This document shows positions 1 to 64,000 of a stretch of DNA of 64,000 nt, piece after piece (the first letter of the stretch is position 1; the number at the start of each line of letters is the position of its first letter). The DNA is taken from positions 27,165-91,164 of the forward strand of contig CAYHFW010000007.1 in NCBI GenBank assembly GCA_964355975.1. The letters run 5' to 3'. The notes below the pieces were generated by a model. It made no database searches. It had not been told where the DNA came from and worked only from the letters and a program-made list of their open reading frames with translations. This DNA is from an uncultured Singulisphaera sp. (lineage in GTDB: Bacteria > Planctomycetota > Phycisphaerae > Phycisphaerales > SM1A02). The translations under genes and the position numbers were made by a program.

Positions 1-860
1 ACTCGGGTGCGAGATGCCGTCACGCGAGATCGCGCCGCAACGAGCTCAGGCAGAAGCCGAGCGCCCTCATCCTTCGTGAGTGGTGCCGCGATCGCCGCAT
101 CGATGGACTTCGTGATGGCGTCAACTTCTTCTTTGGTCCAGACTGGCCAGAACTCCGCTGGCAGTTGCGTGTTGCCATAAGAGGCAGATGTGTGCGCCAG
201 CGCGCCCAAAATCTGCGCAAAAACGAAAAGGTTTGGGATGTGGTCGCGTGTTTGGTATCTCGCGAGTTGTGCGATCGCCTCTTTAATTGGAAAGGGTCTG
301 CCAGCTCGCTTGCACTCGAGCACGCCGAACGGGATTCCATTGACAAAGAGCACGATGTCCAGCCGACATGTTTCGGACATGCCGGCGCGCTCGACGCTGA
401 ACTCGGGCACGAGATGGAAGACATTGTTCGAATGGCAATCGAAGTCGACGAACTTCAGCGGATGGCTGCGCTTGATGCCGTTCACCGTTTGCTCGACGCT
501 CGGCGCGAATCGCAGTTGCGTGTACTTCTTCTGGTTGGCATTGGCGAGACCCGCGCTATCGTCGATCTTGCAGAGCAGCTCAATCCCGGCATCGATTGCG
601 CCTTCACTGAAGGAGTGCGTTACGCCGCCCGCTTCGAATCTCGCGTGTGCGCGTAGCCACTCACGCGTGATGCCCTTGAGGATGACTTCGTCTCGTCGCT
701 CGGCGCGGTACGTGTCGGCTTCATGAGGAAGCAAGAGGTTCCACCCCAAACGCATGAGTAGGTGGATCGCTTGGATCTGGGAAGTGAGTGCTTCCTTGTA
801 TTCCGGTGGATTGGTCGCAGAGAGAGTTGGTGTTGCTGGCATTGTTGTGTCGGGTGTCAT
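1..860 (-). CDS. hsdR: Type I restriction enzyme R subunit (HsdR), N-terminal part; the gene runs off the left edge
   Basis: Hand translation of the minus strand from ATG (860-858) stays open to position 1. It is absent from the ORF track because there is no stop in the window. Sequence: MTPDTTMPATPTLSATNPPEYKEAL...RLDIVLFVNGIPFGVLECKRAGRPFPIKEAIAQLARYQTRDHIPNLFVFAQ. This is the PD-(D/E)xK nuclease signature of the HsdR N-terminal domain. It lies 29 nt downstream of hsdS. Confidence 0.85.
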   Translation of the reverse strand, partial: MTPDTTMPATPTLSATNPPEYKEALTSQIQAIHLLMRLGWNLLLPHEADTYRAERRDEVILKGITREWLRAHARFEAGGVTHSFSEGAIDAGIELLCKIDDSAGLANANQKKYTQLRFAPSVEQTVNGIKRSHPLKFVDFDCHSNNVFHLVPEFSVERAGMSETCRLDIVLFVNGIPFGVLECKRAGRPFPIKEAIAQLARYQTRDHIPNLFVFAQILGALAHTSASYGNTQLPAEFWPVWTKEEVDAITKSIDAAIAAPLTKDEGARLLPELVAARSRVTASRTR

Positions 861-889
861 TGTTGTGTGGGAGCACGATGCGAAGTGCA

Positions 890-2107
890 TCAGGCCGCCG
901 TTTCCTCCAGTGTGGGAATATCGATTTCGCCAGATAAAAGTTTTTCCATCAGGCCGCGACGTTGGGTGGCGAAGGCTTTGCGCTGAAGGTTTAGAAGACG
1001 AAGTTCAGACTCGATTGTGCACGAGAGCGACGTGATTCGGTCTTGTTCAGCAATCGATGGCAGTTGGAGTGTCGTTGCGGCGACTACATCCCAATCTGCG
1101 CGTGGCATCTTGGTCCCCGAAGTCGCATTCGCCGAACGCTGAATCGCGGGTGACTCGACCAGCAGCCTGAGGTAACCCGACGTGATTGCTGTCCGGCGCG
1201 CAACAAGCGCCCAGATTTCGGTGCTGCAGAAGCCAGCAAAGTCAATCAATGCAAACTTCTTGAGGTAGGGGCGAAGCTTGCCAAACAACACATCGCCAGG
1301 ATGGAATGTTGTCTTCAGGCTCACGGTGCTGCCGGCGGGCGCCCAACCCAGGAGTTCGCCTGTGCCCTGTTCAATGTGCTCAAGTTCGATACACCGAAGA
1401 TCGGGTACCTCGCTCGCAACAGCCTTCGAGTTTCTAAGCGACGCAACATCCCTCATGCGCACGGTCTTCCACGGCTCGGTGAAGCCGGGGAAACGCAGTT
1501 TGCCGGTGAGCAGTTGTTGCATCAGCCCGCGCTTCTGCTCACGCTTGGCGGCGATGAGGGCGTCGGTCTTGTGAAGCAAACTGCGGCTCGTTCGCATAAG
1601 GTCGCCCAGCCGGTTGCGATCACGCTGGTCCGCGGGGAGCAGAATTGGACAATCTCCAATGTCGGATGGTTTCAGGTTGTTGATCGTGGTAGTGCCCAGC
1701 AGCCGATCAATCCATCCGCGATACGCGCCTGACTCGAAAATTGCGGCGATGAGGTCTGGGGACTCTCCGTGACTCGGTCGAAAGCGTGCGCAAAACGCGC
1801 CGACTACGTACCCACTTGGTCCATCGATATCGATGAGCGCCGCCTTGCCAACGAGGGTGCGGCTGCCATTGGCAATACAGACCGCGATATCCCCGGTCGC
1901 GAGTCGCTGTCGATCAGGCGCGCAGGCTTCATCAATGACCTGCACGTCCTCAAGCGTGATAGAGCCGCCTTGGATGTTGGTCGCTCGAAGGAGTTGCACG
2001 GTGCGAGGTGCGCCGGTAGGGCGCAAGTCATGGGGAGATGTGTAGGTCACTCCACGCGAAATCTCGCCAATTTCGCTGAGGCGTAGCTTCGTGAAGTGGG
2101 GATTCAA
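890..2107 (-). CDS. hsdS: Type I restriction-modification specificity subunit (HsdS)
   Basis: 405-aa ORF with two variable target-recognition halves. Each half is followed by the conserved HsdS helices (REQKRGLMQQLLTGKLRFPGF and ATQRRGLMEKLLSGEIDI). The TTG start overlaps the hsdM stop (TTGA). Confidence 0.85.
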   Translation of the reverse strand: MNPHFTKLRLSEIGEISRGVTYTSPHDLRPTGAPRTVQLLRATNIQGGSITLEDVQVIDEACAPDRQRLATGDIAVCIANGSRTLVGKAALIDIDGPSGYVVGAFCARFRPSHGESPDLIAAIFESGAYRGWIDRLLGTTTINNLKPSDIGDCPILLPADQRDRNRLGDLMRTSRSLLHKTDALIAAKREQKRGLMQQLLTGKLRFPGFTEPWKTVRMRDVASLRNSKAVASEVPDLRCIELEHIEQGTGELLGWAPAGSTVSLKTTFHPGDVLFGKLRPYLKKFALIDFAGFCSTEIWALVARRTAITSGYLRLLVESPAIQRSANATSGTKMPRADWDVVAATTLQLPSIAEQDRITSLSCTIESELRLLNLQRKAFATQRRGLMEKLLSGEIDIPTLEETAA

Positions 2108-2859
2108 AGCCCCAACTCCTTCAGCGCTGCGCCCAGCTCTGCCCGCGTTGTCGCCAATTCACGATCAATGCGCTCAATCTCTGACTTCACAGCAACAAGA
2201 TCAACGGGCGCCTCTTTCTCAAAGGTGTCGACATACAGCGGGATGTTCAGATTGAAATTGTTGCCTGCGATTTCCTCGCGATTGGAGACATGCGCGTACT
2301 TAGGCACGCTCTTGCGCTGGCGGTACGTATCCAAAATCTTCGACATGTGATCCTGGGACAAGAAGTTCTGCGTCTTCCCCTCTTCAAAGTCGCGTGATGC
2401 GTCGATGAAAAGAATGTCTTCTGTCTTCTTCTCCTTGCGCAAAATGAAGAGCGCGGTCGGAATGCCCACGCCAAAGAACAAGTTGGCAGGAAGCCCGATG
2501 ACAGCATCGACGAGGTTGCGTTCGATGAACGCACGCCGAATGACCCCTTCGCTCGCACCGCGGAAGAGCACGCCCAGCGGCACAACAATTCCTGCACGAC
2601 CACCTTTCTCTTTCAGCGTAGCGACCATGTGCTGAATGAACGCGTACTCGCCGCGCGACTTCGGCGGCACTCCATCATTGAAGCGACCAAATGGATCGGC
2701 CTTGGCGATTTCTGCGCCCCACTTGTCAACGCCAAATGGTGGATTGGCTATCACCACATCAAACCTCATCAGCCCCTTCTCGTCCAGCAATCTCGGCGAC
2801 CGAATCGTGTCACCACGTTCGAAGAGCGCATCAACGACATGATCCAATCCAAACGTCAA
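2104..2859 (-). pseudogene. hsdM: Type I R-M methyltransferase (HsdM), C-terminal half only; 5'-truncated
   Basis: The 251-aa ORF starts just before catalytic motif IV (FDVVIANPPFGVDKWG) and carries the HsdM C-terminal helical tail. There is an in-frame TAG at 2869-2871. No AdoMet-binding motif I and no N-terminal domain appear in any frame upstream. Confidence 0.75.
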
Positions 2860-2973
2860 CTCGCCGACCTAACCGTGGGCATCGGTGAAAACTGGATCGG
2901 CAATCTGGGCAATAAGGAATTGCGCGACGTGTTCAGGCTATGTACATCCGGCGGATGTACAGGGTCGATGTAG
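2806..2973 (+). pseudogene. Relic of the extreme C-terminus of an SNF2-family helicase gene
   Basis: The plus-frame tail of ORF 2629-2973 reads (R)VTTFEERINDMIQSKRQLADLTVGIGENWIGNLGNKELRDVFRL, followed 10 codons later by a stop. It matches the characteristic C-terminal signature of bacterial SNF2 helicases (GT.EE.I....K..LA..V.G.GE.W...L...EL..LF.L). Sequence upstream of ~2806 in this frame is not helicase-like. Confidence 0.6.
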
Positions 2974-3015
2974 GTTGAAGTCGCATGGAGAATTGCACGA
3001 CCAACAACATGGGCG

Positions 3016-3822
3016 TTGCGGCGGGCTCCTTCGTGGGGTAGCCCCCCCAACGCCTTTTTTTGTGGGTGCCGCCTGCCACAGGTTCTCGAAAAGCCCGACA
3101 CGCGCTCTGCATCCTCCAGAAAGTTGGACCTCATCATCGCTGGTGTCTGTGGCTCGACACCAAGTGTGACTCTCGGAGCGGTTGTTCAGTATGTGAGTCC
3201 AGCGAGTTCACCGCAGTGGTTCGCAGCAGCGGGCCCTGAAGCGACCACCGTCGACTTCGAAACCTACGCTGGGCCGCTTGGGAATCAATATCTGGCCAGC
3301 CACGGCGTTGCGTTTTCTTCGCATCTCTATGGCGCGCCAGCGATCGTCTCTCAGGGGGTTCAAACCGTCCCCACGCAGCGGTGGGCGCGTTGGAGGCAGT
3401 GGGCAAATGATAATCCTCCTGACCTCGGGCTGAGCATGTCTTTCACGGACCCCCAGCGCGCGATCGCGTTGAACCATCCAGTTTGGGGTGGCTGCTGGAC
3501 CCCACCGGGATCAATTGGATTCACAGGACTCGAAGTCGAGTTTACGCTTGGTGGAATTGTGATCGGTGGATGGTCTCAAGACTCATACTGGGGCCAAACG
3601 CAGACACTTTACACAGATACATTCCTCGGACTCACAAGTGACCAAGAGTTTGATGGGGCGCGAATCTGGTGGAATCAACCAACTGACACACCCCAATACT
3701 GGTCCGACGCTGCGTTCACTGACCTCTATTTTTCGACGGTGCCAGCACCATCTGCTCTCGCCGTGTTTGTGGCGTTGGGCATTCTGCGACACCGCAGGCG
3801 ACTCTGTTCGTCGAATCCCTGA
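3016..3822 (+). CDS. PEP-CTERM sorting-domain protein (start codon uncertain)
   Basis: The C-terminus ...LYFSTVPAPSALAVFVALGILRHRRR has PEP-CTERM architecture: a (V)P(E/A)P motif, a hydrophobic helix and an Arg cluster. The body has no recognisable family. The true start is probably internal to the listed ORF. Confidence 0.5.
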   Translation: MRRAPSWGSPPNAFFCGCRLPQVLEKPDTRSASSRKLDLIIAGVCGSTPSVTLGAVVQYVSPASSPQWFAAAGPEATTVDFETYAGPLGNQYLASHGVAFSSHLYGAPAIVSQGVQTVPTQRWARWRQWANDNPPDLGLSMSFTDPQRAIALNHPVWGGCWTPPGSIGFTGLEVEFTLGGIVIGGWSQDSYWGQTQTLYTDTFLGLTSDQEFDGARIWWNQPTDTPQYWSDAAFTDLYFSTVPAPSALAVFVALGILRHRRRLCSSNP

Positions 3823-3993
3823 ATCGTGGTGTGCCACCGTTGGCGTAGCGATCCCAATCGCCGACGAATGCGCCGCTGCCGTAGGCAACGTTGTCCATCG
3901 ATGGGATGTAACCAGACACTCCGATAGGCATGTGAAAGTTTGTGCTGCCGCCGAGGCTGGCTCACTTGCCGCGACTTCACGAATCCATGGGCG

Positions 3994-4056
3994 CGCACAC
4001 ACTGACCGACTTGGCGGTGGAATTGCGCCCGCTTGAGGGCACTTTCTCACCGCGAA
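3994..4056 (+). repeat. Copy A of a ~65-bp dispersed intergenic repeat (copy B at 41496-41563)
   Basis: Ungapped hand alignment of 4010-4056 against 41517-41563 gives 38/47 identical positions. The core is tgagggc(a/g)ctttctcaccgc(g/c)aa (21/23). Similarity continues further 5' with one indel. Confidence 0.55.
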
Positions 4057-4082
4057 CATGGCGGAGTGCGCACATCCCTCGT

Positions 4083-4127
4083 GAATTGGGCAACCAGTGT
4101 CGTTTTTCGACACTTACCGCCCAATTC
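4083..4127 (+). promoter_or_regulatory. Two-tier stem-loop in the argS 5' leader
   Basis: The outer stem gaattgggc (4083-4091) pairs with gcccaattc (4119-4127). It encloses an inner hairpin agtgtcg-ttttt-cgacact (4096-4114). The structure sits 50 nt upstream of the argS ATG. Confidence 0.4.
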
Positions 4128-4176
4128 AAGAGAGAAAAGCAGAATCGTCGCACCTCTCTACGATCGCGCTTTCACA

Positions 4177-6054
4177 ATGTCGCAACACTACGCGCGTACC
4201 TCTCGCCCCAACGACCTCGCATCGCGTCTCGATACAGGATTGCGCGCCGCAATCGTGACGGCGCTCGCCAGTTCAATCGGTGACGTGGCTGCAAAGGTCG
4301 ATCCGCTCATCAAGAGTGCTGCGAACCCAAAGTTTGGTGACTTTCAAGCGAACTTCGCGATGGCGCTCGCAAAGTCGCTCGGCAAGAATCCGCGCGAGGT
4401 TGCGCAGGCGGTGATCAACGCCGCTCCACAATCTCTGCGCGATCTCTGCGAACCATTCGAGATTGCAGGACCAGGCTTCGTCAATGTTCGCCTGCGCCCT
4501 GAAGCACTTGCCGCTGCTCTCACGGCGATGGACAGTCCGGCATTGGGAGTCTCGAACGCCAACAACTCGCACACCGTTGCCGTCGACCTCTGCGGAGTCA
4601 ACGTCGCAAAGCAAATGCACGTCGGACATCTGCGCGCAACAATCATCGGCGACACGATCGCGCGACTGTTCGAGCGACTCGGATGGAAAGTGCACAGACA
4701 AAATCATCTCGGCGATTGGGGACTGCCGATCGCGATGACACTCGCCGCTCTTCGCCGCGCAAAGGTCGACATCGCACGCGTCACACTCGACGACCTCAAC
4801 ACGGCCTACCGCAACGCGCAGGCGCAGGGACGCGACGACGCGCCCGGACTCGCCGCCGCACATGCGACTGGCGCTGGACCCCACCGCGTCGCTGAACTTG
4901 AAGCGCAGCACGAGGGTGCCGCCGCTGCTCTCGCCGACGCGCATGACACACTTCGACGATTGCAATCAGGCGACGCTGCTGTGGTCGCGGACTGGCAGAA
5001 ACTCATCGACGTGACGATGCGCGAGGTGTACGAGACTGCGCAACTGCTGGGCGTTGATCTCAAAGACGAGCACAATCGCGGCGAGAGTTTCTTTCGCGAC
5101 CGCCTCGCTCCGACAGTCGATGCGTTTGTCACGGCGAATCTCGCAGTGCGCGATGCGGGCGCTCTCATCGTGCGGTTCGAGGGCAGAGAGCGTCCTCTGC
5201 TGATTCAGAAATCGGATGGCACATCGCTCTACGCGACCACCGACCTCGCAGCTGCGCGGTATCGCATTCAAGATCTTGGCGCTGAGCTCGTCGTCTACTG
5301 CGTTGATGCACGGCAACGCGACCACTTCAAAGATGTCTTCGACGCAGTTGCGCTCATTGGATGGACCAAGCGCAGCGGCGGCGATGATGCAGCGCTCGTG
5401 CATGTTCCGTTTGGCGCGGTGCTTGGCGCAGACAAGCGACCGCTCAAGACGCGCAGTGGCGAAAACTTCACGCTCAAAGCACTGCTCGACGAAGCGATCG
5501 CGCGCGGACGCCGCGAAGTGCATGCGCGAGCCGCGGTGGCCGACTCTCCCACCGCTTCACTCTCACACGCTGAACTTGACGCGATCGGACAAGCCGTCGG
5601 CGTTGCCGCGATCAAATACGCCGATCTTTCGAGCGATGTCGGCCGCGACTATGTTTTCGATCTCGACCGAATGGTCTCATTCGAAGGTGACACCGGACCC
5701 TACGCGCAGTACGCGCACGCGCGCATCGCTGGCATTCTCGCCAAGGCTGCGGCACTCGGCGCAACGTCAGGCGCAATCGTGATCACAACGGCAGAAGAGC
5801 GCGCACTCGCACTGAATCTGCTGCGCTACGGCAGTGCGATCGAAGATGCTGCAGTGCAACTCGCCCCCAACCGTATCGCCGCGTTCATCTTCGAACTCGC
5901 AAACACCTTCAATGCCTTCTATCAAGCCTGCCCCGTGCTGCGCGGCGGCGATGAGTCGACGCGCGCATCACGATTGCACCTCTGCGACCTCACGCGGCGC
6001 GTCCTTGCTGATGCACTCTCAATCATGGCGATCGTCGCCCCACCAAGGATGTGA
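4177..6054 (+). CDS. argS: Arginine--tRNA ligase
   Basis: Class I HIGH-type motif (HVGHLRATIIGD), DALR anticodon-binding C-terminal domain, and the typical ...PPRM C-terminus. Start placed at the ATG at 4177 (MSQHYARTS...). The 48-aa upstream extension of the listed ORF is not ArgRS-like. Confidence 0.95.
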   Translation: MSQHYARTSRPNDLASRLDTGLRAAIVTALASSIGDVAAKVDPLIKSAANPKFGDFQANFAMALAKSLGKNPREVAQAVINAAPQSLRDLCEPFEIAGPGFVNVRLRPEALAAALTAMDSPALGVSNANNSHTVAVDLCGVNVAKQMHVGHLRATIIGDTIARLFERLGWKVHRQNHLGDWGLPIAMTLAALRRAKVDIARVTLDDLNTAYRNAQAQGRDDAPGLAAAHATGAGPHRVAELEAQHEGAAAALADAHDTLRRLQSGDAAVVADWQKLIDVTMREVYETAQLLGVDLKDEHNRGESFFRDRLAPTVDAFVTANLAVRDAGALIVRFEGRERPLLIQKSDGTSLYATTDLAAARYRIQDLGAELVVYCVDARQRDHFKDVFDAVALIGWTKRSGGDDAALVHVPFGAVLGADKRPLKTRSGENFTLKALLDEAIARGRREVHARAAVADSPTASLSHAELDAIGQAVGVAAIKYADLSSDVGRDYVFDLDRMVSFEGDTGPYAQYAHARIAGILAKAAALGATSGAIVITTAEERALALNLLRYGSAIEDAAVQLAPNRIAAFIFELANTFNAFYQACPVLRGGDESTRASRLHLCDLTRRVLADALSIMAIVAPPRM

Positions 6055-6057
6055 ACA

Positions 6058-6705
6058 ATGACAACAATGACAAGTTTGAGCGCGAATCTTCACATCTTTG
6101 ACCATCCGCTGATTCATCACAAGCTCTCCTACATTCGAGATCGTCACACCAACACGCGCGACTTTCGCCGACTGCTGTCGGAGATCGCCACACTGATGAC
6201 ATTCGAAGTTTGCCGCGAGTTCGCGACGATTGATGCAGAGGTTGAGACGCCGCTCGAGCGCACGCATGTTCGCCGACTCGCTGCGCCAATCACGCTTGTG
6301 CCAGTGCTGCGCGCAGGTCTTGGCATGACACGCGGAGTGCTCGAAATGCTTCCTGAGGCGCGCGTGGGCCACATCGGTATTCGCCGCGACGAATCGACTG
6401 CGCTTCCGATTGGCTACTACACAAAGTTGCCCGCAGACATTGCGGCGGGCCCAGTGATTCTGGTTGATCCGATGCTCGCGACGGGCGGCTCATGCGTGCA
6501 CGCAGTCACGCTCTTGCGCGAAGCTGGATGCAATGACATTCGAGTCGTCTGCCTCGTTGCCGCGCCCGAGGGGGTCGCGCGACTCGCGAGCGCGCATCCA
6601 ACTGTGCGCATCTACGCCGCGGCACTCGACCGCGAACTCGATGAAAACAAATACATCCGCCCTGGACTCGGTGACGCGGGCGACCGTTGCTACGGAACGG
6701 GTTGA
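6058..6705 (+). CDS. upp: Uracil phosphoribosyltransferase
   Basis: HPLIHHKLSYIRD, VLRAGLGM, PRPP loop VDPMLATGGS and C-terminal YIRPGLGDAGDRCYGT. Starts 3 nt after argS. Confidence 0.95.
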   Translation: MTTMTSLSANLHIFDHPLIHHKLSYIRDRHTNTRDFRRLLSEIATLMTFEVCREFATIDAEVETPLERTHVRRLAAPITLVPVLRAGLGMTRGVLEMLPEARVGHIGIRRDESTALPIGYYTKLPADIAAGPVILVDPMLATGGSCVHAVTLLREAGCNDIRVVCLVAAPEGVARLASAHPTVRIYAAALDRELDENKYIRPGLGDAGDRCYGTG

Positions 6706-6750
6706 CCGACGCGCGGCGCACACGCGCCTTTCGCACGCGCCACCCGCTGC

Positions 6751-7317
6751 TCAAGCATCTTTCTGCCATGCGACATCTGCGACACCGCGCGCAAGATTTG
6801 CGCGCCGCGACATCGCGAAGAACAGATCGCTGAGTCGATTGAGATACTGGATCGTCTCACCACCGAGTGGTTCGCTCTCGTTGAATGCAACCAACAATCT
6901 CTCGGCGCGCCGGCAAATCGTGCGAGCAACGTGCAAGTGTGCCGCGAGTGTCGTGCCGCCTGGCAAGACGAAGACTCGAATTGGCTCATTGGCGCCATCC
7001 ATTTCATCGATGAATGCCTCAGCTTCTGCAACATGTCGCGCAGCAATTCGCGCCACGCGTGTCTCGGTCGAAGATCCAGCGGGGGTCGCGAGGTCAGCGC
7101 CGAGATCAAAGAGTCGCGACTGCAAGCGAATCAAGATTTCGCGCATGCGCTTCTCAACCGCGTTCTCGCTCGCGCATGCAACGACACACATTCCGAGCCA
7201 CGCGTTCAACTCGTCGACTGTTCCATACACCTCAATGCGTGGATGATGCTTCATCACACGACCACCGCCGTAGAGTCCGGTCGATCCATCATCGCCTGTC
7301 TTGGTGTAGAGCTTCAT
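6751..7317 (-). CDS. PduO-type ATP:cob(I)alamin adenosyltransferase
   Basis: MKLYTKTGDDGSTGLYGGGRV...IEVYGTVDELNAWLG...FVLPGG...HLHVARTICRRAER, the PduO-type signature. The ATG at 7317 overlaps the upstream gene's stop (ATGA). Confidence 0.9.
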   Translation of the reverse strand: MKLYTKTGDDGSTGLYGGGRVMKHHPRIEVYGTVDELNAWLGMCVVACASENAVEKRMREILIRLQSRLFDLGADLATPAGSSTETRVARIAARHVAEAEAFIDEMDGANEPIRVFVLPGGTTLAAHLHVARTICRRAERLLVAFNESEPLGGETIQYLNRLSDLFFAMSRRANLARGVADVAWQKDA

Positions 7318-8249
7318 GCTGACTTTCCTTCTTCGTTGTGCATGACGAATTCTGGCGCAACTGTTCGAACGCCGTGCGCGTCGGCGACGGCAATGACGAA
7401 TCCTTTGCGCAGTGCGGCTGCGCTGAATGTGCCGTCCTTCGAAAGAACGATCACGCCAATCTGTTGATCGCTCGTGGTGTGAAATCGCCGCTCGATGCGT
7501 GCGAGCACTTCGCGCGCAGCCTCGATCGGCGTCGCACCTCGCCGCATGCACTCGACGGCGAGAAACGATCCACTCACTCCCATGATGAGTTCGCCGTTGC
7601 CAGTCGCAACGGCGCCGCCAACTTCAGGATCAACATAGAGGCCGTGCCCTGGGATCGGCGAATCGCCAACACGTCCGACCATCTTGTACGGAAGGCCGCT
7701 CGTTGAACACGCGCCGGCCATCACTCCCGCCCTGTCGATCGCCAAGACTCCAATGGTGTCGTGCGGAACATGAATCTCGCCCAGCGCGTTCGTCGCAGCA
7801 ACGGGAGCAGCTCCGACGACCTCGCCGCTGCGCCACTTGCGCCATGCCTCGCGTGCATCTGCTGAGAGAAGATCGTTCGGTTCGCGGGGGGCAATCCCTG
7901 AAGCGTCTGCAAAAGAATCCGCCCCAGGGCCGGCGAGCATCACATGCTTGGTTCGCTCCATAACCAGCCGAGCCATCTGCGTCACATCGAGGTGTCGAGT
8001 CACGGCGCAGACCGCCCCGCACCGCTCGGGCGCCAACATCACGCAAGCGTCAAGGCTCATCGCCCCAGAAGCATCTGGAATTCCTCCAAAACCGACTGAA
8101 TCTACTGTCGGATCGCCTTCGGCCTCACGCGCAGCGGCGCAAACTGCGTCGAGCGCCGACCCCCCGCCGACGAGTGCCGGCCACGCCCCCGTGCACCCTC
8201 GGGCGGAAAAACTCCAAGTCGCCAACATCACTGGTTGAGTCGTTGCCAT
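7314..8249 (-). CDS. Ntn-hydrolase, isoaspartyl peptidase / L-asparaginase family
   Basis: HDTIGVLAIDRAGVMAGACSTSGLPYKMVGRVGDSPIPGHGLYVD...AVATGNGELIM, which includes the autoprocessing Thr context. Start chosen at MATTQPVML (8249). Confidence 0.85.
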   Translation of the reverse strand: MATTQPVMLATWSFSARGCTGAWPALVGGGSALDAVCAAAREAEGDPTVDSVGFGGIPDASGAMSLDACVMLAPERCGAVCAVTRHLDVTQMARLVMERTKHVMLAGPGADSFADASGIAPREPNDLLSADAREAWRKWRSGEVVGAAPVAATNALGEIHVPHDTIGVLAIDRAGVMAGACSTSGLPYKMVGRVGDSPIPGHGLYVDPEVGGAVATGNGELIMGVSGSFLAVECMRRGATPIEAAREVLARIERRFHTTSDQQIGVIVLSKDGTFSAAALRKGFVIAVADAHGVRTVAPEFVMHNEEGKSA

Positions 8250-8370
8250 AAATCGGTTGGAGGGTAGCCAATCGACCGCGCGCGCTCGAGAAACCCAACG
8301 CAAAAAGATCAGAACTGCGCTGCCACCCCCCCAGAGAGTGCGTATCTCTTACTGCTGAGAAGCAAATTGC

Positions 8371-8400
8371 TTGCAAGCCTGCCGATTGTTTGAGTAGTAT
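8371..8400 (+). promoter_or_regulatory. Candidate sigma70-like promoter for the 8515 prepilin-type gene
   Basis: TTGCAA (8371-8376), 18 nt spacer, TAGTAT (8395-8400), in the most AT-rich stretch of this intergenic region. A weak match. Confidence 0.25.
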
Positions 8401-8514
8401 TCAGAATCAGGTTCTTGGGGGTATTCGTTCAGGTTCGTTCAGGTTGGTTCAGCGTTTGAGATCGTTTTCAGATCACCAGTTTTCACACGACAGTTCTCCC
8501 AAGGTCACCCCACT

Positions 8515-9618
8515 ATGAAGAGTTTCACAAAGCGTGCATTCACCATCGTCGAGTTGCTCGTGGTCGTCGCGATCATCTCGCTCCTCATCGCCATCCTCTT
8601 GCCTGCAATCGGAAAGGCGAAAGACGGAGCGCTTGTCACACAGAGCATCGCAAACCTGAACAATTTGGGTAAGGCGAATGCGACCTACGGCGCAGACTGG
8701 CAAGATCGCCAGTTCACCGCGTGCGCAGATGACTTCGGCGCGGTCGCTGGAAACTGTGGCACCTACACCGGCTCGGTCGCCTGTCCAGCGCAGCAGATTC
8801 TCGGCTGGGATTCCACCGGCGGTCTCTGGGGCTACTGGCTCGGTGGAGGCCTCTGCCCAGGAAACTACCCAGGAAACTGCGGCAATTGGATCGTTTACTG
8901 GCCACAGGAATGGGCATCCACGAACGGATTCTTCGGCGCATGGCGCATGCCAAACGTGAAGGCGTTCAACGATTACGTCAACGGCAAGTTCTATGACAAG
9001 GTCTTTTGGGCACCGAAGGACAAGGTCTATCTCGAAAAGGCCGCTGATGCGTTTGCGAATCCTGGTGAGTTTTCAGTTCCGCCAAATCCTCCGATCTACT
9101 CAACCTATTGCTGGAGCCCAGCGGCGATGTGGTCACCCGACGTCTTGAGTTCAACAACTCTCGACTGCGCAAATGCAGGCAAGCCACAAAACTGTGGACC
9201 AGGCGCATGGCGTTCACCAGCCGCGAGCCAGGCCTCTTACCCCGACCTCAAGACTCGCATGATTGAGCATCAGTGGCTGCAGAACAAGGAAGGTGGCGAG
9301 TACAACCCAGGTTTCGCTGGTCAGGTTCCTTGGATCTTCAATCAGGGATACAACTCAGCCCCTGCGACGCTTTACTTCGACGGTCACGTCACCATCGCTG
9401 GTGTTTCTGACGCGATGGAAGCGAATGCGCGCGCGATGGGTCAAAATGCAAACAATACGAACATGTGCGCGCTGGGTCGGGGATTGTGGCACAAAGGCAC
9501 CCCAATGGGCACCACCGGCTACTACAGCAACATCGGATACGACATGTTGGTTTCGACCAACTATCACATCCTGACGACCGACGGTATCCAGGGACGCGAC
9601 GTCACTGGCGCCAAGTAA
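8515..9618 (+). CDS. Prepilin-type N-terminal cleavage/methylation-domain protein (pseudopilin-like, family 1, copy 1)
   Basis: MKSFTKRA|FTIVELLVVVAIISLLIAILLPA gives a class III signal with Phe+1 and Glu+5. C-terminal ...LYFDGHVTIAG as in planctomycete/verrucomicrobial pilin-like proteins. Paralogous to 9753-10889. Confidence 0.85.
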   Translation: MKSFTKRAFTIVELLVVVAIISLLIAILLPAIGKAKDGALVTQSIANLNNLGKANATYGADWQDRQFTACADDFGAVAGNCGTYTGSVACPAQQILGWDSTGGLWGYWLGGGLCPGNYPGNCGNWIVYWPQEWASTNGFFGAWRMPNVKAFNDYVNGKFYDKVFWAPKDKVYLEKAADAFANPGEFSVPPNPPIYSTYCWSPAAMWSPDVLSSTTLDCANAGKPQNCGPGAWRSPAASQASYPDLKTRMIEHQWLQNKEGGEYNPGFAGQVPWIFNQGYNSAPATLYFDGHVTIAGVSDAMEANARAMGQNANNTNMCALGRGLWHKGTPMGTTGYYSNIGYDMLVSTNYHILTTDGIQGRDVTGAK

Positions 9619-9651
9619 GTTCGGAATCAATCAGTTTTCAAGACGGTTTTC

Positions 9652-9682
9652 AAACCGGCGCCACGCGGCGCCGGTTTTTTCT
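9652..9682 (+). terminator. Rho-independent terminator
   Basis: aaaccggcgcc (9652-9662), loop acgc, ggcgccggttt (9667-9677), running into a T tract to 9680. Lies 34 nt after the stop at 9618. Confidence 0.8.
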
Positions 9683-9752
9683 TGCGCACTTTCTGCGAAT
9701 CTTGAGGCGCTGCTGTTGCGATCGCAAGCGATGCAGCGATAGGCTTGTAGTT

Positions 9753-10889
9753 ATGGTTATTCGACCTAAGACGTTTGCGCTGCGCGCATTCACAATCGTC
9801 GAGTTGTTGGTTGTGGTTGCAATCATCTCATTGCTCATCGCGATTCTCTTGCCGGCGATTGGAAAGGCGAAAGAAGCCGCGCTCGTCACGCAGAGTGCAG
9901 CGAACCTGAACAATCTCGGCAAAGCGAATGCGACCTATGGTGCAGATTGGCAAGATCGACAATTCACTGCGATCCCAGATGACTTTGGCGCGCCACCCGC
10001 AAACGGAAGTTGCGCGATCTATCAATCGCAAGTCGCATGCCTTCCGCAGATGATCGCTGGTTGGGATGCGACTGGAGGACTCTGGGGATTCTGGATCGCC
10101 GGTCAACTCTGTCCCGCTGGATTCCCTGGTAACTGCGGCAACATTCCTGTCTACATCGCCAACGAGTGGAGTTATGCCAACGGCGTCTTTGGGTCGTGGA
10201 GATTGTGCAACTACAAGGCGTTCAACGATTACCTCAACGGCAAGTATTACGATCCGGTTTTTTGGGCGCCGAAGGATCGCATGAATCTCGATGATGCAGC
10301 GCCAGCGCTCGCGTATCCCGGCGAGTTTTGTCCGCCAGGATCAACGGGCGGAAGTTCGATTCGCTCGACCTATGTGTGGAGTCCTGCGGCGATGTGGGCT
10401 CCCGATGTCATGTCATCGACGGTCGCCGAGTCGCCCAACGCAGGAAAACCAAATCAGTGTGGTCCTGGTGCGTACCGCGCGCCGGGTGCAGGAATGGCGA
10501 CCTATCCCGATCTCAAAACACGCATGATTGAGCGCATTTGGCTGCAAAACCGCGAGGGTGGCGAATACTGCAGCGCATTCACTCCCGATTCTCCGTGGCT
10601 CTTCAATCAGGGCTACAACTCGGCGCCGGTGTGCTTGTACTTCGACGGACACGTGCAGATGACTGGTGTCTCCGACGCGATGGAAGCGGATGCGCGCGTC
10701 AAGGGGCAGAATGCGACGAACACGAATGTCGCCGCCAATGCACGGGGACTCTGGCATCGCGGCACGCCACTCGGCGGAGACTTCAACGCCTACTACACAG
10801 CGCAGGCGTACGACCAACTCGTGAACACCGCGTTTCATGTGCTCACGACCGACGGAATTCAAGGTCGCGATGTCGTTGGCGCGAAGTAG
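9753..10889 (+). CDS. Prepilin-type N-terminal cleavage/methylation-domain protein (family 1, copy 2)
   Basis: Start at the ATG at 9753: MVIRPKTFALRA|FTIVELLVVVAIISLLIAILLPAIGKAKEAALVTQSAANLNNLGKANATYGADWQDRQFT. Alignable along its full length with 8515-9618. Confidence 0.85.
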   Translation: MVIRPKTFALRAFTIVELLVVVAIISLLIAILLPAIGKAKEAALVTQSAANLNNLGKANATYGADWQDRQFTAIPDDFGAPPANGSCAIYQSQVACLPQMIAGWDATGGLWGFWIAGQLCPAGFPGNCGNIPVYIANEWSYANGVFGSWRLCNYKAFNDYLNGKYYDPVFWAPKDRMNLDDAAPALAYPGEFCPPGSTGGSSIRSTYVWSPAAMWAPDVMSSTVAESPNAGKPNQCGPGAYRAPGAGMATYPDLKTRMIERIWLQNREGGEYCSAFTPDSPWLFNQGYNSAPVCLYFDGHVQMTGVSDAMEADARVKGQNATNTNVAANARGLWHRGTPLGGDFNAYYTAQAYDQLVNTAFHVLTTDGIQGRDVVGAK

Positions 10890-11080
10890 TTTTTCTGAGT
10901 GACGCAGGTCAGTCGGTGTGAGAGCGGCGGAATGCTTCACTCGGCGCTCAAACAGCCCTCGCCGAGCTGCGCAGACTTGCTCGGCTCAGGAACTCGCGCG
11001 AGCGAAGATTCCGCCGCGTTGACGCAAGCGAATCACGCGTGAGAGCAACATCACGCCGAGTCACCAATCTCAGCAGCCCG

Positions 11081-12433
11081 TTAGGGACCGCCAAGGCCGG
11101 GAGCGGTCGGACCTTTTTCGGCGCCGACTGGGTTCGATTTCTTTCCACCGAGCGGCTGCACCTTTGGCGCAGTTGGTGCCGCGACAGGGTCACTCGACTT
11201 GCGCGCATTCGGTGCGGCTTCTTGGACGGCGCCATCTTCGCTCGTCGTCACTGGCGCATCTGGATTGCTCGGTGCGGGTTCGGCGGGAGCGGATGTGGGA
11301 GAAGTTGCGAGAGGACTTTTCGCGAGTTGGTTTTCGTCGCGCGTAACAACTGCGTAGAGATTGCGATCACCTGCCGCGTTGAGCAGCCACGAGACATCGA
11401 TCGCTTCTTCGGCAGGAGGGCGCTTGCTTGCTTCGATCAGTTCGTCTTTCCACTCACGCCCCGACTTGCTGCGTGCGCGCACGAATTCTGCTTCCTTCGC
11501 GCCGATTCCAGTAAAGACAAGTTCGCCCTTCTCACTCGTTGTTGATCCGCGCCACGATCCAACTGCGCTCGCAGTGAACTTGGGACGCATGACGGCAACA
11601 CCGTCTGCGATTGCGGCGGCATGAATAAGCGCGTCGTTTTCTGCCGAGAGCGCAAGAAAGAGATGCGTCGTTGAGCCGATGTTGGCCGCTGAGATGTCGA
11701 GTACTTCGGCGCCCACTGCGAGCCGTCCATCAAGTGGCATCTTCTTGTCTGCCTCAACACGCCATGATCGTCCGTGGTCGGTCGAGAGGGCAGACATCAC
11801 ACAGCGTGGCGCCCCCGCGACTGCGAAATCACGCGCGATGAAAAACATTCGCAATCGATCCGCGCCCGCACTGCAGACGCACGGATTCTCGGGGCCATCC
11901 ATTGTTTCTGGCAACCCTTCAAATGTGCAGTACTCGAGTTCGCCCCATTGAAAACCACCATTCTGCGTGGTCGATCGGGCGATCGACCCGAACAGAGCCG
12001 GGTTGTCGGCTGGAAACTGCTGCACGAACAACCCGATCGAAGTGTCAGAGAGCGGGATGAGTGTCGGCGATGAAGCCCCAGCAAAAATGGCTGGCGCGAA
12101 CAGTTCTGTCGATTGCGTGAAGTAAGTCTGCACCGAGTCGCACCACGCCCCAACAGCGCCGCTGCGCGCCGCCTCGATGCGCAACGACCGCGCCATCGCG
12201 ACTGCTGCCTTCGCCTCTGCCGCTGAATTGCTTTCGTTCGAGGGAGTTGCAGGCGAGTCGCTCGCGGGTGCATCCGCGGGCGCTGACTTGGATGGCGGCA
12301 ACTTCCAACTCGCCGGCGGCTTCTTTTTCGGTGGATCGCTCTGCGGTGTGGCTGTCGCGTGTGCCGCTGCGACTGCGGCCACGAGCGCCGCAGACGCGAT
12401 GGTGCGTGTGATTGTGTTTCGCGCTGCGCTCAT
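11081..12433 (-). CDS. Secreted hypothetical protein with Pro/Ala/Lys-rich termini and one BNR/Asp-box-like motif
   Basis: Start at 12433: MSAARNTITRTIASAALVAAVAAAHATA (signal peptide). One SxDxGxxW motif (STDHGRSW). Low-complexity P/A/S tails. Confidence 0.55.
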   Translation of the reverse strand: MSAARNTITRTIASAALVAAVAAAHATATPQSDPPKKKPPASWKLPPSKSAPADAPASDSPATPSNESNSAAEAKAAVAMARSLRIEAARSGAVGAWCDSVQTYFTQSTELFAPAIFAGASSPTLIPLSDTSIGLFVQQFPADNPALFGSIARSTTQNGGFQWGELEYCTFEGLPETMDGPENPCVCSAGADRLRMFFIARDFAVAGAPRCVMSALSTDHGRSWRVEADKKMPLDGRLAVGAEVLDISAANIGSTTHLFLALSAENDALIHAAAIADGVAVMRPKFTASAVGSWRGSTTSEKGELVFTGIGAKEAEFVRARSKSGREWKDELIEASKRPPAEEAIDVSWLLNAAGDRNLYAVVTRDENQLAKSPLATSPTSAPAEPAPSNPDAPVTTSEDGAVQEAAPNARKSSDPVAAPTAPKVQPLGGKKSNPVGAEKGPTAPGLGGP

Positions 12434-12465
12434 GCAACGAATCGTACGGATGGATTCATCGTGAT

Positions 12466-12503
12466 GACAAAAGAAAAGACCCCGCCCATTTCTGGGTGGG
12501 GTC
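12466..12503 (-). terminator. Rho-independent terminator of groES-groEL
   Basis: On the minus strand: gaccccaccc-agaaat-gggcggggtc (10-bp stem with one G-U pair) followed by TTTTCTTTTG. Lies 65 nt after the groEL stop. Confidence 0.8.
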
Positions 12504-12567
12504 TTGCAAGTCGACCAGTGCGGCACGCGGGGAGACGCTCCCGATGGCGCAATCTGAGTCGATTCGA

Positions 12568-14202
<1,635 letters not shown>

Positions 14203-14256
14203 TGAAGACTCCGTATGGATTGATGTGTCTGAGTGAGTGTGAGTGGAGAAACAGAA

Positions 14257-14547
14257 TTAGTCGATCACGCCCAAGACATCTTCTTCGGTCATGATGAGGA
14301 AGGTCTCGCCGTCGATCTTGATTTCGGTGCCTGAGTAGGTCGTGAAGAGCACGGTGTCGCCCTTCTTCACTGAGAAAGGCATGTACTTGCCAGTGTCCTT
14401 GTTGAGGATTCCCGATCCGAGTGCCACGATCTTGCCTTGCTTTGGCTTGTCCTTGGCGGACTCAGGAAGGAAGATTCCAGAATCGGTCTTGGTCTGCGCC
14501 TCATTGCGCTTGACGATGATCTTGTCTCCGAGTGGTCGAACTTTCAT
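14257..14547 (-). CDS. groS: Co-chaperonin GroES (Cpn10)
   Basis: MKVRPLGDKIIVKR...GIFLPESAKDKPKQGKIVALG...; 96 aa, directly upstream of groEL. Confidence 0.97.
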   Translation of the reverse strand: MKVRPLGDKIIVKRNEAQTKTDSGIFLPESAKDKPKQGKIVALGSGILNKDTGKYMPFSVKKGDTVLFTTYSGTEIKIDGETFLIMTEEDVLGVID

Positions 14548-14587
14548 GTGTGTGCCTTTCTATAAAAACTGCTGTCAGAAACTGGAC

Positions 14588-15097
14588 TCAATACGCTGGC
14601 CAATGGCCCGCGTAATGACGTTGAACGACCCGCCGGAGAGTTTCCAACATGGACTCCAGCGGGACGGGACGCTCAAGAACTGAAAATGCGCCTTCGCGCA
14701 TCGCTTCGGCGAGACCGCGCTCAGATTCACGCGCCGAAATTTGACGGGGACGCACCACCACCATCGGCGGCACTGGACTCATCGCACGAAGCAAATGCAA
14801 GACGCGCGCGCCGAGCTTTTCGTTCTGGGCGACCTGCGAGTCATCGGCTGGAGTCGCGAGATCGATCACCGCGATGTGCACGCGATTGTGCAAGATCACG
14901 TTGCGCGCCTCTTGCGCGGTGCGACTGCGAATGCAGCGAATTCCCATCGGTTGCAAGAGCGGCGGCAGCTGGTCTGCGAACGAGTCTTCGCGCCATCCTG
15001 CATAGGCCAACAGCAGGTTCAACCTCGGCGAACCACCCGCGGCGGGTGACGTCTGGGCGTTCTGCAAACCGAGGTTTTGGTGCAAATTTGCAACCAT
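14588..15097 (-). CDS. Stand-alone receiver-like (CheY-fold) protein with degenerate active site
   Basis: Receiver pattern LLLAYAG...HIAVIDL...VVVRP...GAFSVLERPV. The N-terminal acidic pair is absent and the usual K-P is R-P. It ends 40 nt upstream of groES on the same strand. Confidence 0.55.
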   Translation of the reverse strand: MVANLHQNLGLQNAQTSPAAGGSPRLNLLLAYAGWREDSFADQLPPLLQPMGIRCIRSRTAQEARNVILHNRVHIAVIDLATPADDSQVAQNEKLGARVLHLLRAMSPVPPMVVVRPRQISARESERGLAEAMREGAFSVLERPVPLESMLETLRRVVQRHYAGHWPAY

Positions 15098-15249
15098 GAG
15101 CGGGGCTTTAGAGCAAACCGCGTGCCACCCCGCGAATGGGCACCCCTGCCCTCAAACCGATCCATCCCGCCCCAAGCGGGGTTTTTGATTGAAATCTGCC
15201 AAATTGGCGGGAGGGTGCCGATCGCAACCCCGCCATATACCTTTGGCGA

Positions 15250-16662
15250 ATGATCGATATCTCAGTCAGTCAACTCTTTCGCGACCCCAACTCCTACCTC
15301 GGCAAGAGCGTGCGCCTCAAGGGGTGGGTGCGCACCCGGCGCGATTCAAAGGCTGGCATCTCGTTCATCCAAGTGAGCGATGGATCATGCTTCGATGCCG
15401 CGCAGGTGGTTGTTGCGAATTCGGTGAGTAACTACGCGAGCGAGATTCAGAAACTCACCGCAAGTTGCTCGATCATCGCGCAGGGTGAGATTGTCGCGAG
15501 TCAAGGCAAGGGCCAGCCTGTCGAAATGCAAGCGACCAGCGTTGAAGTTGTTGGATGGGTCGAAGATCCAGACACCTATCCGATTCAACCCAAGCCACAC
15601 TCGTTTGAGTATCTGCGCGAGGTCGCGCATCTACGCCCACGCACGAACACCTTTGGCGCGATCGGTCGAGTGCGGCACTCACTCGCGATGGCAGTGCATC
15701 GGTTCTTCAGCGATCAAGGGTTCTTTTGGATTCACACGCCGATCATTACTGGAAGTGACTGCGAAGGTGCTGGTCAAATGTTTCGTGTCTCGACACTTGA
15801 TCTCGCGAATCTCCCGCGCACGCCTGACGGAAAGGTCGACTTCTCGCAAGACTTCTTCGGCAAGGAGACGCACCTCACAGTCTCTGGACAACTCAACGTA
15901 GAGACGTGGTGCAGTGCTCTGAGCAAGGTCTACACATTCGGCCCGACGTTTCGCGCAGAGAATTCGAACACGAGCCGCCACTTGTCTGAGTTCTGGATGA
16001 TCGAGCCTGAAGTCGCATTCGCAACGCTCAACGAAGATGCGCAACTCGCTGAAAACCTGCTGAAATACATGCTGACCGCGCTGCTCAACGAACGCGGCGA
16101 TGACATGAAGTTTTTCGCTGAGCGCATCGACAAAGAGTGCATCAACCGAGTGCAGAAGCTGGTCGAATCGCCATTCGAACGCATGGATTACACCGATGGC
16201 ATTCGCCACCTTGAAGCCGCAATCGCCAAGGGGCACAAGTTTGAGTATCCAGTCTCGTGGGGCACCGACTTGCAGAGCGAGCATGAGCGCTATCTCACTG
16301 AGCAGCTCGTTGGGCGTCCTGTGATCTTGATGAACTATCCCAAAGACATCAAGGCGTTCTACATGCGCATGAACGACGATGGCAAGACTGTCGCGGCGAT
16401 GGACATTCTTGCGCCAGGGATTGGTGAGATTGTCGGTGGCAGTCAACGCGAAGAGCGACTCGACATGCTCGACAAACGCATCGACGAAATGAAACTCGAT
16501 CGCAATGCATACAGTTGGTATCGCGACTTGCGCCGTTACGGGACGGTGCCGCACGCGGGCTTCGGACTCGGCTTCGAACGGACGATCGTCTATGCGACCG
16601 GCATGGCGAATGTGCGCGATGTCATTCCGTTTGCGCGCACTCCGAAGAGCTGCGAATTCTGA
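15250..16662 (+). CDS. asnS: Asparagine--tRNA ligase
   Basis: Class II motifs [34 protein letters not shown] and [12 protein letters not shown]. Confidence 0.95.
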
Positions 16663-16672
16663 TCGGGCGCGG

Positions 16673-17719
16673 CTACTGATTTTGATTGCGCGGCATCATT
16701 GGAGGAAAGATGCCAGGCAAGAGAAGGTCGCGAAAGTGCATGAAATCGCGCCGCCACGAGCCAGTTGCGAGGTTGTCGGCGGGCTGTGGAAAGAATGGTC
16801 CATAGCCGCCGCCCGGAGGCCCCTCGACCAGCGAGACGAGGCGCGAATTCTGCAGCGAATACTGCTCTGTCGATCCATCAACGAAGCTATAGGTGATGTG
16901 CTCGGGTTCCCAGAATGCTGGCGTGTCGATCCAGCCTTGCCATCCACCTGCGGTGCCCCACGCGCCGGGATTCGGCGCACCAGCAGGCGCTGGAGTTCCA
17001 ACTGGTGGGCGCGGATCGATGACCCATGGCTGTTGGTTGTAGTTCAGCCCCGTGGTGCCGTCCGATTCAACGATGCAGAAAAGTGTTCTCGACGGCTCTT
17101 TGATGTGGTTGACATGCGTCGTGATCATCTCGCGCGGCGTGACCCCCTGCGCGCAGAACCACGGGGTCCACGTTTGACCGAATCCAAAATTATCGTGCGG
17201 AGTCGTCACTCCCACAAATGCACTGAGCGAGTAGCTGCGAATTCGACTGGTTGGATCGAGCGGCGAACGATAGAGCTGCGTCGATCCCATGTATGGATAG
17301 AGCCGTCCATTCGAGAGCGCCTTCGCATTCACGTTGGGGGTGTTGAGGCCGTACTCGTATTCGACGCCGCCGACGAGCCCCGCACCAAAGTCAGCGACCC
17401 ACGAGTGATAGGAGTTGCTCGCAGTATTGCCATTGTTGATCAACATCGGAAAGTTGCCGCAGGGCAGCGAGTAGGTGTGCACGAGATCGCCAGGGATGGA
17501 TGTTCGCGGGCTCGCCATCGCGCCGCCGTTGTCGACTGAGTACGCGACCTGCGCAAATGAAATCTGTCGTTGGTTCGACAGACACGATGCAACACGCGAC
17601 AACAGATGCGCCTTTGCGATGCCGACGATCAAGAGCGCGACAAGCAGCGCGATGATCGCGATGACGACGAGCAGTTCGGTCACGGTGAATGCGCGGATGT
17701 CAGCGCGTCGAACTTTCAT
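16673..17719 (-). CDS. Prepilin-type N-terminal-domain protein (family 2, 4th gene of the coupled array)
   Basis: MKVRRADIRA|FTVTELLVVIAIIALLVALLIVG...CLSNQRQI...RSYSLSAFVG...YSFVDGSTEQY...WRRDFMHFRDLLLPG. Its ATG overlaps the stop of the preceding gene (ATGA at 17716-17719). Confidence 0.85.
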   Translation of the reverse strand: MKVRRADIRAFTVTELLVVIAIIALLVALLIVGIAKAHLLSRVASCLSNQRQISFAQVAYSVDNGGAMASPRTSIPGDLVHTYSLPCGNFPMLINNGNTASNSYHSWVADFGAGLVGGVEYEYGLNTPNVNAKALSNGRLYPYMGSTQLYRSPLDPTSRIRSYSLSAFVGVTTPHDNFGFGQTWTPWFCAQGVTPREMITTHVNHIKEPSRTLFCIVESDGTTGLNYNQQPWVIDPRPPVGTPAPAGAPNPGAWGTAGGWQGWIDTPAFWEPEHITYSFVDGSTEQYSLQNSRLVSLVEGPPGGGYGPFFPQPADNLATGSWRRDFMHFRDLLLPGIFPPMMPRNQNQ

Positions 17720-18750
17720 TGCGTTTGGTACCTCGCGACCATTCCCGGAATGACTCCTGGCAGCAGCCGGTCGCGAAAGTGCATCCAATCGCGGCGCCAC
17801 GGCTCTCCAGAGTGATCTGGATCTTGAATCAGTCCATGTGTTTGCCCCGCACTCTGCGACTCATACATGGTCGCGAGCAACGCGGTGTTTTGAAGCGTGT
17901 ACGACTCTGTCGATCCGTCGACATTGCTGGTTGTGATCGGTGCGGACTTCCAGATTGCTGGCGTGTCGATCCAGCCCTGCCATCCTCCAGTGAGCGCCCA
18001 AAGCGATGGACTGGCGATTCCAGCGGGCGGCGGCGACCCTGTCGGCGGGCGCGGATCGATGACGAAACCGTGTGTGTTGTGCCCCGTGGCGCCGCCATCC
18101 TCTTCAACGATTGAGAGCATCGTCGACGAAGGACTTTTCACTCGCGCAAGAAGTGTGGTGTTCCATTGACGTGGGGTGACACCTTGCGCACAAAACCAAT
18201 CGATCCAACTCTTGCCGTAGTTTGCGACATCGTTTGGAAGCGTCACCCCAACGAATGCGCTGAGCGAGTAACTGCGAATGCGTCCTGTGGGATCGTGTGG
18301 CGATCGGTAGGCAGGCACTGAGCCGATGTATGAAAAGAGCCGACCCCCTGTGAGCGCCCCTTCGTTTTCGAGATTGCCTGTGAGATTTTGATTCCCATTC
18401 GCGTCGCGCCCTGGATACGAAGCGACCCACGAGTGATACGACTCGTTTGTGAGATGGCCTGCGTTGAGAAGCACCGGGAAATTGCCGCATGTGCTCGAAA
18501 GATTGAATGCTCCACTCATTCCCCGAAACGATGTGCACGGACTCGCGAAGGCGCCGCCATTGTCGGTGGCGTAGTTCGTTTGCGCAGCCGCAATCTGTCG
18601 TTGGTTCGACAGGCAGAGTGATGTGCGCGACATCATCCTCACTTTCTGAAATCCGGTCACTGCAAGGGCGACCAAGAGCGCGATGATCGCGATGACGACG
18701 AGTAGTTCGGTCACGGTGAAGGCGCGGTGTTGGGCGCGGCGCATGGTCAT
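17716..18750 (-). CDS. Prepilin-type N-terminal-domain protein (family 2, 3rd gene)
   Basis: MTMRRAQHRA|FTVTELLVVIAIIALLVALAVTG... with the same conserved blocks. ATGA overlap with the upstream gene at 18747-18750. Confidence 0.85.
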   Translation of the reverse strand: MTMRRAQHRAFTVTELLVVIAIIALLVALAVTGFQKVRMMSRTSLCLSNQRQIAAAQTNYATDNGGAFASPCTSFRGMSGAFNLSSTCGNFPVLLNAGHLTNESYHSWVASYPGRDANGNQNLTGNLENEGALTGGRLFSYIGSVPAYRSPHDPTGRIRSYSLSAFVGVTLPNDVANYGKSWIDWFCAQGVTPRQWNTTLLARVKSPSSTMLSIVEEDGGATGHNTHGFVIDPRPPTGSPPPAGIASPSLWALTGGWQGWIDTPAIWKSAPITTSNVDGSTESYTLQNTALLATMYESQSAGQTHGLIQDPDHSGEPWRRDWMHFRDRLLPGVIPGMVARYQTQ

Positions 18751-19793
18751 TGATCCTGATATCGGGGAAGCATCGGTGGAATCACTCCAGGCAGCAGCCG
18801 GTCGCGAAAGTGCATCCAATCGCGGCGCCACGGACCTGTCGTGAGATTGTCGGCTGGCTGCGGAAAGTTGTGGCCATAGCCAGCGCCGGGTGGTCCCTGA
18901 ATGAGCGAAACGAGTTTGGGATTCTGCAGCGCATAGGACTCGGTTGACCCATCCACGAGACTGTAGGTGATGTTCGATGGATGCCAAAATGCAGGCCAAT
19001 CGACCCAACCGATCCATCCCCCTGAATTCGCCCATTGCGCAGGGTTCACCGTGCCTGGCGGCGCCGGTGAACCGAGCGGAGGTCGTGGATCGATGAGCCA
19101 TCCCTCATTGTTGAAATTGAAACCATCGCTGTCATCTTCGACGAGTGACATGATCGTCTGCGCAGGAACCTTGATGTGTTTGGCGTGTGTTGTCACCAAC
19201 TCGGCGGGAGTCACACCTTGATTGCAAAACCATCCCTGCCACGTCTGCAAGTAACCAGGCGAGTCGGTTGGAACTGTGACGCCGACGAATGCGTTGAATG
19301 AGTAACTGCGCAAGCGGTTCGTTGGATCGAGCGGCGACCGGTAGACAGGAAACGATCCGATGTATGAAAAGAGCCTTCCACCAGAGAGTGCTTTCGCATT
19401 GGGATTCGTGCTATTGAGTTGATACTCCTGCTCGGATCCTCCGACGACGTTGGCTCCGTACGAGGCAGTCCACGAGTGATATGTGGCGTTGCTCGTGCTG
19501 CCGTTGTTGATCGTCATCGGAAATGTGCCGCATGGGTTGGTGAATGAAAAGACCGCGGTGCCACCTTGAAAGGATGTGCGTGGGCTCGCGTACGCACCGC
19601 CGTTGTCGATCGCATAACTCGATTGCGCAAGTGAAATCTGCCGTTGATTCGAGAGGCATGCTGCGGTGCGAGCGAGCAGTCTGGCCTTTTCAAGACCCAC
19701 CACCAGCAGCGCAATGAGCAGCGCGATGATCGCGACGACGACCAAGAGTTCAGTGACGGTGAAGCCCCGACAATCGGGGGCTTTGAGCGTCAT
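18747..19793 (-). CDS. Prepilin-type N-terminal-domain protein, H-X9-DG type (family 2, 2nd gene)
   Basis: MTLKAPDCRG|FTVTELLVVVAIIALLIALLVVG... with a literal H-X9-DG (HPSNITYSLVDG). ATGA overlap at 19790-19793. Confidence 0.85.
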   Translation of the reverse strand: MTLKAPDCRGFTVTELLVVVAIIALLIALLVVGLEKARLLARTAACLSNQRQISLAQSSYAIDNGGAYASPRTSFQGGTAVFSFTNPCGTFPMTINNGSTSNATYHSWTASYGANVVGGSEQEYQLNSTNPNAKALSGGRLFSYIGSFPVYRSPLDPTNRLRSYSFNAFVGVTVPTDSPGYLQTWQGWFCNQGVTPAELVTTHAKHIKVPAQTIMSLVEDDSDGFNFNNEGWLIDPRPPLGSPAPPGTVNPAQWANSGGWIGWVDWPAFWHPSNITYSLVDGSTESYALQNPKLVSLIQGPPGAGYGHNFPQPADNLTTGPWRRDWMHFRDRLLPGVIPPMLPRYQDQ

Positions 19794-20827
19794 TGGTCTT
19801 GATAGCGCGGAGTCATCGGTGGAATGACCCCAGGCAACATTCGGTCGCGCAAGTGCATCCAGTCGCGGCGCCACGGACCGGTTGCGAGATTGTCTGCCGG
19901 CTGCGCGTAGCGGTGACCAAGACCGACGCCTGGTGGACCTTGAATCGCACTGACAATCTTTTCATTCTGCATCGAGTACGACTCGGTTGAACCATCGACG
20001 TAGCTGTACGTGATCGCTGATGGATGCCAAAACGCGGGCCAATCAATCCACCCTTCCCATCCGCCAGAGTTCGCCCACGACCCTGGATTTGGCGTGCCTG
20101 GAGGCGGCGGCGAGCCGAGCGGTGGGCGCGGGTCGATGACCCATCCTTGATTGTTGAAATTGAATCCGTCGTTGTCATCTTCGACGATCGACATGATGGT
20201 CTGCGATGGAAACTTGTGATGCGCAACGTGGGTTGTGACCCATTCGCGCGGCGTGACGCCCTGAGTGCAGAACCAGTCATCCCATTTGTTCGCCCACTCC
20301 TCTGAGTCTTCGGGAACGGTGCCTCCAACGAATCCGCTGAGCGAGTAACTGCGCAGGCGACTCGTCGGATCGAGTGGCGACTTGTAGACGGGCGTCGATC
20401 CGACGTACGAGAAGAGCTTTCCCTTTGTCAACGCCGTCTCGAGCTCGGTCGCTCCACTCATGTTTGTGCCGTACGACGCCGTCCAACAGTGGTACGAATC
20501 GGGATTGTTGTTTCCTTTGTTGATCAAGATCGGAAAACTGCCGCACGCATTGTTGAGCGTGAAGGAAAAGACTCCGCCTCCCGTTCGATTGCTCGCGTAG
20601 GCGCCGCCGTTGTCAGTGGCGTAACTCGACTGCCCAAGTGAGATCTGACGCTGATTCGAGAGACAAGCAGCGGTTCGCGCCATCATCCGAGCCTTGTCGA
20701 GCCCAACAATAAGAAGCGCCACCAGCAAGGCGATAATCGCCACAACAACGAGCAATTCGGTCACCGTGAAACCGCGCGCACGGCGCACCTGCAAACGACT
20801 CTGAGAAGTGACGGATGAAGGGTTCAT
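19790..20827 (-). CDS. Prepilin-type N-terminal-domain protein, H-X9-DG type (family 2, 1st gene)
   Basis: MNPSSVTSQSRLQVRRARG|FTVTELLVVVAIIALLVALLIVG... with H-X9-DG (HPSAITYSYVDG). First gene of the four-gene array. Confidence 0.85.
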   Translation of the reverse strand: MNPSSVTSQSRLQVRRARGFTVTELLVVVAIIALLVALLIVGLDKARMMARTAACLSNQRQISLGQSSYATDNGGAYASNRTGGGVFSFTLNNACGSFPILINKGNNNPDSYHCWTASYGTNMSGATELETALTKGKLFSYVGSTPVYKSPLDPTSRLRSYSLSGFVGGTVPEDSEEWANKWDDWFCTQGVTPREWVTTHVAHHKFPSQTIMSIVEDDNDGFNFNNQGWVIDPRPPLGSPPPPGTPNPGSWANSGGWEGWIDWPAFWHPSAITYSYVDGSTESYSMQNEKIVSAIQGPPGVGLGHRYAQPADNLATGPWRRDWMHLRDRMLPGVIPPMTPRYQDQ

Positions 20828-20937
20828 GCTTCGAGAAGGGTATCCAACGGATGCGCGAGAAGCGCCGATGATCTATACGCAATTTCGGTCGCTCGGCTGC
20901 TGACAAGATCGTGATTGGATGGGGTATCTTTGGCGAT

Positions 20938-21627
20938 ATGAAGAAGCCGACCCTCATTCTCGTCTCGTTGCTCGTGAGCGCGGTGATCGTTGCGTGCGGC
21001 GATTCGCAGCCAGCGCCCGAAGTGCGTGATGCATCGCCACAAACGCCCGCGGCGCAGACGCCCCCACCTACGAAAGTGGCTGATGCGAAGAAAGCAGATT
21101 CGAAGAAGGCGGATGCCAAGAAGCCTGACGTGAAGCAGCCTGAGGCGACGCAGCCCGATGCCAAGCAGCCTGACGCAATTGCGACAGCGCCAACTGAACC
21201 AACCGATGCACCTGCGGCTGCGAAGCCGCCGAAGAGTTCGAAGAAAAAACCAGCGGCGAAAGCGCCTGAACCTGAGCCTGCTCCAGTTGCAGAACCCGTC
21301 GTTGTAACTGCGCCCGCTTCAGATGTTCCACCTGAATTGCAGAAGTATGCAGCGATGGCTGCGACTCCGAAGTTTCGCGAGTTCACCGCGCTCGCCACCG
21401 AGCGACACACGCTGCAGCTGCGCGCCTCTCAACTGCGCCTCGAAATGCGGGGAGTTGTCGCGACCGATGCGCAGCTCGCTGCGGTTGCTGCGGTCCAGAA
21501 AGAAATCGGAAAAGTCGGCGACCGAATGGACAGTTACGTTTCAGGAAAGACATGGACCCAAGACGAACTCATCACGATGGACTTCATCGTCTCTGAGCAG
21601 ATGCGCTTGCGCCCACCACCAGGTTGA
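20938..21627 (+). CDS. Lipoprotein with Lys/Ala/Pro-rich low-complexity region
   Basis: MKKPTLILVSLLVSAVIVAC|GD (lipobox). A KKADSKKADAKKPDVKQPEATQPDAKQPDA tract, then a helical C-terminal domain. Confidence 0.6.
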   Translation: MKKPTLILVSLLVSAVIVACGDSQPAPEVRDASPQTPAAQTPPPTKVADAKKADSKKADAKKPDVKQPEATQPDAKQPDAIATAPTEPTDAPAAAKPPKSSKKKPAAKAPEPEPAPVAEPVVVTAPASDVPPELQKYAAMAATPKFREFTALATERHTLQLRASQLRLEMRGVVATDAQLAAVAAVQKEIGKVGDRMDSYVSGKTWTQDELITMDFIVSEQMRLRPPPG

Positions 21628-21638
21628 ACGAGTAACAC

Positions 21639-21872
21639 ATGGCAATTCAATGCAATATCGATCATCGCGGAAAGTTGATTCGCCTCATCGCGGGTGCGAT
21701 GCTTGACACGACAGGATTGGGGCTGCTCGCCTTTCGATTCGTCGGCGTTCTCTCGGGCGATTGGCCTTGGTTTGTCGGAGGCGCGGCGGCCGTTGTGGGA
21801 ATGTTTCTTGTGCTCGAGGGGGTACTGGGTTGGTGCGTCGTGCGTGCTTTGGGTGTGAAAACTCCGGTGTGA
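21639..21872 (+). CDS. DUF2892 (YgaP-like) small membrane protein
   Basis: 77 aa. N..R..R..AG near the N-terminus, two hydrophobic helices, and C-terminal GWCVVRALGVKT resembling the G.CP.Y..LG..T end of DUF2892. Confidence 0.55.
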   Translation: MAIQCNIDHRGKLIRLIAGAMLDTTGLGLLAFRFVGVLSGDWPWFVGGAAAVVGMFLVLEGVLGWCVVRALGVKTPV

Positions 21873-21896
21873 GTTCGCCCGGCGAGAGAATTCGCG

Positions 21897-23825
21897 ATGT
21901 CGTGCAACCACAGCCACTCGAATCCCACATCGGGTGCGACCAATCCACTGTGCAATCCCGATCTGCTCTCGGCTCTTGCGTGTGGCGCGCTGCTTGGTGG
22001 CGGATTGTTCGCGCACTTTGCTGGGGCAAGTGAGAGCGTCACGATGTATCTGCTGCTCGCCTCGTGCGCGGCCGGCGGATGGCACGTCACCATCCGATCG
22101 TTGCAGCAACTCGCGCGCTTGCAGTTTGATGTCGACCTGTTGATGTTGGTTGCGGCGATCGGTGCGGGGTTGATTGGCAGGCTTGAAGAGTCTGCGATCT
22201 TGCTCTTGCTCTTCTCGCTCGGTCATGGGCTTGAAGGTCTTGCGACCGACCGCGCGCGCAACGCGATTCGCGCGCTTGGAACGCTGACTCCGACCGTTGC
22301 GCGTGTCGTTCGCGATGGTCGCGATGTTGAACTTCGCGTCGAAGAACTCGCCGTGGGAGATCTCGTGCGCGTGATGGCCGGCGAGCGCATCGCAGTCGAT
22401 GGCTGCGTGCGTGAGGGAACGAGCGCCGTCGATCAGAGCCCCATCACTGGTGAGAGTGTGCCCGTCGTGAAAGAAGTTGGTGATGATGTCTTCGCGGGCA
22501 CAGTCAACGGGGATGGATTGCTGCTTGTGGCGACGACCAAGTTGGCATCGCAGACGACGATGGCGCGCATGGTGAAACTCGTCGAGGAGAGTCAAGCAAA
22601 CAAGGGACGCACGCAGCGGCTGACCGAGCGCTTCACCCGCATCTACACGCCGATTGTGCTCGTGAGTGTTCCAACGATCATCGTCGTGTTGACTTCGTTT
22701 TTCGGCATGACGTTTGCCGATGCATTTCTGCGCGCGATGGCTGTGCTCGTTGGGGCATCCCCCTGCGCGCTTGTGATTTCGACTCCAAGCGCCGTGCTCG
22801 CGGGTGTCGCGCAAGCGGCGCGCAGCGGCGTGCTCATCAAGGGCGGAATGCATCTCGAATCGCTTGGCATCGTGCGCGCGATCGCCCTCGACAAGACTGG
22901 AACGATTACGCAGGGGCGTCCTGATGTGACCGATGTGATTGCGGCTGATGGCTTCACGCCGCGCGATGTTCTCGCGATCGCTTTTGCGCTCGACCAACAC
23001 TCATCGCACCCCCTTGCGCTCGCGGTGGTGCGACGGGCGAAGCGCGATGGAGTATCTGCGCGCGCAGTGCGCGATGTTCGCGCGATTCCTGGACGCGGAG
23101 TTGAGGGATTCATCGACGATGCCCGCGCGCTCATCGCAGGACCGCGCTCGTTTGCTGCGGGTGACATCGCCGCCATCCCGCCGCAATTGCAGACGCAGAT
23201 TGATCTGCTCGAGAGCCATGCGCGCACCGTCTCAGTGATTGCGCTTGGCAACCAGTGCGTTGGAGCGATCGCGCTCGCAGATCAGGTGCGGCCTGACATC
23301 GCGACAATCTTTGCGCGCCTGCGGTCGCTGGGCATTCGTCGGCTCGTCATGCTCACTGGCGACAACCCGACGGTCGCGCATGCTGTTGCGGCTCCGCTGG
23401 GCATCGATGAAGTCAAGGCGGGGTTGCTTCCCGAACACAAGATCACTGAAGTGCAATTGCTCATGAAGGAACTCGGAGCAGTCGCGATGGTTGGCGATGG
23501 GGTCAACGACGCGCCGGCGCTCGCCGCAGCAACGGTTGGTATTGCGATGGGTGCATCGGGCACCGATGTCGCGCTCGAAGCCGCAGATGTCGCGTTGATG
23601 GCAGACGATCTCTCAAAGTTGCCATTCGCTGTGGGCCTCAGCCGCGCAGCGCGGCGCACGATCATGCAGAATGTGGCGATTTCTCTGGGAGTTGTGGCGA
23701 TGTTGATTCCGTTGGCACTCTTGGGAATGGTGCCACTCAGTTGGGCCGTCGTCTTGCACGAGGGCAGCACCGTGGTCGTCGCGTTCAACGCACTTCGCTT
23801 GTTGTTCTATCGGGAGTCCAAATGA
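21897..23825 (+). CDS. Heavy-metal P1B-type ATPase, P1B-4-like (SPC / HEGST), no N-terminal HMA domain
   Basis: DKTGTITQG phosphorylation site, GDGVNDAPAL hinge, transmembrane GASPCALVIST and VLHEGSTVVVAFNALR. The short His-containing N-terminus is MSCNHSHSN. Confidence 0.9.
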   Translation: MSCNHSHSNPTSGATNPLCNPDLLSALACGALLGGGLFAHFAGASESVTMYLLLASCAAGGWHVTIRSLQQLARLQFDVDLLMLVAAIGAGLIGRLEESAILLLLFSLGHGLEGLATDRARNAIRALGTLTPTVARVVRDGRDVELRVEELAVGDLVRVMAGERIAVDGCVREGTSAVDQSPITGESVPVVKEVGDDVFAGTVNGDGLLLVATTKLASQTTMARMVKLVEESQANKGRTQRLTERFTRIYTPIVLVSVPTIIVVLTSFFGMTFADAFLRAMAVLVGASPCALVISTPSAVLAGVAQAARSGVLIKGGMHLESLGIVRAIALDKTGTITQGRPDVTDVIAADGFTPRDVLAIAFALDQHSSHPLALAVVRRAKRDGVSARAVRDVRAIPGRGVEGFIDDARALIAGPRSFAAGDIAAIPPQLQTQIDLLESHARTVSVIALGNQCVGAIALADQVRPDIATIFARLRSLGIRRLVMLTGDNPTVAHAVAAPLGIDEVKAGLLPEHKITEVQLLMKELGAVAMVGDGVNDAPALAAATVGIAMGASGTDVALEAADVALMADDLSKLPFAVGLSRAARRTIMQNVAISLGVVAMLIPLALLGMVPLSWAVVLHEGSTVVVAFNALRLLFYRESK

Positions 23826-24799
23826 AAACCCTGTTCTGTCTTTGCGCACTCCTCGCGGTTGGTGCATTGCGCGACGATCCAGCCAAGCCTGTCGATGTGA
23901 TTCGTGCGGCGATTACGGCTGAATCGATCCGCGCGGCAGTGACCGAGCTCTCGAGCGATGAGATGGGCGGCCGCTACTACCGCAGTCCGTTCGCAGAGAA
24001 GGCAGCGAAATGGATCGAGGCTCGCTTCGATGCGCTTGCACTCGCGCGCGGCGCGACCAAAGAGTCGTATCGCCAAGCGATCGACAAGAATGTTGAGAGT
24101 GCGCCAAACCTGATCGCCACACTCGCGGGCACTGGCGCGGGATACATCATCGTGAGTGCGCACTACGACCACCTCAGGCCCAAGCGCACTGGCGACGACA
24201 AGATTCACAACGGAGCCGATGACAACGCATCGGGCGTCTGCGGGATGCTCGCAGTTGCACAGGCGATGAAAGACTTGGTCGCCAAGGGCGCAGGGCCATC
24301 GTGCACAATTCTCTTCATCGCATTCAACGGTGAAGAGGCTGGACTTCTTGGATCACGCGCATTCGTGAAGTCGCCCACCGTGCCACTCGGCGAGATTCGC
24401 GGTGTCTTCAACATGGACATGATCTCGCGTGGTCCGGCACACGAGATTTTCATCGACGGCGGAGCAGTCGGTGCAACAGTTGTCGATGCGCTCAAAGCCG
24501 CCAACGAATCAATCGGTATGAAGTTGCGAGTGAATGAGCATCCTGATTGGCTCGACCGAAGTGATCAAGGACCCTTCTTGGCGAAAAGTGTTCCCGCAGT
24601 GCTCTTCTCGGTCGAAGATCACGAGGACTATCACAAGGTGAGCGACGAAGTTTCAAAGATCGACGCCGCCCTCGCCGCCGAGACTGCCCAGCTCGTCGCC
24701 CTTGCTGCGCTCGAGATGTCGAAAGCCAAGTTCGTGGCGCGGACTGATGGTGTGAAGGTGCCCGCGGACGGCAGTGGCGGCGATTCCATCGCAAAATAG
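23822..24799 (+). CDS. M28-family zinc aminopeptidase, secreted
   Basis: Start MKTLFCLCALLAVGA overlaps the ATPase stop (ATGA). SAHYDH, GADDNASGVCGMLAVAQ, FNGEEAGLLGSRAF, NMDMI and EDYHKVSDE. Confidence 0.85.
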   Translation: MKTLFCLCALLAVGALRDDPAKPVDVIRAAITAESIRAAVTELSSDEMGGRYYRSPFAEKAAKWIEARFDALALARGATKESYRQAIDKNVESAPNLIATLAGTGAGYIIVSAHYDHLRPKRTGDDKIHNGADDNASGVCGMLAVAQAMKDLVAKGAGPSCTILFIAFNGEEAGLLGSRAFVKSPTVPLGEIRGVFNMDMISRGPAHEIFIDGGAVGATVVDALKAANESIGMKLRVNEHPDWLDRSDQGPFLAKSVPAVLFSVEDHEDYHKVSDEVSKIDAALAAETAQLVALAALEMSKAKFVARTDGVKVPADGSGGDSIAK

Positions 24800-24839
24800 G
24801 GGCGCGTGCAACTGACGTCGATGCGTTTCGCGTGAAACG

Positions 24840-26192
24840 TTACGGAGTCTCGCGCGGTGCATCTGGCACTGCGCGGCCATGCGGATCGGCGCGCGGCGGT
24901 GTGCGGTCACCGCCCGCGGCATCTTCGCGCGCGAGTCGTTCGCGCAGCGCAGCATCGGTGATGTGCTCGAGCACCATCGCCGTTGGGTGAACGTGATCAC
25001 GTGCGATGGCGAGCCGTTGCATGAGATAGATCTCCCACAGACGGTGGGATCGCACCAACGAGGCTCCTTCGCTGCGTCCATGCGCGGTCAAGTTCACGAG
25101 ACCACCCGCGCACTCGATGCGGCGATCCCAGACGAGGCAGTGCACCGCGAGACGCGCGAGCAAGCGTGGAATCTCTGCCCCGCGCACAAGCAAGTCGCGC
25201 AATTGTGCTGCATCGACGGTGCGACCATCCTCATCGAGACGCCAGAGCAAACCGATGGCATCTTCGCGCGCGATGCGCAGTGTGAGCAGCCAACGATGCG
25301 CTTGTCGCACGACCAATCCGCGGCGGGGAGCCACGATGATGCAGACCACGAGCAGCGCGCCAAGCGTCGCGGCGATCGATCCAGCGCTTGATGCGTCGCG
25401 TCCACCGAGCACGAGTGAAGGAGCGAGCGATGTCGCGACCCAGTGGCCGACGACTGCACCCACCACTCCGATGCACATTGCGCCGACGATGACTCCGGCG
25501 AGTCGATCGCTGAAAAGTCGCGCCGCCACCGCTGGAATGATCATCATCGCAACAACAAGAATGCTGCCCACCGATTCGAAGGCCGCGACGCAGGTTGCCG
25601 CGGCCATGCCAAGAATGATCGCCTCCATCAATTGTGGACGGCACCCGAGCGTCTTGGCGAGCGCTGGATCGAATGCCATCACCTTGAGTTCTTTCCAGAA
25701 GATCGCCGCGACGACAATGTTGAGCATCGTGACGCCGCCGAGCACCAACACCGCGCGTGGCACTTCGATGCCCGCGATGAGTTGCGAATCAAGCGGCGCT
25801 AACTCAACTGCGCCGTAAAGCACACACGACGGGTCAAGGTCGACGCGGTCGGCAACTTGCACAATCAAGATGAGTCCCAGCGCGAACATCGTTGTGAAGA
25901 CGATGCCGAGTGCTGCTCCAGAGTCGATGCGCGCGAATCGCGCGAGGCTCGCAGAGACGAGCGTCACGAACAATCCCGCAGCGGCGGCTCCAAGAAACAT
26001 CCAGAGTGGATCGCGCGTGCCCGAGAGCAAAAACGCAACGGCGATGCCAGGCAAGACCGCATGAGAGATCGCGTCGGCGAGCATCGAGGTGCGACGAACG
26101 ACAAGAAATGCGCCAGGGATCGCACACGCGAGCGCTCCGAGTGCGCCGATGGCGATGATCCATCCATCGACTGCGAGAGTCCACGCGTTCAT
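24840..26192 (-). CDS. ABC-3 family metal-transport permease fused to a C-terminal DtxR/TroR-like repressor domain (YtgC-YtgR-like)
   Basis: The N-terminal ~290 aa is a typical ABC-3 permease (MLADAISHAVLPGIAVAFLL...). The C-terminal ~150 aa (about 24840-25295) reads REDAIGLLWRL...LTAHGRSEGASLVRSHRLWEIYLMQRLAIARDHVHPTAMVLEHITDAALRERL...DPHGRAVP. That matches a DtxR-family HTH plus metal-binding/dimerisation pattern. Confidence 0.8.
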   Translation of the reverse strand: MNAWTLAVDGWIIAIGALGALACAIPGAFLVVRRTSMLADAISHAVLPGIAVAFLLSGTRDPLWMFLGAAAAGLFVTLVSASLARFARIDSGAALGIVFTTMFALGLILIVQVADRVDLDPSCVLYGAVELAPLDSQLIAGIEVPRAVLVLGGVTMLNIVVAAIFWKELKVMAFDPALAKTLGCRPQLMEAIILGMAAATCVAAFESVGSILVVAMMIIPAVAARLFSDRLAGVIVGAMCIGVVGAVVGHWVATSLAPSLVLGGRDASSAGSIAATLGALLVVCIIVAPRRGLVVRQAHRWLLTLRIAREDAIGLLWRLDEDGRTVDAAQLRDLLVRGAEIPRLLARLAVHCLVWDRRIECAGGLVNLTAHGRSEGASLVRSHRLWEIYLMQRLAIARDHVHPTAMVLEHITDAALRERLAREDAAGGDRTPPRADPHGRAVPDAPRETP

Positions 26193-27076
26193 GCGTGCGC
26201 ACCTCGAACGGTCGCTGCACGCGCACGCGCGAGCAATCCGCGGCGAGGGGCAAACACGAGCGCGAGCACGAAGAGACCTGCTGCAAAGAGCACGATGCAG
26301 GGTCCAGTCGGAAGCTTGGGTGCGTACGAACTCACGAGCGTTCCGCCGACGCCGCTCACCGCGCCCATCGCTGCAGCAAGCGGCAACATCGTTGTAAATC
26401 GGTCAGTGCACAATCGCGCTGCGGTCGCTGGCAAGATCAACAACGCGAGAATCAGAATGAGCCCAACCGCCTGCAGCCCTGCGATCACGACGGCTGTGAC
26501 GATGATGAGCACGAGAGCGTCGAGCCACCGCACAGGCCGTCCAATGGCGCGCGCGAACGACTCGTCGAAGCAGAGCAGTCGCAGTTCTTTCGTGAGTAGT
26601 ACGACGAGCGCAACACAGACGAGCGCCACAATCGATGCAGCATGCAAGTCGCTCGCAACCATCGATGCAGCATGACCAAGAATGAAACTCGCAAGACCCG
26701 CTTGATGTCCGCCCGGAGTCGTTTGAATCACCGTCAAGAGCGCAGTGCCCAATCCAAAGAACGATCCCAACACGATTGCCATCGCGGTCTCATCACTCGT
26801 GCGCGCGCCGCGGCGAATCGCGAGCACCGCGATCACTCCTGCGATCGCCCCCGCTGCTGCCCCCGCGAGCAGCGCCCACGGTTCTTTGCCTGTTCCACCG
26901 ACTGCGACCGAGATGAGATATGCCGCGGCGATTCCGGGCAGTGTCGCGTGACCGAGTGCATCACCCATCAGTGCGCGGCGCCGCAAGAGCAGCAGACATC
27001 CCGCGAGTCCACCCGCGCCGCCGAGCAATGCCGTGGATGCCGCAACGACTTGCGTGTTGTAATCGAACCAGTTCAT
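26189..27076 (-). CDS. ABC-3 family metal-transport permease
   Basis: LMGDALGHATLPGIAAAYL... with a multi-span profile. 4-nt overlaps with both neighbouring genes. Confidence 0.9.
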   Translation of the reverse strand: MNWFDYNTQVVAASTALLGGAGGLAGCLLLLRRRALMGDALGHATLPGIAAAYLISVAVGGTGKEPWALLAGAAAGAIAGVIAVLAIRRGARTSDETAMAIVLGSFFGLGTALLTVIQTTPGGHQAGLASFILGHAASMVASDLHAASIVALVCVALVVLLTKELRLLCFDESFARAIGRPVRWLDALVLIIVTAVVIAGLQAVGLILILALLILPATAARLCTDRFTTMLPLAAAMGAVSGVGGTLVSSYAPKLPTGPCIVLFAAGLFVLALVFAPRRGLLARARAATVRGAHA

Positions 27077-27888
27077 CCGAGCTGCGCCTTCTGCATGCGC
27101 TGCGCCGCCTCATCGAGCAGCGTGAGTCGGCCGCCATATGTTTCGCGAAGTCGCTCAGGCGTCATCGTTGTTGCAGTTGGTCCCGCGGCAACGACGCGTG
27201 TGTTGAGCAGGATGACCCAATCGAAATACTCGCGCGCCGTCTCGAGGTCGTGATGCACAACGATGACCGTGCGTCCTTCGCTGCGCATGCGCCGAAGCAC
27301 TGCGATGATCGCCTGCTCTGTCGCCGCATCGACCGATGCGAATGGTTCGTCCATCAGATAGAGCTGCGCCGACTGCGCGAGAGCGCGCGCGAGAAAGACG
27401 CGCTGTTGCTGTCCACCCGAGAGTTGTCCGATCTGCTGATGCACCTCATCTGCAAGCCCTACCGCATCAAGCGCCTCGCGCGCTTTGATGCGCTCGCGCT
27501 TTCCGACCCGGTGAAACAAGCCGAGCTGACCGAAGGTTCCCATCATGACGACTTCGAGCGCGCTCACCGGAAAATCCCAGTCAACGCTCTCGCGCTGAGG
27601 CACGTACCCAACGATCGCCCGCTGCTGTTCGTACGGTTTGCCGAAAACGCTCACTTTGCCCGACGAAACTGGAATCAGCCCGAGGCAAGCCTTCAACAGC
27701 GTGCTCTTGCCCGCTCCATTGGGACCGATCACACCGACGATCGACTGCGCTGGAACATCCAAGTCAACATCCCACAACACCGGTCGGCGGTGATACGCCA
27801 CGGTCAATGCATGAATCGAAAGTGGACTCTTGCTCGAATGCTCACACCCAACTGAGTTGACTGGGGCTGGCGCGGGCGACGTGGTCAT
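27073..27888 (-). CDS. Metal ABC transporter ATP-binding protein (TroB/MntB/ZnuC-like)
   Basis: Walker A GPNGAGKSTLLKA, signature LSGGQQQRVFLARAL, Walker B LYLMDEP. Confidence 0.92.
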   Translation of the reverse strand: MTTSPAPAPVNSVGCEHSSKSPLSIHALTVAYHRRPVLWDVDLDVPAQSIVGVIGPNGAGKSTLLKACLGLIPVSSGKVSVFGKPYEQQRAIVGYVPQRESVDWDFPVSALEVVMMGTFGQLGLFHRVGKRERIKAREALDAVGLADEVHQQIGQLSGGQQQRVFLARALAQSAQLYLMDEPFASVDAATEQAIIAVLRRMRSEGRTVIVVHHDLETAREYFDWVILLNTRVVAAGPTATTMTPERLRETYGGRLTLLDEAAQRMQKAQLG

Positions 27889-28868
27889 TTGGCGTTCTCC
27901 TCTGACGTGGTGGATGGACGAGCGAGTGACGATGCGTCGCCGCCGAGCGCTGTGACGATCGTCCGCGCGTTCGTCATGATCATTCCCGCGTATGTGCCTT
28001 CATAGGTGCCGGCCGCTCCCATCGCGTCGGAGTAGAGCGAGCCACCAATGATGAGCGCGTGGTTGCGCGCACGCGCCCCTTCAACGAGCGCAAGCACATT
28101 CTTCTCAGAGACGCTCGTCTCGACAAAGACAGCGGGCACATTGCGCGCCACGAGAAGGTCGATGAGCGTTCGAATATCAGCGAGTCCAGACTCACTCTCG
28201 GTCGAGATGCCCTGAATCGCCAAGACCTCGACCCCATAATGGCGACCGAAGTATGCGAACGCATCGTGTGCGGTCACGAGCACGCGTCGCTTCGAATCAA
28301 CCGTTGCAATCGCCGCCGCGATCGCGCGATCGGCGCTCTGCCACACCCGCACGAGCGCCTCGACATTCGCACGGTACTGCTGGGCATTTGCAGGATCGCG
28401 CTTGGCGAGTTCGTCTGCCACATGCAGCGCGCACTGCGACCAGATTGCGGGATCCATCCAAATGTGTGGATCAGGATGCCCATGCGATTCTTCGCTGTGC
28501 AACTGTTGTGATTGCGGCACTCCCGCCCCCGCTTCGATCACAAGTCGGCCTCGGCGGCGCAACTTTGCAAAGACATCGCCCATGCGCCCCTCGAGCATGA
28601 GTCCGTTGGCGACGACGACATCGGCCGCCGCGAGTGCCCGCACATCTGACACTGTCACTTTGTAGAGGTGCGGGTCGACCCCTTCGCCCATCAACGTCGT
28701 GACATCGGCGCGGTCGCCCACGATGCGCTGCACCATGTCTCCGATCATCCCGGTGGTCGCCACGATCTTGAGCTTCGAAGAGCTTTCTTGCCCATGCACG
28801 TGCACACACAAGCCGATCGCGGCGAGCGCCGCGGCGAACCAAACACGCAGTTGGGCGACTGTAGCCAC
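27885..28868 (-). CDS. Metal ABC transporter substrate-binding protein (TroA/MntC/ZnuA cluster A-I)
   Basis: Signal-like N-terminus, DPHLYKV, HGHPDPHIWMDP, and the family's AHDAFAYFGRHYG and FVETSVS blocks. GTG start at 28868. Confidence 0.9.
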   Translation of the reverse strand: MATVAQLRVWFAAALAAIGLCVHVHGQESSSKLKIVATTGMIGDMVQRIVGDRADVTTLMGEGVDPHLYKVTVSDVRALAAADVVVANGLMLEGRMGDVFAKLRRRGRLVIEAGAGVPQSQQLHSEESHGHPDPHIWMDPAIWSQCALHVADELAKRDPANAQQYRANVEALVRVWQSADRAIAAAIATVDSKRRVLVTAHDAFAYFGRHYGVEVLAIQGISTESESGLADIRTLIDLLVARNVPAVFVETSVSEKNVLALVEGARARNHALIIGGSLYSDAMGAAGTYEGTYAGMIMTNARTIVTALGGDASSLARPSTTSEENAK

Positions 28869-28897
28869 GGCTACATACTAGGCACTCCCCATGTTCT

Positions 28898-29335
28898 GTG
28901 CAACAATGCGAACCGATCATGCCGACCACTGCATCACGAGAGCGATTCATCAAGACCCGCCGCGACCACGCGACCGAGACCTTCGACGACTACACCGAGG
29001 CGATCGACGAGATCGCCACCACCTCTGGATCGTGCCGAGTGCGCGATTTGGCGCTCTTCATGCGCGTTTCACATGTGACGGTGGTGCGGATCGTGCGCCG
29101 ACTCGTGATCGAAGGACTCGCAGTCAAAGATCCTCACGGACCGATCTCGCTCACACCGACCGGCATACGACGCGCCCGCGCAGCGCGTGCCCGCCACGCG
29201 ACGGTCATTGCCTTTCTGGGATGCATCGGCGTACCCAGAGCGCAGGCCCTGCGCGACGCTGAGGGAATCGAACATCACGCGAGCGCGACGACGCTGCGTG
29301 CGATGCGACGCTTTATCGCGCGCAGTGCGAAGTAA
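28898..29335 (+). CDS. mntR: MntR-type (DtxR family) metal-dependent transcriptional regulator
   Basis: DDYTEAIDEI....CRVRDLALFMRVSHVTVVRIVRRL...LTPTGIRRARAARARHATVIAFL...DAEGIEHHAS. Two-domain MntR size. Divergent from the importer operon. The start could instead be M at 28919. Confidence 0.8.
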   Translation: MQQCEPIMPTTASRERFIKTRRDHATETFDDYTEAIDEIATTSGSCRVRDLALFMRVSHVTVVRIVRRLVIEGLAVKDPHGPISLTPTGIRRARAARARHATVIAFLGCIGVPRAQALRDAEGIEHHASATTLRAMRRFIARSAK

Positions 29336-30326
29336 CAAACGCATTCATCATCACATCGATGCGCTCGACTGCTTGCAAGACGCGCGCACGAGAGAGTCGC
29401 CCACCTGCGAGCGCCTCTGAGAGCGCCTCGATCGCGTTTCGCTGCCGGTCGAGTCGATGGCAGATCAGCAGACAATCCACCCCCGCTTCAATCGCGCGCA
29501 CGGCGCCTTCGCCGATTCCCATCGTGCCTGCGATCGCTTCCATTTCGAGGCAGTCGCTGAAGACGACTCCGTCGAACCCGATCTCATCGCGCAGCACTCC
29601 TTCGATGACCTTTCGACTCATTGTGGCGGGCACTCCCTCATCGATCGCTTCAAAGACAACGTGAGCCGTCATGATCGAGGCGACCTGCGCGTGCGCTGCG
29701 GCGGCGAACGGGGGCAATTCGACTGCACGCAGTCGATCAATCGCGTGCGGCAACCGAGGAAGCGCAAGGTGGCTATCGACATCGGTATCGCCGTGCCCTG
29801 GAAAGTGCTTTGCACATCCTGCGACTCCACCTGCCTGCAGCGCCTCGATGAATGCGACCGCGCACTCCGACACGACCGATTGATCTCGACTGAACGAGCG
29901 GTCACCAATGACCGGATTGGCTGGATTGCTATCGACATCGACCACGGGCGCGAAGTCGAGATCGATGTTTGCACTGCGCAGTTCGCGCGCGAACACCGCT
30001 CCAACACGCGCCGCTTCAGCCGCGCCAACACTTCCAACTTCGCGCATCGGTCCAACGGCAGTCATCCCGTCGCGCAGACGCACGACCCGCCCGCCCTCAT
30101 GATCAAGCGCGATGAACACACGTGCGCCATCGATTTCTGCGGCGCACGCTTTCAGCGACGCCGCGATCTGCGCGAGTTCTGCGTGACTCGACGCGTTGCG
30201 CGCGAAGAGAATCACACCGCTCACTCCAGCGTGAATCATCTCACGCGCGGCGTCGTTGACGACCGGCCCATCGAAGCCCACACACAAGAGCCGAGCAACC
30301 AACTTTCGATCTGCTTCCGTTGCCAT
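29313..30326 (-). CDS. nagZ: Beta-N-acetylhexosaminidase (GH3, NagZ)
   Basis: KHFPGHGDTDVDSHLALP and DHEGGRV. Start at MATEADRKLVARLLCVGFDG (30326). The 3' end overlaps the mntR 3' end by 23 nt (convergent). Confidence 0.88.
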   Translation of the reverse strand: MATEADRKLVARLLCVGFDGPVVNDAAREMIHAGVSGVILFARNASSHAELAQIAASLKACAAEIDGARVFIALDHEGGRVVRLRDGMTAVGPMREVGSVGAAEAARVGAVFARELRSANIDLDFAPVVDVDSNPANPVIGDRSFSRDQSVVSECAVAFIEALQAGGVAGCAKHFPGHGDTDVDSHLALPRLPHAIDRLRAVELPPFAAAAHAQVASIMTAHVVFEAIDEGVPATMSRKVIEGVLRDEIGFDGVVFSDCLEMEAIAGTMGIGEGAVRAIEAGVDCLLICHRLDRQRNAIEALSEALAGGRLSRARVLQAVERIDVMMNAFVTSHCAR

Positions 30327-30402
30327 CGCCAAACGATAACGGCATTGTGCGCATCGCACCCGAGCAATTTGCTGTAGAGATAGCGATGTGCAGCTCTCAC
30401 AG

Positions 30403-31629
30403 ATGACGCGCGCGGTTCGAGAACGCAACTACGCGATCTTCGCGGTCGGCTTTGCCTTTTCGGGATTCGGCCTTCAGATGCTCACGACCGTCATCCTCTG
30501 GGATCTCTGGCTTCGCACACACGATGCGCTGGTGTTGGGAATGGCTGGACTCGCCCGCGCGCTTCCTGTCGTTGCGCTTGCGCTCGTCTCTGGTCACGTT
30601 GCAGACCGCCACAGTCGAAAGCGCATCATCGCGCTGACACAGTTCGGATTCGTCGGCGTCTGCGCGTGCTTCGCGCTTGCGAGTGCAATGCAGGCGCCGA
30701 TTTGGATCTGGTACGCCCTGCTCGTCGCATCAGGGTGCGTGCGCAGTTTCAATGGTCCCAGCCGCAGTTCACTCTTGCCGCTCCTCGTGCGACCGGAAAA
30801 CTTCGAGAACGCAGTCACTTGGAACAGCGGCATCTTTCAGGCGGCAGCGGTCCTAGGTCCCGTCACTGCAGGGGCGTTGCTCGGACTCGGCGTCGAGAGT
30901 TGGGTGATTTTTCTAATCTGCGGCGCACTCATCGGCGTCATGGGCGTGCTCGCACTGCAATTGCATCCGCGCGAAGAGGCACGCGCCAACGCAACGCTCA
31001 CGCTGCGCTCACTCTTCGCAGGAATGAGCCACATCTACAAAGAGCGTGCGATTCTTGCGACGCTGTCACTCGATCTCTTCGGCGTGCTGCTCGGAGGCGC
31101 GACTGCGCTCTTGCCGATCTACGCCGATGAGATTCTTGGTGGTGGTCCGATGCTTCTTGGATGGCTCAAGGCATCGCCATACATCGGCGCATTTCTGATG
31201 GCGGTGTGGATCGCCGCGCGCCCGCGCATGCGCTACGCCGGTCCCGTGCTGCTGCTGTGTGTTGGAGTCTTTGGTGCGTGCATGATTGTCTTTGGACTCT
31301 CCACCTCGATCTGGATCAGTTTGGTCGCGCTCTTCATCTCAGGCGCCGTCGACAATGTCAGCGTCATCATTCGACACACCCTGGTGCAGACGCGCACTCC
31401 AAACGAATTGCGCGGACGGGTGAGCGCCGTGAACTCGCTCTTCATCGAGTGCAGCAACGAACTCGGCGCATTCGAAAGCGGACTCGTCGCGAAGTTCTTT
31501 GGACCAGTGATCAGCGTGGTGAGCGGCGGAATAGGCACACTCATCGTGGTCGGATCAATCGCAGGACTCTTTCCAGAGTTGCGCAGACTTCGCACGATGG
31601 TTCAACAAGAGCCCGACCAGACGACGTGA
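30403..31629 (+). CDS. MFS transporter (EntS/MFS_3-like)
   Basis: About 12 hydrophobic spans. The N-terminus MTRAVRERNYAIFAVGFAFSGFG is typical of this subfamily. An alternative GTG start lies at 30388. Confidence 0.8.
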   Translation: MTRAVRERNYAIFAVGFAFSGFGLQMLTTVILWDLWLRTHDALVLGMAGLARALPVVALALVSGHVADRHSRKRIIALTQFGFVGVCACFALASAMQAPIWIWYALLVASGCVRSFNGPSRSSLLPLLVRPENFENAVTWNSGIFQAAAVLGPVTAGALLGLGVESWVIFLICGALIGVMGVLALQLHPREEARANATLTLRSLFAGMSHIYKERAILATLSLDLFGVLLGGATALLPIYADEILGGGPMLLGWLKASPYIGAFLMAVWIAARPRMRYAGPVLLLCVGVFGACMIVFGLSTSIWISLVALFISGAVDNVSVIIRHTLVQTRTPNELRGRVSAVNSLFIECSNELGAFESGLVAKFFGPVISVVSGGIGTLIVVGSIAGLFPELRRLRTMVQQEPDQTT

Positions 31630-31667
31630 GCCGTCCGATCTGCTTTGGGGGCTTTCAGACTGCCGAC

Positions 31668-31979
31668 TCAGTGGTTGTTTGTCGACGCCGCGCCTTCGCG
31701 CGCGCCGCAACACGCCTGAACAGTTGCCTCGTCTCCATTGATCATCGCGTGGAAGACAGCAGATGGGATCGCCAAAATACGAGCTGGGTCACGCTCGATG
31801 ATCGAATTGAGAAGGACGATGTTGGTGATGTCGACGCCAGTGCTGCTATCTACAACTTCGACTTGCCGTCCACCGCGGACAATCTCATGCAGCTGGCCAG
31901 TGGTGATGAATGCGCTGCGACTGGTGTCGTACAGGCGGCGATTTGGATACTTACGAATTCGAATGACGTCTTTGATCAT
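31668..31979 (-). CDS. PhaR-like DNA-binding protein (PHB/PHA accumulation regulator N-terminal domain only)
   Basis: MIKDVIRIRKYPNRRLYDTSRSAFITTGQLHEIVRGGRQVEVVDSSTGVDITNIVLLNSIIE matches the PhaR N-terminal domain signature. The protein is only 103 aa. Confidence 0.75.
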   Translation of the reverse strand: MIKDVIRIRKYPNRRLYDTSRSAFITTGQLHEIVRGGRQVEVVDSSTGVDITNIVLLNSIIERDPARILAIPSAVFHAMINGDEATVQACCGAREGAASTNNH

Positions 31980-32050
31980 GGGGTTCTTTATAGGCGTGGG
32001 GTGTCGGACTCCCACCTATTCGCACCAAATCTGGTTTGGTTTCCCACTAT

Positions 32051-33595
32051 TCATCTATTTTTTGAAGAAATGACGGCGAGGCCGTAGTCCATTGGTTCAA
32101 CGCGAGCGTCGGTCCGTGGCTGCAGAGCGATACGCGTGGTCGCTGTCACCTCTCCAAACTGCGAAAGAGCAGCTGGAACGCTTCCTTGACCGCGCCAGAC
32201 GAGCAGCGCACCCTCATTCTTGATGCGAGCAAGATCGATCCACGGTGCGCGCACTGGAATTCCATCAAGCAGCACATCTGGATGGAACTTTCCATACACC
32301 GCAATATTTCCCGCTGAAAACATATCTCCGATCACAATCGTGAGGGGCGCGGGGGTTCCATCTGCGCGCACGGGCGCGTTTGCGATCCAAAATTCTTCAG
32401 CCTTGAGAGCGAGCGCATCACCAGGGTGCTTCACGTTGGCGATGTATCCACTGATGTAGGGGCGCACGACGTTTCGCGCAACGGCGAAGATCAACATCCC
32501 CCCTGCAAAGAGCAACCACGCGACCCAGAACGCGCGAAGGCCACCCGCCAATATTGGGCGCTTGATCCAGAGCACACATGCAAGCCCTACGAATGGAAAC
32601 CACGGCAGCGCCCAGAGTCCGAGTAGATGCAAGTTGAGCACCGCTGAAACGATCATCGCAATCACAACGGGGGCGAGAACGATCCATGTGTAGTACGCGG
32701 TCGCCGACTCACTGGCAATGGTGGATGGCGCCACCTCGATCGTTGCATCGCCGCACTTGTTGGTCGTTGACGAGAAGAGCGCGAATAGAAAGATCCAGAC
32801 ACCTCCGAGTGCGGCGACCGTTGCGATGAAGAATTCTGCGGGCCACGCCGCGCGTCCCCACCATGGCTCGGGCTCGTGCTGCCGTCCAAATGGTGTGCGA
32901 AGCGGACTGAAATCGAGCAGCGACATGCCGTAGATGTGTGGCGCGATGGTGACGAGACCAACAAGGATCGCAAGCCACGGACCCGCGGTCTTCCAAGTCG
33001 CGCGGCGCTCTTGACTCGTCAGCGTGAAGAGCATCACTGCCGCGGCAGGAATTGCTGCTGAGTATTTTCCGTAAACCGCGACGGCACTGAAAAATCCGAA
33101 GGCGATCCATCCAAGTGTCGATCCGTTGATCGCGCGCCATCCAGCCCATGCTGCGGCGGCGAGAAACGGCAGTTGCACCGAATTGTGATTGAAGACATCG
33201 CAACCTTGGCTGTAGAAGATGCATCCCTGCACAGAGAGCGCAGCGATGAGCGCGCGCCACGGACCTGTGACATCGAGCGCCGCGCGCCAGACGATGATCG
33301 TCGCGATGGCCGTCATCGCGGGACCGAGCAAGAATTGCGGCCAGATCGCGCGGTCAGTCGCGACGCTCACTGCTTCGGCGATCCATGCAGGAAGTGGTGG
33401 ATGCTTCCAGTAGCAGAGTTGCCAACTCGGCCCCCACGCGAGCAAGTCAATGTGGTCGAGCGGAAGATTTCCCTGCGTCGCAAGTGTGCCAACCGACCAC
33501 GCGAAAAAGACCACGAGCGTGGTGATCCAGAAGAGCCATGTTGTCGAAGGCCAACTCGTTTTCGCGCGCGCGTTCGTCACGCGTGAGTCGGTCAT
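32051..33595 (-). CDS. Glycosyltransferase family 39 (ArnT/PMT_2-like) membrane protein
   Basis: Many transmembrane spans, WKHPPLPAW near the N-terminus and a YGKYSA block. The start at 33595 overlaps the upstream stop (ATGA). Confidence 0.75.
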   Translation of the reverse strand: MTDSRVTNARAKTSWPSTTWLFWITTLVVFFAWSVGTLATQGNLPLDHIDLLAWGPSWQLCYWKHPPLPAWIAEAVSVATDRAIWPQFLLGPAMTAIATIIVWRAALDVTGPWRALIAALSVQGCIFYSQGCDVFNHNSVQLPFLAAAAWAGWRAINGSTLGWIAFGFFSAVAVYGKYSAAIPAAAVMLFTLTSQERRATWKTAGPWLAILVGLVTIAPHIYGMSLLDFSPLRTPFGRQHEPEPWWGRAAWPAEFFIATVAALGGVWIFLFALFSSTTNKCGDATIEVAPSTIASESATAYYTWIVLAPVVIAMIVSAVLNLHLLGLWALPWFPFVGLACVLWIKRPILAGGLRAFWVAWLLFAGGMLIFAVARNVVRPYISGYIANVKHPGDALALKAEEFWIANAPVRADGTPAPLTIVIGDMFSAGNIAVYGKFHPDVLLDGIPVRAPWIDLARIKNEGALLVWRGQGSVPAALSQFGEVTATTRIALQPRTDARVEPMDYGLAVISSKNR

Positions 33596-33861
33596 GCGCC
33601 GTACGCCTCGATCGCTTTCTTTCCGTAGACCGTTGCTGGTCCGCCGTTCATCAATGTGCAAACGTCGAGCGTTTCGTGCAACTCTTGCAATGTTGCTCCG
33701 GCAGTCTTGGCAGCCTTGACGTGATGGATGATGCACCCTTCGCAGAGGCGCGAGATTCCGCACGCGATTGCGATGAGTTCCTTTGTCTTTGTGTCGAGCG
33801 TGTTTGCTGCGAGGCTTGCGTGGTGAAGTTGCTTGAATGCTGAGGCGGTTTCAGGTGTCAT
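33592..33861 (-). CDS. Carboxymuconolactone decarboxylase (AhpD-like) family protein
   Basis: LDTKTKELIAIACGISRLCEGCIIHHVKAA (CxxC motif); 89 aa from the ATG at 33861. Confidence 0.8.
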   Translation of the reverse strand: MTPETASAFKQLHHASLAANTLDTKTKELIAIACGISRLCEGCIIHHVKAAKTAGATLQELHETLDVCTLMNGGPATVYGKKAIEAYGA

Positions 33862-33934
33862 ATTGAACTCTCGGTGTGTTGGGTGATGCGAGTTGTGGAA
33901 TGATGGGGCACAAGGATAGAGAGAGACGGTGATG

Positions 33935-33963
33935 TTGACGCGCACCTGCATGCTGTCTATAGT
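33935..33963 (+). promoter_or_regulatory. Near-consensus sigma70 promoter of the initiator tRNA
   Basis: TTGACG (33935-33940), 17 nt spacer, TATAGT (33958-33963), then a GC-rich discriminator tgcccccc. The tRNA 5' end is 13 nt after the -10 element. Confidence 0.7.
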
Positions 33964-33975
33964 TGCCCCCCTGAC

Positions 33976-34049
<74 letters not shown>

Positions 34050-34050
34050 T

Positions 34051-34194
34051 TTGAGGCGTCGCCCTTCGGCGACGCGCGCAGACAGATTGAGGCGTCGCCC
34101 TTCGGCGACGCGCGCAGACAGATTGAGGCGTCGCCCTTCGGCGACGCGCGCAGACAGATTGAGGCGTCCCACTTCGGCGACGCGCGCAGAAACA
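34051..34194 (+). repeat. Tandem array of four 36-bp units, each carrying an 8-bp stem/tetraloop hairpin
   Basis: Units at 34051-34086, 34087-34122 and 34123-34158 are identical (ttgaggcgtcgcccttcggcgacgcgcgcagacaga). The fourth (34159-34194) is degenerate, with 2 changes in the stem and a changed tail. Hairpin: gcgtcgcc-cttc-ggcgacgc. Confidence 0.95.
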
Positions 34195-34267
34195 GACCGC
34201 ACGCCCTGGCTTGAACGCTGGGGCGTTTGCGTTTTCGCTGCGCGCGTGACGCGCCACACCGCCAACT

Positions 34268-35068
34268 TCAGCCATCGCCCCAGATGTAGAAGTCGATGCT
34301 GCAGACTTCTTCGAATCCAAGTTTGACGGCGATCGGCGCGGAAGTCTTGCGGTCGCCTTGCATCACCGCGGAGTCCTTCCCCATCGCACGCGCAGCGGCA
34401 ACTCGTGCGGCCATCATCGACGTGTAGATCCCGTGGCCACGGTGTTCACTCAGCGTGGCTGCGCCTTGCATCACTGCGACCGTGCTGCCTCGAGGCGAAA
34501 ACATGCTCGCGACAGAGACCGGCGTCTCGACGCCATCGAGAAACGCGAGGTAATGACCTCCGCACTCGAGCAACGGAAACAAGTCGCAGAAGACGGCTGA
34601 CAACGGCTCGGGCATGGGATACGCGGCTGTGTAGAGGCGAATGACATCATCTCGATCTGCGTCGGTCGCTCGGCGCACGGTCACCAACGGATTGCACTTG
34701 ATGTCGCGCGTCAGATCGGTGAACACCATCCCAGCTTGTTGAATGGCGAGGCGGAATCCTGCAGATTCGAGTCGGCTGACGAGATCGATCGGCGAGGACG
34801 ATGGATTGAGCCACCAGCCAACCATGTGTTTGCGCGTGCCGAAGAATTCTTGCACCTGCGCGATGACAGCGTCGGCATTCTCTGCCGTGAGGGTGGATAC
34901 GCCGACCATGTTGCCGAGCGGATGGGAAATGTGCGGGGTGGCGTGCGCGCGAACACCAGGAAATGTCGAGATTTCCCACTGTCCCGGCACGTCTGGAAAC
35001 TCGAACAAACTGTTCTCGAGGGCGTGCAGGATTGCTGTCTTGTTTGCTCCCAAGTGCGTCGCTCTCAT
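34268..35068 (-). CDS. GNAT-family N-acetyltransferase (C-terminal GNAT domain)
   Basis: C-terminal half: YLAFLDGVETPVSVASMF...VMQGAATLSEHRGHGIYTSMMAARVAAARAMG...LGFEEV, i.e. acetyl-CoA motif A (R/Q-x-x-G-x-G/A). Confidence 0.7.
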   Translation of the reverse strand: MRATHLGANKTAILHALENSLFEFPDVPGQWEISTFPGVRAHATPHISHPLGNMVGVSTLTAENADAVIAQVQEFFGTRKHMVGWWLNPSSSPIDLVSRLESAGFRLAIQQAGMVFTDLTRDIKCNPLVTVRRATDADRDDVIRLYTAAYPMPEPLSAVFCDLFPLLECGGHYLAFLDGVETPVSVASMFSPRGSTVAVMQGAATLSEHRGHGIYTSMMAARVAAARAMGKDSAVMQGDRKTSAPIAVKLGFEEVCSIDFYIWGDG

Positions 35069-35151
35069 GCGCGCAAGTTAGGTGAGTTGCAATGAGTCCC
35101 TCGGGACTCCTTTCAACCGCGAGCCGGCGCCGCTGGTGATCGACGTCCAGC

Positions 35152-35346
35152 TCAAGACGCTTTCGCGTGGCATACGATCGCGCGCATCGTGAACCGCGTC
35201 GATCGAACTGGCACGACGATGCCAACGTCGTTCGTGAAGCGCGGCTCACCGAACACCGTTGACGCGATCGACCCAGTGACGAAGCGAGGACAGCCGATTC
35301 GATCGAGCCGCTCTCCGATGAGACGCAGCAGTTCTGTGGGGTCCAT
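35152..35346 (-). pseudogene. Truncated minimal-nucleotidyltransferase-like gene
   Basis: MDPTELLRLIGERLDRIGCPRFVTGSIASTVFGEPRFTNDVGIVV... carries the GS-x(n)-D-x-D nucleotidyltransferase signature with the second Asp replaced by Gly. The ORF stops after 64 aa. Confidence 0.4.
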
Positions 35347-35585
35347 CAGTCGCGCCCGTCTGAACGAGAGCGGCACGCCATCCGCCTTGCTGTCTCGGCG
35401 GCGATTCGTCCCTCCGTCCACTCAGGATGTTGGGCAGCTACGCCGCAGCGCACGAGCGCGACCGCAGAGCGCCAGAGGGCGTCGAGGGTTGAGAGCCTCG
35501 TGCGAGGCGACTGTGCACGCAACACAGCAAGAAGCGTTGGATCGCAACGATCATCGGTAGCGTGCGATTGGCTCGACTCATCCAT
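35346..35585 (-). CDS. Small helical hypothetical protein, upstream partner of the broken nucleotidyltransferase
   Basis: 79 aa. Its stop overlaps the downstream start (TGATG geometry). No family assigned with confidence. Confidence 0.35.
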   Translation of the reverse strand: MDESSQSHATDDRCDPTLLAVLRAQSPRTRLSTLDALWRSAVALVRCGVAAQHPEWTEGRIAAETARRMACRSRSDGRD

Positions 35586-35657
35586 GTCGAAATCATATCG
35601 CTCATCATGCGCGGATTGCTCGCAGAATCAGGTTCTTCACCACGCGACTGCGCGCGA

Positions 35658-36770
35658 TCACTTGATCGACCATGTGGGTGCAGGACTCGGAGAGGTCGCA
35701 ACTGGTATCAGCGGGTAGAGCGTGTGCGCGGGATAGATTCGCGTTGCTGCAGGGTCATCTGAGTCGACGCGCCATCCGAGGCTTCGATCAAGCGGCTTGA
35801 GTTCGTGTTCGTTGAGCCACGCGCGCAGTTCGTCGAGCGATCCGATGAACCATGCGTAGTACTGTCCAAAATAGTTGTCGGGTGCACCTGGGATGCGATG
35901 CGCACGCAAGCGCCATGCGCGTACGAGTGTCGCATCGATCGGAGTGGACTCCACGTAGCCGCCCCCGTGCATCGTGGCGTCTTTGACGCGTCGCTTCTTC
36001 CAGAGGTCGCTCGATGGATCAACAATGTCGAGTCGCGTGCCGTCGCGCCAGACGGCTGGTCCGCCGAAACTCTCAAACGTTGTTGGGTCGTAGCCTGGCA
36101 CGCCTGCAACCATCGATGGATGCGCGACGACCCCCGATGCATCAGGCTGAACGATCGCGCGAAAGTATCCCTTTGGATCGAATCGCGCGTGCAGCATGTC
36201 GGCTGGAGGCAACCAACCCGAATCGCGCGCGGCATCGGTGTCGACCTTGTTCCACGCGAGAATGCCGCGGTAATCCGCTGGCACATTGATCACGAACACC
36301 ATCTCTGGCCAGAGCGGAGCGCGGTAACGCGTGTGCCACGAATCGCTCGTCACTTGCGCGAACTCGGCCGGGACCTGCGACCATCCCACGCCTTCGTAGT
36401 AAGGCGCTTCTTGTGACTTGGTCCGGTCGCCGCGGCGAACTTGCCACCACGCGTCGTCGACGAGTCGAATTGATTCGATCGTTGCCACACCGCGAGCGTC
36501 AGTCGTCGCCTCCTCGAACAACACCGCTGTGAACTTGTCGGTCGGCGCGCCATGCATGACGCACGCCCCCGCGACGGGCTCACCAGAAATCGCGTCGAAC
36601 ACCTCGATCTCAACCTTCTGCGTCACATGCGGGCGAAAGCATCCACCGAGTGCGGTGGTGACCAGCGCCGCTGCAGCGATGGTCGATGGCGATGCGATTC
36701 GACAAAGCCAACAACACCGCTCTGCGCGACTGCCTAGATTCGGCGGACGTTTCAGCAGCAGCTCAGACAT
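35658..36770 (-). CDS. Hypothetical lipoprotein translationally coupled to the Fic gene
   Basis: Start at the ATG at 36770 (MSELLLK...), overlapping the Fic stop by 8 nt. Lipobox-like ...ALVTTALGGC. A carboxypeptidase-regulatory-like beta-sandwich start (VEIEVFDAISGEPVAGACV...TDARGVATIE). Confidence 0.55.
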   Translation of the reverse strand: MSELLLKRPPNLGSRAERCCWLCRIASPSTIAAAALVTTALGGCFRPHVTQKVEIEVFDAISGEPVAGACVMHGAPTDKFTAVLFEEATTDARGVATIESIRLVDDAWWQVRRGDRTKSQEAPYYEGVGWSQVPAEFAQVTSDSWHTRYRAPLWPEMVFVINVPADYRGILAWNKVDTDAARDSGWLPPADMLHARFDPKGYFRAIVQPDASGVVAHPSMVAGVPGYDPTTFESFGGPAVWRDGTRLDIVDPSSDLWKKRRVKDATMHGGGYVESTPIDATLVRAWRLRAHRIPGAPDNYFGQYYAWFIGSLDELRAWLNEHELKPLDRSLGWRVDSDDPAATRIYPAHTLYPLIPVATSPSPAPTWSIK

Positions 36771-37920
36771 CGTCGCCTGTGAGAATTTGGATGTACTTGT
36801 GGTACGCGAACACTCGATCACGCTGCTTCCCAGTCGTTTCCCGCAGAATGCCGCGCTCCGCGAGGATGCCGATCGCCTTGCGGGCGGTGGGCGCGGTGGT
36901 CTTGAGCATGTCGCGTGCACGTGGCACCGTGACTATCGGGTGTTGGGGGAGCAGGTCCAACAATTGGATTGAGGCGACCGTCGCTCGGCCGTGCCTCATC
37001 AACTGCAGTCGATCATTGGCTAGCAGCGCGAAGAGCCGCTGCGCAACATCGATGCCGTCCTCGGCAGCCTCCCGAACGCAGTCGAGATAGAAGTTCACCC
37101 ACCCCTCCCAATCTCCGTTGGTGCGGACGGCGGAGAGGCGATCGTAGTACTTGTGCTGGTGACGCTTGAAGGACAGACTGAGGTACAGCAGTGGTGACTT
37201 CATGACCTTCCAGTGCTCAAGCAGTAGCGTGATGAACAACCGACCTATGCGGCCATTGCCGTCGAGGAACGGATGGATCGTCTCAAACTGGACATGCGCG
37301 AGGCCGGCTTTGATCAACGGCGCAAGCGCATCGTCTGTATGAATCCATCGCTCCAGCGCAGTCATCGCAGCGGGCACGTCCGCAGGCGGCGGCGGAACGA
37401 ATCGGGCATTGCTCGGCCGCGTGCCACCGACCCAGTTCTGACTTTTTCGCACCGTGCCAGGGTTCTTGTCGCTTCCGTGCACACCCTTCATCAGGCGCTT
37501 GTGCGCTTCGCATAGAAGGCGGGTGCTGAGCGGCAGTCCTCTTGGATTGGCGAGCTCTCGGCGCGCGTATGTCAGAGCATCGACGTAATTGCAGACTTCC
37601 TCCACATCCTCGGGACGCTCAGACTCGTCCGTCGCTTCAAAGGTCACAACATCGCGCAACGTCGCTTGGGTGCCTTCGATTTGTGACGTGAGCACAGCCT
37701 CCTTTCGCACGAAGCCGTAAAGGAACCAGTCCGTGCTCGCAACCATGCTTCCAGCGACCTCGAGTCGTGCAAGCGCGGACAGCGCCGCAGCGCAGCGTCG
37801 GTCGATTGCACCGCCAAGATCCAGAGGCGGATTGGTCGGCGGAAGCGGATGCGGAATGAATGCCTTGACAGGTTCACCTGTCGTGTTCGTGACTCGATAT
37901 GTGCCGGTCCGACGTGGCAT
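36763..37920 (-). CDS. Fic-domain protein (class II, with N-terminal inhibitory motif and C-terminal wHTH-like domain)
   Basis: Fic active-site loop HPFLDGNGRIGRLFITLLL. Upstream (S/T)xxxE(G/N) inhibitory motif in LTSQIEGTQ. The C-terminal ~70 aa look like a winged helix (TAPTARKAIGILAERGILRE). Confidence 0.9.
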   Translation of the reverse strand: MPRRTGTYRVTNTTGEPVKAFIPHPLPPTNPPLDLGGAIDRRCAAALSALARLEVAGSMVASTDWFLYGFVRKEAVLTSQIEGTQATLRDVVTFEATDESERPEDVEEVCNYVDALTYARRELANPRGLPLSTRLLCEAHKRLMKGVHGSDKNPGTVRKSQNWVGGTRPSNARFVPPPPADVPAAMTALERWIHTDDALAPLIKAGLAHVQFETIHPFLDGNGRIGRLFITLLLEHWKVMKSPLLYLSLSFKRHQHKYYDRLSAVRTNGDWEGWVNFYLDCVREAAEDGIDVAQRLFALLANDRLQLMRHGRATVASIQLLDLLPQHPIVTVPRARDMLKTTAPTARKAIGILAERGILRETTGKQRDRVFAYHKYIQILTGDDV

Positions 37921-37933
37921 GATGAGGAAGCTT

Positions 37934-38007
37934 TCGTTTGCGAGTGTCCGAGTCTAACAAACGATCGTTTCTTAGTCAATCTGGCTCGCAAACGATCGTT
38001 TCTTAGT
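37934..38007. promoter_or_regulatory. Operator-like array: two 19-bp direct repeats, each with a perfect 12-bp palindrome, plus an inverted half-site
   Basis: caaacgatcgtttcttagt occurs at 37958-37976 and 37989-38007, a 31-bp periodicity. The core AAACGATCGTTT is palindromic. tcgtttgcgag (37934-37944) is the reverse complement of 37986-37996. The array starts 14 nt upstream of the Fic start. Confidence 0.55.
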
Positions 38008-38269
38008 GGATGCGCGCCAAAGAACGGCAGCGACCGAAGAGAATCACGACAACCCGCAGCGCAGGCGTGCTGAAAGCCCCAATTCGGCGCGAGCCCACGC
38101 GGCGTTATCAATCCAACAAACACCCCCTTCCTGTCGCCTGTTGCAACGCGATCCCTGAGGGATGTTTTTTTCGAAGCAAACCGAGGTTGATGTCCGTACA
38201 GACTGCTGGGTTGTCCCTTGGAGTCATTCCGGTCACTCGCGCGGCGTGCGAGTTCTATAGGAGTATCGC

Positions 38270-41200
38270 ATGAAGAACAATGAGGCCTGCGCACGCGACA
38301 ATATGAACGACTGCCGATCGCATCTGGGGTTTGTTGCGTGCGTCGCTGGCATCGTGCTGGCGGCTGGCCAGAATGCGATCGCGACGACGATTCATGTGCC
38401 GGGTGACCACGCAGACATTCAGTCGGCCATCACCGCGAGTCAGAATGGTGACACCATCGTGATTGCTGCGGGAACGTATGCGCCAACCGCAACGCTCAAC
38501 ACGAATGGAAAGGCGATCACAATTCGTGGTGCCACGAATCCCAACGGCACTCCTGCGACGGTGCTTGATGGAATGAACAGCAGGCGCGTCTTGCACTGCA
38601 TCACATACGAGGGGCCGAGCACGGTCTTCGAGAACCTGTTGATCACGCGCGGACGTTCGAGTTCTGGTGGCGGGATGTATGTGGATCACGCGAGTCCAAC
38701 TCTCACGAACTGCGTGTTCGAAGCCAACACTGCGACGAGCGACGGCGGCGGGCTTTTCTTGTATCAGTGCAGCCCGTCCATCACCAACTGCGCTTTCAAG
38801 TCGAACACCGCAGGCGTCTTCTGCGGCGGGTTGGTTCTGCTCTCCGCCACCCCCACGATCACCAACACAGTGTTCTGCGCCAACACTGCAACCTACACCC
38901 CTCAGATTTACGGATCGTCTTGGATCGACGGCGGCGGCAACTGTTTCGCATTCTCGTGCGCCGACTCTGATGGAGATGGCCGACCGACCGAGTGCAGTTC
39001 TGTGGGTGATGGCATCCATCATGTGCCATCGGAGTATTCCACGATCGAAGCCGCGCTTGCTGCGGCGGGAAACGGAGATGTCATTGCGATTGCTGCGGGC
39101 ACCTACGCACCAATCGCGACATTGAGCACGATGGGAAAGACTGTCACGCTGCGCGGCGCGACGAACGCAGACGGCTCGCTCGCAACGGTGATCGACGGCA
39201 TGAGCAACAAACGTGTTCTCATCTGCGACAACTGCGAAGGACCCGACACGATCTTTGAGAATCTCGTGATCACACGGGGATACTCTTCTGAGGGCAGCGG
39301 GATGAGCTTGCGCTACGCGAGCCCCACGATCACCAACTGCGCGTTCAAGAGCAATACCGCGACCAGTTCTGGCGGCGGGCTCTGGTTGCACGATTCGAGC
39401 CCCACGATCACTCGCACTGTGTTCTGCGGCAACGCCGCGTACTACTCGCCGCAGATCAACGGTACATCTTGGATCGACGGCGGCGACAACTGCTTCGCAT
39501 TCTCTTGCGCGGACTCTGACGGTGATGGCTGGCCAGACAAGTGCGGGTCGGTCGGCGATGGAATTCACCAGGTTCCATCGGAGTTTGCCACCATCGAAGC
39601 AGCGCTCGCTGCCGCGGGTCACGGAGATGTGATCGAGATCGCTGCGGGCACCTACGCGCCAGTTGCGACGTTGAACACGATGGGCAAGACGATCACGATG
39701 CGTGGTGCGAGACACCCAGACGGTTCACCTGCAACAGTGATTGACGGAGTGAATAACAAGCGAGTGCTCGAGTGCGTCACCTTCGAAGGATCGAACACGA
39801 TCTTTGAGAATCTCGTGATCACACGGGGCATGGCGCTCGCCGGCGGCGGGATGTACCTCTTGCGCTCTGACCCCACCATTACGAACTGCCTCTTCGAATC
39901 GAACCGCGCGACCAGCACTGGCGGCGGCGGGCTCTCTGCGCACGACTCGCACAGCACCATCACCGATTGCGTGTTCAGAGCAAACACATCCACCTATTCT
40001 CCTGGCGGCGGGATGCGGCTCTCTTCATCGAATCCGACCATCGTCAACTGCGCGTTCGAATCAAATGCGGCCGAAGAGGGTGGCGGCGGGATGTATCTGT
40101 CGCCTCCCACTTCGAGTTCAACCCCCAGTTCAGCCCCAACGATTGTCAACACCGTGTTCTGCGGCAACACCGGATCGCTCTCACCGCAGATTTACGGCGT
40201 GACTTGGATCGACGGCGGCGACAACTGCTTCACATTCTCTTGCACCGATTCTGATGGCGATGGCCGACCAGACAAATGCGAACCTGTGGGTGATGGCATC
40301 CACCATGTGCCGGTGGAGTACCCCACCATCGAGGCGGCACTCGCTGCGGCGGGCAACGGCGATGTCATTGAGATTGCTGCGGGCACATACGCGCCAATCG
40401 CGCCGCTGAACATGATGGGCAAGGCGGTCACACTGCGCGGCGCGACACATGCTGATGGCTCGCCTGCGACTGTGATTGACGGGTTAGGCAACAAGCGCGT
40501 CTTCGTGTGCGACAATTCTGAAGGGGCTGCGACGGTGTTTGAGAATCTGGTGATCACTCGCGGCACTTCGCTCTTCGGCGGCGGGATGTACCTGCGTTCC
40601 GCCGACCCGACCATTACCAACTGTCTGTTCAAGTCGAACGTAACGACCCAGTACGGCGGTGGGCTGTATCTGAGTGCGGCAAATCCAACGATCGCGCGCT
40701 GCGTGTTCGAGTCGAACACGGCTGGCGGCGGTTGGGGCAGTGGCGCTGGGGTGTATCTGAACGGCGCAAGCCCGACGATTTCACACTGTGTTTTCAAGTC
40801 GAACTCTGCGACCTATCGCGGCGGGGCGATGTTTATGAACGGCGCGAATCCGATCATCACACACTGCGTGTTCGAAGCCAATGTGCACAGCGGCAGCATC
40901 AACGGCGGCGGCGGCGGCGGCGCGATGTTCGCGTACTCCCCGCATGCCACCATCGCACATTGCGTCTTCACACGCAACACAGCGACCACTTCTGGCGGGG
41001 CGATGTACTTGTACTCAACCGTTGCCACCACCACCATCAGCAACACAGTGCTCTGCGACAACGCAGCGCCAACTGCGCCGCAAGTGTTCGGCACGAATTG
41101 GATCGACGGCGGAGGCAACTGCATCAACGATGTGTGCACTGCGTGTGACGCAGACGGCGATGGCATCTACACGCCCGTTGATAATTGCCCCACGATGCCG

Positions 41201-41485
41201 AATGAATCGCAAGCGGATTGCGACGATGATGGCGTGGGCGATGTGTGCCAAATCGCCGACGATCCTTCAGCTGATCAAGACGGCGATGGCGTTCCCGACA
41301 CTTGTGAGTACGCGTACGGCGACTTCACGCTCGACGGAGTGATCAACAGCAGCGACATGGCGTGGATCTTCGCCGCGTGGGGATTGACTTGGCATCCGCG
41401 GTTTGACCTCGACGGCAACGGCATCATCGGCGGAGGCGATCTCACTGCGATCCTCTCGCGGTGGGGTCCGGTGCCGCCGTATTGA
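38270..41485 (+). CDS. Large secreted beta-helix / Pmp-type repeat protein with dockerin-like C-terminus
   Basis: Signal-like N-terminus. Four modules each start IH(V/H/Q)VP...TIEAALAAAG.GDVI.IAAGTYAP and contain repeated F..N....GGG(L/M) segments. They are linked by CF(A/T)FSC.DSDGDG(R/W)P. The C-terminus has Asp-rich Ca-binding-like repeats and DFTLDGVINSSDMAWIFAAWG / DLDGNGIIGGGDLTAILSRWG. Confidence 0.85.
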   Translation: MKNNEACARDNMNDCRSHLGFVACVAGIVLAAGQNAIATTIHVPGDHADIQSAITASQNGDTIVIAAGTYAPTATLNTNGKAITIRGATNPNGTPATVLDGMNSRRVLHCITYEGPSTVFENLLITRGRSSSGGGMYVDHASPTLTNCVFEANTATSDGGGLFLYQCSPSITNCAFKSNTAGVFCGGLVLLSATPTITNTVFCANTATYTPQIYGSSWIDGGGNCFAFSCADSDGDGRPTECSSVGDGIHHVPSEYSTIEAALAAAGNGDVIAIAAGTYAPIATLSTMGKTVTLRGATNADGSLATVIDGMSNKRVLICDNCEGPDTIFENLVITRGYSSEGSGMSLRYASPTITNCAFKSNTATSSGGGLWLHDSSPTITRTVFCGNAAYYSPQINGTSWIDGGDNCFAFSCADSDGDGWPDKCGSVGDGIHQVPSEFATIEAALAAAGHGDVIEIAAGTYAPVATLNTMGKTITMRGARHPDGSPATVIDGVNNKRVLECVTFEGSNTIFENLVITRGMALAGGGMYLLRSDPTITNCLFESNRATSTGGGGLSAHDSHSTITDCVFRANTSTYSPGGGMRLSSSNPTIVNCAFESNAAEEGGGGMYLSPPTSSSTPSSAPTIVNTVFCGNTGSLSPQIYGVTWIDGGDNCFTFSCTDSDGDGRPDKCEPVGDGIHHVPVEYPTIEAALAAAGNGDVIEIAAGTYAPIAPLNMMGKAVTLRGATHADGSPATVIDGLGNKRVFVCDNSEGAATVFENLVITRGTSLFGGGMYLRSADPTITNCLFKSNVTTQYGGGLYLSAANPTIARCVFESNTAGGGWGSGAGVYLNGASPTISHCVFKSNSATYRGGAMFMNGANPIITHCVFEANVHSGSINGGGGGGAMFAYSPHATIAHCVFTRNTATTSGGAMYLYSTVATTTISNTVLCDNAAPTAPQVFGTNWIDGGGNCINDVCTACDADGDGIYTPVDNCPTMPNESQADCDDDGVGDVCQIADDPSADQDGDGVPDTCEYAYGDFTLDGVINSSDMAWIFAAWGLTWHPRFDLDGNGIIGGGDLTAILSRWGPVPPY
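38390..41130 (+). repeat. Four tandem intragenic modules (about 550-830 bp each) inside the 38270 gene
   Basis: In the translation, module starts fall at aa 41, 249, 432 and 677. These correspond to nt ~38390, 39014, 39563 and 40298. Long identical peptide blocks occur between modules. Confidence 0.7.
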
Positions 41486-41495
41486 GAGCCGACAT

Positions 41496-41563
41496 CGCAA
41501 CACACCGCGCGACCCACTTCGCGGTGAAAATGTGTCCTCATGAGGGCGCTTTCTCACCGCCAA
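41496..41563 (+). repeat. Copy B of the ~65-bp dispersed intergenic repeat (copy A at 3994-4056)
   Basis: See copy A. It lies between the two convergent large genes and includes the perfect palindrome cctcatgagg (41536-41545). Confidence 0.55.
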
Positions 41564-41604
41564 GTGCCGAATCTGTCTCGATGATTACGAAGACGCGGTC
41601 GTCG

Positions 41605-44382
41605 TCAAGGGAAGCAAGTGCCCCAGTTCACAAGCACCCACACGAGGTCGCCGCCATCGACGATGCTGTCGTGATTGACGTCGGCAGCGCCTGTCGGAAG
41701 ATCTGCGCTTCCCCACGCGCCCAGAAGAACCGCAAGATCACCTGGTCCCACCATTCCATCAACGATGATGTCGCCGAGGCATTCGCAGACCTCATTGCCT
41801 GCGAGGTTCTCCCACGGACCTGAGATGTTCGGCGCCGGAGAATTTCCGCACACGACACTGCCTGACAACGATGTCGCGATGGCGCCGTTGGGCACGATCG
41901 CAATTCCGCCTTTGTGTTTTGCGGCAGTGTTGTCCTTGACTTCAGAGTCGACGATTTCGAGGCTCGCCTGCGCGTCGCCACCAGGAACCCATGACACGCC
42001 TCCGGCGAGGTTGTTCGAGAAGTTGGTGCGGACGGTCGTTTGCACGAGCGAAGGAGTTCCTTCGACGAGATGCAATCCGCCGCCACGACCGTTCGTGTAG
42101 TTGTTCTCAACGAACGAACCGATCACGCCAACGCTTCCGCCATAGATCTGGATGCCACCGCCGTCGCTCGATGCGCGGTTGTTGCGCACTATGCAATTCT
42201 CGATCGAACCGGTCGAATACCGGAAGTAGATTCCTGCGCCGAATCCAGCTTCGTTGAGTTCGATCACGCAATTGCGCAGGCTCGCCGCGGAATTCAATGC
42301 GAAGACTCCACCACCGACGAGTGCCGAAGGCAGCGAAGGAAGTGGAGTGCCCGTGAGTCCGCCACGAATCGTCACACCTTCGAGCGCTGATGATGCAGGT
42401 TCGCCGCCGGTGAATGCGACGACCGAGGTCGTGACACCACCGGATCCATCGATGATCGTCTGACCTGCGCCCGCGCCACGCACAACGACGTTGCGCCCAC
42501 CGAACGAGATCGGCCCGGCGAATGTGCCGGAACCAAGCGAGACGAGGCGAAACTCTCCCGCTGGAGTCGCATCGATCGCAAATTGCACGCTCTTGTAATC
42601 GCCAGGAACTGTCACCGACTGGCACTCATCGGGTGTGCCGTTGTTGTCAGAGTCTGCGCACGAGGCGACGATGCAGTTTCCGCCGGCGTCCGAGACAGCG
42701 CCCGACCACGCGGGAATGCCGCTTCCACAGACCGACGTCGAGGCGAGCGTGATCGACGCGGCAGCCGTCACAAGAATCGCGGGATTGAACGTGCCGGGGG
42801 CATCCACATCCCCACGGATAGCGCAGGCGGTCGTGGTCACGCTTGTGCCAACGCCATCGACGCGCAACGCGTGCCCCCCCGCAGCGCAGAGGTTCCCGTC
42901 GAATGTGCAACCGTTGATGGCGCTCGTGCCGTTCAGTGCGATCAGGACGGCTCCTCCCGAATTCGACGCACGATTCCCCGCAAAGGAGCACGAGCTCAAC
43001 ACCGACGAGTTGTAGGCGTACAAGTTGAGTGCCCCGCCGAGCGTTGCCTCATTGCCGACGAACGAGCATGACCCAAGATTCGTGGAGCCGAAGGCCTGAA
43101 AGTAGCCGCCGCCTTGCCCCGCCGAAGAGTTGTCAATGAACTGGCAGTTGGCCACCGTGGCACTCGTGCGATCGACATTAACAGCGCCGCCGTAGCCCGC
43201 AGCAACATTGGACTGGAATGTGCAGCCGGCGAGGGTTGCGGCACCAGCCCAGCCACTGAGTTTGATGGCGCCACCATCGCCAGTCGCCGTATTGCCGACG
43301 AACGAGCAATTGGAAGTCGCCAAGTGCTGTTGCCTCCCACCAAACTCTTGCGCAGTTGCGCCACCGGACCCTGATGTCGCTGAGTTCCCAGTGAACGTGC
43401 ATCCGATCATCGTCAGCGGCTGGTTCATCATTGTGTAAATCGCGCCGCCCGATTGCGCCGAGTTGTTGGTGAAGGTGCAGTTCGTCACCGTCGTGTTGAT
43501 TGCCGCCGCTGCATACTCGACCGACGCGCCTCCAAGATGGATGGCCGCCCCGTTGCCACTGGAGATGGTGTTGCCTGTGAAAGAGCAGCCCTCCACTGAA
43601 AGTTCATTCACTTCGCCAATGGTCGGTGCGCCGAGATTGGCGTAAATGCATCGCCCAACAATGTTCTGGAATGTGCAGTTGACTATCCGCATGGGATATG
43701 TGTCTGTTGACGCGTCTCCGTCCCTGAGCGAGATGCAGTCACCCATGCAGTCGATGAAGGTGCAACCGAGAATGACCATGTCCGCGGGCAGGCTGCCTCC
43801 AGGCCAGTACAGCAGCGGCTTATTGCACCGTACAAACGAGCAGTTTGAGATCGTGGTGTCACGCTGCATGTACACAGCACTCCAAAACACCGTATTGCAA
43901 TCCACGAACTCAGTGTTGTCGAGCGGCTCTTCCTCTGGGAAGAAGTTGCCGGTGCAGTTGACGACTCGGCATCCCGTGAAGGTGGTTCGCAAGTTGGAGC
44001 CACCGACTCCGTTCAGGGATAGGTCAGCGAATCGGATGCGTGCGAAATCCCAGTGACCATTGGCAATGACTCCTTCGCCAGACACGACTGGCACAACGGT
44101 GCAAGTAGCGATTCCGCTACCCCTGATCACAATCGATGACTGGGACGCGCTCAGAATGCGCGCTGCCCAAGTCCCTGGTCCGAGCACGATCTCAGCGGAT
44201 GTGTTTGCGCACACCATCGCCACCGCATCATTGATGCTCGCGGCGTCTTCGGGCACCCGAATCAGGCTTGGGCATCCACCCGCTGCGGCCTGTGACGCGG
44301 CGACGCCGATCACCACGAGCATCGCTGCTCGCAGGCTTTTCCTCCCACACTGAAAGCGTCCATCGGAAGGGCTCAACATCAT
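41605..44382 (-). CDS. Large secreted Pmp-type (GGA / FxxN) repeat beta-helix protein with dockerin-like C-terminus
   Basis: Signal-like N-terminus. A run of FTNNSAQSGGAIY, FTGNSATSGSGGA, FVGNTATGDGGAI, FQSNVAAGYGGAV, FIDNSSAGQGGG, FVGNEATLGGAL and FAGNRASNSGGAV. C-terminal DIIVDGMVGPGDLAVLLGAWG and DVNHDSIVDGGDLVWVLVNWG. Confidence 0.85.
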   Translation of the reverse strand: MMLSPSDGRFQCGRKSLRAAMLVVIGVAASQAAAGGCPSLIRVPEDAASINDAVAMVCANTSAEIVLGPGTWAARILSASQSSIVIRGSGIATCTVVPVVSGEGVIANGHWDFARIRFADLSLNGVGGSNLRTTFTGCRVVNCTGNFFPEEEPLDNTEFVDCNTVFWSAVYMQRDTTISNCSFVRCNKPLLYWPGGSLPADMVILGCTFIDCMGDCISLRDGDASTDTYPMRIVNCTFQNIVGRCIYANLGAPTIGEVNELSVEGCSFTGNTISSGNGAAIHLGGASVEYAAAAINTTVTNCTFTNNSAQSGGAIYTMMNQPLTMIGCTFTGNSATSGSGGATAQEFGGRQQHLATSNCSFVGNTATGDGGAIKLSGWAGAATLAGCTFQSNVAAGYGGAVNVDRTSATVANCQFIDNSSAGQGGGYFQAFGSTNLGSCSFVGNEATLGGALNLYAYNSSVLSSCSFAGNRASNSGGAVLIALNGTSAINGCTFDGNLCAAGGHALRVDGVGTSVTTTACAIRGDVDAPGTFNPAILVTAAASITLASTSVCGSGIPAWSGAVSDAGGNCIVASCADSDNNGTPDECQSVTVPGDYKSVQFAIDATPAGEFRLVSLGSGTFAGPISFGGRNVVVRGAGAGQTIIDGSGGVTTSVVAFTGGEPASSALEGVTIRGGLTGTPLPSLPSALVGGGVFALNSAASLRNCVIELNEAGFGAGIYFRYSTGSIENCIVRNNRASSDGGGIQIYGGSVGVIGSFVENNYTNGRGGGLHLVEGTPSLVQTTVRTNFSNNLAGGVSWVPGGDAQASLEIVDSEVKDNTAAKHKGGIAIVPNGAIATSLSGSVVCGNSPAPNISGPWENLAGNEVCECLGDIIVDGMVGPGDLAVLLGAWGSADLPTGAADVNHDSIVDGGDLVWVLVNWGTCFP

Positions 44383-44571
44383 CGCTACTCCTTAACATGT
44401 GGGATCAGTCACGAAACGAACTCGAGTCAGCCCAAACCACGCGGGCGCTACCCGTACCAAGCGACGCTCAACACAACTTGGGGCAATCTAAATCTGCGGT
44501 CGAGATCGGCTTGTCTGCGCTCGGCAGGCGTGTCTTCTGCTGCGGCAGATCCAGAATGCGCCGCTTCTTGC

Positions 44572-44599
44572 TTGACTTCCATATCAATGTCGATATAAT
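44572..44599 (+). promoter_or_regulatory. Near-consensus sigma70 promoter of higBA with embedded inverted repeat
   Basis: TTGACT (44572-44577), 16 nt spacer, TATAAT (44594-44599). The higB ATG is at 44606, only 6 nt after the -10 element. The inverted repeat ATATC-n6-GATAT (44581-44596) spans the spacer and -10. Confidence 0.65.
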
Positions 44600-44605
44600 G
44601 CTTCC

Positions 44606-44941
44606 ATGCTTCGTCCCATCCATTGGCTCGGGTCATCACTGGATGACATCCGCGCGATGCCGGAGCATGCTCGGCGAGACATCGGCGCCGAGCTCACGCT
44701 TGTGCAAGGCGGAGACCGACCAACCGACTGGAAGCCGATACGCGCAGTCGGCGTTGGCGTGATGGAGATTCGAGTCCATCGCCCTGGCGAATACCGCGTG
44801 ATGTACGTGGCAAAGTTTGCCGAGGCCGTCTACGTCCTGCACGCTTTCCGTAAGAAGTCCCAGCGAACCCTGAAGTCCGACCTCGACCTCGCCCAACGCC
44901 GATACGCGCAAATGCTCGCCCTCCGGCGTGGCAAGCACTGA
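44606..44941 (+). CDS. higB: HigB-like toxin (RelE/ParE superfamily, Gp49/DUF891-type)
   Basis: IHWLGSSLDDIRAMPEHARRDIGAELTLVQGGDRPTDWKPIRAVGVGVMEIRV...YRVMYVAKFAEAVYVLHAFRKKSQRT matches the Gp49-like toxin pattern. Confidence 0.85.
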   Translation: MLRPIHWLGSSLDDIRAMPEHARRDIGAELTLVQGGDRPTDWKPIRAVGVGVMEIRVHRPGEYRVMYVAKFAEAVYVLHAFRKKSQRTLKSDLDLAQRRYAQMLALRRGKH

Positions 44942-44954
44942 ACAAGGAGATCCA

Positions 44955-45299
44955 ATGCCAACCCGCAATTCAACCACCAAACGCGCTGCCAAGCGATCCC
45001 CGCAACATCGAGTTACGAAGAGCAGCGGCAATGTCTTTTTGGATCTCGGCTTTCCGCCGCTTGAGTCCGCAAGTCTGCAGTTGCGCGCACGACTGATGGC
45101 GGAGTTGATTCGCATCATCCGTTCACGCAAACTCACACAAGCATCGGTGGCGCGCATGCTCGGTGTGAGCCAGCCCCGCGTAAGCGATCTCATGTGCGCC
45201 AAGGTCGACAAGTTCTCGAGCGACGCCCTCGTTGAGATGCTTGCGTTGGTCGGGATCGAACTCGAGGTCACACCGCACGCCGCGCGGCGGGTGGCGTGA
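44955..45299 (+). CDS. higA: HigA-like XRE-family antitoxin
   Basis: AAGGAGA RBS at 44944-44950 and ATG at 44955. SGNVFLDLGF...RSRKLTQASVARMLGVSQPRVSDLMCAKVDKFSSDALVEML is an HTH_XRE pattern. Confidence 0.85.
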   Translation: MPTRNSTTKRAAKRSPQHRVTKSSGNVFLDLGFPPLESASLQLRARLMAELIRIIRSRKLTQASVARMLGVSQPRVSDLMCAKVDKFSSDALVEMLALVGIELEVTPHAARRVA

Positions 45300-45355
45300 A
45301 ACAACAGGACCAGCGACGCTCACCACCAATTGGGCAAGAACATGGCAGTCTGTTT

Positions 45356-45586
45356 TCACTCGCGAGATTGGCTTGATTCCTGCTCGATGGGAGTATTTTC
45401 TGCTGCTGCACGATTCGCGACCAACAGCGAGAGAATGTCGTAGACGATCGGATCGCCTTCCGGAAACTGCTTGGTGAGTCGCGCGTGCCAAATGCCACTC
45501 GGCTCGTGTCGAAGCAGTTCGAAGTGCCGTTGGATCACATCCCAACGCGCGGTGTCAACGTTTGATTCATGAGTCTCAGTCTTCAT
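45356..45586 (-). CDS. Small ORF resembling the pre-kinase N-terminal module of ECF-linked Ser/Thr kinases (possibly a gene remnant)
   Basis: 76 aa, overlapping the sigma-factor gene by 11 nt. ARWDVIQRHFELLRHEPSGIWHARLTKQFPEGDPIVYDILSLLVAN follows the W..I...F..L....R...L.....D......LL pattern seen at the N-termini of such kinases. No kinase domain follows. Confidence 0.4.
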   Translation of the reverse strand: MKTETHESNVDTARWDVIQRHFELLRHEPSGIWHARLTKQFPEGDPIVYDILSLLVANRAAAENTPIEQESSQSRE

Positions 45587-46169
45587 CAGGTCCTCCAGAA
45601 TGGTCTTCAGTCGTCCGTGGTTTCAGGCCCAGGACAGTGAGTTCTCGATGCAACCACGCGCGTGCAAACGCCCAGTCGCTCTTCACAGTTCGTTCCGATA
45701 CGCCGAGGCATTCCGCTACTTGTGCCACCGACATCATTCCAACAAATCGAAGCCATGCGACCGCCGCGGGGCGCGGGGCCAGGCGATCGAGGCGATCGAG
45801 CGCGTCGATGATCTGCTCAGTGACGAGCCCATCAGTCGGCGAGAGATCAGTCAATCCGATTCTGCTCGGATCCAGCGTGATGTTCGCGAGCAGCGCAGCT
45901 TCACGCTCGTGATGGCGCAGTCGCTGTCGCTTGCGCCCCGCATCGATGATGATCTGCCCCATCATTCGCACCAACGATCCAAAGAGGTGTGCGCGATTGT
46001 CGAAGCTCGCGCCTCCCATCTTGAGATAGAGCTCATGCACCAACACCGTGGTATCGATTGGCCGTGAGGCACCTTGACCACTCAACACCCCTCGCGCCAA
46101 ACGCTTCACCTCTGAATAGACCTCACTCCAAAGTCGGCTGATCGCCGTCGGATCTCCAGCACGATGCAC
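45576..46169 (-). CDS. ECF-type sigma-70 family factor (kinase-associated type)
   Basis: Region 2 (TTVLVHELYLKM...FDNRAHLFGSLVRMMGQIIIDAGRKRQ) and region 4 HTH (MSVAQVAECLGVSERTVKSDWAFARAWL). Confidence 0.85.
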   Translation of the reverse strand: MHRAGDPTAISRLWSEVYSEVKRLARGVLSGQGASRPIDTTVLVHELYLKMGGASFDNRAHLFGSLVRMMGQIIIDAGRKRQRLRHHEREAALLANITLDPSRIGLTDLSPTDGLVTEQIIDALDRLDRLAPRPAAVAWLRFVGMMSVAQVAECLGVSERTVKSDWAFARAWLHRELTVLGLKPRTTEDHSGGPDED

Positions 46170-46364
46170 GAACAGAAGTTCGTCGATGACCTGCTGCCTG
46201 TGTTGTTGGGTTGAAAACTCTGTCAGGTTGCCTCCGAGCTGACCCCTGCGTGTCCGCCTCGCACAATATCAAGCGACGCTGCATCTCGTACGGGGCAATC
46301 GATCTCACAATTCGTACGATTCGGCTGCGGAGGTCGCGTCGACCATCGCAAGACTGCTGCCACC

Positions 46365-49283
46365 ATGCAACTCGACGAAATCCACCGCTGCTTCTTGCTG
46401 CTCGAATCAGACCGCGAATCCGAGGCGCGCGCGGAGTTTTCTGCGGAAGTCATCGCCGAGGCGGCAGCGTTGTTGAGAACTCATCACGCGATGGAGGACA
46501 CAGGCGAATGGGGCGAGTGGGAAGATGGGCACTCGGCCATCCCGACTCTTGGTCAGTTGATTGGTGGTTTCGAACTCATCGAGTTCATCGGCGAAGGCTC
46601 AAGCGGTCAGGTCTTTCGTGCTCTGCAGCGCGACCCCGCCCGAGAGGTTGCACTGAAACTGCTCTGGCCATCGCCGAGCGGCAACCTCGCACCCGGCGCC
46701 CGCGAGGGTGCGATGCTCGCGGGGTTAGAGCATTCTGGGATTGCGCGCCTGTACGAGGTTGGCTCGTGGGAACACGCGGGGGGAACGCGTGCGTGGATCG
46801 CGATGGAATTCGTCCGACGCGGTAACCCGCTCGACGCGCTCTCTGTTGGCGCGCTCGACATCAGTGCACGAGTGCGATTGCTGGTGCGGGTCGCACGCGC
46901 GGTCGCGTTCGCGAACGGAAAGGGAATCATCCACCGAGACTTGAAGCCCAGCAATGTGCTCGTGAACTCGGACGGACATCCGTTCGTGATCGACTTTGGG
47001 CTTGCGCGTTCAGTCGACGCGAACACTGACCATTCCGTTTCAATGCTCGGCCATCGAATCGTCGGAACGCTCGCGTACTTGGCGCCTGAGTCTGTGACTC
47101 CGGGATCACCTCCGAGTGTGCGCGGCGATGTGTTCGCGCTTGGCGCAATCATTTACGAGTGTCTCGCGCAGCGGCGGATGCGACAACTCGAAGGGCGATC
47201 GATAGCCCAGGCGCTGAATGCTGTGCTCAACGAACATCCACTGCGGCTTGCAAGCATCAATCGCGAACTTCACGGAGACCTCGATCGGATCGTCGCCAAG
47301 GCAACGGCGACCGATCCGATGCAGCGCTATGCGAGTGCCGACGCACTTGCGGACGATCTTGAGCGACATCTCTCGGGTGAGGTTGTGCTGATTGAACAGC
47401 AGCCGCGAAGCGAACAACTGCTCCGCGGGTTGAAGCGCCACTGGAAGGCGACGGCGGTTGGCGCGTTCATCTTGCTCACACTGATCGCAACAACGGTGAT
47501 CTCGCTGCGCTTCGCACATGAAGCAGAACACGAGGCGCGCATCGCGACATTGGCGTTGGCAGCACGCGCGCTCGATGCGCATGATCAATTGTTGATGCGA
47601 CAAGCACTCAATCGTCTCGCGGGAGACCACGCGTTAGAAGTTGCGGTCCTGCGCCGCGCAGCGGATCTTGGTGGAACGATCGTCGCAAGGGAAGACACGT
47701 ACGCCCTCTCGCTCGCGCCCGATCGCGCGTGGATTGCTGCGGCATTCTGCATCGATCGAGGCGACCTTCCTGGAGCTGGCTTGTTGCGAGTTGCGAGCGA
47801 TGGGACGCACAACTGGAACATCGCGTCGACCGACTGCGCCACGAACGGGATGGCGATCGATCCAACTGGTCGCTTCATCGCGAAGGCGAGCACGCAGAAC
47901 GGTATTGAATTGCTTCGCGCGCTCGACGGGCGAGTGCTCTGGACAGATCGCACGCACTCCGCTGACGATGAGGCTGCCGCTGTCGTCGGTTGGTCAGCAG
48001 ATGGTCGGCTGCTCGTTGCTGGCGAAGACCTAGAAGTTCGCGACTCGAAGCACCCAGACACTGTGCTCGCGCGTTTTCCACTGGGAATCAGCAGCGTTCG
48101 TTGCATCGCCGCGCGGCAAGATGGGCTCGTTGCATGCGTAGGTACGAATGGAGCGCGCCTCGTTGATATCTCAGGTAGTCGGTCGACGTTGCAGCTGGAA
48201 GTACCCCCGTTCATCCAATCGGCCGCCGCATGGACCGAGGACGAATCGCGCCTGTTGGTTGGAGGCTGGGACAGCACGGTGCGCGCATACTCGCCCCACT
48301 CACCGATTCCCATCTGGACTGGGCGTGTGCACTCAGATCATGTTTGGGCGATCACCCCATGGACCGAAGGAAAGATGTGTTCCTCTGGAGCTGATGGAAG
48401 TCTCGTGATCTGGAACTCGAACGATGGCAGTGCGCAAGTCGTGCCGATTAGTCCTGACATTGTGTGGGCGGCGATCACCGACCGCGAGTCGCTCTGGACG
48501 GGCAGCCTCGGAGGATTGCGGCGGCAATCCCTTGCGACGATTGAAGGATGGCTCGGTACACCCTGGCCGACCGCATACGTCGCATGGACGAAACGGTGGA
48601 CAGCGTTGGTCGACGCAAAGGGCGGCGCTCGCCTTGAATGGAACGACTCATCGGATGGCGCGACACAAGTTGGTGGGGCAACGCCGATGGGCTACATCGC
48701 GGGCGATCTCTACGGACACCATCTCGGCGCAACGACTCTCGATGGCGAGGTCATCCTCTACGACACGCACAGTGGAAGCGAGGTGTGGCGCAACCGCGAC
48801 CTTGGGCAGGCCGACCATGCGCAGGGATTTGGCGGGCTCGCAGGAATAGCCATCGACGCCGCCTCGAACTGTGTCGTGGTTGCATCGCGCGTCCGCGGAT
48901 GCGTCGCCCTCTCGCTCGTGGATGGGTCGATGAAGTGGGAACGCGCTCTTGCGAAGGACTGCGCTGGAGTCGGCGTGCACGAAGGAGGAAAGGCGATCTT
49001 CGCGAGCGATCGAGATGGAGTGCTTGTTCGCCTCGACGCCGCGACGGGAGACCTCATGGCGATCGCAAAGCGACAGAGGTCGCGCATCGGTTGTCTGTGC
49101 ATGGATTCCGACGGAGGGCGATTACTTACAGCAGGCGCTGACGGGACGATTCGAGTACTCGATCCGTGGTCACTTGAGGAACTGCTCTCGCTGCAAGTTT
49201 CGCGCGTCACGATCGACAGCCTTTGGTGCGACAACGGCGTGATCTGGTCGATCGACCGCAATGGCGTGAAGCGTTGGCGGTGA
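46365..49283 (+). CDS. Ser/Thr protein kinase with one transmembrane helix and a large C-terminal beta-propeller-like (WD40/PQQ-like) domain
   Basis: GEGSSGQVFRA, HRDLKPSNVLV, DFGLAR and GTLAYLAPE. TM helix AVGAFILLTLIATTVISL. Repeated ...DG.....W... blocks in the C-terminal ~570 aa. Confidence 0.9.
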   Translation: MQLDEIHRCFLLLESDRESEARAEFSAEVIAEAAALLRTHHAMEDTGEWGEWEDGHSAIPTLGQLIGGFELIEFIGEGSSGQVFRALQRDPAREVALKLLWPSPSGNLAPGAREGAMLAGLEHSGIARLYEVGSWEHAGGTRAWIAMEFVRRGNPLDALSVGALDISARVRLLVRVARAVAFANGKGIIHRDLKPSNVLVNSDGHPFVIDFGLARSVDANTDHSVSMLGHRIVGTLAYLAPESVTPGSPPSVRGDVFALGAIIYECLAQRRMRQLEGRSIAQALNAVLNEHPLRLASINRELHGDLDRIVAKATATDPMQRYASADALADDLERHLSGEVVLIEQQPRSEQLLRGLKRHWKATAVGAFILLTLIATTVISLRFAHEAEHEARIATLALAARALDAHDQLLMRQALNRLAGDHALEVAVLRRAADLGGTIVAREDTYALSLAPDRAWIAAAFCIDRGDLPGAGLLRVASDGTHNWNIASTDCATNGMAIDPTGRFIAKASTQNGIELLRALDGRVLWTDRTHSADDEAAAVVGWSADGRLLVAGEDLEVRDSKHPDTVLARFPLGISSVRCIAARQDGLVACVGTNGARLVDISGSRSTLQLEVPPFIQSAAAWTEDESRLLVGGWDSTVRAYSPHSPIPIWTGRVHSDHVWAITPWTEGKMCSSGADGSLVIWNSNDGSAQVVPISPDIVWAAITDRESLWTGSLGGLRRQSLATIEGWLGTPWPTAYVAWTKRWTALVDAKGGARLEWNDSSDGATQVGGATPMGYIAGDLYGHHLGATTLDGEVILYDTHSGSEVWRNRDLGQADHAQGFGGLAGIAIDAASNCVVVASRVRGCVALSLVDGSMKWERALAKDCAGVGVHEGGKAIFASDRDGVLVRLDAATGDLMAIAKRQRSRIGCLCMDSDGGRLLTAGADGTIRVLDPWSLEELLSLQVSRVTIDSLWCDNGVIWSIDRNGVKRWR

Positions 49284-49297
49284 GCCCATCACGGCAC

Positions 49298-51433
49298 TCA
49301 CGGCGTCGGTACTGGCAGACGCTGATCGGCGACCTTGCAGAGCGCCGCAACAGCTGGATCGAGCAGGGACTTGCCGCGGATCTCAAGAAACTCTTTGCCT
49401 GCGAACGGCGCAAGCATCGCTTTCGCCCACGACTGTTTGGCTTTCTTGCCCTTGATGGTCTTGCACCAATCGTTGACGCGCGTGGTGAACCGATTCGCCG
49501 CCTGCTTTCCCTTGGCACGATCGGGTGACGCGATGTAATCGTTGGCGGCCTTTACGCACGCATCAACAAATCCATCCTCGCCCGAAATGGTTCGCCAACA
49601 ACGCGCGAGCAACAGATTGTTGGTGCACCCTTGGCGCACGAGATTTTCGAGCAGCAGTTCGGTGCCCTCACGCGAAGACGGCTCAGCGAGCGCGAGCACG
49701 CGCGCGTGCGCCAAATCGCGCACGGTTGCTGCGTACAACGGATGCGCTTGCACATCGGGACTCTGTTCGATCGCTTTCGAGAACTCATCCAAGAGGTCAA
49801 TGGCTGCCTCAGCAGTCGTCGCAGAATCGATCGCCGCGAGCACCATCGGCATCGCGTACACATTCTCTGCGAGGGCCGCGCGCAGATAGGCAGGAGCACT
49901 CGCAGCGCGATCCTCGGCGGCGAGCGCATCGAAAGCGCGACGCAGCACGAGCGTGCCCACATACGCAGCCGCGTCACGGTTGATCGCCCACGCGACACTC
50001 TGATGGAAGACCATCGGACGGCGTCCTCCGTTGCCGTCGTAATTCCAATCAGCGTGAACAGTGGTCACATCGTCGCCACCCGTCGCGTACTGCGCGCCGT
50101 TGCAGGAAAACTCGCCAGACTTTGGATCGCACTGCATGAACACCATCGCGCAGTGGCCAGGTTGTCCCGCGGTCGACGCGGGGATTCCACCGATGCGATT
50201 CGTGCGCGCACCAATGTTGCCCATCGTTCCGCAGACTCCGCCATCCTTCCACATCATCTGAATCGATCCGTAGTCGAATGGAAACGGCGAGAGCCGCCGC
50301 GCCGCTTGCATATCGCCCTGCTGCGCGATGCCACCGGTGTACTCGCCGTACGTGCGAAACTCTCCATGGTCGCGCAGCCGCGCCCAGATCTCTTCGCGCT
50401 CTCGCAGCGGCTGGTCATCTGCGGCGAGCATCATGAGCACCGGCCACGGCGCATTGAGCGGAAACATCGGCCATGTCACGCCACCACTCGCCGCGTGCTT
50501 GAGTGGTTGCTGGTCGTTGCGGACAAACCACGCCATCGATTGCGACGCGGTGGGAGAAGGATCGCGCGCAGCAGGCATGCGTCCAGTGGCGCGATATGCA
50601 TCCTCAAAGAGTTTGTGCGCGCCCTTGATGCGTGCGCGAAGTGCCTCGTCGGCGACAGCGTCGGTCGATTTCCAAGAGACGACCTTGTCGCCACACTCGA
50701 CTTGCACTTCAGGATGGCCGTGCGCTGCCATGCACGCGTTGAATTCGCGCTGCAACTCGGCCGAGGCGATCACGTCAGCGGCGTAGAGCGGTCGCTGCAC
50801 TGTTCGCGTGACTTCAACTCGCTCACCGCGTGGTTTGGCGATGCCTTTGTCGTCGTACTCGAGCGGCGCAAGTTCTCGCGTGGTCTCCTCGATCGAGATC
50901 GGAGTGTGATCCTCGAGAAATCGGACAATGACGTGGGGAACGCTCTGGGCGTACGCGGCATCGGCAAGGTTGGCTGGCACGCGCGGATCTTGAGGAATCG
51001 TCAGCACGAGTGGTGCGCGGGGGGCGAGGTCGGGCAGATCGCCCTGCGACACTGCGGCATCTGCATCGTTCCATCCCCCTGCTTTGCCTGTCAAAGCGCG
51101 GTATGAATTTTGAATTGCGAACGCCACCGCCAACTGCGGGTAGTCCTGTCGAACTGTCTGCTTGCCTAAGTCAAGTTCGAGCGCGCGCAAAGCGGTGAGC
51201 ACCGCGAGAGGATCTTTGCCGCACCCGTACACCGAGGCGCGGAGCATCGGGTCTTTATTGACCCAACCCACAAAGTCATCGGGGAGGTCAATCTTCTGGT
51301 CGACGCAAGATTGCAAAGTCTGCCGCTCTACGCCATCGAGGTAATCGTCGATGACCTTCGCCGCGCGAATCGACTGCGGCGGACCAGAGACCGCTGCGAT
51401 GCTGAGCGCGATGATTGAAAGCAGCGTCAGCAT
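49298..51433 (-). CDS. Secreted hypothetical protein with a possible transglutaminase-like Cys-His core
   Basis: Signal peptide MLTLLSIIALSIAAVSG. The segment GGVCGTMGNIGARTNRIGGIPASTAGQPGHCAMVF resembles the G.C....A...R..GIPAR.....GH.W core of transglutaminase-like cysteine proteases. Confidence 0.45.
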   Translation of the reverse strand: MLTLLSIIALSIAAVSGPPQSIRAAKVIDDYLDGVERQTLQSCVDQKIDLPDDFVGWVNKDPMLRASVYGCGKDPLAVLTALRALELDLGKQTVRQDYPQLAVAFAIQNSYRALTGKAGGWNDADAAVSQGDLPDLAPRAPLVLTIPQDPRVPANLADAAYAQSVPHVIVRFLEDHTPISIEETTRELAPLEYDDKGIAKPRGERVEVTRTVQRPLYAADVIASAELQREFNACMAAHGHPEVQVECGDKVVSWKSTDAVADEALRARIKGAHKLFEDAYRATGRMPAARDPSPTASQSMAWFVRNDQQPLKHAASGGVTWPMFPLNAPWPVLMMLAADDQPLREREEIWARLRDHGEFRTYGEYTGGIAQQGDMQAARRLSPFPFDYGSIQMMWKDGGVCGTMGNIGARTNRIGGIPASTAGQPGHCAMVFMQCDPKSGEFSCNGAQYATGGDDVTTVHADWNYDGNGGRRPMVFHQSVAWAINRDAAAYVGTLVLRRAFDALAAEDRAASAPAYLRAALAENVYAMPMVLAAIDSATTAEAAIDLLDEFSKAIEQSPDVQAHPLYAATVRDLAHARVLALAEPSSREGTELLLENLVRQGCTNNLLLARCWRTISGEDGFVDACVKAANDYIASPDRAKGKQAANRFTTRVNDWCKTIKGKKAKQSWAKAMLAPFAGKEFLEIRGKSLLDPAVAALCKVADQRLPVPTP

Positions 51434-51467
51434 GTGGAGAAACTCAGTCTACGGCGCACCATGCTCG

Positions 51468-51489
51468 AGGCTTCGCTGCGCCGAAGCCT
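51468..51489 (-). other. GC-rich 8-bp hairpin between the response-regulator gene and the downstream ORF (no U tract)
   Basis: aggcttcg-ctgcgc-cgaagcct at 51468-51489. Confidence 0.3.
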
Positions 51490-51500
51490 TCAGCATCCTG

Positions 51501-51887
51501 CTACGCGCTGCGCTTGAGCGTCTCACCCACCAGAGCCAGCAATTCCAATCGCTTGGTCGGCTTGGTGATGAAGTGGGATGCGCCGTACGAGAGCCCCCGC
51601 TCGCGCGACTCATCATCCGACAGAGCCGTCAAGAGGAGAACGGGAATACTGTGGGTCTTTGGATCGGCCTTGAGGCGCTTCAGCACCTCGAATCCATCCA
51701 TCACGGGCATCATCACATCGAGGACCAAGAGGTCGGGCAAGAGCGCGTCGACTGAGGCGAGCGCCTCCACGCCATTCATCGCCGTCCGCACAACATAGCC
51801 GGCGTCTTCGAGCATGTAGGCGACCAGTTTCAGATTGAAGTCGTGGTCATCGACGACAAGAATCGTCGATGGATTCGCGTTCACCAT
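51501..51887 (-). CDS. Single-domain response regulator (CheY-like)
   Basis: ILVVDDHDFN...DLLVLDVMMPVMDG...VLLLTAL...HFITKP. All canonical receiver residues are present. Confidence 0.9.
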   Translation of the reverse strand: MVNANPSTILVVDDHDFNLKLVAYMLEDAGYVVRTAMNGVEALASVDALLPDLLVLDVMMPVMDGFEVLKRLKADPKTHSIPVLLLTALSDDESRERGLSYGASHFITKPTKRLELLALVGETLKRSA

Positions 51888-53340
51888 GTGTTGCCTCTCT
51901 TGTGTGGCGCGTGCGGCACCGGATGCGGTGACACATGATGCGCCCGTGTCTCCCTCGTGGGTAGGTACACGAAGAACTTTGCTCCTGCTCCTGGTTCACT
52001 CTCGACCGCGCAGCCGCCGCCATGAAGCCGGGCGAACTGTTTGGCGAGCGTCAGTCCAATGCCTGTGCCTTGATGAGTTCGGGCCAGCCGCCCGTCACCC
52101 TGAATGAACGGGCGAAAGAGCCGCGCCATCACTTCGGGGGAAATTCCAACCCCTGTGTCTTCGACCGACAATTCGAGGTACTCCTCGACTTCTCTCGCCA
52201 ACGGCGCATGGATCGCAGACCGCGGCACCACTCGTGCGGCCACAGTGATCGTTCCGCCCGCAGGAGTAAATCGCAGCGCGTTGTCGAGCAAGATCCCGAG
52301 GATGCGCGAGACAAATTTGGTGTCGAGCGGCATTTCGGCAAGATCTGCGGTCGCCCACACCTTGAGCGTCAACCCCGCGGCGCGCGCACGCTGCTCGTGC
52401 TCGCGGACGATCTTCATGAGGAGCGTGCGAGGATCCTGCGCCACTGCCTTGAGGCGCACCTTCGAAGATTGAGCCTCAGCGAGTTCGATCAACGAGTCGA
52501 CTACAGCGAGTTCGCCACTCCCTGCCGTGTAGATATCTTCGATGAATTCCCGCTGCTTCGCAGAGAGAGCGCCAACCCGTTGAGCGGCGTCTTGAGTGAG
52601 TGACTAATGGTCGCAAGAAACTCATCCTTCTCGCGCGCCGTCGCCTCGAGTTGGCGATACCTCTCGCTCTCGTTGCGCGAGCGCAGCCCAGCCCATGCGT
52701 GCGCAGACCGAACTGCAGCAATCCAAGCAATGATGAGAGCCGCGATGCCGATGACGCTTGCGATGGAGAAGCTCTTCCATTGCAGCACGAGTTGTGAATA
52801 CTCAGCAGCCATCACTTTGTTGGCGGCAACGGTCGTTCCCTTCATCCCGACCGTGTAGAGATCCTTCAGTCGCAGGTACTCAGCACCGTGAAGGCTCGCC
52901 AAGGCCTCTGGACCGCGCCCCTGATGCGTCAGCGCGAATGCTTCGCGCTCGATCGCCACCAGTCTGTCGTTGGCCGCATCGGTCGTTGCCACGAGGCTTG
53001 CAATCTCTGCGCTTGGAATGAATGCTCGCAGCGCACCGATGTGGCTGACCAACAGCGGATCAAACTCGTTGTAACGCTGCTCGTACGCGAAGTCTCCGGT
53101 GGCCGCGCAGAGCCGCGCCGACATCGTGAGCACTTCGTCGTACCACAGGATGCTGACGATGTGGTTCGTGATATCGACATGCTCGGCCGCGAGAGTCTCG
53201 CCCCGTTGCTCAATCTCGTGCGACTGCCACACCATCGCGCAGGTCGTCGAAATACTCACAGCGAACGCGACAACGAACAAGGCCAATGGAAACCTCTGGT
53301 TGCCTTGTGGGGTTTCGTCTGATGGTGCTGATCTGTTCAT
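51881..53340 (-). pseudogene. Sensor histidine kinase interrupted by a 1-nt frameshift (or sequencing error)
   Basis: ORF 52501-53340 encodes two TM helices, a sensor region and the H-box EFLATISHSLKTPLNG, then 25 aberrant codons and a stop. The other frame continues from ~52577 as VGALSAKQREFIEDIYTAGSGELAVVDSLIELAEAQ... into ORF 51881-52492, which has the N, G1, F and G2 boxes (LLDNALRFT, EDTGVGI, FRPF, GTGIGL). The junction is at the CCC run 52576-52578. Confidence 0.75.
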
Positions 53341-53409
53341 AGCCGATTTTCTTGGGAGGGGCGCCGCTGATGACCCGCGCGAACCAGAGAGCGTCCGCCA
53401 TTCCAGAAC

Positions 53410-53746
53410 TTAGTGTACGGATGTGCGGAGATTCGAAAAACTGCTCCTTCGGGCCGAATCAATGCTCGCAAACGCCATCCGCCGCCTGTACGCGATTCGA
53501 GACGACTCGACTTGCGAGAAGGGTTCAAAGAGGAGATCGACCGCAGTCGGGTCAACGCCTGGGCCTGTGTCACGCACGATCCACTCGGCGCTATCAGCGG
53601 TCGCGCGCACGGTCACCGCAACCGAACCTCGTTCAGTGAATCTGATTGCGTTTCCGATCACATTGATGAGAATCTGCCACACACGGGTTGGGTCTGCAAC
53701 GATTCTCACGGGTGTGAGAAAGTGCAGTGAGAAACGCACGCGCTCG
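53410..53746 (-). pseudogene. Remnant of a second histidine-kinase ATPase domain (5'-truncated, frameshifted)
   Basis: Begins directly after the DoxX stop with VRIVADPTRVWQILINVIGNAIRFTERGSV...VRDTGPGV...LFEPFSQ. The G2 box is recoverable only in another frame (TGGGWRLRAL..PEGAVFRI). There is no DHp or sensor part. Confidence 0.6.
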
Positions 53747-54154
53747 TCAGAGCGAGAGCAGCACAACTTCACCAATACAAAGGATGAAGTATGGCACGAG
53801 CGCTGCGGCACCGGCGTAATCCTTGGCGATTCGCTGTCCAAAGAAAAGGAGCACGATGTCGACTGCGGCGAGTTGTGCGCCGTAGAGGGCGAGTTGCTTG
53901 TCGCCTGAGATCACGAGTTGCGCCACCCCTGCGAGCGCGAGTCCACCAGCGAGCACTTCGCCCACCGTCACCGAGATCAACATCGCCTTCACGTGGTTGC
54001 GAAAGGGCGTTTTCAAAAAGTGCCCGGTGAGCCATGAGAGATTGCCTGAGAAATCGACGACCTTGTCGATTCCCGACTGAAGAAACAGGATGGCAAGCAG
54101 CAGCGCCGTGATCGTCTGGGCGAATGAGATTGGATTGAGTAGTTGCTGCATCAT
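53747..54154 (-). CDS. DoxX-family membrane protein
   Basis: 135 aa with four hydrophobic helices. LLAILFLQSGIDKV near the N-terminus is typical of DoxX. Confidence 0.7.
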   Translation of the reverse strand: MMQQLLNPISFAQTITALLLAILFLQSGIDKVVDFSGNLSWLTGHFLKTPFRNHVKAMLISVTVGEVLAGGLALAGVAQLVISGDKQLALYGAQLAAVDIVLLFFGQRIAKDYAGAAALVPYFILCIGEVVLLSL

Positions 54155-54234
54155 GTGTGGGTCGCAAGCACCCGCTTGCGCGAGTGATCATAAGGAAACT
54201 CTTCACGCGCTGTCTGCGTCTACGCTGCGTCGAC

Positions 54235-55095
54235 ATGGCGAACATTGGCAAGCGCAATCTGCTTTCAGTCATCCGCGAGACGAGTTCTGGCGTCTATCTC
54301 GATGGCGAACAACTCGGCGAGATCTTGCTGCCCGGCCGCTACATCAAGCGTGACTTGCAAGTCAAAGAGAAGCTCGATGTTTTCATCTACCGCGACTCTG
54401 AGGATCGCCTGGTTGCCACGACCGAGACGCCGTTTGCGATGGTCGATGAATTCGCGTGGCTGAAGGTGAAAGACGTTCACCCGCAGAGTGGCGCATTTCT
54501 TGACTGGGGACTCGCGAAAGATCTGCTTCTGCCCTTTGGTGAGCAAGCGGCGCCCGTTGAGATCGGGCAACGCGTCGTGGTTGCTGTGTGTCTCGACGAA
54601 AAGACAAGTCGCATCTTTGCCAGTGGGCGACTCGTCGATCACCTGAGCAAGACTCCGCCGAGCTACGCAGATGGGCGAGCGGTGAATCTGCTCGTCGTCG
54701 GAGAGAGCCCGCTCGGATACAGCGCGATTGTTGAGCATGCCCACCTCGGCCTGCTCTATCGAACTGATCTTTCATCGCCGCTGGCGATCGGACAGCAACT
54801 CAACGGATTCGTTCGCACAGTGCGCGACGATGGCAAGATCGACTTACGCCTCGACGCTGCTGGGTATGCGCGCGTTGCGCCACTCACAGAAGAGATCATG
54901 CAAGAACTCGAAGCAGCAGGCGGGCGGCTGAACTTTGACGATGAGAGTTCGCCCGACGAGGTGCGTCAGCGATTCGGCGTGAGCAAGAAAGCGTTCAAGC
55001 AAGCGCTCGGAAGTTTGTATCGCGCGCGGCGGATTACTTTCATGCATCCAGGAATTGAATCGGCCGGCACAAAGCAGCAGGAGAAGTCGACATGA
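54235..55095 (+). CDS. cvfB: S1-like RNA-binding protein CvfB/YitL family
   Basis: MANIGKRNLLSVIRETSSGVYLDGEQLGEILLPGRY...AFLDWGLAKDLLLPFGEQ...; tandem S1-like domains plus a C-terminal winged helix (KKAFKQALGSLYRARRI). Confidence 0.8.
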   Translation: MANIGKRNLLSVIRETSSGVYLDGEQLGEILLPGRYIKRDLQVKEKLDVFIYRDSEDRLVATTETPFAMVDEFAWLKVKDVHPQSGAFLDWGLAKDLLLPFGEQAAPVEIGQRVVVAVCLDEKTSRIFASGRLVDHLSKTPPSYADGRAVNLLVVGESPLGYSAIVEHAHLGLLYRTDLSSPLAIGQQLNGFVRTVRDDGKIDLRLDAAGYARVAPLTEEIMQELEAAGGRLNFDDESSPDEVRQRFGVSKKAFKQALGSLYRARRITFMHPGIESAGTKQQEKST

Positions 55096-55625
55096 CAACG
55101 AAGAAAACGAGTTCGAAGAAAACCGGCTCGAAGAAAGCCAAGGCCTCCCCTGCCGCAAAGCCCACAACCCCCGATGCGTACATCGCTGCGCTACCTGAAG
55201 ATCGTCGTGCGATTATGAAAGAGATGCGCGCAGCGATCGTGCGCAACATTCCAAAGGGGTTCGAAGAGTGCATCAGTTACGGGATGATCGGCTATGTCGT
55301 GCCACACTCGATCTTTCCCGCGGGATATCACTGCGACCCAAAGCTTCCGCTGCCTTTCATGTGTATCGCCTCACAGAAGGGCCACATCGCGCTCTATCAC
55401 ATGGGGGTCTACATGGATCCTGCACTGCTCAAGTGGTTCGCGAGCGAGTTGAAGAGGGTCGCCACAAAGAAGGTCGACATGGGCAAGTCGTGCACGCGGT
55501 GGAAGAGTCCAGAAGATGTTCCCGTCGCACTCGTCGGCGAACTTGCCAAGCGAATGACTGTCAAGCAGTGGATCGCGCTCTATCAATCGAAACTCGACGA
55601 GCCGCGCGCGGGCAAGCGCGGTTGA
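55092..55625 (+). CDS. DUF1801 (YdhG-like) domain protein with Lys-rich N-terminus
   Basis: DAYIAALPEDRRAIMKEMRAAIVRNIPKGFEECISYGMIGY...HIALYHMG. ATGA overlap with cvfB. Confidence 0.7.
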   Translation: MTTKKTSSKKTGSKKAKASPAAKPTTPDAYIAALPEDRRAIMKEMRAAIVRNIPKGFEECISYGMIGYVVPHSIFPAGYHCDPKLPLPFMCIASQKGHIALYHMGVYMDPALLKWFASELKRVATKKVDMGKSCTRWKSPEDVPVALVGELAKRMTVKQWIALYQSKLDEPRAGKRG

Positions 55626-55659
55626 GATTCGGCGGGGCTCTCGCGTAGTGTGTTGTCAC

Positions 55660-57210
55660 ATGAGCGACGACCTCGAACCCATCGCTTCAGTCGCGACGAT
55701 CGAGTTGCCGGGGCAAGTGCGACCGGACTCTTGGCGAGAGTTTGAGTTTGACGAATCGGGCACGACGCTCGTCGTTCGGTACTGGGTTGACACCCGAACA
55801 CTTCCGTGGCTGGCCGATCACAGCGTGGATGTTGCACTGGTGCTTGAGATTGTTCTCGTGATGCTGCTCGTCTGGCTCACCCGCCGAGAACTTCGCAGGC
55901 CGCGCACAGTCGGCCGAACGCACTGTCGGCGATGCGGGTACGACCTCACTCCTCCAGCCGGCGCGAGCGTGAGCCCAGTTTGTCCTGAGTGTGGACGCCA
56001 CACCCAAGGAAGAGTGGTCGAAGGACGAGCGCTTCGTCCGTGGCACTTTGGTCCACCAACAATCTGCTTGGGGATTGCGATTTTTTTTGCCCCCATGTGC
56101 TACAGCGGGCTTTCATCGACGCAGACTGCAGCCGCGCCGACGACGTGGCCCATTGCGTCAATCGAAACGAACCTGCCATGGTGGCCACTTTGGCGCAGTG
56201 CGGGCCGACCGTTGTGGAAGTACGAAAGTGCCGTGTATTCACTCAGTGCGGATGGGCAATTGCAGGGCAGTTCATGGGACGTTTCGCTCGGCACAGAGTC
56301 GCGCATCAGTGGTGATGGGTCGCAGATTGTTGCGCTTGAGTTCACCCAAGAGAGTGAATGGACCCACCGCGCGTTGATTCATGATTGTGATGCGCGCACC
56401 AGTCGCACGATTGACTTCGGAACAAACGCTGACGGGTTCTTTCAACTTGCTTCGCTTGCGAAGGACGGCCGTTCTGCGCTCATTATTCAGACAACCTTGA
56501 CTGGGACAGCCGGGGAAAGCGAAACGAGGCTTCTGCAACTTGATCTTGCCACAGGCGTGCTGACGCAAGTCGCTTCGACAAGTGTTCCGTCGGCGGATGG
56601 ACGAGGTGGATCGTCGGGGTACTCGACGCCTGACATGTCAGCATGCGTCGATGGATCCGCAGCAATTTCTTGGGCACTTGTTGCGCACGACATGCAGCTC
56701 GCGGGATCCGATACAGCAACTACTAGAAGGGGCTCGCTGCTGATTGTCGGCACAGCGGATGGCGAACGGCGGCTTGAGTTGCCCCGCGGACGCGGCAAGT
56801 TGTGGGAGCGAGGCACTTGCGAGATTGTTGATGACTTCACTGTGGTCATCAATGACTCGGTGATCGTCGACATCCGGACTGGCGCATGCACGAGCAAGCC
56901 CTATGCGAGTTTCAACTTCTTGCAGACCGAAGACCCCAACATTATTCGGCTGGTGGAGAACGAAGTGCGGGTGATACCCACCTACGAAAAGACTGGTAGC
57001 ACATCGATTCGCGAGCGCGGCACGCTTGCGAAGCTCGACTTGCGCCCTCTGTCGAGCGCGACAGCGACCGCCGTTCCGCCGGGGAGTGCCGGCCGTGCAT
57101 TCAGTCCACGCAGCGGGCTCTGCGCAGTCGAATGCGCGCATGCCTCGTCGGACGCGAGTTGGACTTTCAAAGTCTGGCGGGTGAATCCGAAGCGATCGGA
57201 TGGCAAGTAG
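55660..57210 (+). CDS. Hypothetical membrane protein with zinc-ribbon (CxxC...CxxC) between two TM helices
   Basis: CRRCGYDLTPPAGASVSPVCPECG flanked by hydrophobic helices. Large C-terminal domain of unknown fold. Confidence 0.5.
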   Translation: MSDDLEPIASVATIELPGQVRPDSWREFEFDESGTTLVVRYWVDTRTLPWLADHSVDVALVLEIVLVMLLVWLTRRELRRPRTVGRTHCRRCGYDLTPPAGASVSPVCPECGRHTQGRVVEGRALRPWHFGPPTICLGIAIFFAPMCYSGLSSTQTAAAPTTWPIASIETNLPWWPLWRSAGRPLWKYESAVYSLSADGQLQGSSWDVSLGTESRISGDGSQIVALEFTQESEWTHRALIHDCDARTSRTIDFGTNADGFFQLASLAKDGRSALIIQTTLTGTAGESETRLLQLDLATGVLTQVASTSVPSADGRGGSSGYSTPDMSACVDGSAAISWALVAHDMQLAGSDTATTRRGSLLIVGTADGERRLELPRGRGKLWERGTCEIVDDFTVVINDSVIVDIRTGACTSKPYASFNFLQTEDPNIIRLVENEVRVIPTYEKTGSTSIRERGTLAKLDLRPLSSATATAVPPGSAGRAFSPRSGLCAVECAHASSDASWTFKVWRVNPKRSDGK

Positions 57211-57757
57211 TCTTGCCCCTCCTATGCTCGAACACATCTGGCCGACACTTTCGACTCAACTGCGCGACGAACTCATCACCCAGTGCGTGAAGCATCTCAA
57301 GAGCGCGCCCGATGAGTCTGACGCATTCGCGCAGCTTGTTGCAGATATCACCAAGTCGCGGGCACAGACCATCAAGTCGCAGTGGCGCCTTGCCAACATC
57401 TACGGCACCAAACTTGCGATTGCGCGTGAGCCTCAGCGAGCAGCACCATTTTTCGCGGCAACATTCATGTCAGCGCGCAAAGATGAAGTTGCCGCGCTCT
57501 ACAACGCACTCGGCGCTGCGCACAAAGACCTCGCCGTCGAAGATTCGTCGGCGGTCACTTCGCCACCGACTCAAGCGCAGTTTGCAGCCGTGCTCGAGAA
57601 AGGACTCGATGGCGTCGCCCCTGCAATCGTGCAGTGCATGATTGCGGTGATCGCTGATGCGGGCATCGACACGTGGCAGAGTCCCGCTCGCAAGGCGCTC
57701 GAGGTGCATCTTGCTGCAGCGCCGTCGGCGAAGTCAGTCGGGCTTGCGAAGAGCTGA
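57200..57757 (+). CDS. Hypothetical protein (start ambiguous: 57200 or 57224)
   Basis: 185-aa ORF, helical and Ala-rich. Its stop overlaps the ABC-F start (TGATG). Confidence 0.4.
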   Translation: MASSLAPPMLEHIWPTLSTQLRDELITQCVKHLKSAPDESDAFAQLVADITKSRAQTIKSQWRLANIYGTKLAIAREPQRAAPFFAATFMSARKDEVAALYNALGAAHKDLAVEDSSAVTSPPTQAQFAAVLEKGLDGVAPAIVQCMIAVIADAGIDTWQSPARKALEVHLAAAPSAKSVGLAKS

Positions 57758-59667
57758 TGCTGCTCAGCGCGAGTGACCTTTCGAAGTCGCATGGACTGCG
57801 CGAACTCTTTCGCGGTGTATCGATCAGCGTTGCCGATGGCGACCGCGTCGGGTTCATCGGTCCAAATGGATCTGGAAAGAGCACGATGCTGCGAATGCTC
57901 GCGGGCGTTGAAGAGCCCGACGATGGACTCGTTCGCACGCAACGCGGTGCGGTGATTGTCTATGTGCCGCAGCGCGATGATTTTGCTGACGGCGCCACCC
58001 CGCGCTCGGTGGCAACGGCGGCGGCGATGTCAGCAGCCTCGGTGCACGGCGATGCGCATGAAGCCGAAGTGCTCGGCGGGATGATCTTGGGCAAGTTGGG
58101 ATTCGCAGAGTCGCGCATGGACGATGCCGTCGAACTGCTCTCAGGCGGATGGAAGAAACGCCTCTCGATTGCGCGCGGACTTTGCGAAGCGGGCGGTCAG
58201 CCAGACCTGCTGCTTCTCGACGAGCCGACGAATCATCTCGATGTTGAAGGGATCCGCTGGCTCGAACAGTTTCTCGCGCGGCCATCGAATGACATTCGCG
58301 CTGGCGCATGCGTCTTCATCACACACGACCGCGCATTTCTTGAACGCGTCGCGACGCGCGTTGTCGAGTTGAGTCGCGCGTATCCGCAAGGCACGCTCAC
58401 TGCCGAAGGCAACTACACCGAGTTTCTGCGCCGACGCGCAGAGTTTCTCGAATCGCAGGCGCGTGCCGAAAGCGCGCTCGCCAATGAAGTGCGAATCGAC
58501 AATGTGTGGCTCGGACGGGGCGCACAAGCGCGACGCACGAAGGCGAAGGGACGCATCGAAGACAGCGCAGAGAGGCGCGAAGAACTCGAGTCGATCAGCG
58601 AACGCAACGCCGCCGCAAGCGCTGGCGGCGCGCGCGTCGATTTCACAGCGAGTGGACGGCGCACGCGCAAACTCGTGCACGCCGAGGGCATCTCGAAAGG
58701 CTTTGCAGATGAGCGCGGAGTCGTGCGCACACTCTTTCGCGCGCTCGATCTCGAACTCACCCCTGGCGATCGCGTTGGATTGATGGGTCCAAATGGATCG
58801 GGCAAGACGACGCTGCTGCGCATTCTCTGCGGCGACCTCGCCCCCGATGCTGGCAGTGTGCGATTCGCAGATCCGATGCCGCGCATCGTTGTATTGCGCC
58901 AACAGAGAGCAGATATTCCAGAGAGCACGCTCTTGCGCGATGCGATCTGTCCACTTGGTGATGTTGTTGATTTTCAAGGTGGGCAGATGCACATCACCGC
59001 GTGGGCCCGCAGATTTCTTTTCAAGGATGCGCAGTTACTGCAAACGGTCGGCAATCTTTCGGGCGGCGAGCGCGCGCGTGCACATCTCGCGCGCATGATG
59101 CTCGAGCCCGCCGACATTCTCGTGCTCGACGAGCCAACGAACGACCTTGATATTCCGACACTCGAAGTGCTTGAAGAGTCGGTCGAGTCGTTTCCGGGAG
59201 CGGTGCTGCTCGTGACACACGATCGCACGATGCTCGGGCGCCTCGCAAAGAAGGTTGTTGTGATTGGTGCGCCCGATGCGTCGGTCTCGGTTGTCGCAAG
59301 CCTCGATCAAGCGCTGGGTGCACTCGAACGCGCCGAGCGCGCAACGCAAGAGCGCGACCGCTCGGCCGAACGCGCAGCGCGTGCGGGAGATACTGCCTCG
59401 CAAGAGGCGCGAGCGAACGCGGCAACTGCGCCGGCGACGACACGCAAGCGACTCAACTTCAAGGAGCAGCGCGAACTCGACGGCATTGAGGCGGCTGTGC
59501 ATGCGGCTGAGAGCGCATCGCACATCGCAGAAGCGCGGGTGAGCGATCCTGTTATTGCGGCCGATCACGTCAAGATGGCTGCAGCCTGCAAAGCACTCGA
59601 TGCAGCGCACGCAAAGGTCGCGACGCTCTACGCGCGCTGGCAAGAACTCGAGAGCAAGCGCGGGTGA
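57757..59667 (+). CDS. uup: ABC-F family ATPase, Uup-like (two ABC cassettes plus C-terminal coiled coil)
   Basis: Two Walker A motifs (GPNGSGKSTMLRML and GPNGSGKTTLLRIL), two signatures (LSGGWKKR and LSGGERAR), no TM domain. C-terminal RKRLNFKEQRELDGIEAAV...LYARWQELE. Confidence 0.85.
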   Translation: MLLSASDLSKSHGLRELFRGVSISVADGDRVGFIGPNGSGKSTMLRMLAGVEEPDDGLVRTQRGAVIVYVPQRDDFADGATPRSVATAAAMSAASVHGDAHEAEVLGGMILGKLGFAESRMDDAVELLSGGWKKRLSIARGLCEAGGQPDLLLLDEPTNHLDVEGIRWLEQFLARPSNDIRAGACVFITHDRAFLERVATRVVELSRAYPQGTLTAEGNYTEFLRRRAEFLESQARAESALANEVRIDNVWLGRGAQARRTKAKGRIEDSAERREELESISERNAAASAGGARVDFTASGRRTRKLVHAEGISKGFADERGVVRTLFRALDLELTPGDRVGLMGPNGSGKTTLLRILCGDLAPDAGSVRFADPMPRIVVLRQQRADIPESTLLRDAICPLGDVVDFQGGQMHITAWARRFLFKDAQLLQTVGNLSGGERARAHLARMMLEPADILVLDEPTNDLDIPTLEVLEESVESFPGAVLLVTHDRTMLGRLAKKVVVIGAPDASVSVVASLDQALGALERAERATQERDRSAERAARAGDTASQEARANAATAPATTRKRLNFKEQRELDGIEAAVHAAESASHIAEARVSDPVIAADHVKMAAACKALDAAHAKVATLYARWQELESKRG

Positions 59668-59732
59668 GGGCGGGGTTGGGTGGTGGCAGATCCGCCGCGA
59701 TGCGCCAATTGGTTGTCGAGTACGGTGCTCGC

Positions 59733-61154
59733 ATGTCTGACGCGCCCGACATGCCCGTGATCGTCAACGACATCCATTCGGGGCTGAACGAAACAACTGT
59801 TCGCGACGTGATGCGCCCTTCGACGGTGGGCGAAGTCTGTGAGATCGTTCGGCAATGCGCCGCGCAGGGGCGTTCGCTCTCGATCTGTGGATCGCGCCAC
59901 GCGATGGGAGCGCAGCAGTTTCTTGCGGGCGAAACGCTCGTTGACATGCGATCGCTCGATCGCGTGCTCGCATTCGACGGCGAGCGCGGGCTCGTCACCG
60001 CAGAGGCCGGCATTGAGTGGCCCGCGCTCATCGATGGATATCTCGCGCTGCAGCGCGAGCGCGATCCATTCAACGAGCCACGGTGGGGAATCGCGCAGAA
60101 ACAAACTGGCGCAGACACGCTCACACTTGGCGGCGCACTCTCTGCCAACGCGCATGGGCGCGGCCTCACCATGCCTCCGATCGTGCATGATGTCGAGTCG
60201 TTCACCCTCGTGAATGCGCGCGGCGAACTTGTTGCGTGCAGCCGCACTGACAACGCAGAACTCTTCGCGCTCGCCATCGGCGGCTATGGACTCTTCGGCG
60301 TCATCGTCACGGTAACACTTCGCCTCTGCCCGCGCGTGCCAGTGCGCCGCGTCGTGCGGCTCATCGATATCGACGATGCGGTCAACGCCGCGCGCCGGCG
60401 CATCGACGCGGGATTCATCTACGGCGACTTTCAGTTCGATGTCGATCCTGCATCGCCTGGCTTTCTGACAAAGGGCGTCTTCTCGTGCTACGAGCCTGCG
60501 CCCGATGCAATCCCCCCCGCTGCACCGACACGCGAACTCTCGGCCGACAACTGGGAAGAGTTGCTCTTGCTCGCCCACACCGACAAGGCGCGTGCCTTTG
60601 GTCTGTACGCGCAGCACTACATCGCAACGGATGGCCAACTCTATTGGTCTGACACTCATCAACTCGGCATCTACCTCGCGGGATACCACGAGCGCATCGA
60701 TGCGCAACTCGCATCCCCCTGTCGATGCAGCGAAATGATCTCAGAGGTATATGTGCCGCACGACCGCCTCGTCGACTTTCTGCATGAGGCCGCGCGCATG
60801 CTCGCGACGCGCGGCGCCGAAGTGATTTACGGGACGATTCGTCTGATCCGCCAAGACACCGAGACCTTCTTGCCCTGGGCGCAACACGATCAAGCGTGCG
60901 TCATTTTCAATTTGCATGTTGCACACACGCCGAGCGGGCTCGTGCACGCAAGCGCAAGTTTTCAAGCGCTCTTCGACCTCGCACTCGATCGTGGGGGACG
61001 CTTCTTCTTGACTTATCACCGGTGGGCGCGGCGAGATCAACTCTTGCGCGGCTATCCGCAACTTCCCGCATTCCTCGCGCGCAAAGATTTCTTTGACCCC
61101 AATCATCTCTTCTCGAGCGATTGGCACCGATGGTTGCGCGAGATCGTGGGGTGA
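59733..61154 (+). CDS. FAD-binding (PCMH-type) oxidoreductase
   Basis: VRDVMRPSTVGEVCEIVRQCAAQGRSLSICGSRHAMGAQQF...LVDMRSLDRVLAFDGERGLVTAEAGIEW. Alternative starts at 59664 and 59700. Confidence 0.75.
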   Translation: MSDAPDMPVIVNDIHSGLNETTVRDVMRPSTVGEVCEIVRQCAAQGRSLSICGSRHAMGAQQFLAGETLVDMRSLDRVLAFDGERGLVTAEAGIEWPALIDGYLALQRERDPFNEPRWGIAQKQTGADTLTLGGALSANAHGRGLTMPPIVHDVESFTLVNARGELVACSRTDNAELFALAIGGYGLFGVIVTVTLRLCPRVPVRRVVRLIDIDDAVNAARRRIDAGFIYGDFQFDVDPASPGFLTKGVFSCYEPAPDAIPPAAPTRELSADNWEELLLLAHTDKARAFGLYAQHYIATDGQLYWSDTHQLGIYLAGYHERIDAQLASPCRCSEMISEVYVPHDRLVDFLHEAARMLATRGAEVIYGTIRLIRQDTETFLPWAQHDQACVIFNLHVAHTPSGLVHASASFQALFDLALDRGGRFFLTYHRWARRDQLLRGYPQLPAFLARKDFFDPNHLFSSDWHRWLREIVG

Positions 61155-61199
61155 CTGTTGTTTCGCGAACGATCGCGAGTGCGGCTCGCCGCGCTCGGG

Positions 61200-62873
61200 T
61201 CACGCGTCGATCACGTTGGGCACAAACCGAAACGCGCGCGCATCGAAGAGTCCACGGTCGCTGAGCTTGAGCGCTGGAATCACCAAGAGCGCCATGAACG
61301 AGAGCGTCATGAACGGGGCGCGCAGCGTTGACCCGAGTTCGTGCGCACGCGCGGTGAGTGCCTCATACGCGGCGGCGACCTCTTCGGCGGGACGGTCGCT
61401 CATCAATCCTGCGATGGGGAGCGGTAGCAGTTCGACGCGCGCGTCGTTTGCACTCCCACCTGAGCCACGACTGACGACCGCCAATCCGCCTCGCGCTTCG
61501 AACACCGCATTCACCGCACGGGCGATCGCTTCGCGGCTCGCTCCAACCGCGATCACTTGATGCGAATCATGCGCGACGCTCGTGGCGATCGCGCCAGAGC
61601 GAAGGCCGATTCCGCGGATGAACGCGATGGCAGGAACCGCTTCAACATATCGATTGCAGACTGCAAGCAAGAGTGTGTCGCTCGCTGCGTCGGGCTCGAG
61701 AATTCCATCGGTCGGTGTGATCTGGGCGATCACTTCGCCCGTGATGAGTTGTCCATCGTGCGCTTCGATCGCGCGCACGCTCTGCGGCGCAGAGCCCACC
61801 CCCGCTTTCACCGCAAAGTTATTCGCGCAGTGGTGTGCGGCGCGAAAGTGATTGGGCGTCGAGGCAGCGACATGCGCTTCGAGCGACTTGCCGGCGCGCG
61901 CGACAACTTTGCCTGCGATCCATGTTTCGCGCACCCCAAACTCAGTGAGATCGTCCACCACAATGAAGTCTGCGCGGTCGCCGGCGCGAAGGAGTCCTGT
62001 GGGCAACTTGTAATGCTCTACAGGATGCACACACGCGGCGCGCAGCACATCGAAGAGTTCAAGTCCATGTGCGATGCAGCGCGCGACGATTCGGTTGATG
62101 TGCCCGCGCAGCAGATCATCTGGATGAGCGTCGTCGGTCGAGAACATCGACAACTGCGGATACTCGCGCACAATCGGCCAAAGTGCTTCGAGATTGCGCG
62201 CGGCGCTGCCTTCGCGCAGCAAGATGTGCATACCGAGCCGAGCCTTCTCGCGCGCTTCGTCGAGCGTGAAGCACTCATGATCCGTCGAGATTCCCGCTGC
62301 GATGTACTCGGCTGCATCTTCGCCACGAAGTCCTGGCGCGTGACCATCGACGGGCTTGCCTGCGCGCTTTGCTGCGGCGATCTTCGCGATGACTTCGCTT
62401 TCGCCCGCAAGCACACCTGGCCAGTTCATCATCTCTGAGAGGTATCCCAACCGAGGGTCTGCGAGCAGTCGCGCAACGGCAACGGCGTCGAGCGCACCAC
62501 CAGCGGTTTCAAAGGCAGTGGCTGGCACGCAACTCGGCACGCCAAACGCTATTGGCATGCACGCACGCGCCCCCTCTTCGAGCATGTACTCGACCCCCGC
62601 CTCGCCGAGCACATTTGCAATCTCATGCGGATCGCTCACCGTCGCGACCGTTCCATGTCGCACAGCGACGCGTGCGAATTCGCGCGGTGGAAGCATGCTG
62701 CTCTCGACGTGCACATGCGCGTCGATGAATCCTGGCATGAGGAATCCTGCCGACACCGACGCATCGTGCGCAAGCTCTTCGACACTGATGATGCGATCGC
62801 CTTCGACGATCACCTGCGCGGGATAGATGCGCCGCGCATGAAGGTCGACAAGTTGATGGCGCAGTGTTGTCAC
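61200..62873 (-). CDS. ade: Adenine deaminase
   Basis: LMPGFIDAHVHVESSMLPPREFARVAVRHGTVATVSDPHEIANVLG and the rest of the amidohydrolase fold; 557 aa. Confidence 0.9.
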   Translation of the reverse strand: MTTLRHQLVDLHARRIYPAQVIVEGDRIISVEELAHDASVSAGFLMPGFIDAHVHVESSMLPPREFARVAVRHGTVATVSDPHEIANVLGEAGVEYMLEEGARACMPIAFGVPSCVPATAFETAGGALDAVAVARLLADPRLGYLSEMMNWPGVLAGESEVIAKIAAAKRAGKPVDGHAPGLRGEDAAEYIAAGISTDHECFTLDEAREKARLGMHILLREGSAARNLEALWPIVREYPQLSMFSTDDAHPDDLLRGHINRIVARCIAHGLELFDVLRAACVHPVEHYKLPTGLLRAGDRADFIVVDDLTEFGVRETWIAGKVVARAGKSLEAHVAASTPNHFRAAHHCANNFAVKAGVGSAPQSVRAIEAHDGQLITGEVIAQITPTDGILEPDAASDTLLLAVCNRYVEAVPAIAFIRGIGLRSGAIATSVAHDSHQVIAVGASREAIARAVNAVFEARGGLAVVSRGSGGSANDARVELLPLPIAGLMSDRPAEEVAAAYEALTARAHELGSTLRAPFMTLSFMALLVIPALKLSDRGLFDARAFRFVPNVIDA

Positions 62874-62931
62874 AGTTCAAGAGGCTAGAGGCAGGATCGC
62901 GCCGCCGTGTGCGATGCGCAAGGCGGGTCGA

Positions 62932-63177
62932 TCACTCCTTGGTCTTGAGTTGCGCGTCGTTGGCCTGCAGAAACGCTTGAATCTCGGCGGACATTCCGAG
63001 CAACTTCGTCCACTGCTCTTTGTAGAGCGTCACGGGAAACCGGCCGAGTCCGTAGACCGAGAGTCCCCCTTTGTCGCTGACCTTCATTGAGAGCACTCCG
63101 CGTGCGGGGCGTGCTTTGAGCGCTGCGTTTTCGTTGCGCAGGCGCTCGAGTTCGAGTTTCATTGCTTCTTCTGACAT
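62932..63177 (-). CDS. Small conserved hypothetical protein (coiled-coil N-terminus)
   Basis: MSEEAMKLELERLRNENAALKA...KVSDKGGLSVYGLGRFPVTLYKEQWTKLL. Start chosen at 63177. Confidence 0.5.
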   Translation of the reverse strand: MSEEAMKLELERLRNENAALKARPARGVLSMKVSDKGGLSVYGLGRFPVTLYKEQWTKLLGMSAEIQAFLQANDAQLKTKE

Positions 63178-63319
63178 CGTGTGCTCCTCGGTGCGGTGAT
63201 GGTGCGAATCTTCGACCAAGCGATCCTATCGAGCGCACGGCAGGCATCAGCAGACTGGGCTGTTTTTCTGTGCGTGATCACTTGGGCGGCGCTCTCGGCG
63301 CAGTACGCGCCACCGAGCA

Positions 63320-64000
63320 TCACGGCGCTGGCGGCTGCATCGAGTCTTCCACCGCGCGGCGCACTTGCGCAGCCAAGTCGCGCATGAGGTTCGACAGAAC
63401 GATCCAGAATGCAGCGTGGTCGACGGATTGCACGACGATGGCCGCGGGAAGAAACCTGCGCATCTCTTGCCGAAAGTCGAGCGCGACTCTCGAGTCGCCC
63501 GCAAGGAGTGCGCACCGTTCATCAAAGAGGCCCACAAACTTCTGCGGTTCACAATTGTGATCGTTGACCTTTCGGGCGAGTAGGCCGATGCGTGGCTGAA
63601 CACTCTGTTGCTGAAGCCACGCGATATCCCAGAGATCGCGATTCTTGATCCGATTGGGACGCAGCGCGAACGCGATGAGCTTGTCGACGAAAATCTCTTC
63701 GCGGCTCTGCGCCTGAATGAAGAGTCCGCTCGTGCCCATCTCGACGCCGTATGGATTCAGAACCATCATCGGCTGCACGTCGTAACTTCGAATCTTGCAG
63801 ATGTCGATGTTGATTCGTTGCGGAGGCAAGTCCTTGCGCCCTGCGTTCGTCTGCACTCTGAGTTTCCATGTGTCGACATTGCCGACTTCGCGTACCGGAG
63901 CTGTCACCGTCACAGCGAGCCCATACTTCGCGAGCAGACCTTCAACCAGCGTGCGAGATACTGCGGCCAAACTCTCCCGCTGAAAGTCACCACCTCCAGT
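63320..64000 (-). CDS. AbiEii/AbiGii-like nucleotidyltransferase toxin family protein, partial (5' end beyond the window)
   Basis: The frame stays open upstream of the listed TTG to position 64000. C-terminal block SREEIFVDKLIAFALRPNRIKNRDLWDIAWL matches the EE..AEKL.A...R....RDLYD pattern of AbiEii (DUF1814). Confidence 0.55.
   Translation of the reverse strand, partial: TGGGDFQRESLAAVSRTLVEGLLAKYGLAVTVTAPVREVGNVDTWKLRVQTNAGRKDLPPQRINIDICKIRSYDVQPMMVLNPYGVEMGTSGLFIQAQSREEIFVDKLIAFALRPNRIKNRDLWDIAWLQQQSVQPRIGLLARKVNDHNCEPQKFVGLFDERCALLAGDSRVALDFRQEMRRFLPAAIVVQSVDHAAFWIVLSNLMRDLAAQVRRAVEDSMQPPAP

Follow-up and report, generated by a model that had tools for sequence, protein, structure and literature searches.

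An ABC-3 permease fused to a complete two-domain DtxR-family module in a planctomycete metal-importer operon

The last gene of a metal-importer operon in the window (the whole 64,000-nucleotide stretch of DNA analysed here) is confirmed to join, in a single ORF, an ABC-3 permease and a complete DtxR-family module of two domains, which is the general architecture of chlamydial YtgC-YtgR. The gene (24840..26192, minus strand) starts with ATG and encodes a protein of 450 residues, 47.5 kDa, with a permease of the TroD-position followed by a DtxR/MntR-like C-terminal module. The first-pass annotation had read this open reading frame as such a fusion, and all the peptides it quoted are present. Permease-DtxR fusions have already been reported beyond Chlamydia and are routine in Planctomycetota, and the window gene is an ordinary example of them.

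The permease domain covers residues 1-289 (25326..26192, minus strand). The assignment rests on the Pfam match to PF00950 (ABC-3) at residues 14-256 (E 2e-41, 142.7 bits against a cut-off of 20.1), the helices of the AF2 model, the match to 7kyp, the loop charges and the orthogroup. It is followed by the junction helix and DtxR helix alpha1 (residues 293-321; 25230..25316, minus strand), which form a single unbroken helix in the AF2 model. Next comes a winged helix-turn-helix (wHTH), with alpha2-alpha3 at residues 328-355 and the wing at residues 359-368 (25089..25211, minus strand), assigned from the AF2 secondary structure and the Foldseek comparison with IdeR. The dimerisation/metal-binding domain (residues 369-422; 24927..25088, minus strand) is defined by PF02742 and by invariant ligand columns. 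A DPHG motif (residues 436-439; 24876..24887, minus strand) is kept in permease-2 tails and aligns with the DPHG of DR2539 and 5zr4. The two-domain module spans residues ~306-440, and no SH3-like domain is present between the DPHG motif and the C-terminus at residue 450.

The tail had been described as a whole DtxR/TroR repressor, and Pfam recognises one half of it. PF02742 (Fe_dep_repr_C) matches residues 369-422 of the fused protein above the cut-off of 27 bits (E 4.5e-11, 43 bits; 45.3 bits with the tail alone), while PF01325, the Pfam DtxR HTH model, gives no match to the window tail even at E<=1. The phmmer alignment with DR2539 (8pvt) pairs residues 15-161 of the tail with chain residues 7-143 (E 2.5e-9), and that with SloR (5cvi) pairs residues 20-155 with residues 5-131. 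At the sequence level the fused tail is therefore an end-to-end match to solved two-domain DtxR-family repressors. The segment that had been called HTH-like, REDAIGLLWRLDEDG, does belong to the module, but it is mainly alpha1 with its metal ligand, and the HTH proper lies at residues 328-355.

The permease runs into the tail without a linker. The plain permease of the same operon stops 17 residues past its APRRG motif, and in the fused protein 13 residues separate APRRG from RIAREDAIG. Neither the AF2 model nor the comparison of junction sequences predicts a flexible linker at this point. An internal translation start for the tail was considered and rejected, because no ATG in frame with the tail and nothing resembling an SD sequence lies close to the junction. 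Public annotation names such genes 'metal ABC transporter permease' and passes over the fusion.

The AF2 model of the fused protein has a mean pLDDT of 87, exceeding 90 across residues 290-410. It contains nine TM helices with the N-terminus outside and the C-terminus inside, and the cytoplasmic coupling-helix loop of the permease lies at about residues 165-185. According to this model the DtxR-like domain is cytoplasmic, the topology that the first-pass annotation had expected; this is supported by the positive-inside loops and by the position of the tail, which shares a side of the membrane with the coupling-helix loop. Beyond the last TM helix the predicted order is alpha1, alpha2-alpha3, a beta-hairpin wing and alpha4-alpha6, i.e. 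in the model the winged-helix fold precedes the dimerisation domain. Foldseek aligns residues 1-290 with PsaC (7kyp) at a TM-score, normalised by target length, of 0.84 (chains 0.78-0.85; E 1e-12, 27-29% identity), a TM fold like that of type II importers. The tail matches the DNA-bound two-domain IdeR (2it0_C), with 137 columns, a target-normalised TM-score of 0.80 and an rmsd of 2.3 A; against DtxR the TM-score normalised by target length is about 0.8.

The operon order is SBP, ATPase, plain permease and fused permease, as originally described, with a Pfam match for each gene and ATGA overlaps at all three internal junctions. The genes upstream of the fusion, all on the minus strand, encode a TroA-like periplasmic metal-binding protein (SBP of cluster A; 27885..28868, 327 aa, with a signal peptide; PF01297, E 1.3e-76), an ABC ATPase subunit (27073..27888, 271 aa; PF00005, E 1.8e-27) and a plain ABC-3 permease in the TroC-position (26189..27076, 295 aa; PF00950, E 3e-56). 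The SBP matches T. pallidum TroA 1toa with an E-value of 6e-69 and 236 bits (1toa/1k0f: E about 1e-68, 235-236 bits), and the next other structure scores 131 bits. Its candidate ligand motifs are DPH, DPH, AHDAF and YSDA, i.e. His-His-His-Asp. The two permeases of the window are 30.6% identical to each other. The fused protein belongs to the 'permease 2' orthogroup (46.7% vs 30.5% identity), and the plain one has a mean identity of 46.8% to the permease-1 group and 30.1% to permease 2.

A free-standing MntR-type regulator (28919..29335, plus strand, 138 aa) is divergent from the operon. It matches the NCBIfam model NF008273 (MntR) over its full length with an E-value of 8.7e-40 but, at 135.9 bits, stays below the cut-off of 153; it matches PF02742 with an E-value of 8.9e-9. 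The gene had been noted before with a start at GTG 28898; judged by its homologs, ATG 28919 is the more likely start, because the orthologs at the same position in loci L001 and L002 are 138 residues long. The recognition helix of the free MntR is at least 90% conserved in 22 homologs. An Rfam scan returned tRNA only and no Mn riboswitch. An M28 peptidase was considered as the protease that might release the tail; it has a signal peptide and is therefore extracytoplasmic, and was rejected as unlikely.

To describe the tail residues we used alignments of 61 and 28 sequences and a set of 143 tails from many orders, with the ligand numbering of the DtxR/MntR family taken from PMC2628430. D311 in alpha1 is the equivalent of the ligand M10 in DtxR and D8 in MntR, and H383, E387, H402, E409 and H410 of the tail correspond to H79, E83, H98, E105 and H106 of DtxR. 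M406 occupies the C102/E102 position, where 66% of permease-2 tails have Glu. Apart from position 406, the ligand equivalents are invariant in permease-2 tails (D311 is 100% conserved), and the ligand and dimer-interface residues are invariant over the 143 tails. The DPHG motif is almost as well kept, with D436 and P437 at 100%, H438 at 92% and G439 at 95% of permease-2 tails. From this Mn2+/Fe2+-type ligand set we infer that the module would bind the imported metal and so give negative feedback on uptake.

The DNA-binding part evolves differently. Within the close clade, identity is 0.90 in alpha1, 0.77 in the ligand/dimer domain and 0.52 in alpha2-alpha3-wing, and the wHTH falls to 0.21 among distant homologs, the lowest value of the structured regions. 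As judged from these alignments, the HTH is the fastest-evolving structured part of the tail. Among diverse tails, PF01325 detected 0 of 28 at E<=0.01 and PF02742 detected all 28, although PF01325 readily finds the free MntR of a related locus (E 1e-12). The wHTH fold is present in every fused homolog examined, with several Arg kept in its alpha3 and wing.

The first-pass annotation had implied that the fusion was new outside Chlamydiae. It was right to place the host in the PVC group outside Chlamydiae, the fused protein having its closest named homologs in Phycisphaerales/Planctomycetota, but the novelty does not hold. According to the review PMC5599777, the orthologous fusions of permease and repressor that Thompson et al. 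2012 found come from 11 bacterial phyla, and here the tail was found in at least 597 species-representative genomes; the 80 best-matching loci among them are mostly from Planctomycetota. Homologs were collected by exhaustive HMMER and full-length searches, since a word-indexed search that used just the tail as query was too insensitive, with 2 matches. Each of the 120 best homologs (43-96% identity) has both domains and a length within 432-467 residues. Among 151 classified representatives there are 58 full-length fusions and 44 fragments that cross the junction.

We analysed 84 loci (L001-L084), made up of four orthologous contigs and the 80 best-matching survey loci. At least one fused ORF is found in 82 of the 84, and both permeases carry paralogous DtxR tails in 61. 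The two tails have distinct signatures, each individually conserved: H311/D402/D406 in tail 1 and D311/H402/E406/DPHG in tail 2. The nearest outgroup orthologs of the plain permease in the window are DtxR-fused, and by this comparison the window's clade has probably lost the tail of permease 1.

The 50-bp divergent control region holds a candidate MntR-type operator box, the palindrome TGTAGCCACGGCTACA (TGTAGCC-AC-GGCTACA; 28860..28875, no strand assigned). It overlaps the GTG start codon of the SBP gene (28868-28866) and abuts a -10-like TAGTAT (28880-28875, minus strand). An automated inverted-repeat search of the control region called none; the palindrome was noticed by eye and confirmed by a motif search and by orthologs. 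It is the single match in the window, with 0.03 expected by chance, it is conserved at orthologous loci, and it is the only operator-like element found. The enterobacterial MntR consensus shares its TAGC-N4-GCTA core (PMC1698941). A MntR-type box lies upstream of the SBP gene in 32 of 64 loci and is found more often at loci with an adjoining free mntR (p=0.013). A promoter scan of the intergenic region called no sigma-70-like promoter, and TTGCAC-N17-TAGTAT matches the sigma-70 consensus at only 3/6 and 5/6 positions; for both reasons a promoter and a leaderless mRNA are read here only tentatively.

A second palindrome class, TTTTGA-N4-TCAAAA, is found upstream of other fused operons. This class is similar to the TroR box, and a free DtxR/TroR-like gene lies nearby in 5 of its 9 loci. 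A search of the window for this class, as a second, tail-specific operator, found none, and no covariation of the tail alpha3 with box class was seen among the loci compared. The TGTAGC-N4-GCTACA box most likely belongs to the free MntR and not to the tails. The earlier proposal that two DtxR-family domains act on one control region is thereby weakened: the lone palindrome is MntR-type and associated with the free MntR, the tail HTH is fast-evolving and covariation is absent.

As the mechanism of the tail we put forward a released YtgR-like repressor; it is our leading explanation, held with a little less than even confidence. In a divalent-metal ABC importer of the TroABCD type, the fused protein is the transmembrane subunit at the second (TroD) position, and a single cytoplasmic helix without a break leads from it into a TroR/MntR-like module at the C-terminus. 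A protease cutting inside the permease or at its end would free a C-terminal fragment as in chlamydial YtgC-YtgR, and the metal-loaded fragment would dimerise and repress transcription, acting alongside the free MntR on the operon. We favour this route because chlamydial YtgR, a fusion of the same kind, is cleaved to a 28-30 kDa product that binds DNA in an Fe2+-dependent manner and represses its own operon (PMC5599777, PMC7755916). The TroA-like SBP also speaks for it, as in troABCDR, where TroR follows TroD, and so do the full-length repressor alignment, the confident fold, the invariant ligands and the kept wHTH with its Arg residues. On the other side stand the fastest-evolving HTH, missed by PF01325 in all 28 tails though the free MntR is detected, operator classes that resemble MntR/TroR boxes with free regulators nearby and no alpha3 covariation, a junction without a flexible linker for a protease, and the need of a DtxR domain for a dimer partner in a clade that lost the permease-1 tail. 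Several of these points fit another kind of regulation. In MetNI C2 and ModBC, a cytoplasmic ligand-binding domain on a transporter subunit stops import as the substrate accumulates (trans-inhibition); those regulatory domains are on the ATPase subunit and their fold is unrelated to DtxR, and we know of no DtxR-type domain that acts in this way. The tail might likewise be a permanently tethered allosteric metal sensor that stays on the permease and reads no DNA, which we hold to be possible though doubtful, and nearly as likely as the released repressor. Cytoplasmic metal may then bind between alpha1 (D311) and the dimerisation domain (H383/E387/H402/M406/E409/H410), alpha1, continuous with the last TM helix, may move and lock the importer in a replete cell, and transcription may be left to free MntR/TroR-type regulators. 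In most relatives the paralogous tails of the two permeases may pair into the sensing dimer of a single transporter. The conservation pattern speaks for such a sensor, with alpha1 and the ligand/dimer domain best kept (0.90 and 0.77) and alpha2-alpha3-wing worst (0.52), and the same is true of the 0/28 and 28/28 detection by PF01325 and PF02742, the continuous helix 293-321 without a linker, the tails with distinct conserved ligand signatures on both permeases in 61 of 84 loci, and the boxes that track free regulators and not the tail alpha3. However, no experimental precedent is known for a DtxR domain in this role, a whole wHTH fold with basic alpha3 and wing is kept over very wide divergence, and in Chlamydia the fusion has been proven to be a repressor that binds DNA. 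The window also has a single tail; only one permease is tailed, and an intramolecular tail dimer is therefore impossible there. A broader form of the sensor reading, tentative in the same way, would apply to Planctomycetota and their allies: the tails would be built-in metal sensors of the importer, an ancestral heterodimer of tail 1 and tail 2 in one transporter would shut transport via the unbroken helix when metal accumulates, free MntR/TroR would do the transcriptional work, and the single tail of the window's clade would be a derived condition.

Another rival is a membrane-tethered repressor that would bind DNA uncleaved, ToxR/CadC-like or anchored-LacI-like, and would couple transporter abundance and occupancy to promoter occupancy at the membrane. 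We consider it improbable. In E. coli, repression was also seen with full-length YtgC, and an anchored LacI has been raised as a possibility (PMC5599777), the tail has no linker or obvious processing site, and its wHTH fold is kept. However, the domain is kept close to the membrane by a rigid helix, dimerising in the single-fusion clade would take two transporters, the HTH is poorly conserved, and in Chlamydia a cleaved species is seen, which is the sole one in elementary bodies (PMC5599777). A decaying relic, in which the tail is left over from an earlier troR fusion and has no function, would account for the fast-evolving HTH and for the permease-1 tail lost in the window's clade, but it is very unlikely given the ligand and dimer-interface residues invariant in 143 tails, the confident predicted fold and close homologs that are free of truncations. 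An assembly or frameshift artefact that joined a truly separate troD and troR, as in Treponema, which the first-pass annotation had named as a refuting outcome, has nothing in its favour and is effectively refuted: the 120 best homologs are contiguous ORFs with both domains from independent assemblies, the 58 full-length fusions and 44 junction-crossing fragments among the 151 representatives and the fused ORFs in 82 of 84 loci repeat the arrangement, and the junction offers neither an in-frame ATG nor an SD-like sequence.

The fusion outside Chlamydiae as such matters little, because the architecture has already been reported as widespread. Among the matches listed, free-living and partly culturable Planctomycetota (Gimesia, Aeoliella, Botrimarina, Poriferisphaera) are almost universally fused, usually in both permeases. 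These near-universal fusions, the divergent DNA-binding part and operators like those of free regulators therefore make a tractable setting for the chlamydial question of whether, and by what route, a repressor domain joined to a membrane permease regulates genes, the alternative being direct gating of transport. If the sensor reading is true, the DtxR fold would have a new use and ABC importers a new mechanism of trans-inhibition.

We compared the window with C. trachomatis YtgC-YtgR (CT069, YtgCR; ytgABCD) through published descriptions (PMC5599777, PMC7755916, PMC6504234). In both, one ORF joins an ABC-3 permease and a C-terminal DtxR/TroR-like module, the operon is SBP-ATPase-permease-permease, the host belongs to the PVC superphylum, and the size is alike (a full-length species of ~49 kDa there, PMC5599777, and 47.5 kDa calculated here). 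The likeness to YtgC-YtgR claimed at the outset thus stands for the general design and fails for the position of the fused subunit: YtgC is the first permease, followed by a plain YtgD (PMC7755916, PMC5599777), whereas in the window the plain permease is first and the fused one second. Chlamydia has no other known iron-dependent regulator and the window has an adjoining free MntR. The HTH of YtgR is recognisable, with 'high identity to TroR', while that of the window tail is missed by the Pfam model.

The troABCDR operons of T. pallidum and T. denticola share the gene order SBP-ATPase-permease-permease-regulator module, and the SBP of the window is by far closest to T. pallidum TroA. Like the window tail, TroR of T. 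pallidum and MntR lack an SH3-like domain and have Asp at the M10/D8 position. There, however, troR is a separate fifth gene, while the window module is in frame with the fourth (troD-position) gene, and TroR/MntR have Glu at position 102 where the window tail has Met. The window has no copy of the TroR operator core TTTGA-N4-TCAAA, which does occur upstream of some related fused operons. DR2539 (8pvt), SloR (5cvi), IdeR (2it0) and DtxR have the same fold as the tail, over about 137-141 columns with an rmsd of 2.2-2.6 A, and their H79/E83/H98/E105/H106 equivalents and DPHG motif are found in it. They are soluble homodimers with conserved recognition helices; the window module is covalently attached to a membrane protein via its N-terminal helix and its HTH is divergent. 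The permease body matches PsaC of the Mn2+ importer PsaBC (7kyp), but PsaC is the sole permease chain there and has no regulatory tail, whereas the window has two paralogous permeases, one of them with a DtxR module.

The ORF at 24840-26192 (minus strand) is a real gene with an ATG start, the fourth and last of its operon; it encodes 450 residues and contains every peptide quoted in the first-pass annotation, which had read it as a permease fused to a whole DtxR-like repressor. According to Pfam, the ABC-3 family PF00950 covers residues 14-256 (E 2e-41) and the DtxR-family metal-binding/dimerisation domain PF02742 covers residues 369-422 (E 4.5e-11, 43 bits, cut-off 27). By profile the C-terminal part of the module is found above the cut-off, but the HTH part is not: the tail gives no match to PF01325, the Pfam DtxR HTH model, with the threshold relaxed to E<=1. 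A Thermus/Deinococcus-type MntR model from NCBIfam aligns to residues 326-445, residues 7-143 of the Deinococcus DR2539 chain (8pvt) pair with tail residues 15-161 (E 2.5e-9), and residues 5-131 of SloR pair with tail residues 20-155. Despite the silence of PF01325, in these alignments the tail matches solved two-domain family members end to end.

The AlphaFold2 model of the fused protein, computed from 61 homologs, has a mean pLDDT of 87, and above 90 over residues 290-410. After the last of nine TM helices it contains alpha1 (293-321), alpha2 (328-339), alpha3 (343-355), a beta-hairpin wing (359-368) and alpha4-alpha6 (370-426). Using Foldseek, with TM-scores normalised by target length, residues 1-290 resemble PsaC of the PsaBC Mn importer (0.84), while the tail resembles DNA-bound two-domain IdeR (2it0_C; 137 columns, 0.80, rmsd 2.3 A), with further matches to DtxR, DR2539 and SloR. 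The claim of a complete two-domain DtxR-like module thus holds on full-length alignments, model and fold comparison. Basic loops at 33-35, 85-88, 165-185, 226-230 and 290-302 and an acidic loop at 115-145 place the N-terminus outside and the tail in the cytoplasm, on the side of the coupling-helix loop; the cytoplasmic location proposed earlier agrees with this predicted topology. One subunit of this TroABCD-type importer carries, covalently joined, a cytoplasmic module of DtxR fold whose MntR/TroR-like ligand set is complete.

All of the 120 top-ranking homologs, which come from independent assemblies and are 43-96% identical, have 432-467 residues and both domains, ruling out an assembly error. 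Separate troD and troR genes, misread through an artefact, are effectively excluded, as the fusion is present in these homologs, in most of the classified sequences and in 82 of the 84 loci. The plain permease stops 17 residues past an APRRG motif; in the fused permease 13 residues separate this motif from alpha1, residues 293-321 are modelled as one helix, and the predicted junction has no linker. Near the junction we found no in-frame ATG or SD-like sequence for a separate tail product. Many database proteins of 160-180 residues (P0125, P0132, P0246, P0251, P0261 and others) start at a conserved MMAV in the last TM helix, where the window protein reads SIAA, and run through the tail. Most likely these are artefacts of gene calling where contigs are truncated; an internal start there may give a tail anchored by a single TM helix.

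The fused gene follows an SBP gene (27885-28868), an ABC ATPase (27073-27888) and a plain ABC-3 permease (26189-27076), all on the minus strand, each of the three internal junctions being an ATGA overlap. Among solved SBPs the closest is T. pallidum TroA (E 6e-69, 236 bits; next best 131 bits), and the candidate ligand motifs are His-His-His-Asp. Because of this closeness to TroA we regard the operon as tro-type, with a TroR-like module joined to the gene in the TroD position. The free MntR-type gene described as divergent from the operon is present on the plus strand (NCBIfam NF008273, E 8.7e-40, 135.9 bits, under the cut-off of 153), but its start is more likely at ATG 28919 than at 28898: orthologous loci encode 138 residues, corresponding to ATG 28919, which gives a control region of 50 bp. 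Synteny is kept in the four orthologous contigs (L001-L004). The closest named homologs of the fused protein are from Phycisphaerales/Planctomycetota MAGs, in keeping with the non-chlamydial PVC setting noted before.

Convergent to the operon lies a plus-strand P-type ATPase of 642 residues (21897-23825) with SPC and DKTGT motifs; the SPC motif suggests what we take to be a transition-metal exporter adjoining the importer. It overlaps by ATGA with an M28 metallopeptidase carrying a signal peptide (23822-24799, plus strand), which probably begins at ATG 23822 (325 residues). L001 and L003 keep this pair in synteny and also share the genes flanking mntR, a glycoside hydrolase family 3 gene (29313-30428, minus strand) and an MFS_3 (EntS-like) transporter (30388-31629, plus strand). 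Across the 64-kb window, Rfam matched only a tRNA gene (33976-34049, plus strand) and no Mn riboswitch. A six-frame list contains ORFs of up to 488 residues antisense to real genes (21534-23000 on the minus strand, 25117-25818 on the plus strand, and others); we rejected these as genes and attribute them to the high GC content.

When the tail was searched exhaustively with HMMER against 1.84 billion cluster representatives, 1613 matches reached E<=1e-3, among them 182 with E<=1e-10. Among 151 classified sequences (HMMER matches plus the database protein P0002), 58 cover the whole fusion and another 44, though fragmentary, retain permease sequence; the remainder mostly start inside the last TM helix. 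In a one-genome-per-species scan by tail-only alignment at least 600 stretches matched, 597 of them confirmed. The best 80 of these are mostly from Planctomycetota (Phycisphaerae, Pirellulales, Planctomycetales, Gemmatales, Isosphaeraceae, Kuenenia), including the cultured Poriferisphaera, Aeoliella and Botrimarina, together with Verrucomicrobia, Bdellovibrionales, Desulfobacteraceae and other MAGs. By these alignments the architecture is routine in Planctomycetota. The implied novelty outside Chlamydiae falls away, since orthologous fusions were already placed in 11 bacterial phyla by Thompson et al. 2012, according to a review (PMC5599777).

DtxR-like tails are present on both adjacent permeases in 61 of 84 loci (L001-L004 and the best 80 survey loci); for L004 (4700-7356) Pfam confirms the double fusion. 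Tail 1 and tail 2 are different paralogs, each conserved in its own right. Tails of permease 2, the window's type, have D311, R318, H402 and D436-P-H-G at 92-100% and E406 at 66%, while those of permease 1 have H311, R314, E318, RSW(S/T) opening alpha3, D402, D406 and S436; an HRLWE motif, E409, H410 and G372 are common to both. These individually conserved signatures effectively exclude a functionless relic. Residue 406 (window 24975-24977), the ligand position of DtxR C102 and MntR E102, is Met in the window and in most of 60 aligned homologs, possibly reflecting an altered metal preference. The plain permease of the window is 46.8% identical to the permease-1 group vs 30.1% to the permease-2 group, and the fused one 46.7% to permease 2 vs 30.5% to permease 1. 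As permease 1 carries a tail in the nearest outgroups, tail 1 was probably lost in the clade of the window and L001-L003.

Conservation differs within the fused protein. In 13 close homologs (59-96% identical overall) and 47 distant ones, the identity to the window is 0.78 and 0.50 for the permease, 0.90 and 0.56 for alpha1, 0.52 and 0.21 for alpha2-alpha3-wing, and 0.77 and 0.49 for the dimer/metal domain. PF02742 matches 28 of 28 diverse tails and PF01325 none of them; the latter matches the free MntR of a related locus (E 1e-12). Judged by these values, the tail HTH is fast-evolving and undetectable by profile. The searchable literature yielded no account of the double-fusion majority, of the tail paralogy or of the divergent HTH; all three are seen mostly beyond the window.

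An operator-like palindrome, TGTAGCC-AC-GGCTACA, is located at 28860-28875, its sole match in the window (0.03 expected by chance). L001 and L002 contain a perfect 18-mer version, ATGTAGCCATGGCTACAT, and the box is kept in L003 and L004, the latter with two copies, where the fused proteins are only 47-60% identical. A -10-like TAGTAT directly precedes the palindrome, and the SBP start codon, GTG in the window and ATG in L001 and L002, lies inside it, 7 nt after TAGTAT (window 28866-28880). If this promoter reading is right, the operon mRNA would be leaderless; the reading is tentative because a promoter scan called no promoter at the TAGTAT site. Of 64 loci, 32 have the box upstream of the SBP gene (background 0.066 hits per kb), and it is present in 15 of 20 loci with an adjacent free mntR vs 16 of 41 otherwise (Fisher p=0.013). 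Its TAGC-N4-GCTA core and its spacing are those of the MntR consensus of enterobacteria, AACATAGCnnnnGCTATGTT (PMC1698941), and the recognition helix of free MntR, GVSHVTVxRIV, is at least 90% conserved over the same phylogenetic span. The TGTAGC-type box is therefore most likely the operator of MntR. A second palindrome class, TTTTGA-N4-TCAAAA, lies at most 260 bp upstream of the SBP genes of nine operons without the first box (L006, L014, L019, L034, L056, L057, L059, L075, L081), five of them near a free DtxR/TroR-like gene, and agrees with the T. pallidum tro operator core TTTGATGCATCAAA, taken from a primer sequence (PMC2628430). The suggestion that two DtxR-family domains act on one control region finds no support: the window's sole box looks like that of MntR, and alpha3 showed no covariation with box class among the surveyed tails.

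The tail would sense imported metal and give negative feedback on uptake. According to PMC5599777 and PMC7755916, chlamydial YtgR is split off from YtgC as a fragment of 28-30 kDa and acts as a metal-dependent repressor of its own promoter. Because of this precedent we rank first a released repressor, in which a tail fragment would be cleaved off and repress its own promoter; it is the most likely single mechanism, held tentatively. Against a plain transfer of the chlamydial model stand the fast-evolving HTH without a profile match, the operators resembling those of free regulators, with the MntR-type box enriched by an adjacent free mntR, the lack of a linker, and the paralogous tails on both subunits in most genomes. 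A serious rival, rather unlikely taken by itself, is a permanently tethered sensor that would gate the transporter via alpha1 and the last TM helix; that the tails form a heterodimeric transport-gating sensor of this tethered kind is equally doubtful. The third option, DNA binding by the uncleaved, tethered tail, is quite improbable. The adjacency of mntR and the Asp at 311 point to Mn2+/Fe2+ as candidate metals; with the TroA-like His-His-His-Asp SBP and Met 406, it may also be Zn2+, Fe2+ or others.

The comparison with YtgC-YtgR made in the first-pass annotation is right as to kind, a permease and a DtxR-like module in one ORF, but not as to which permease is fused; the likeness is known here from sequence and predicted structure. 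The chlamydial fusion sits on the first permease gene, the TroC-like ytgC, with ytgD after it (PMC7755916, PMC5599777), whereas in the window the second permease is fused. The fusion type is already known and widespread, and judged by its sequence the window gene is best called a TroD::TroR-like fusion within a tro-type operon.
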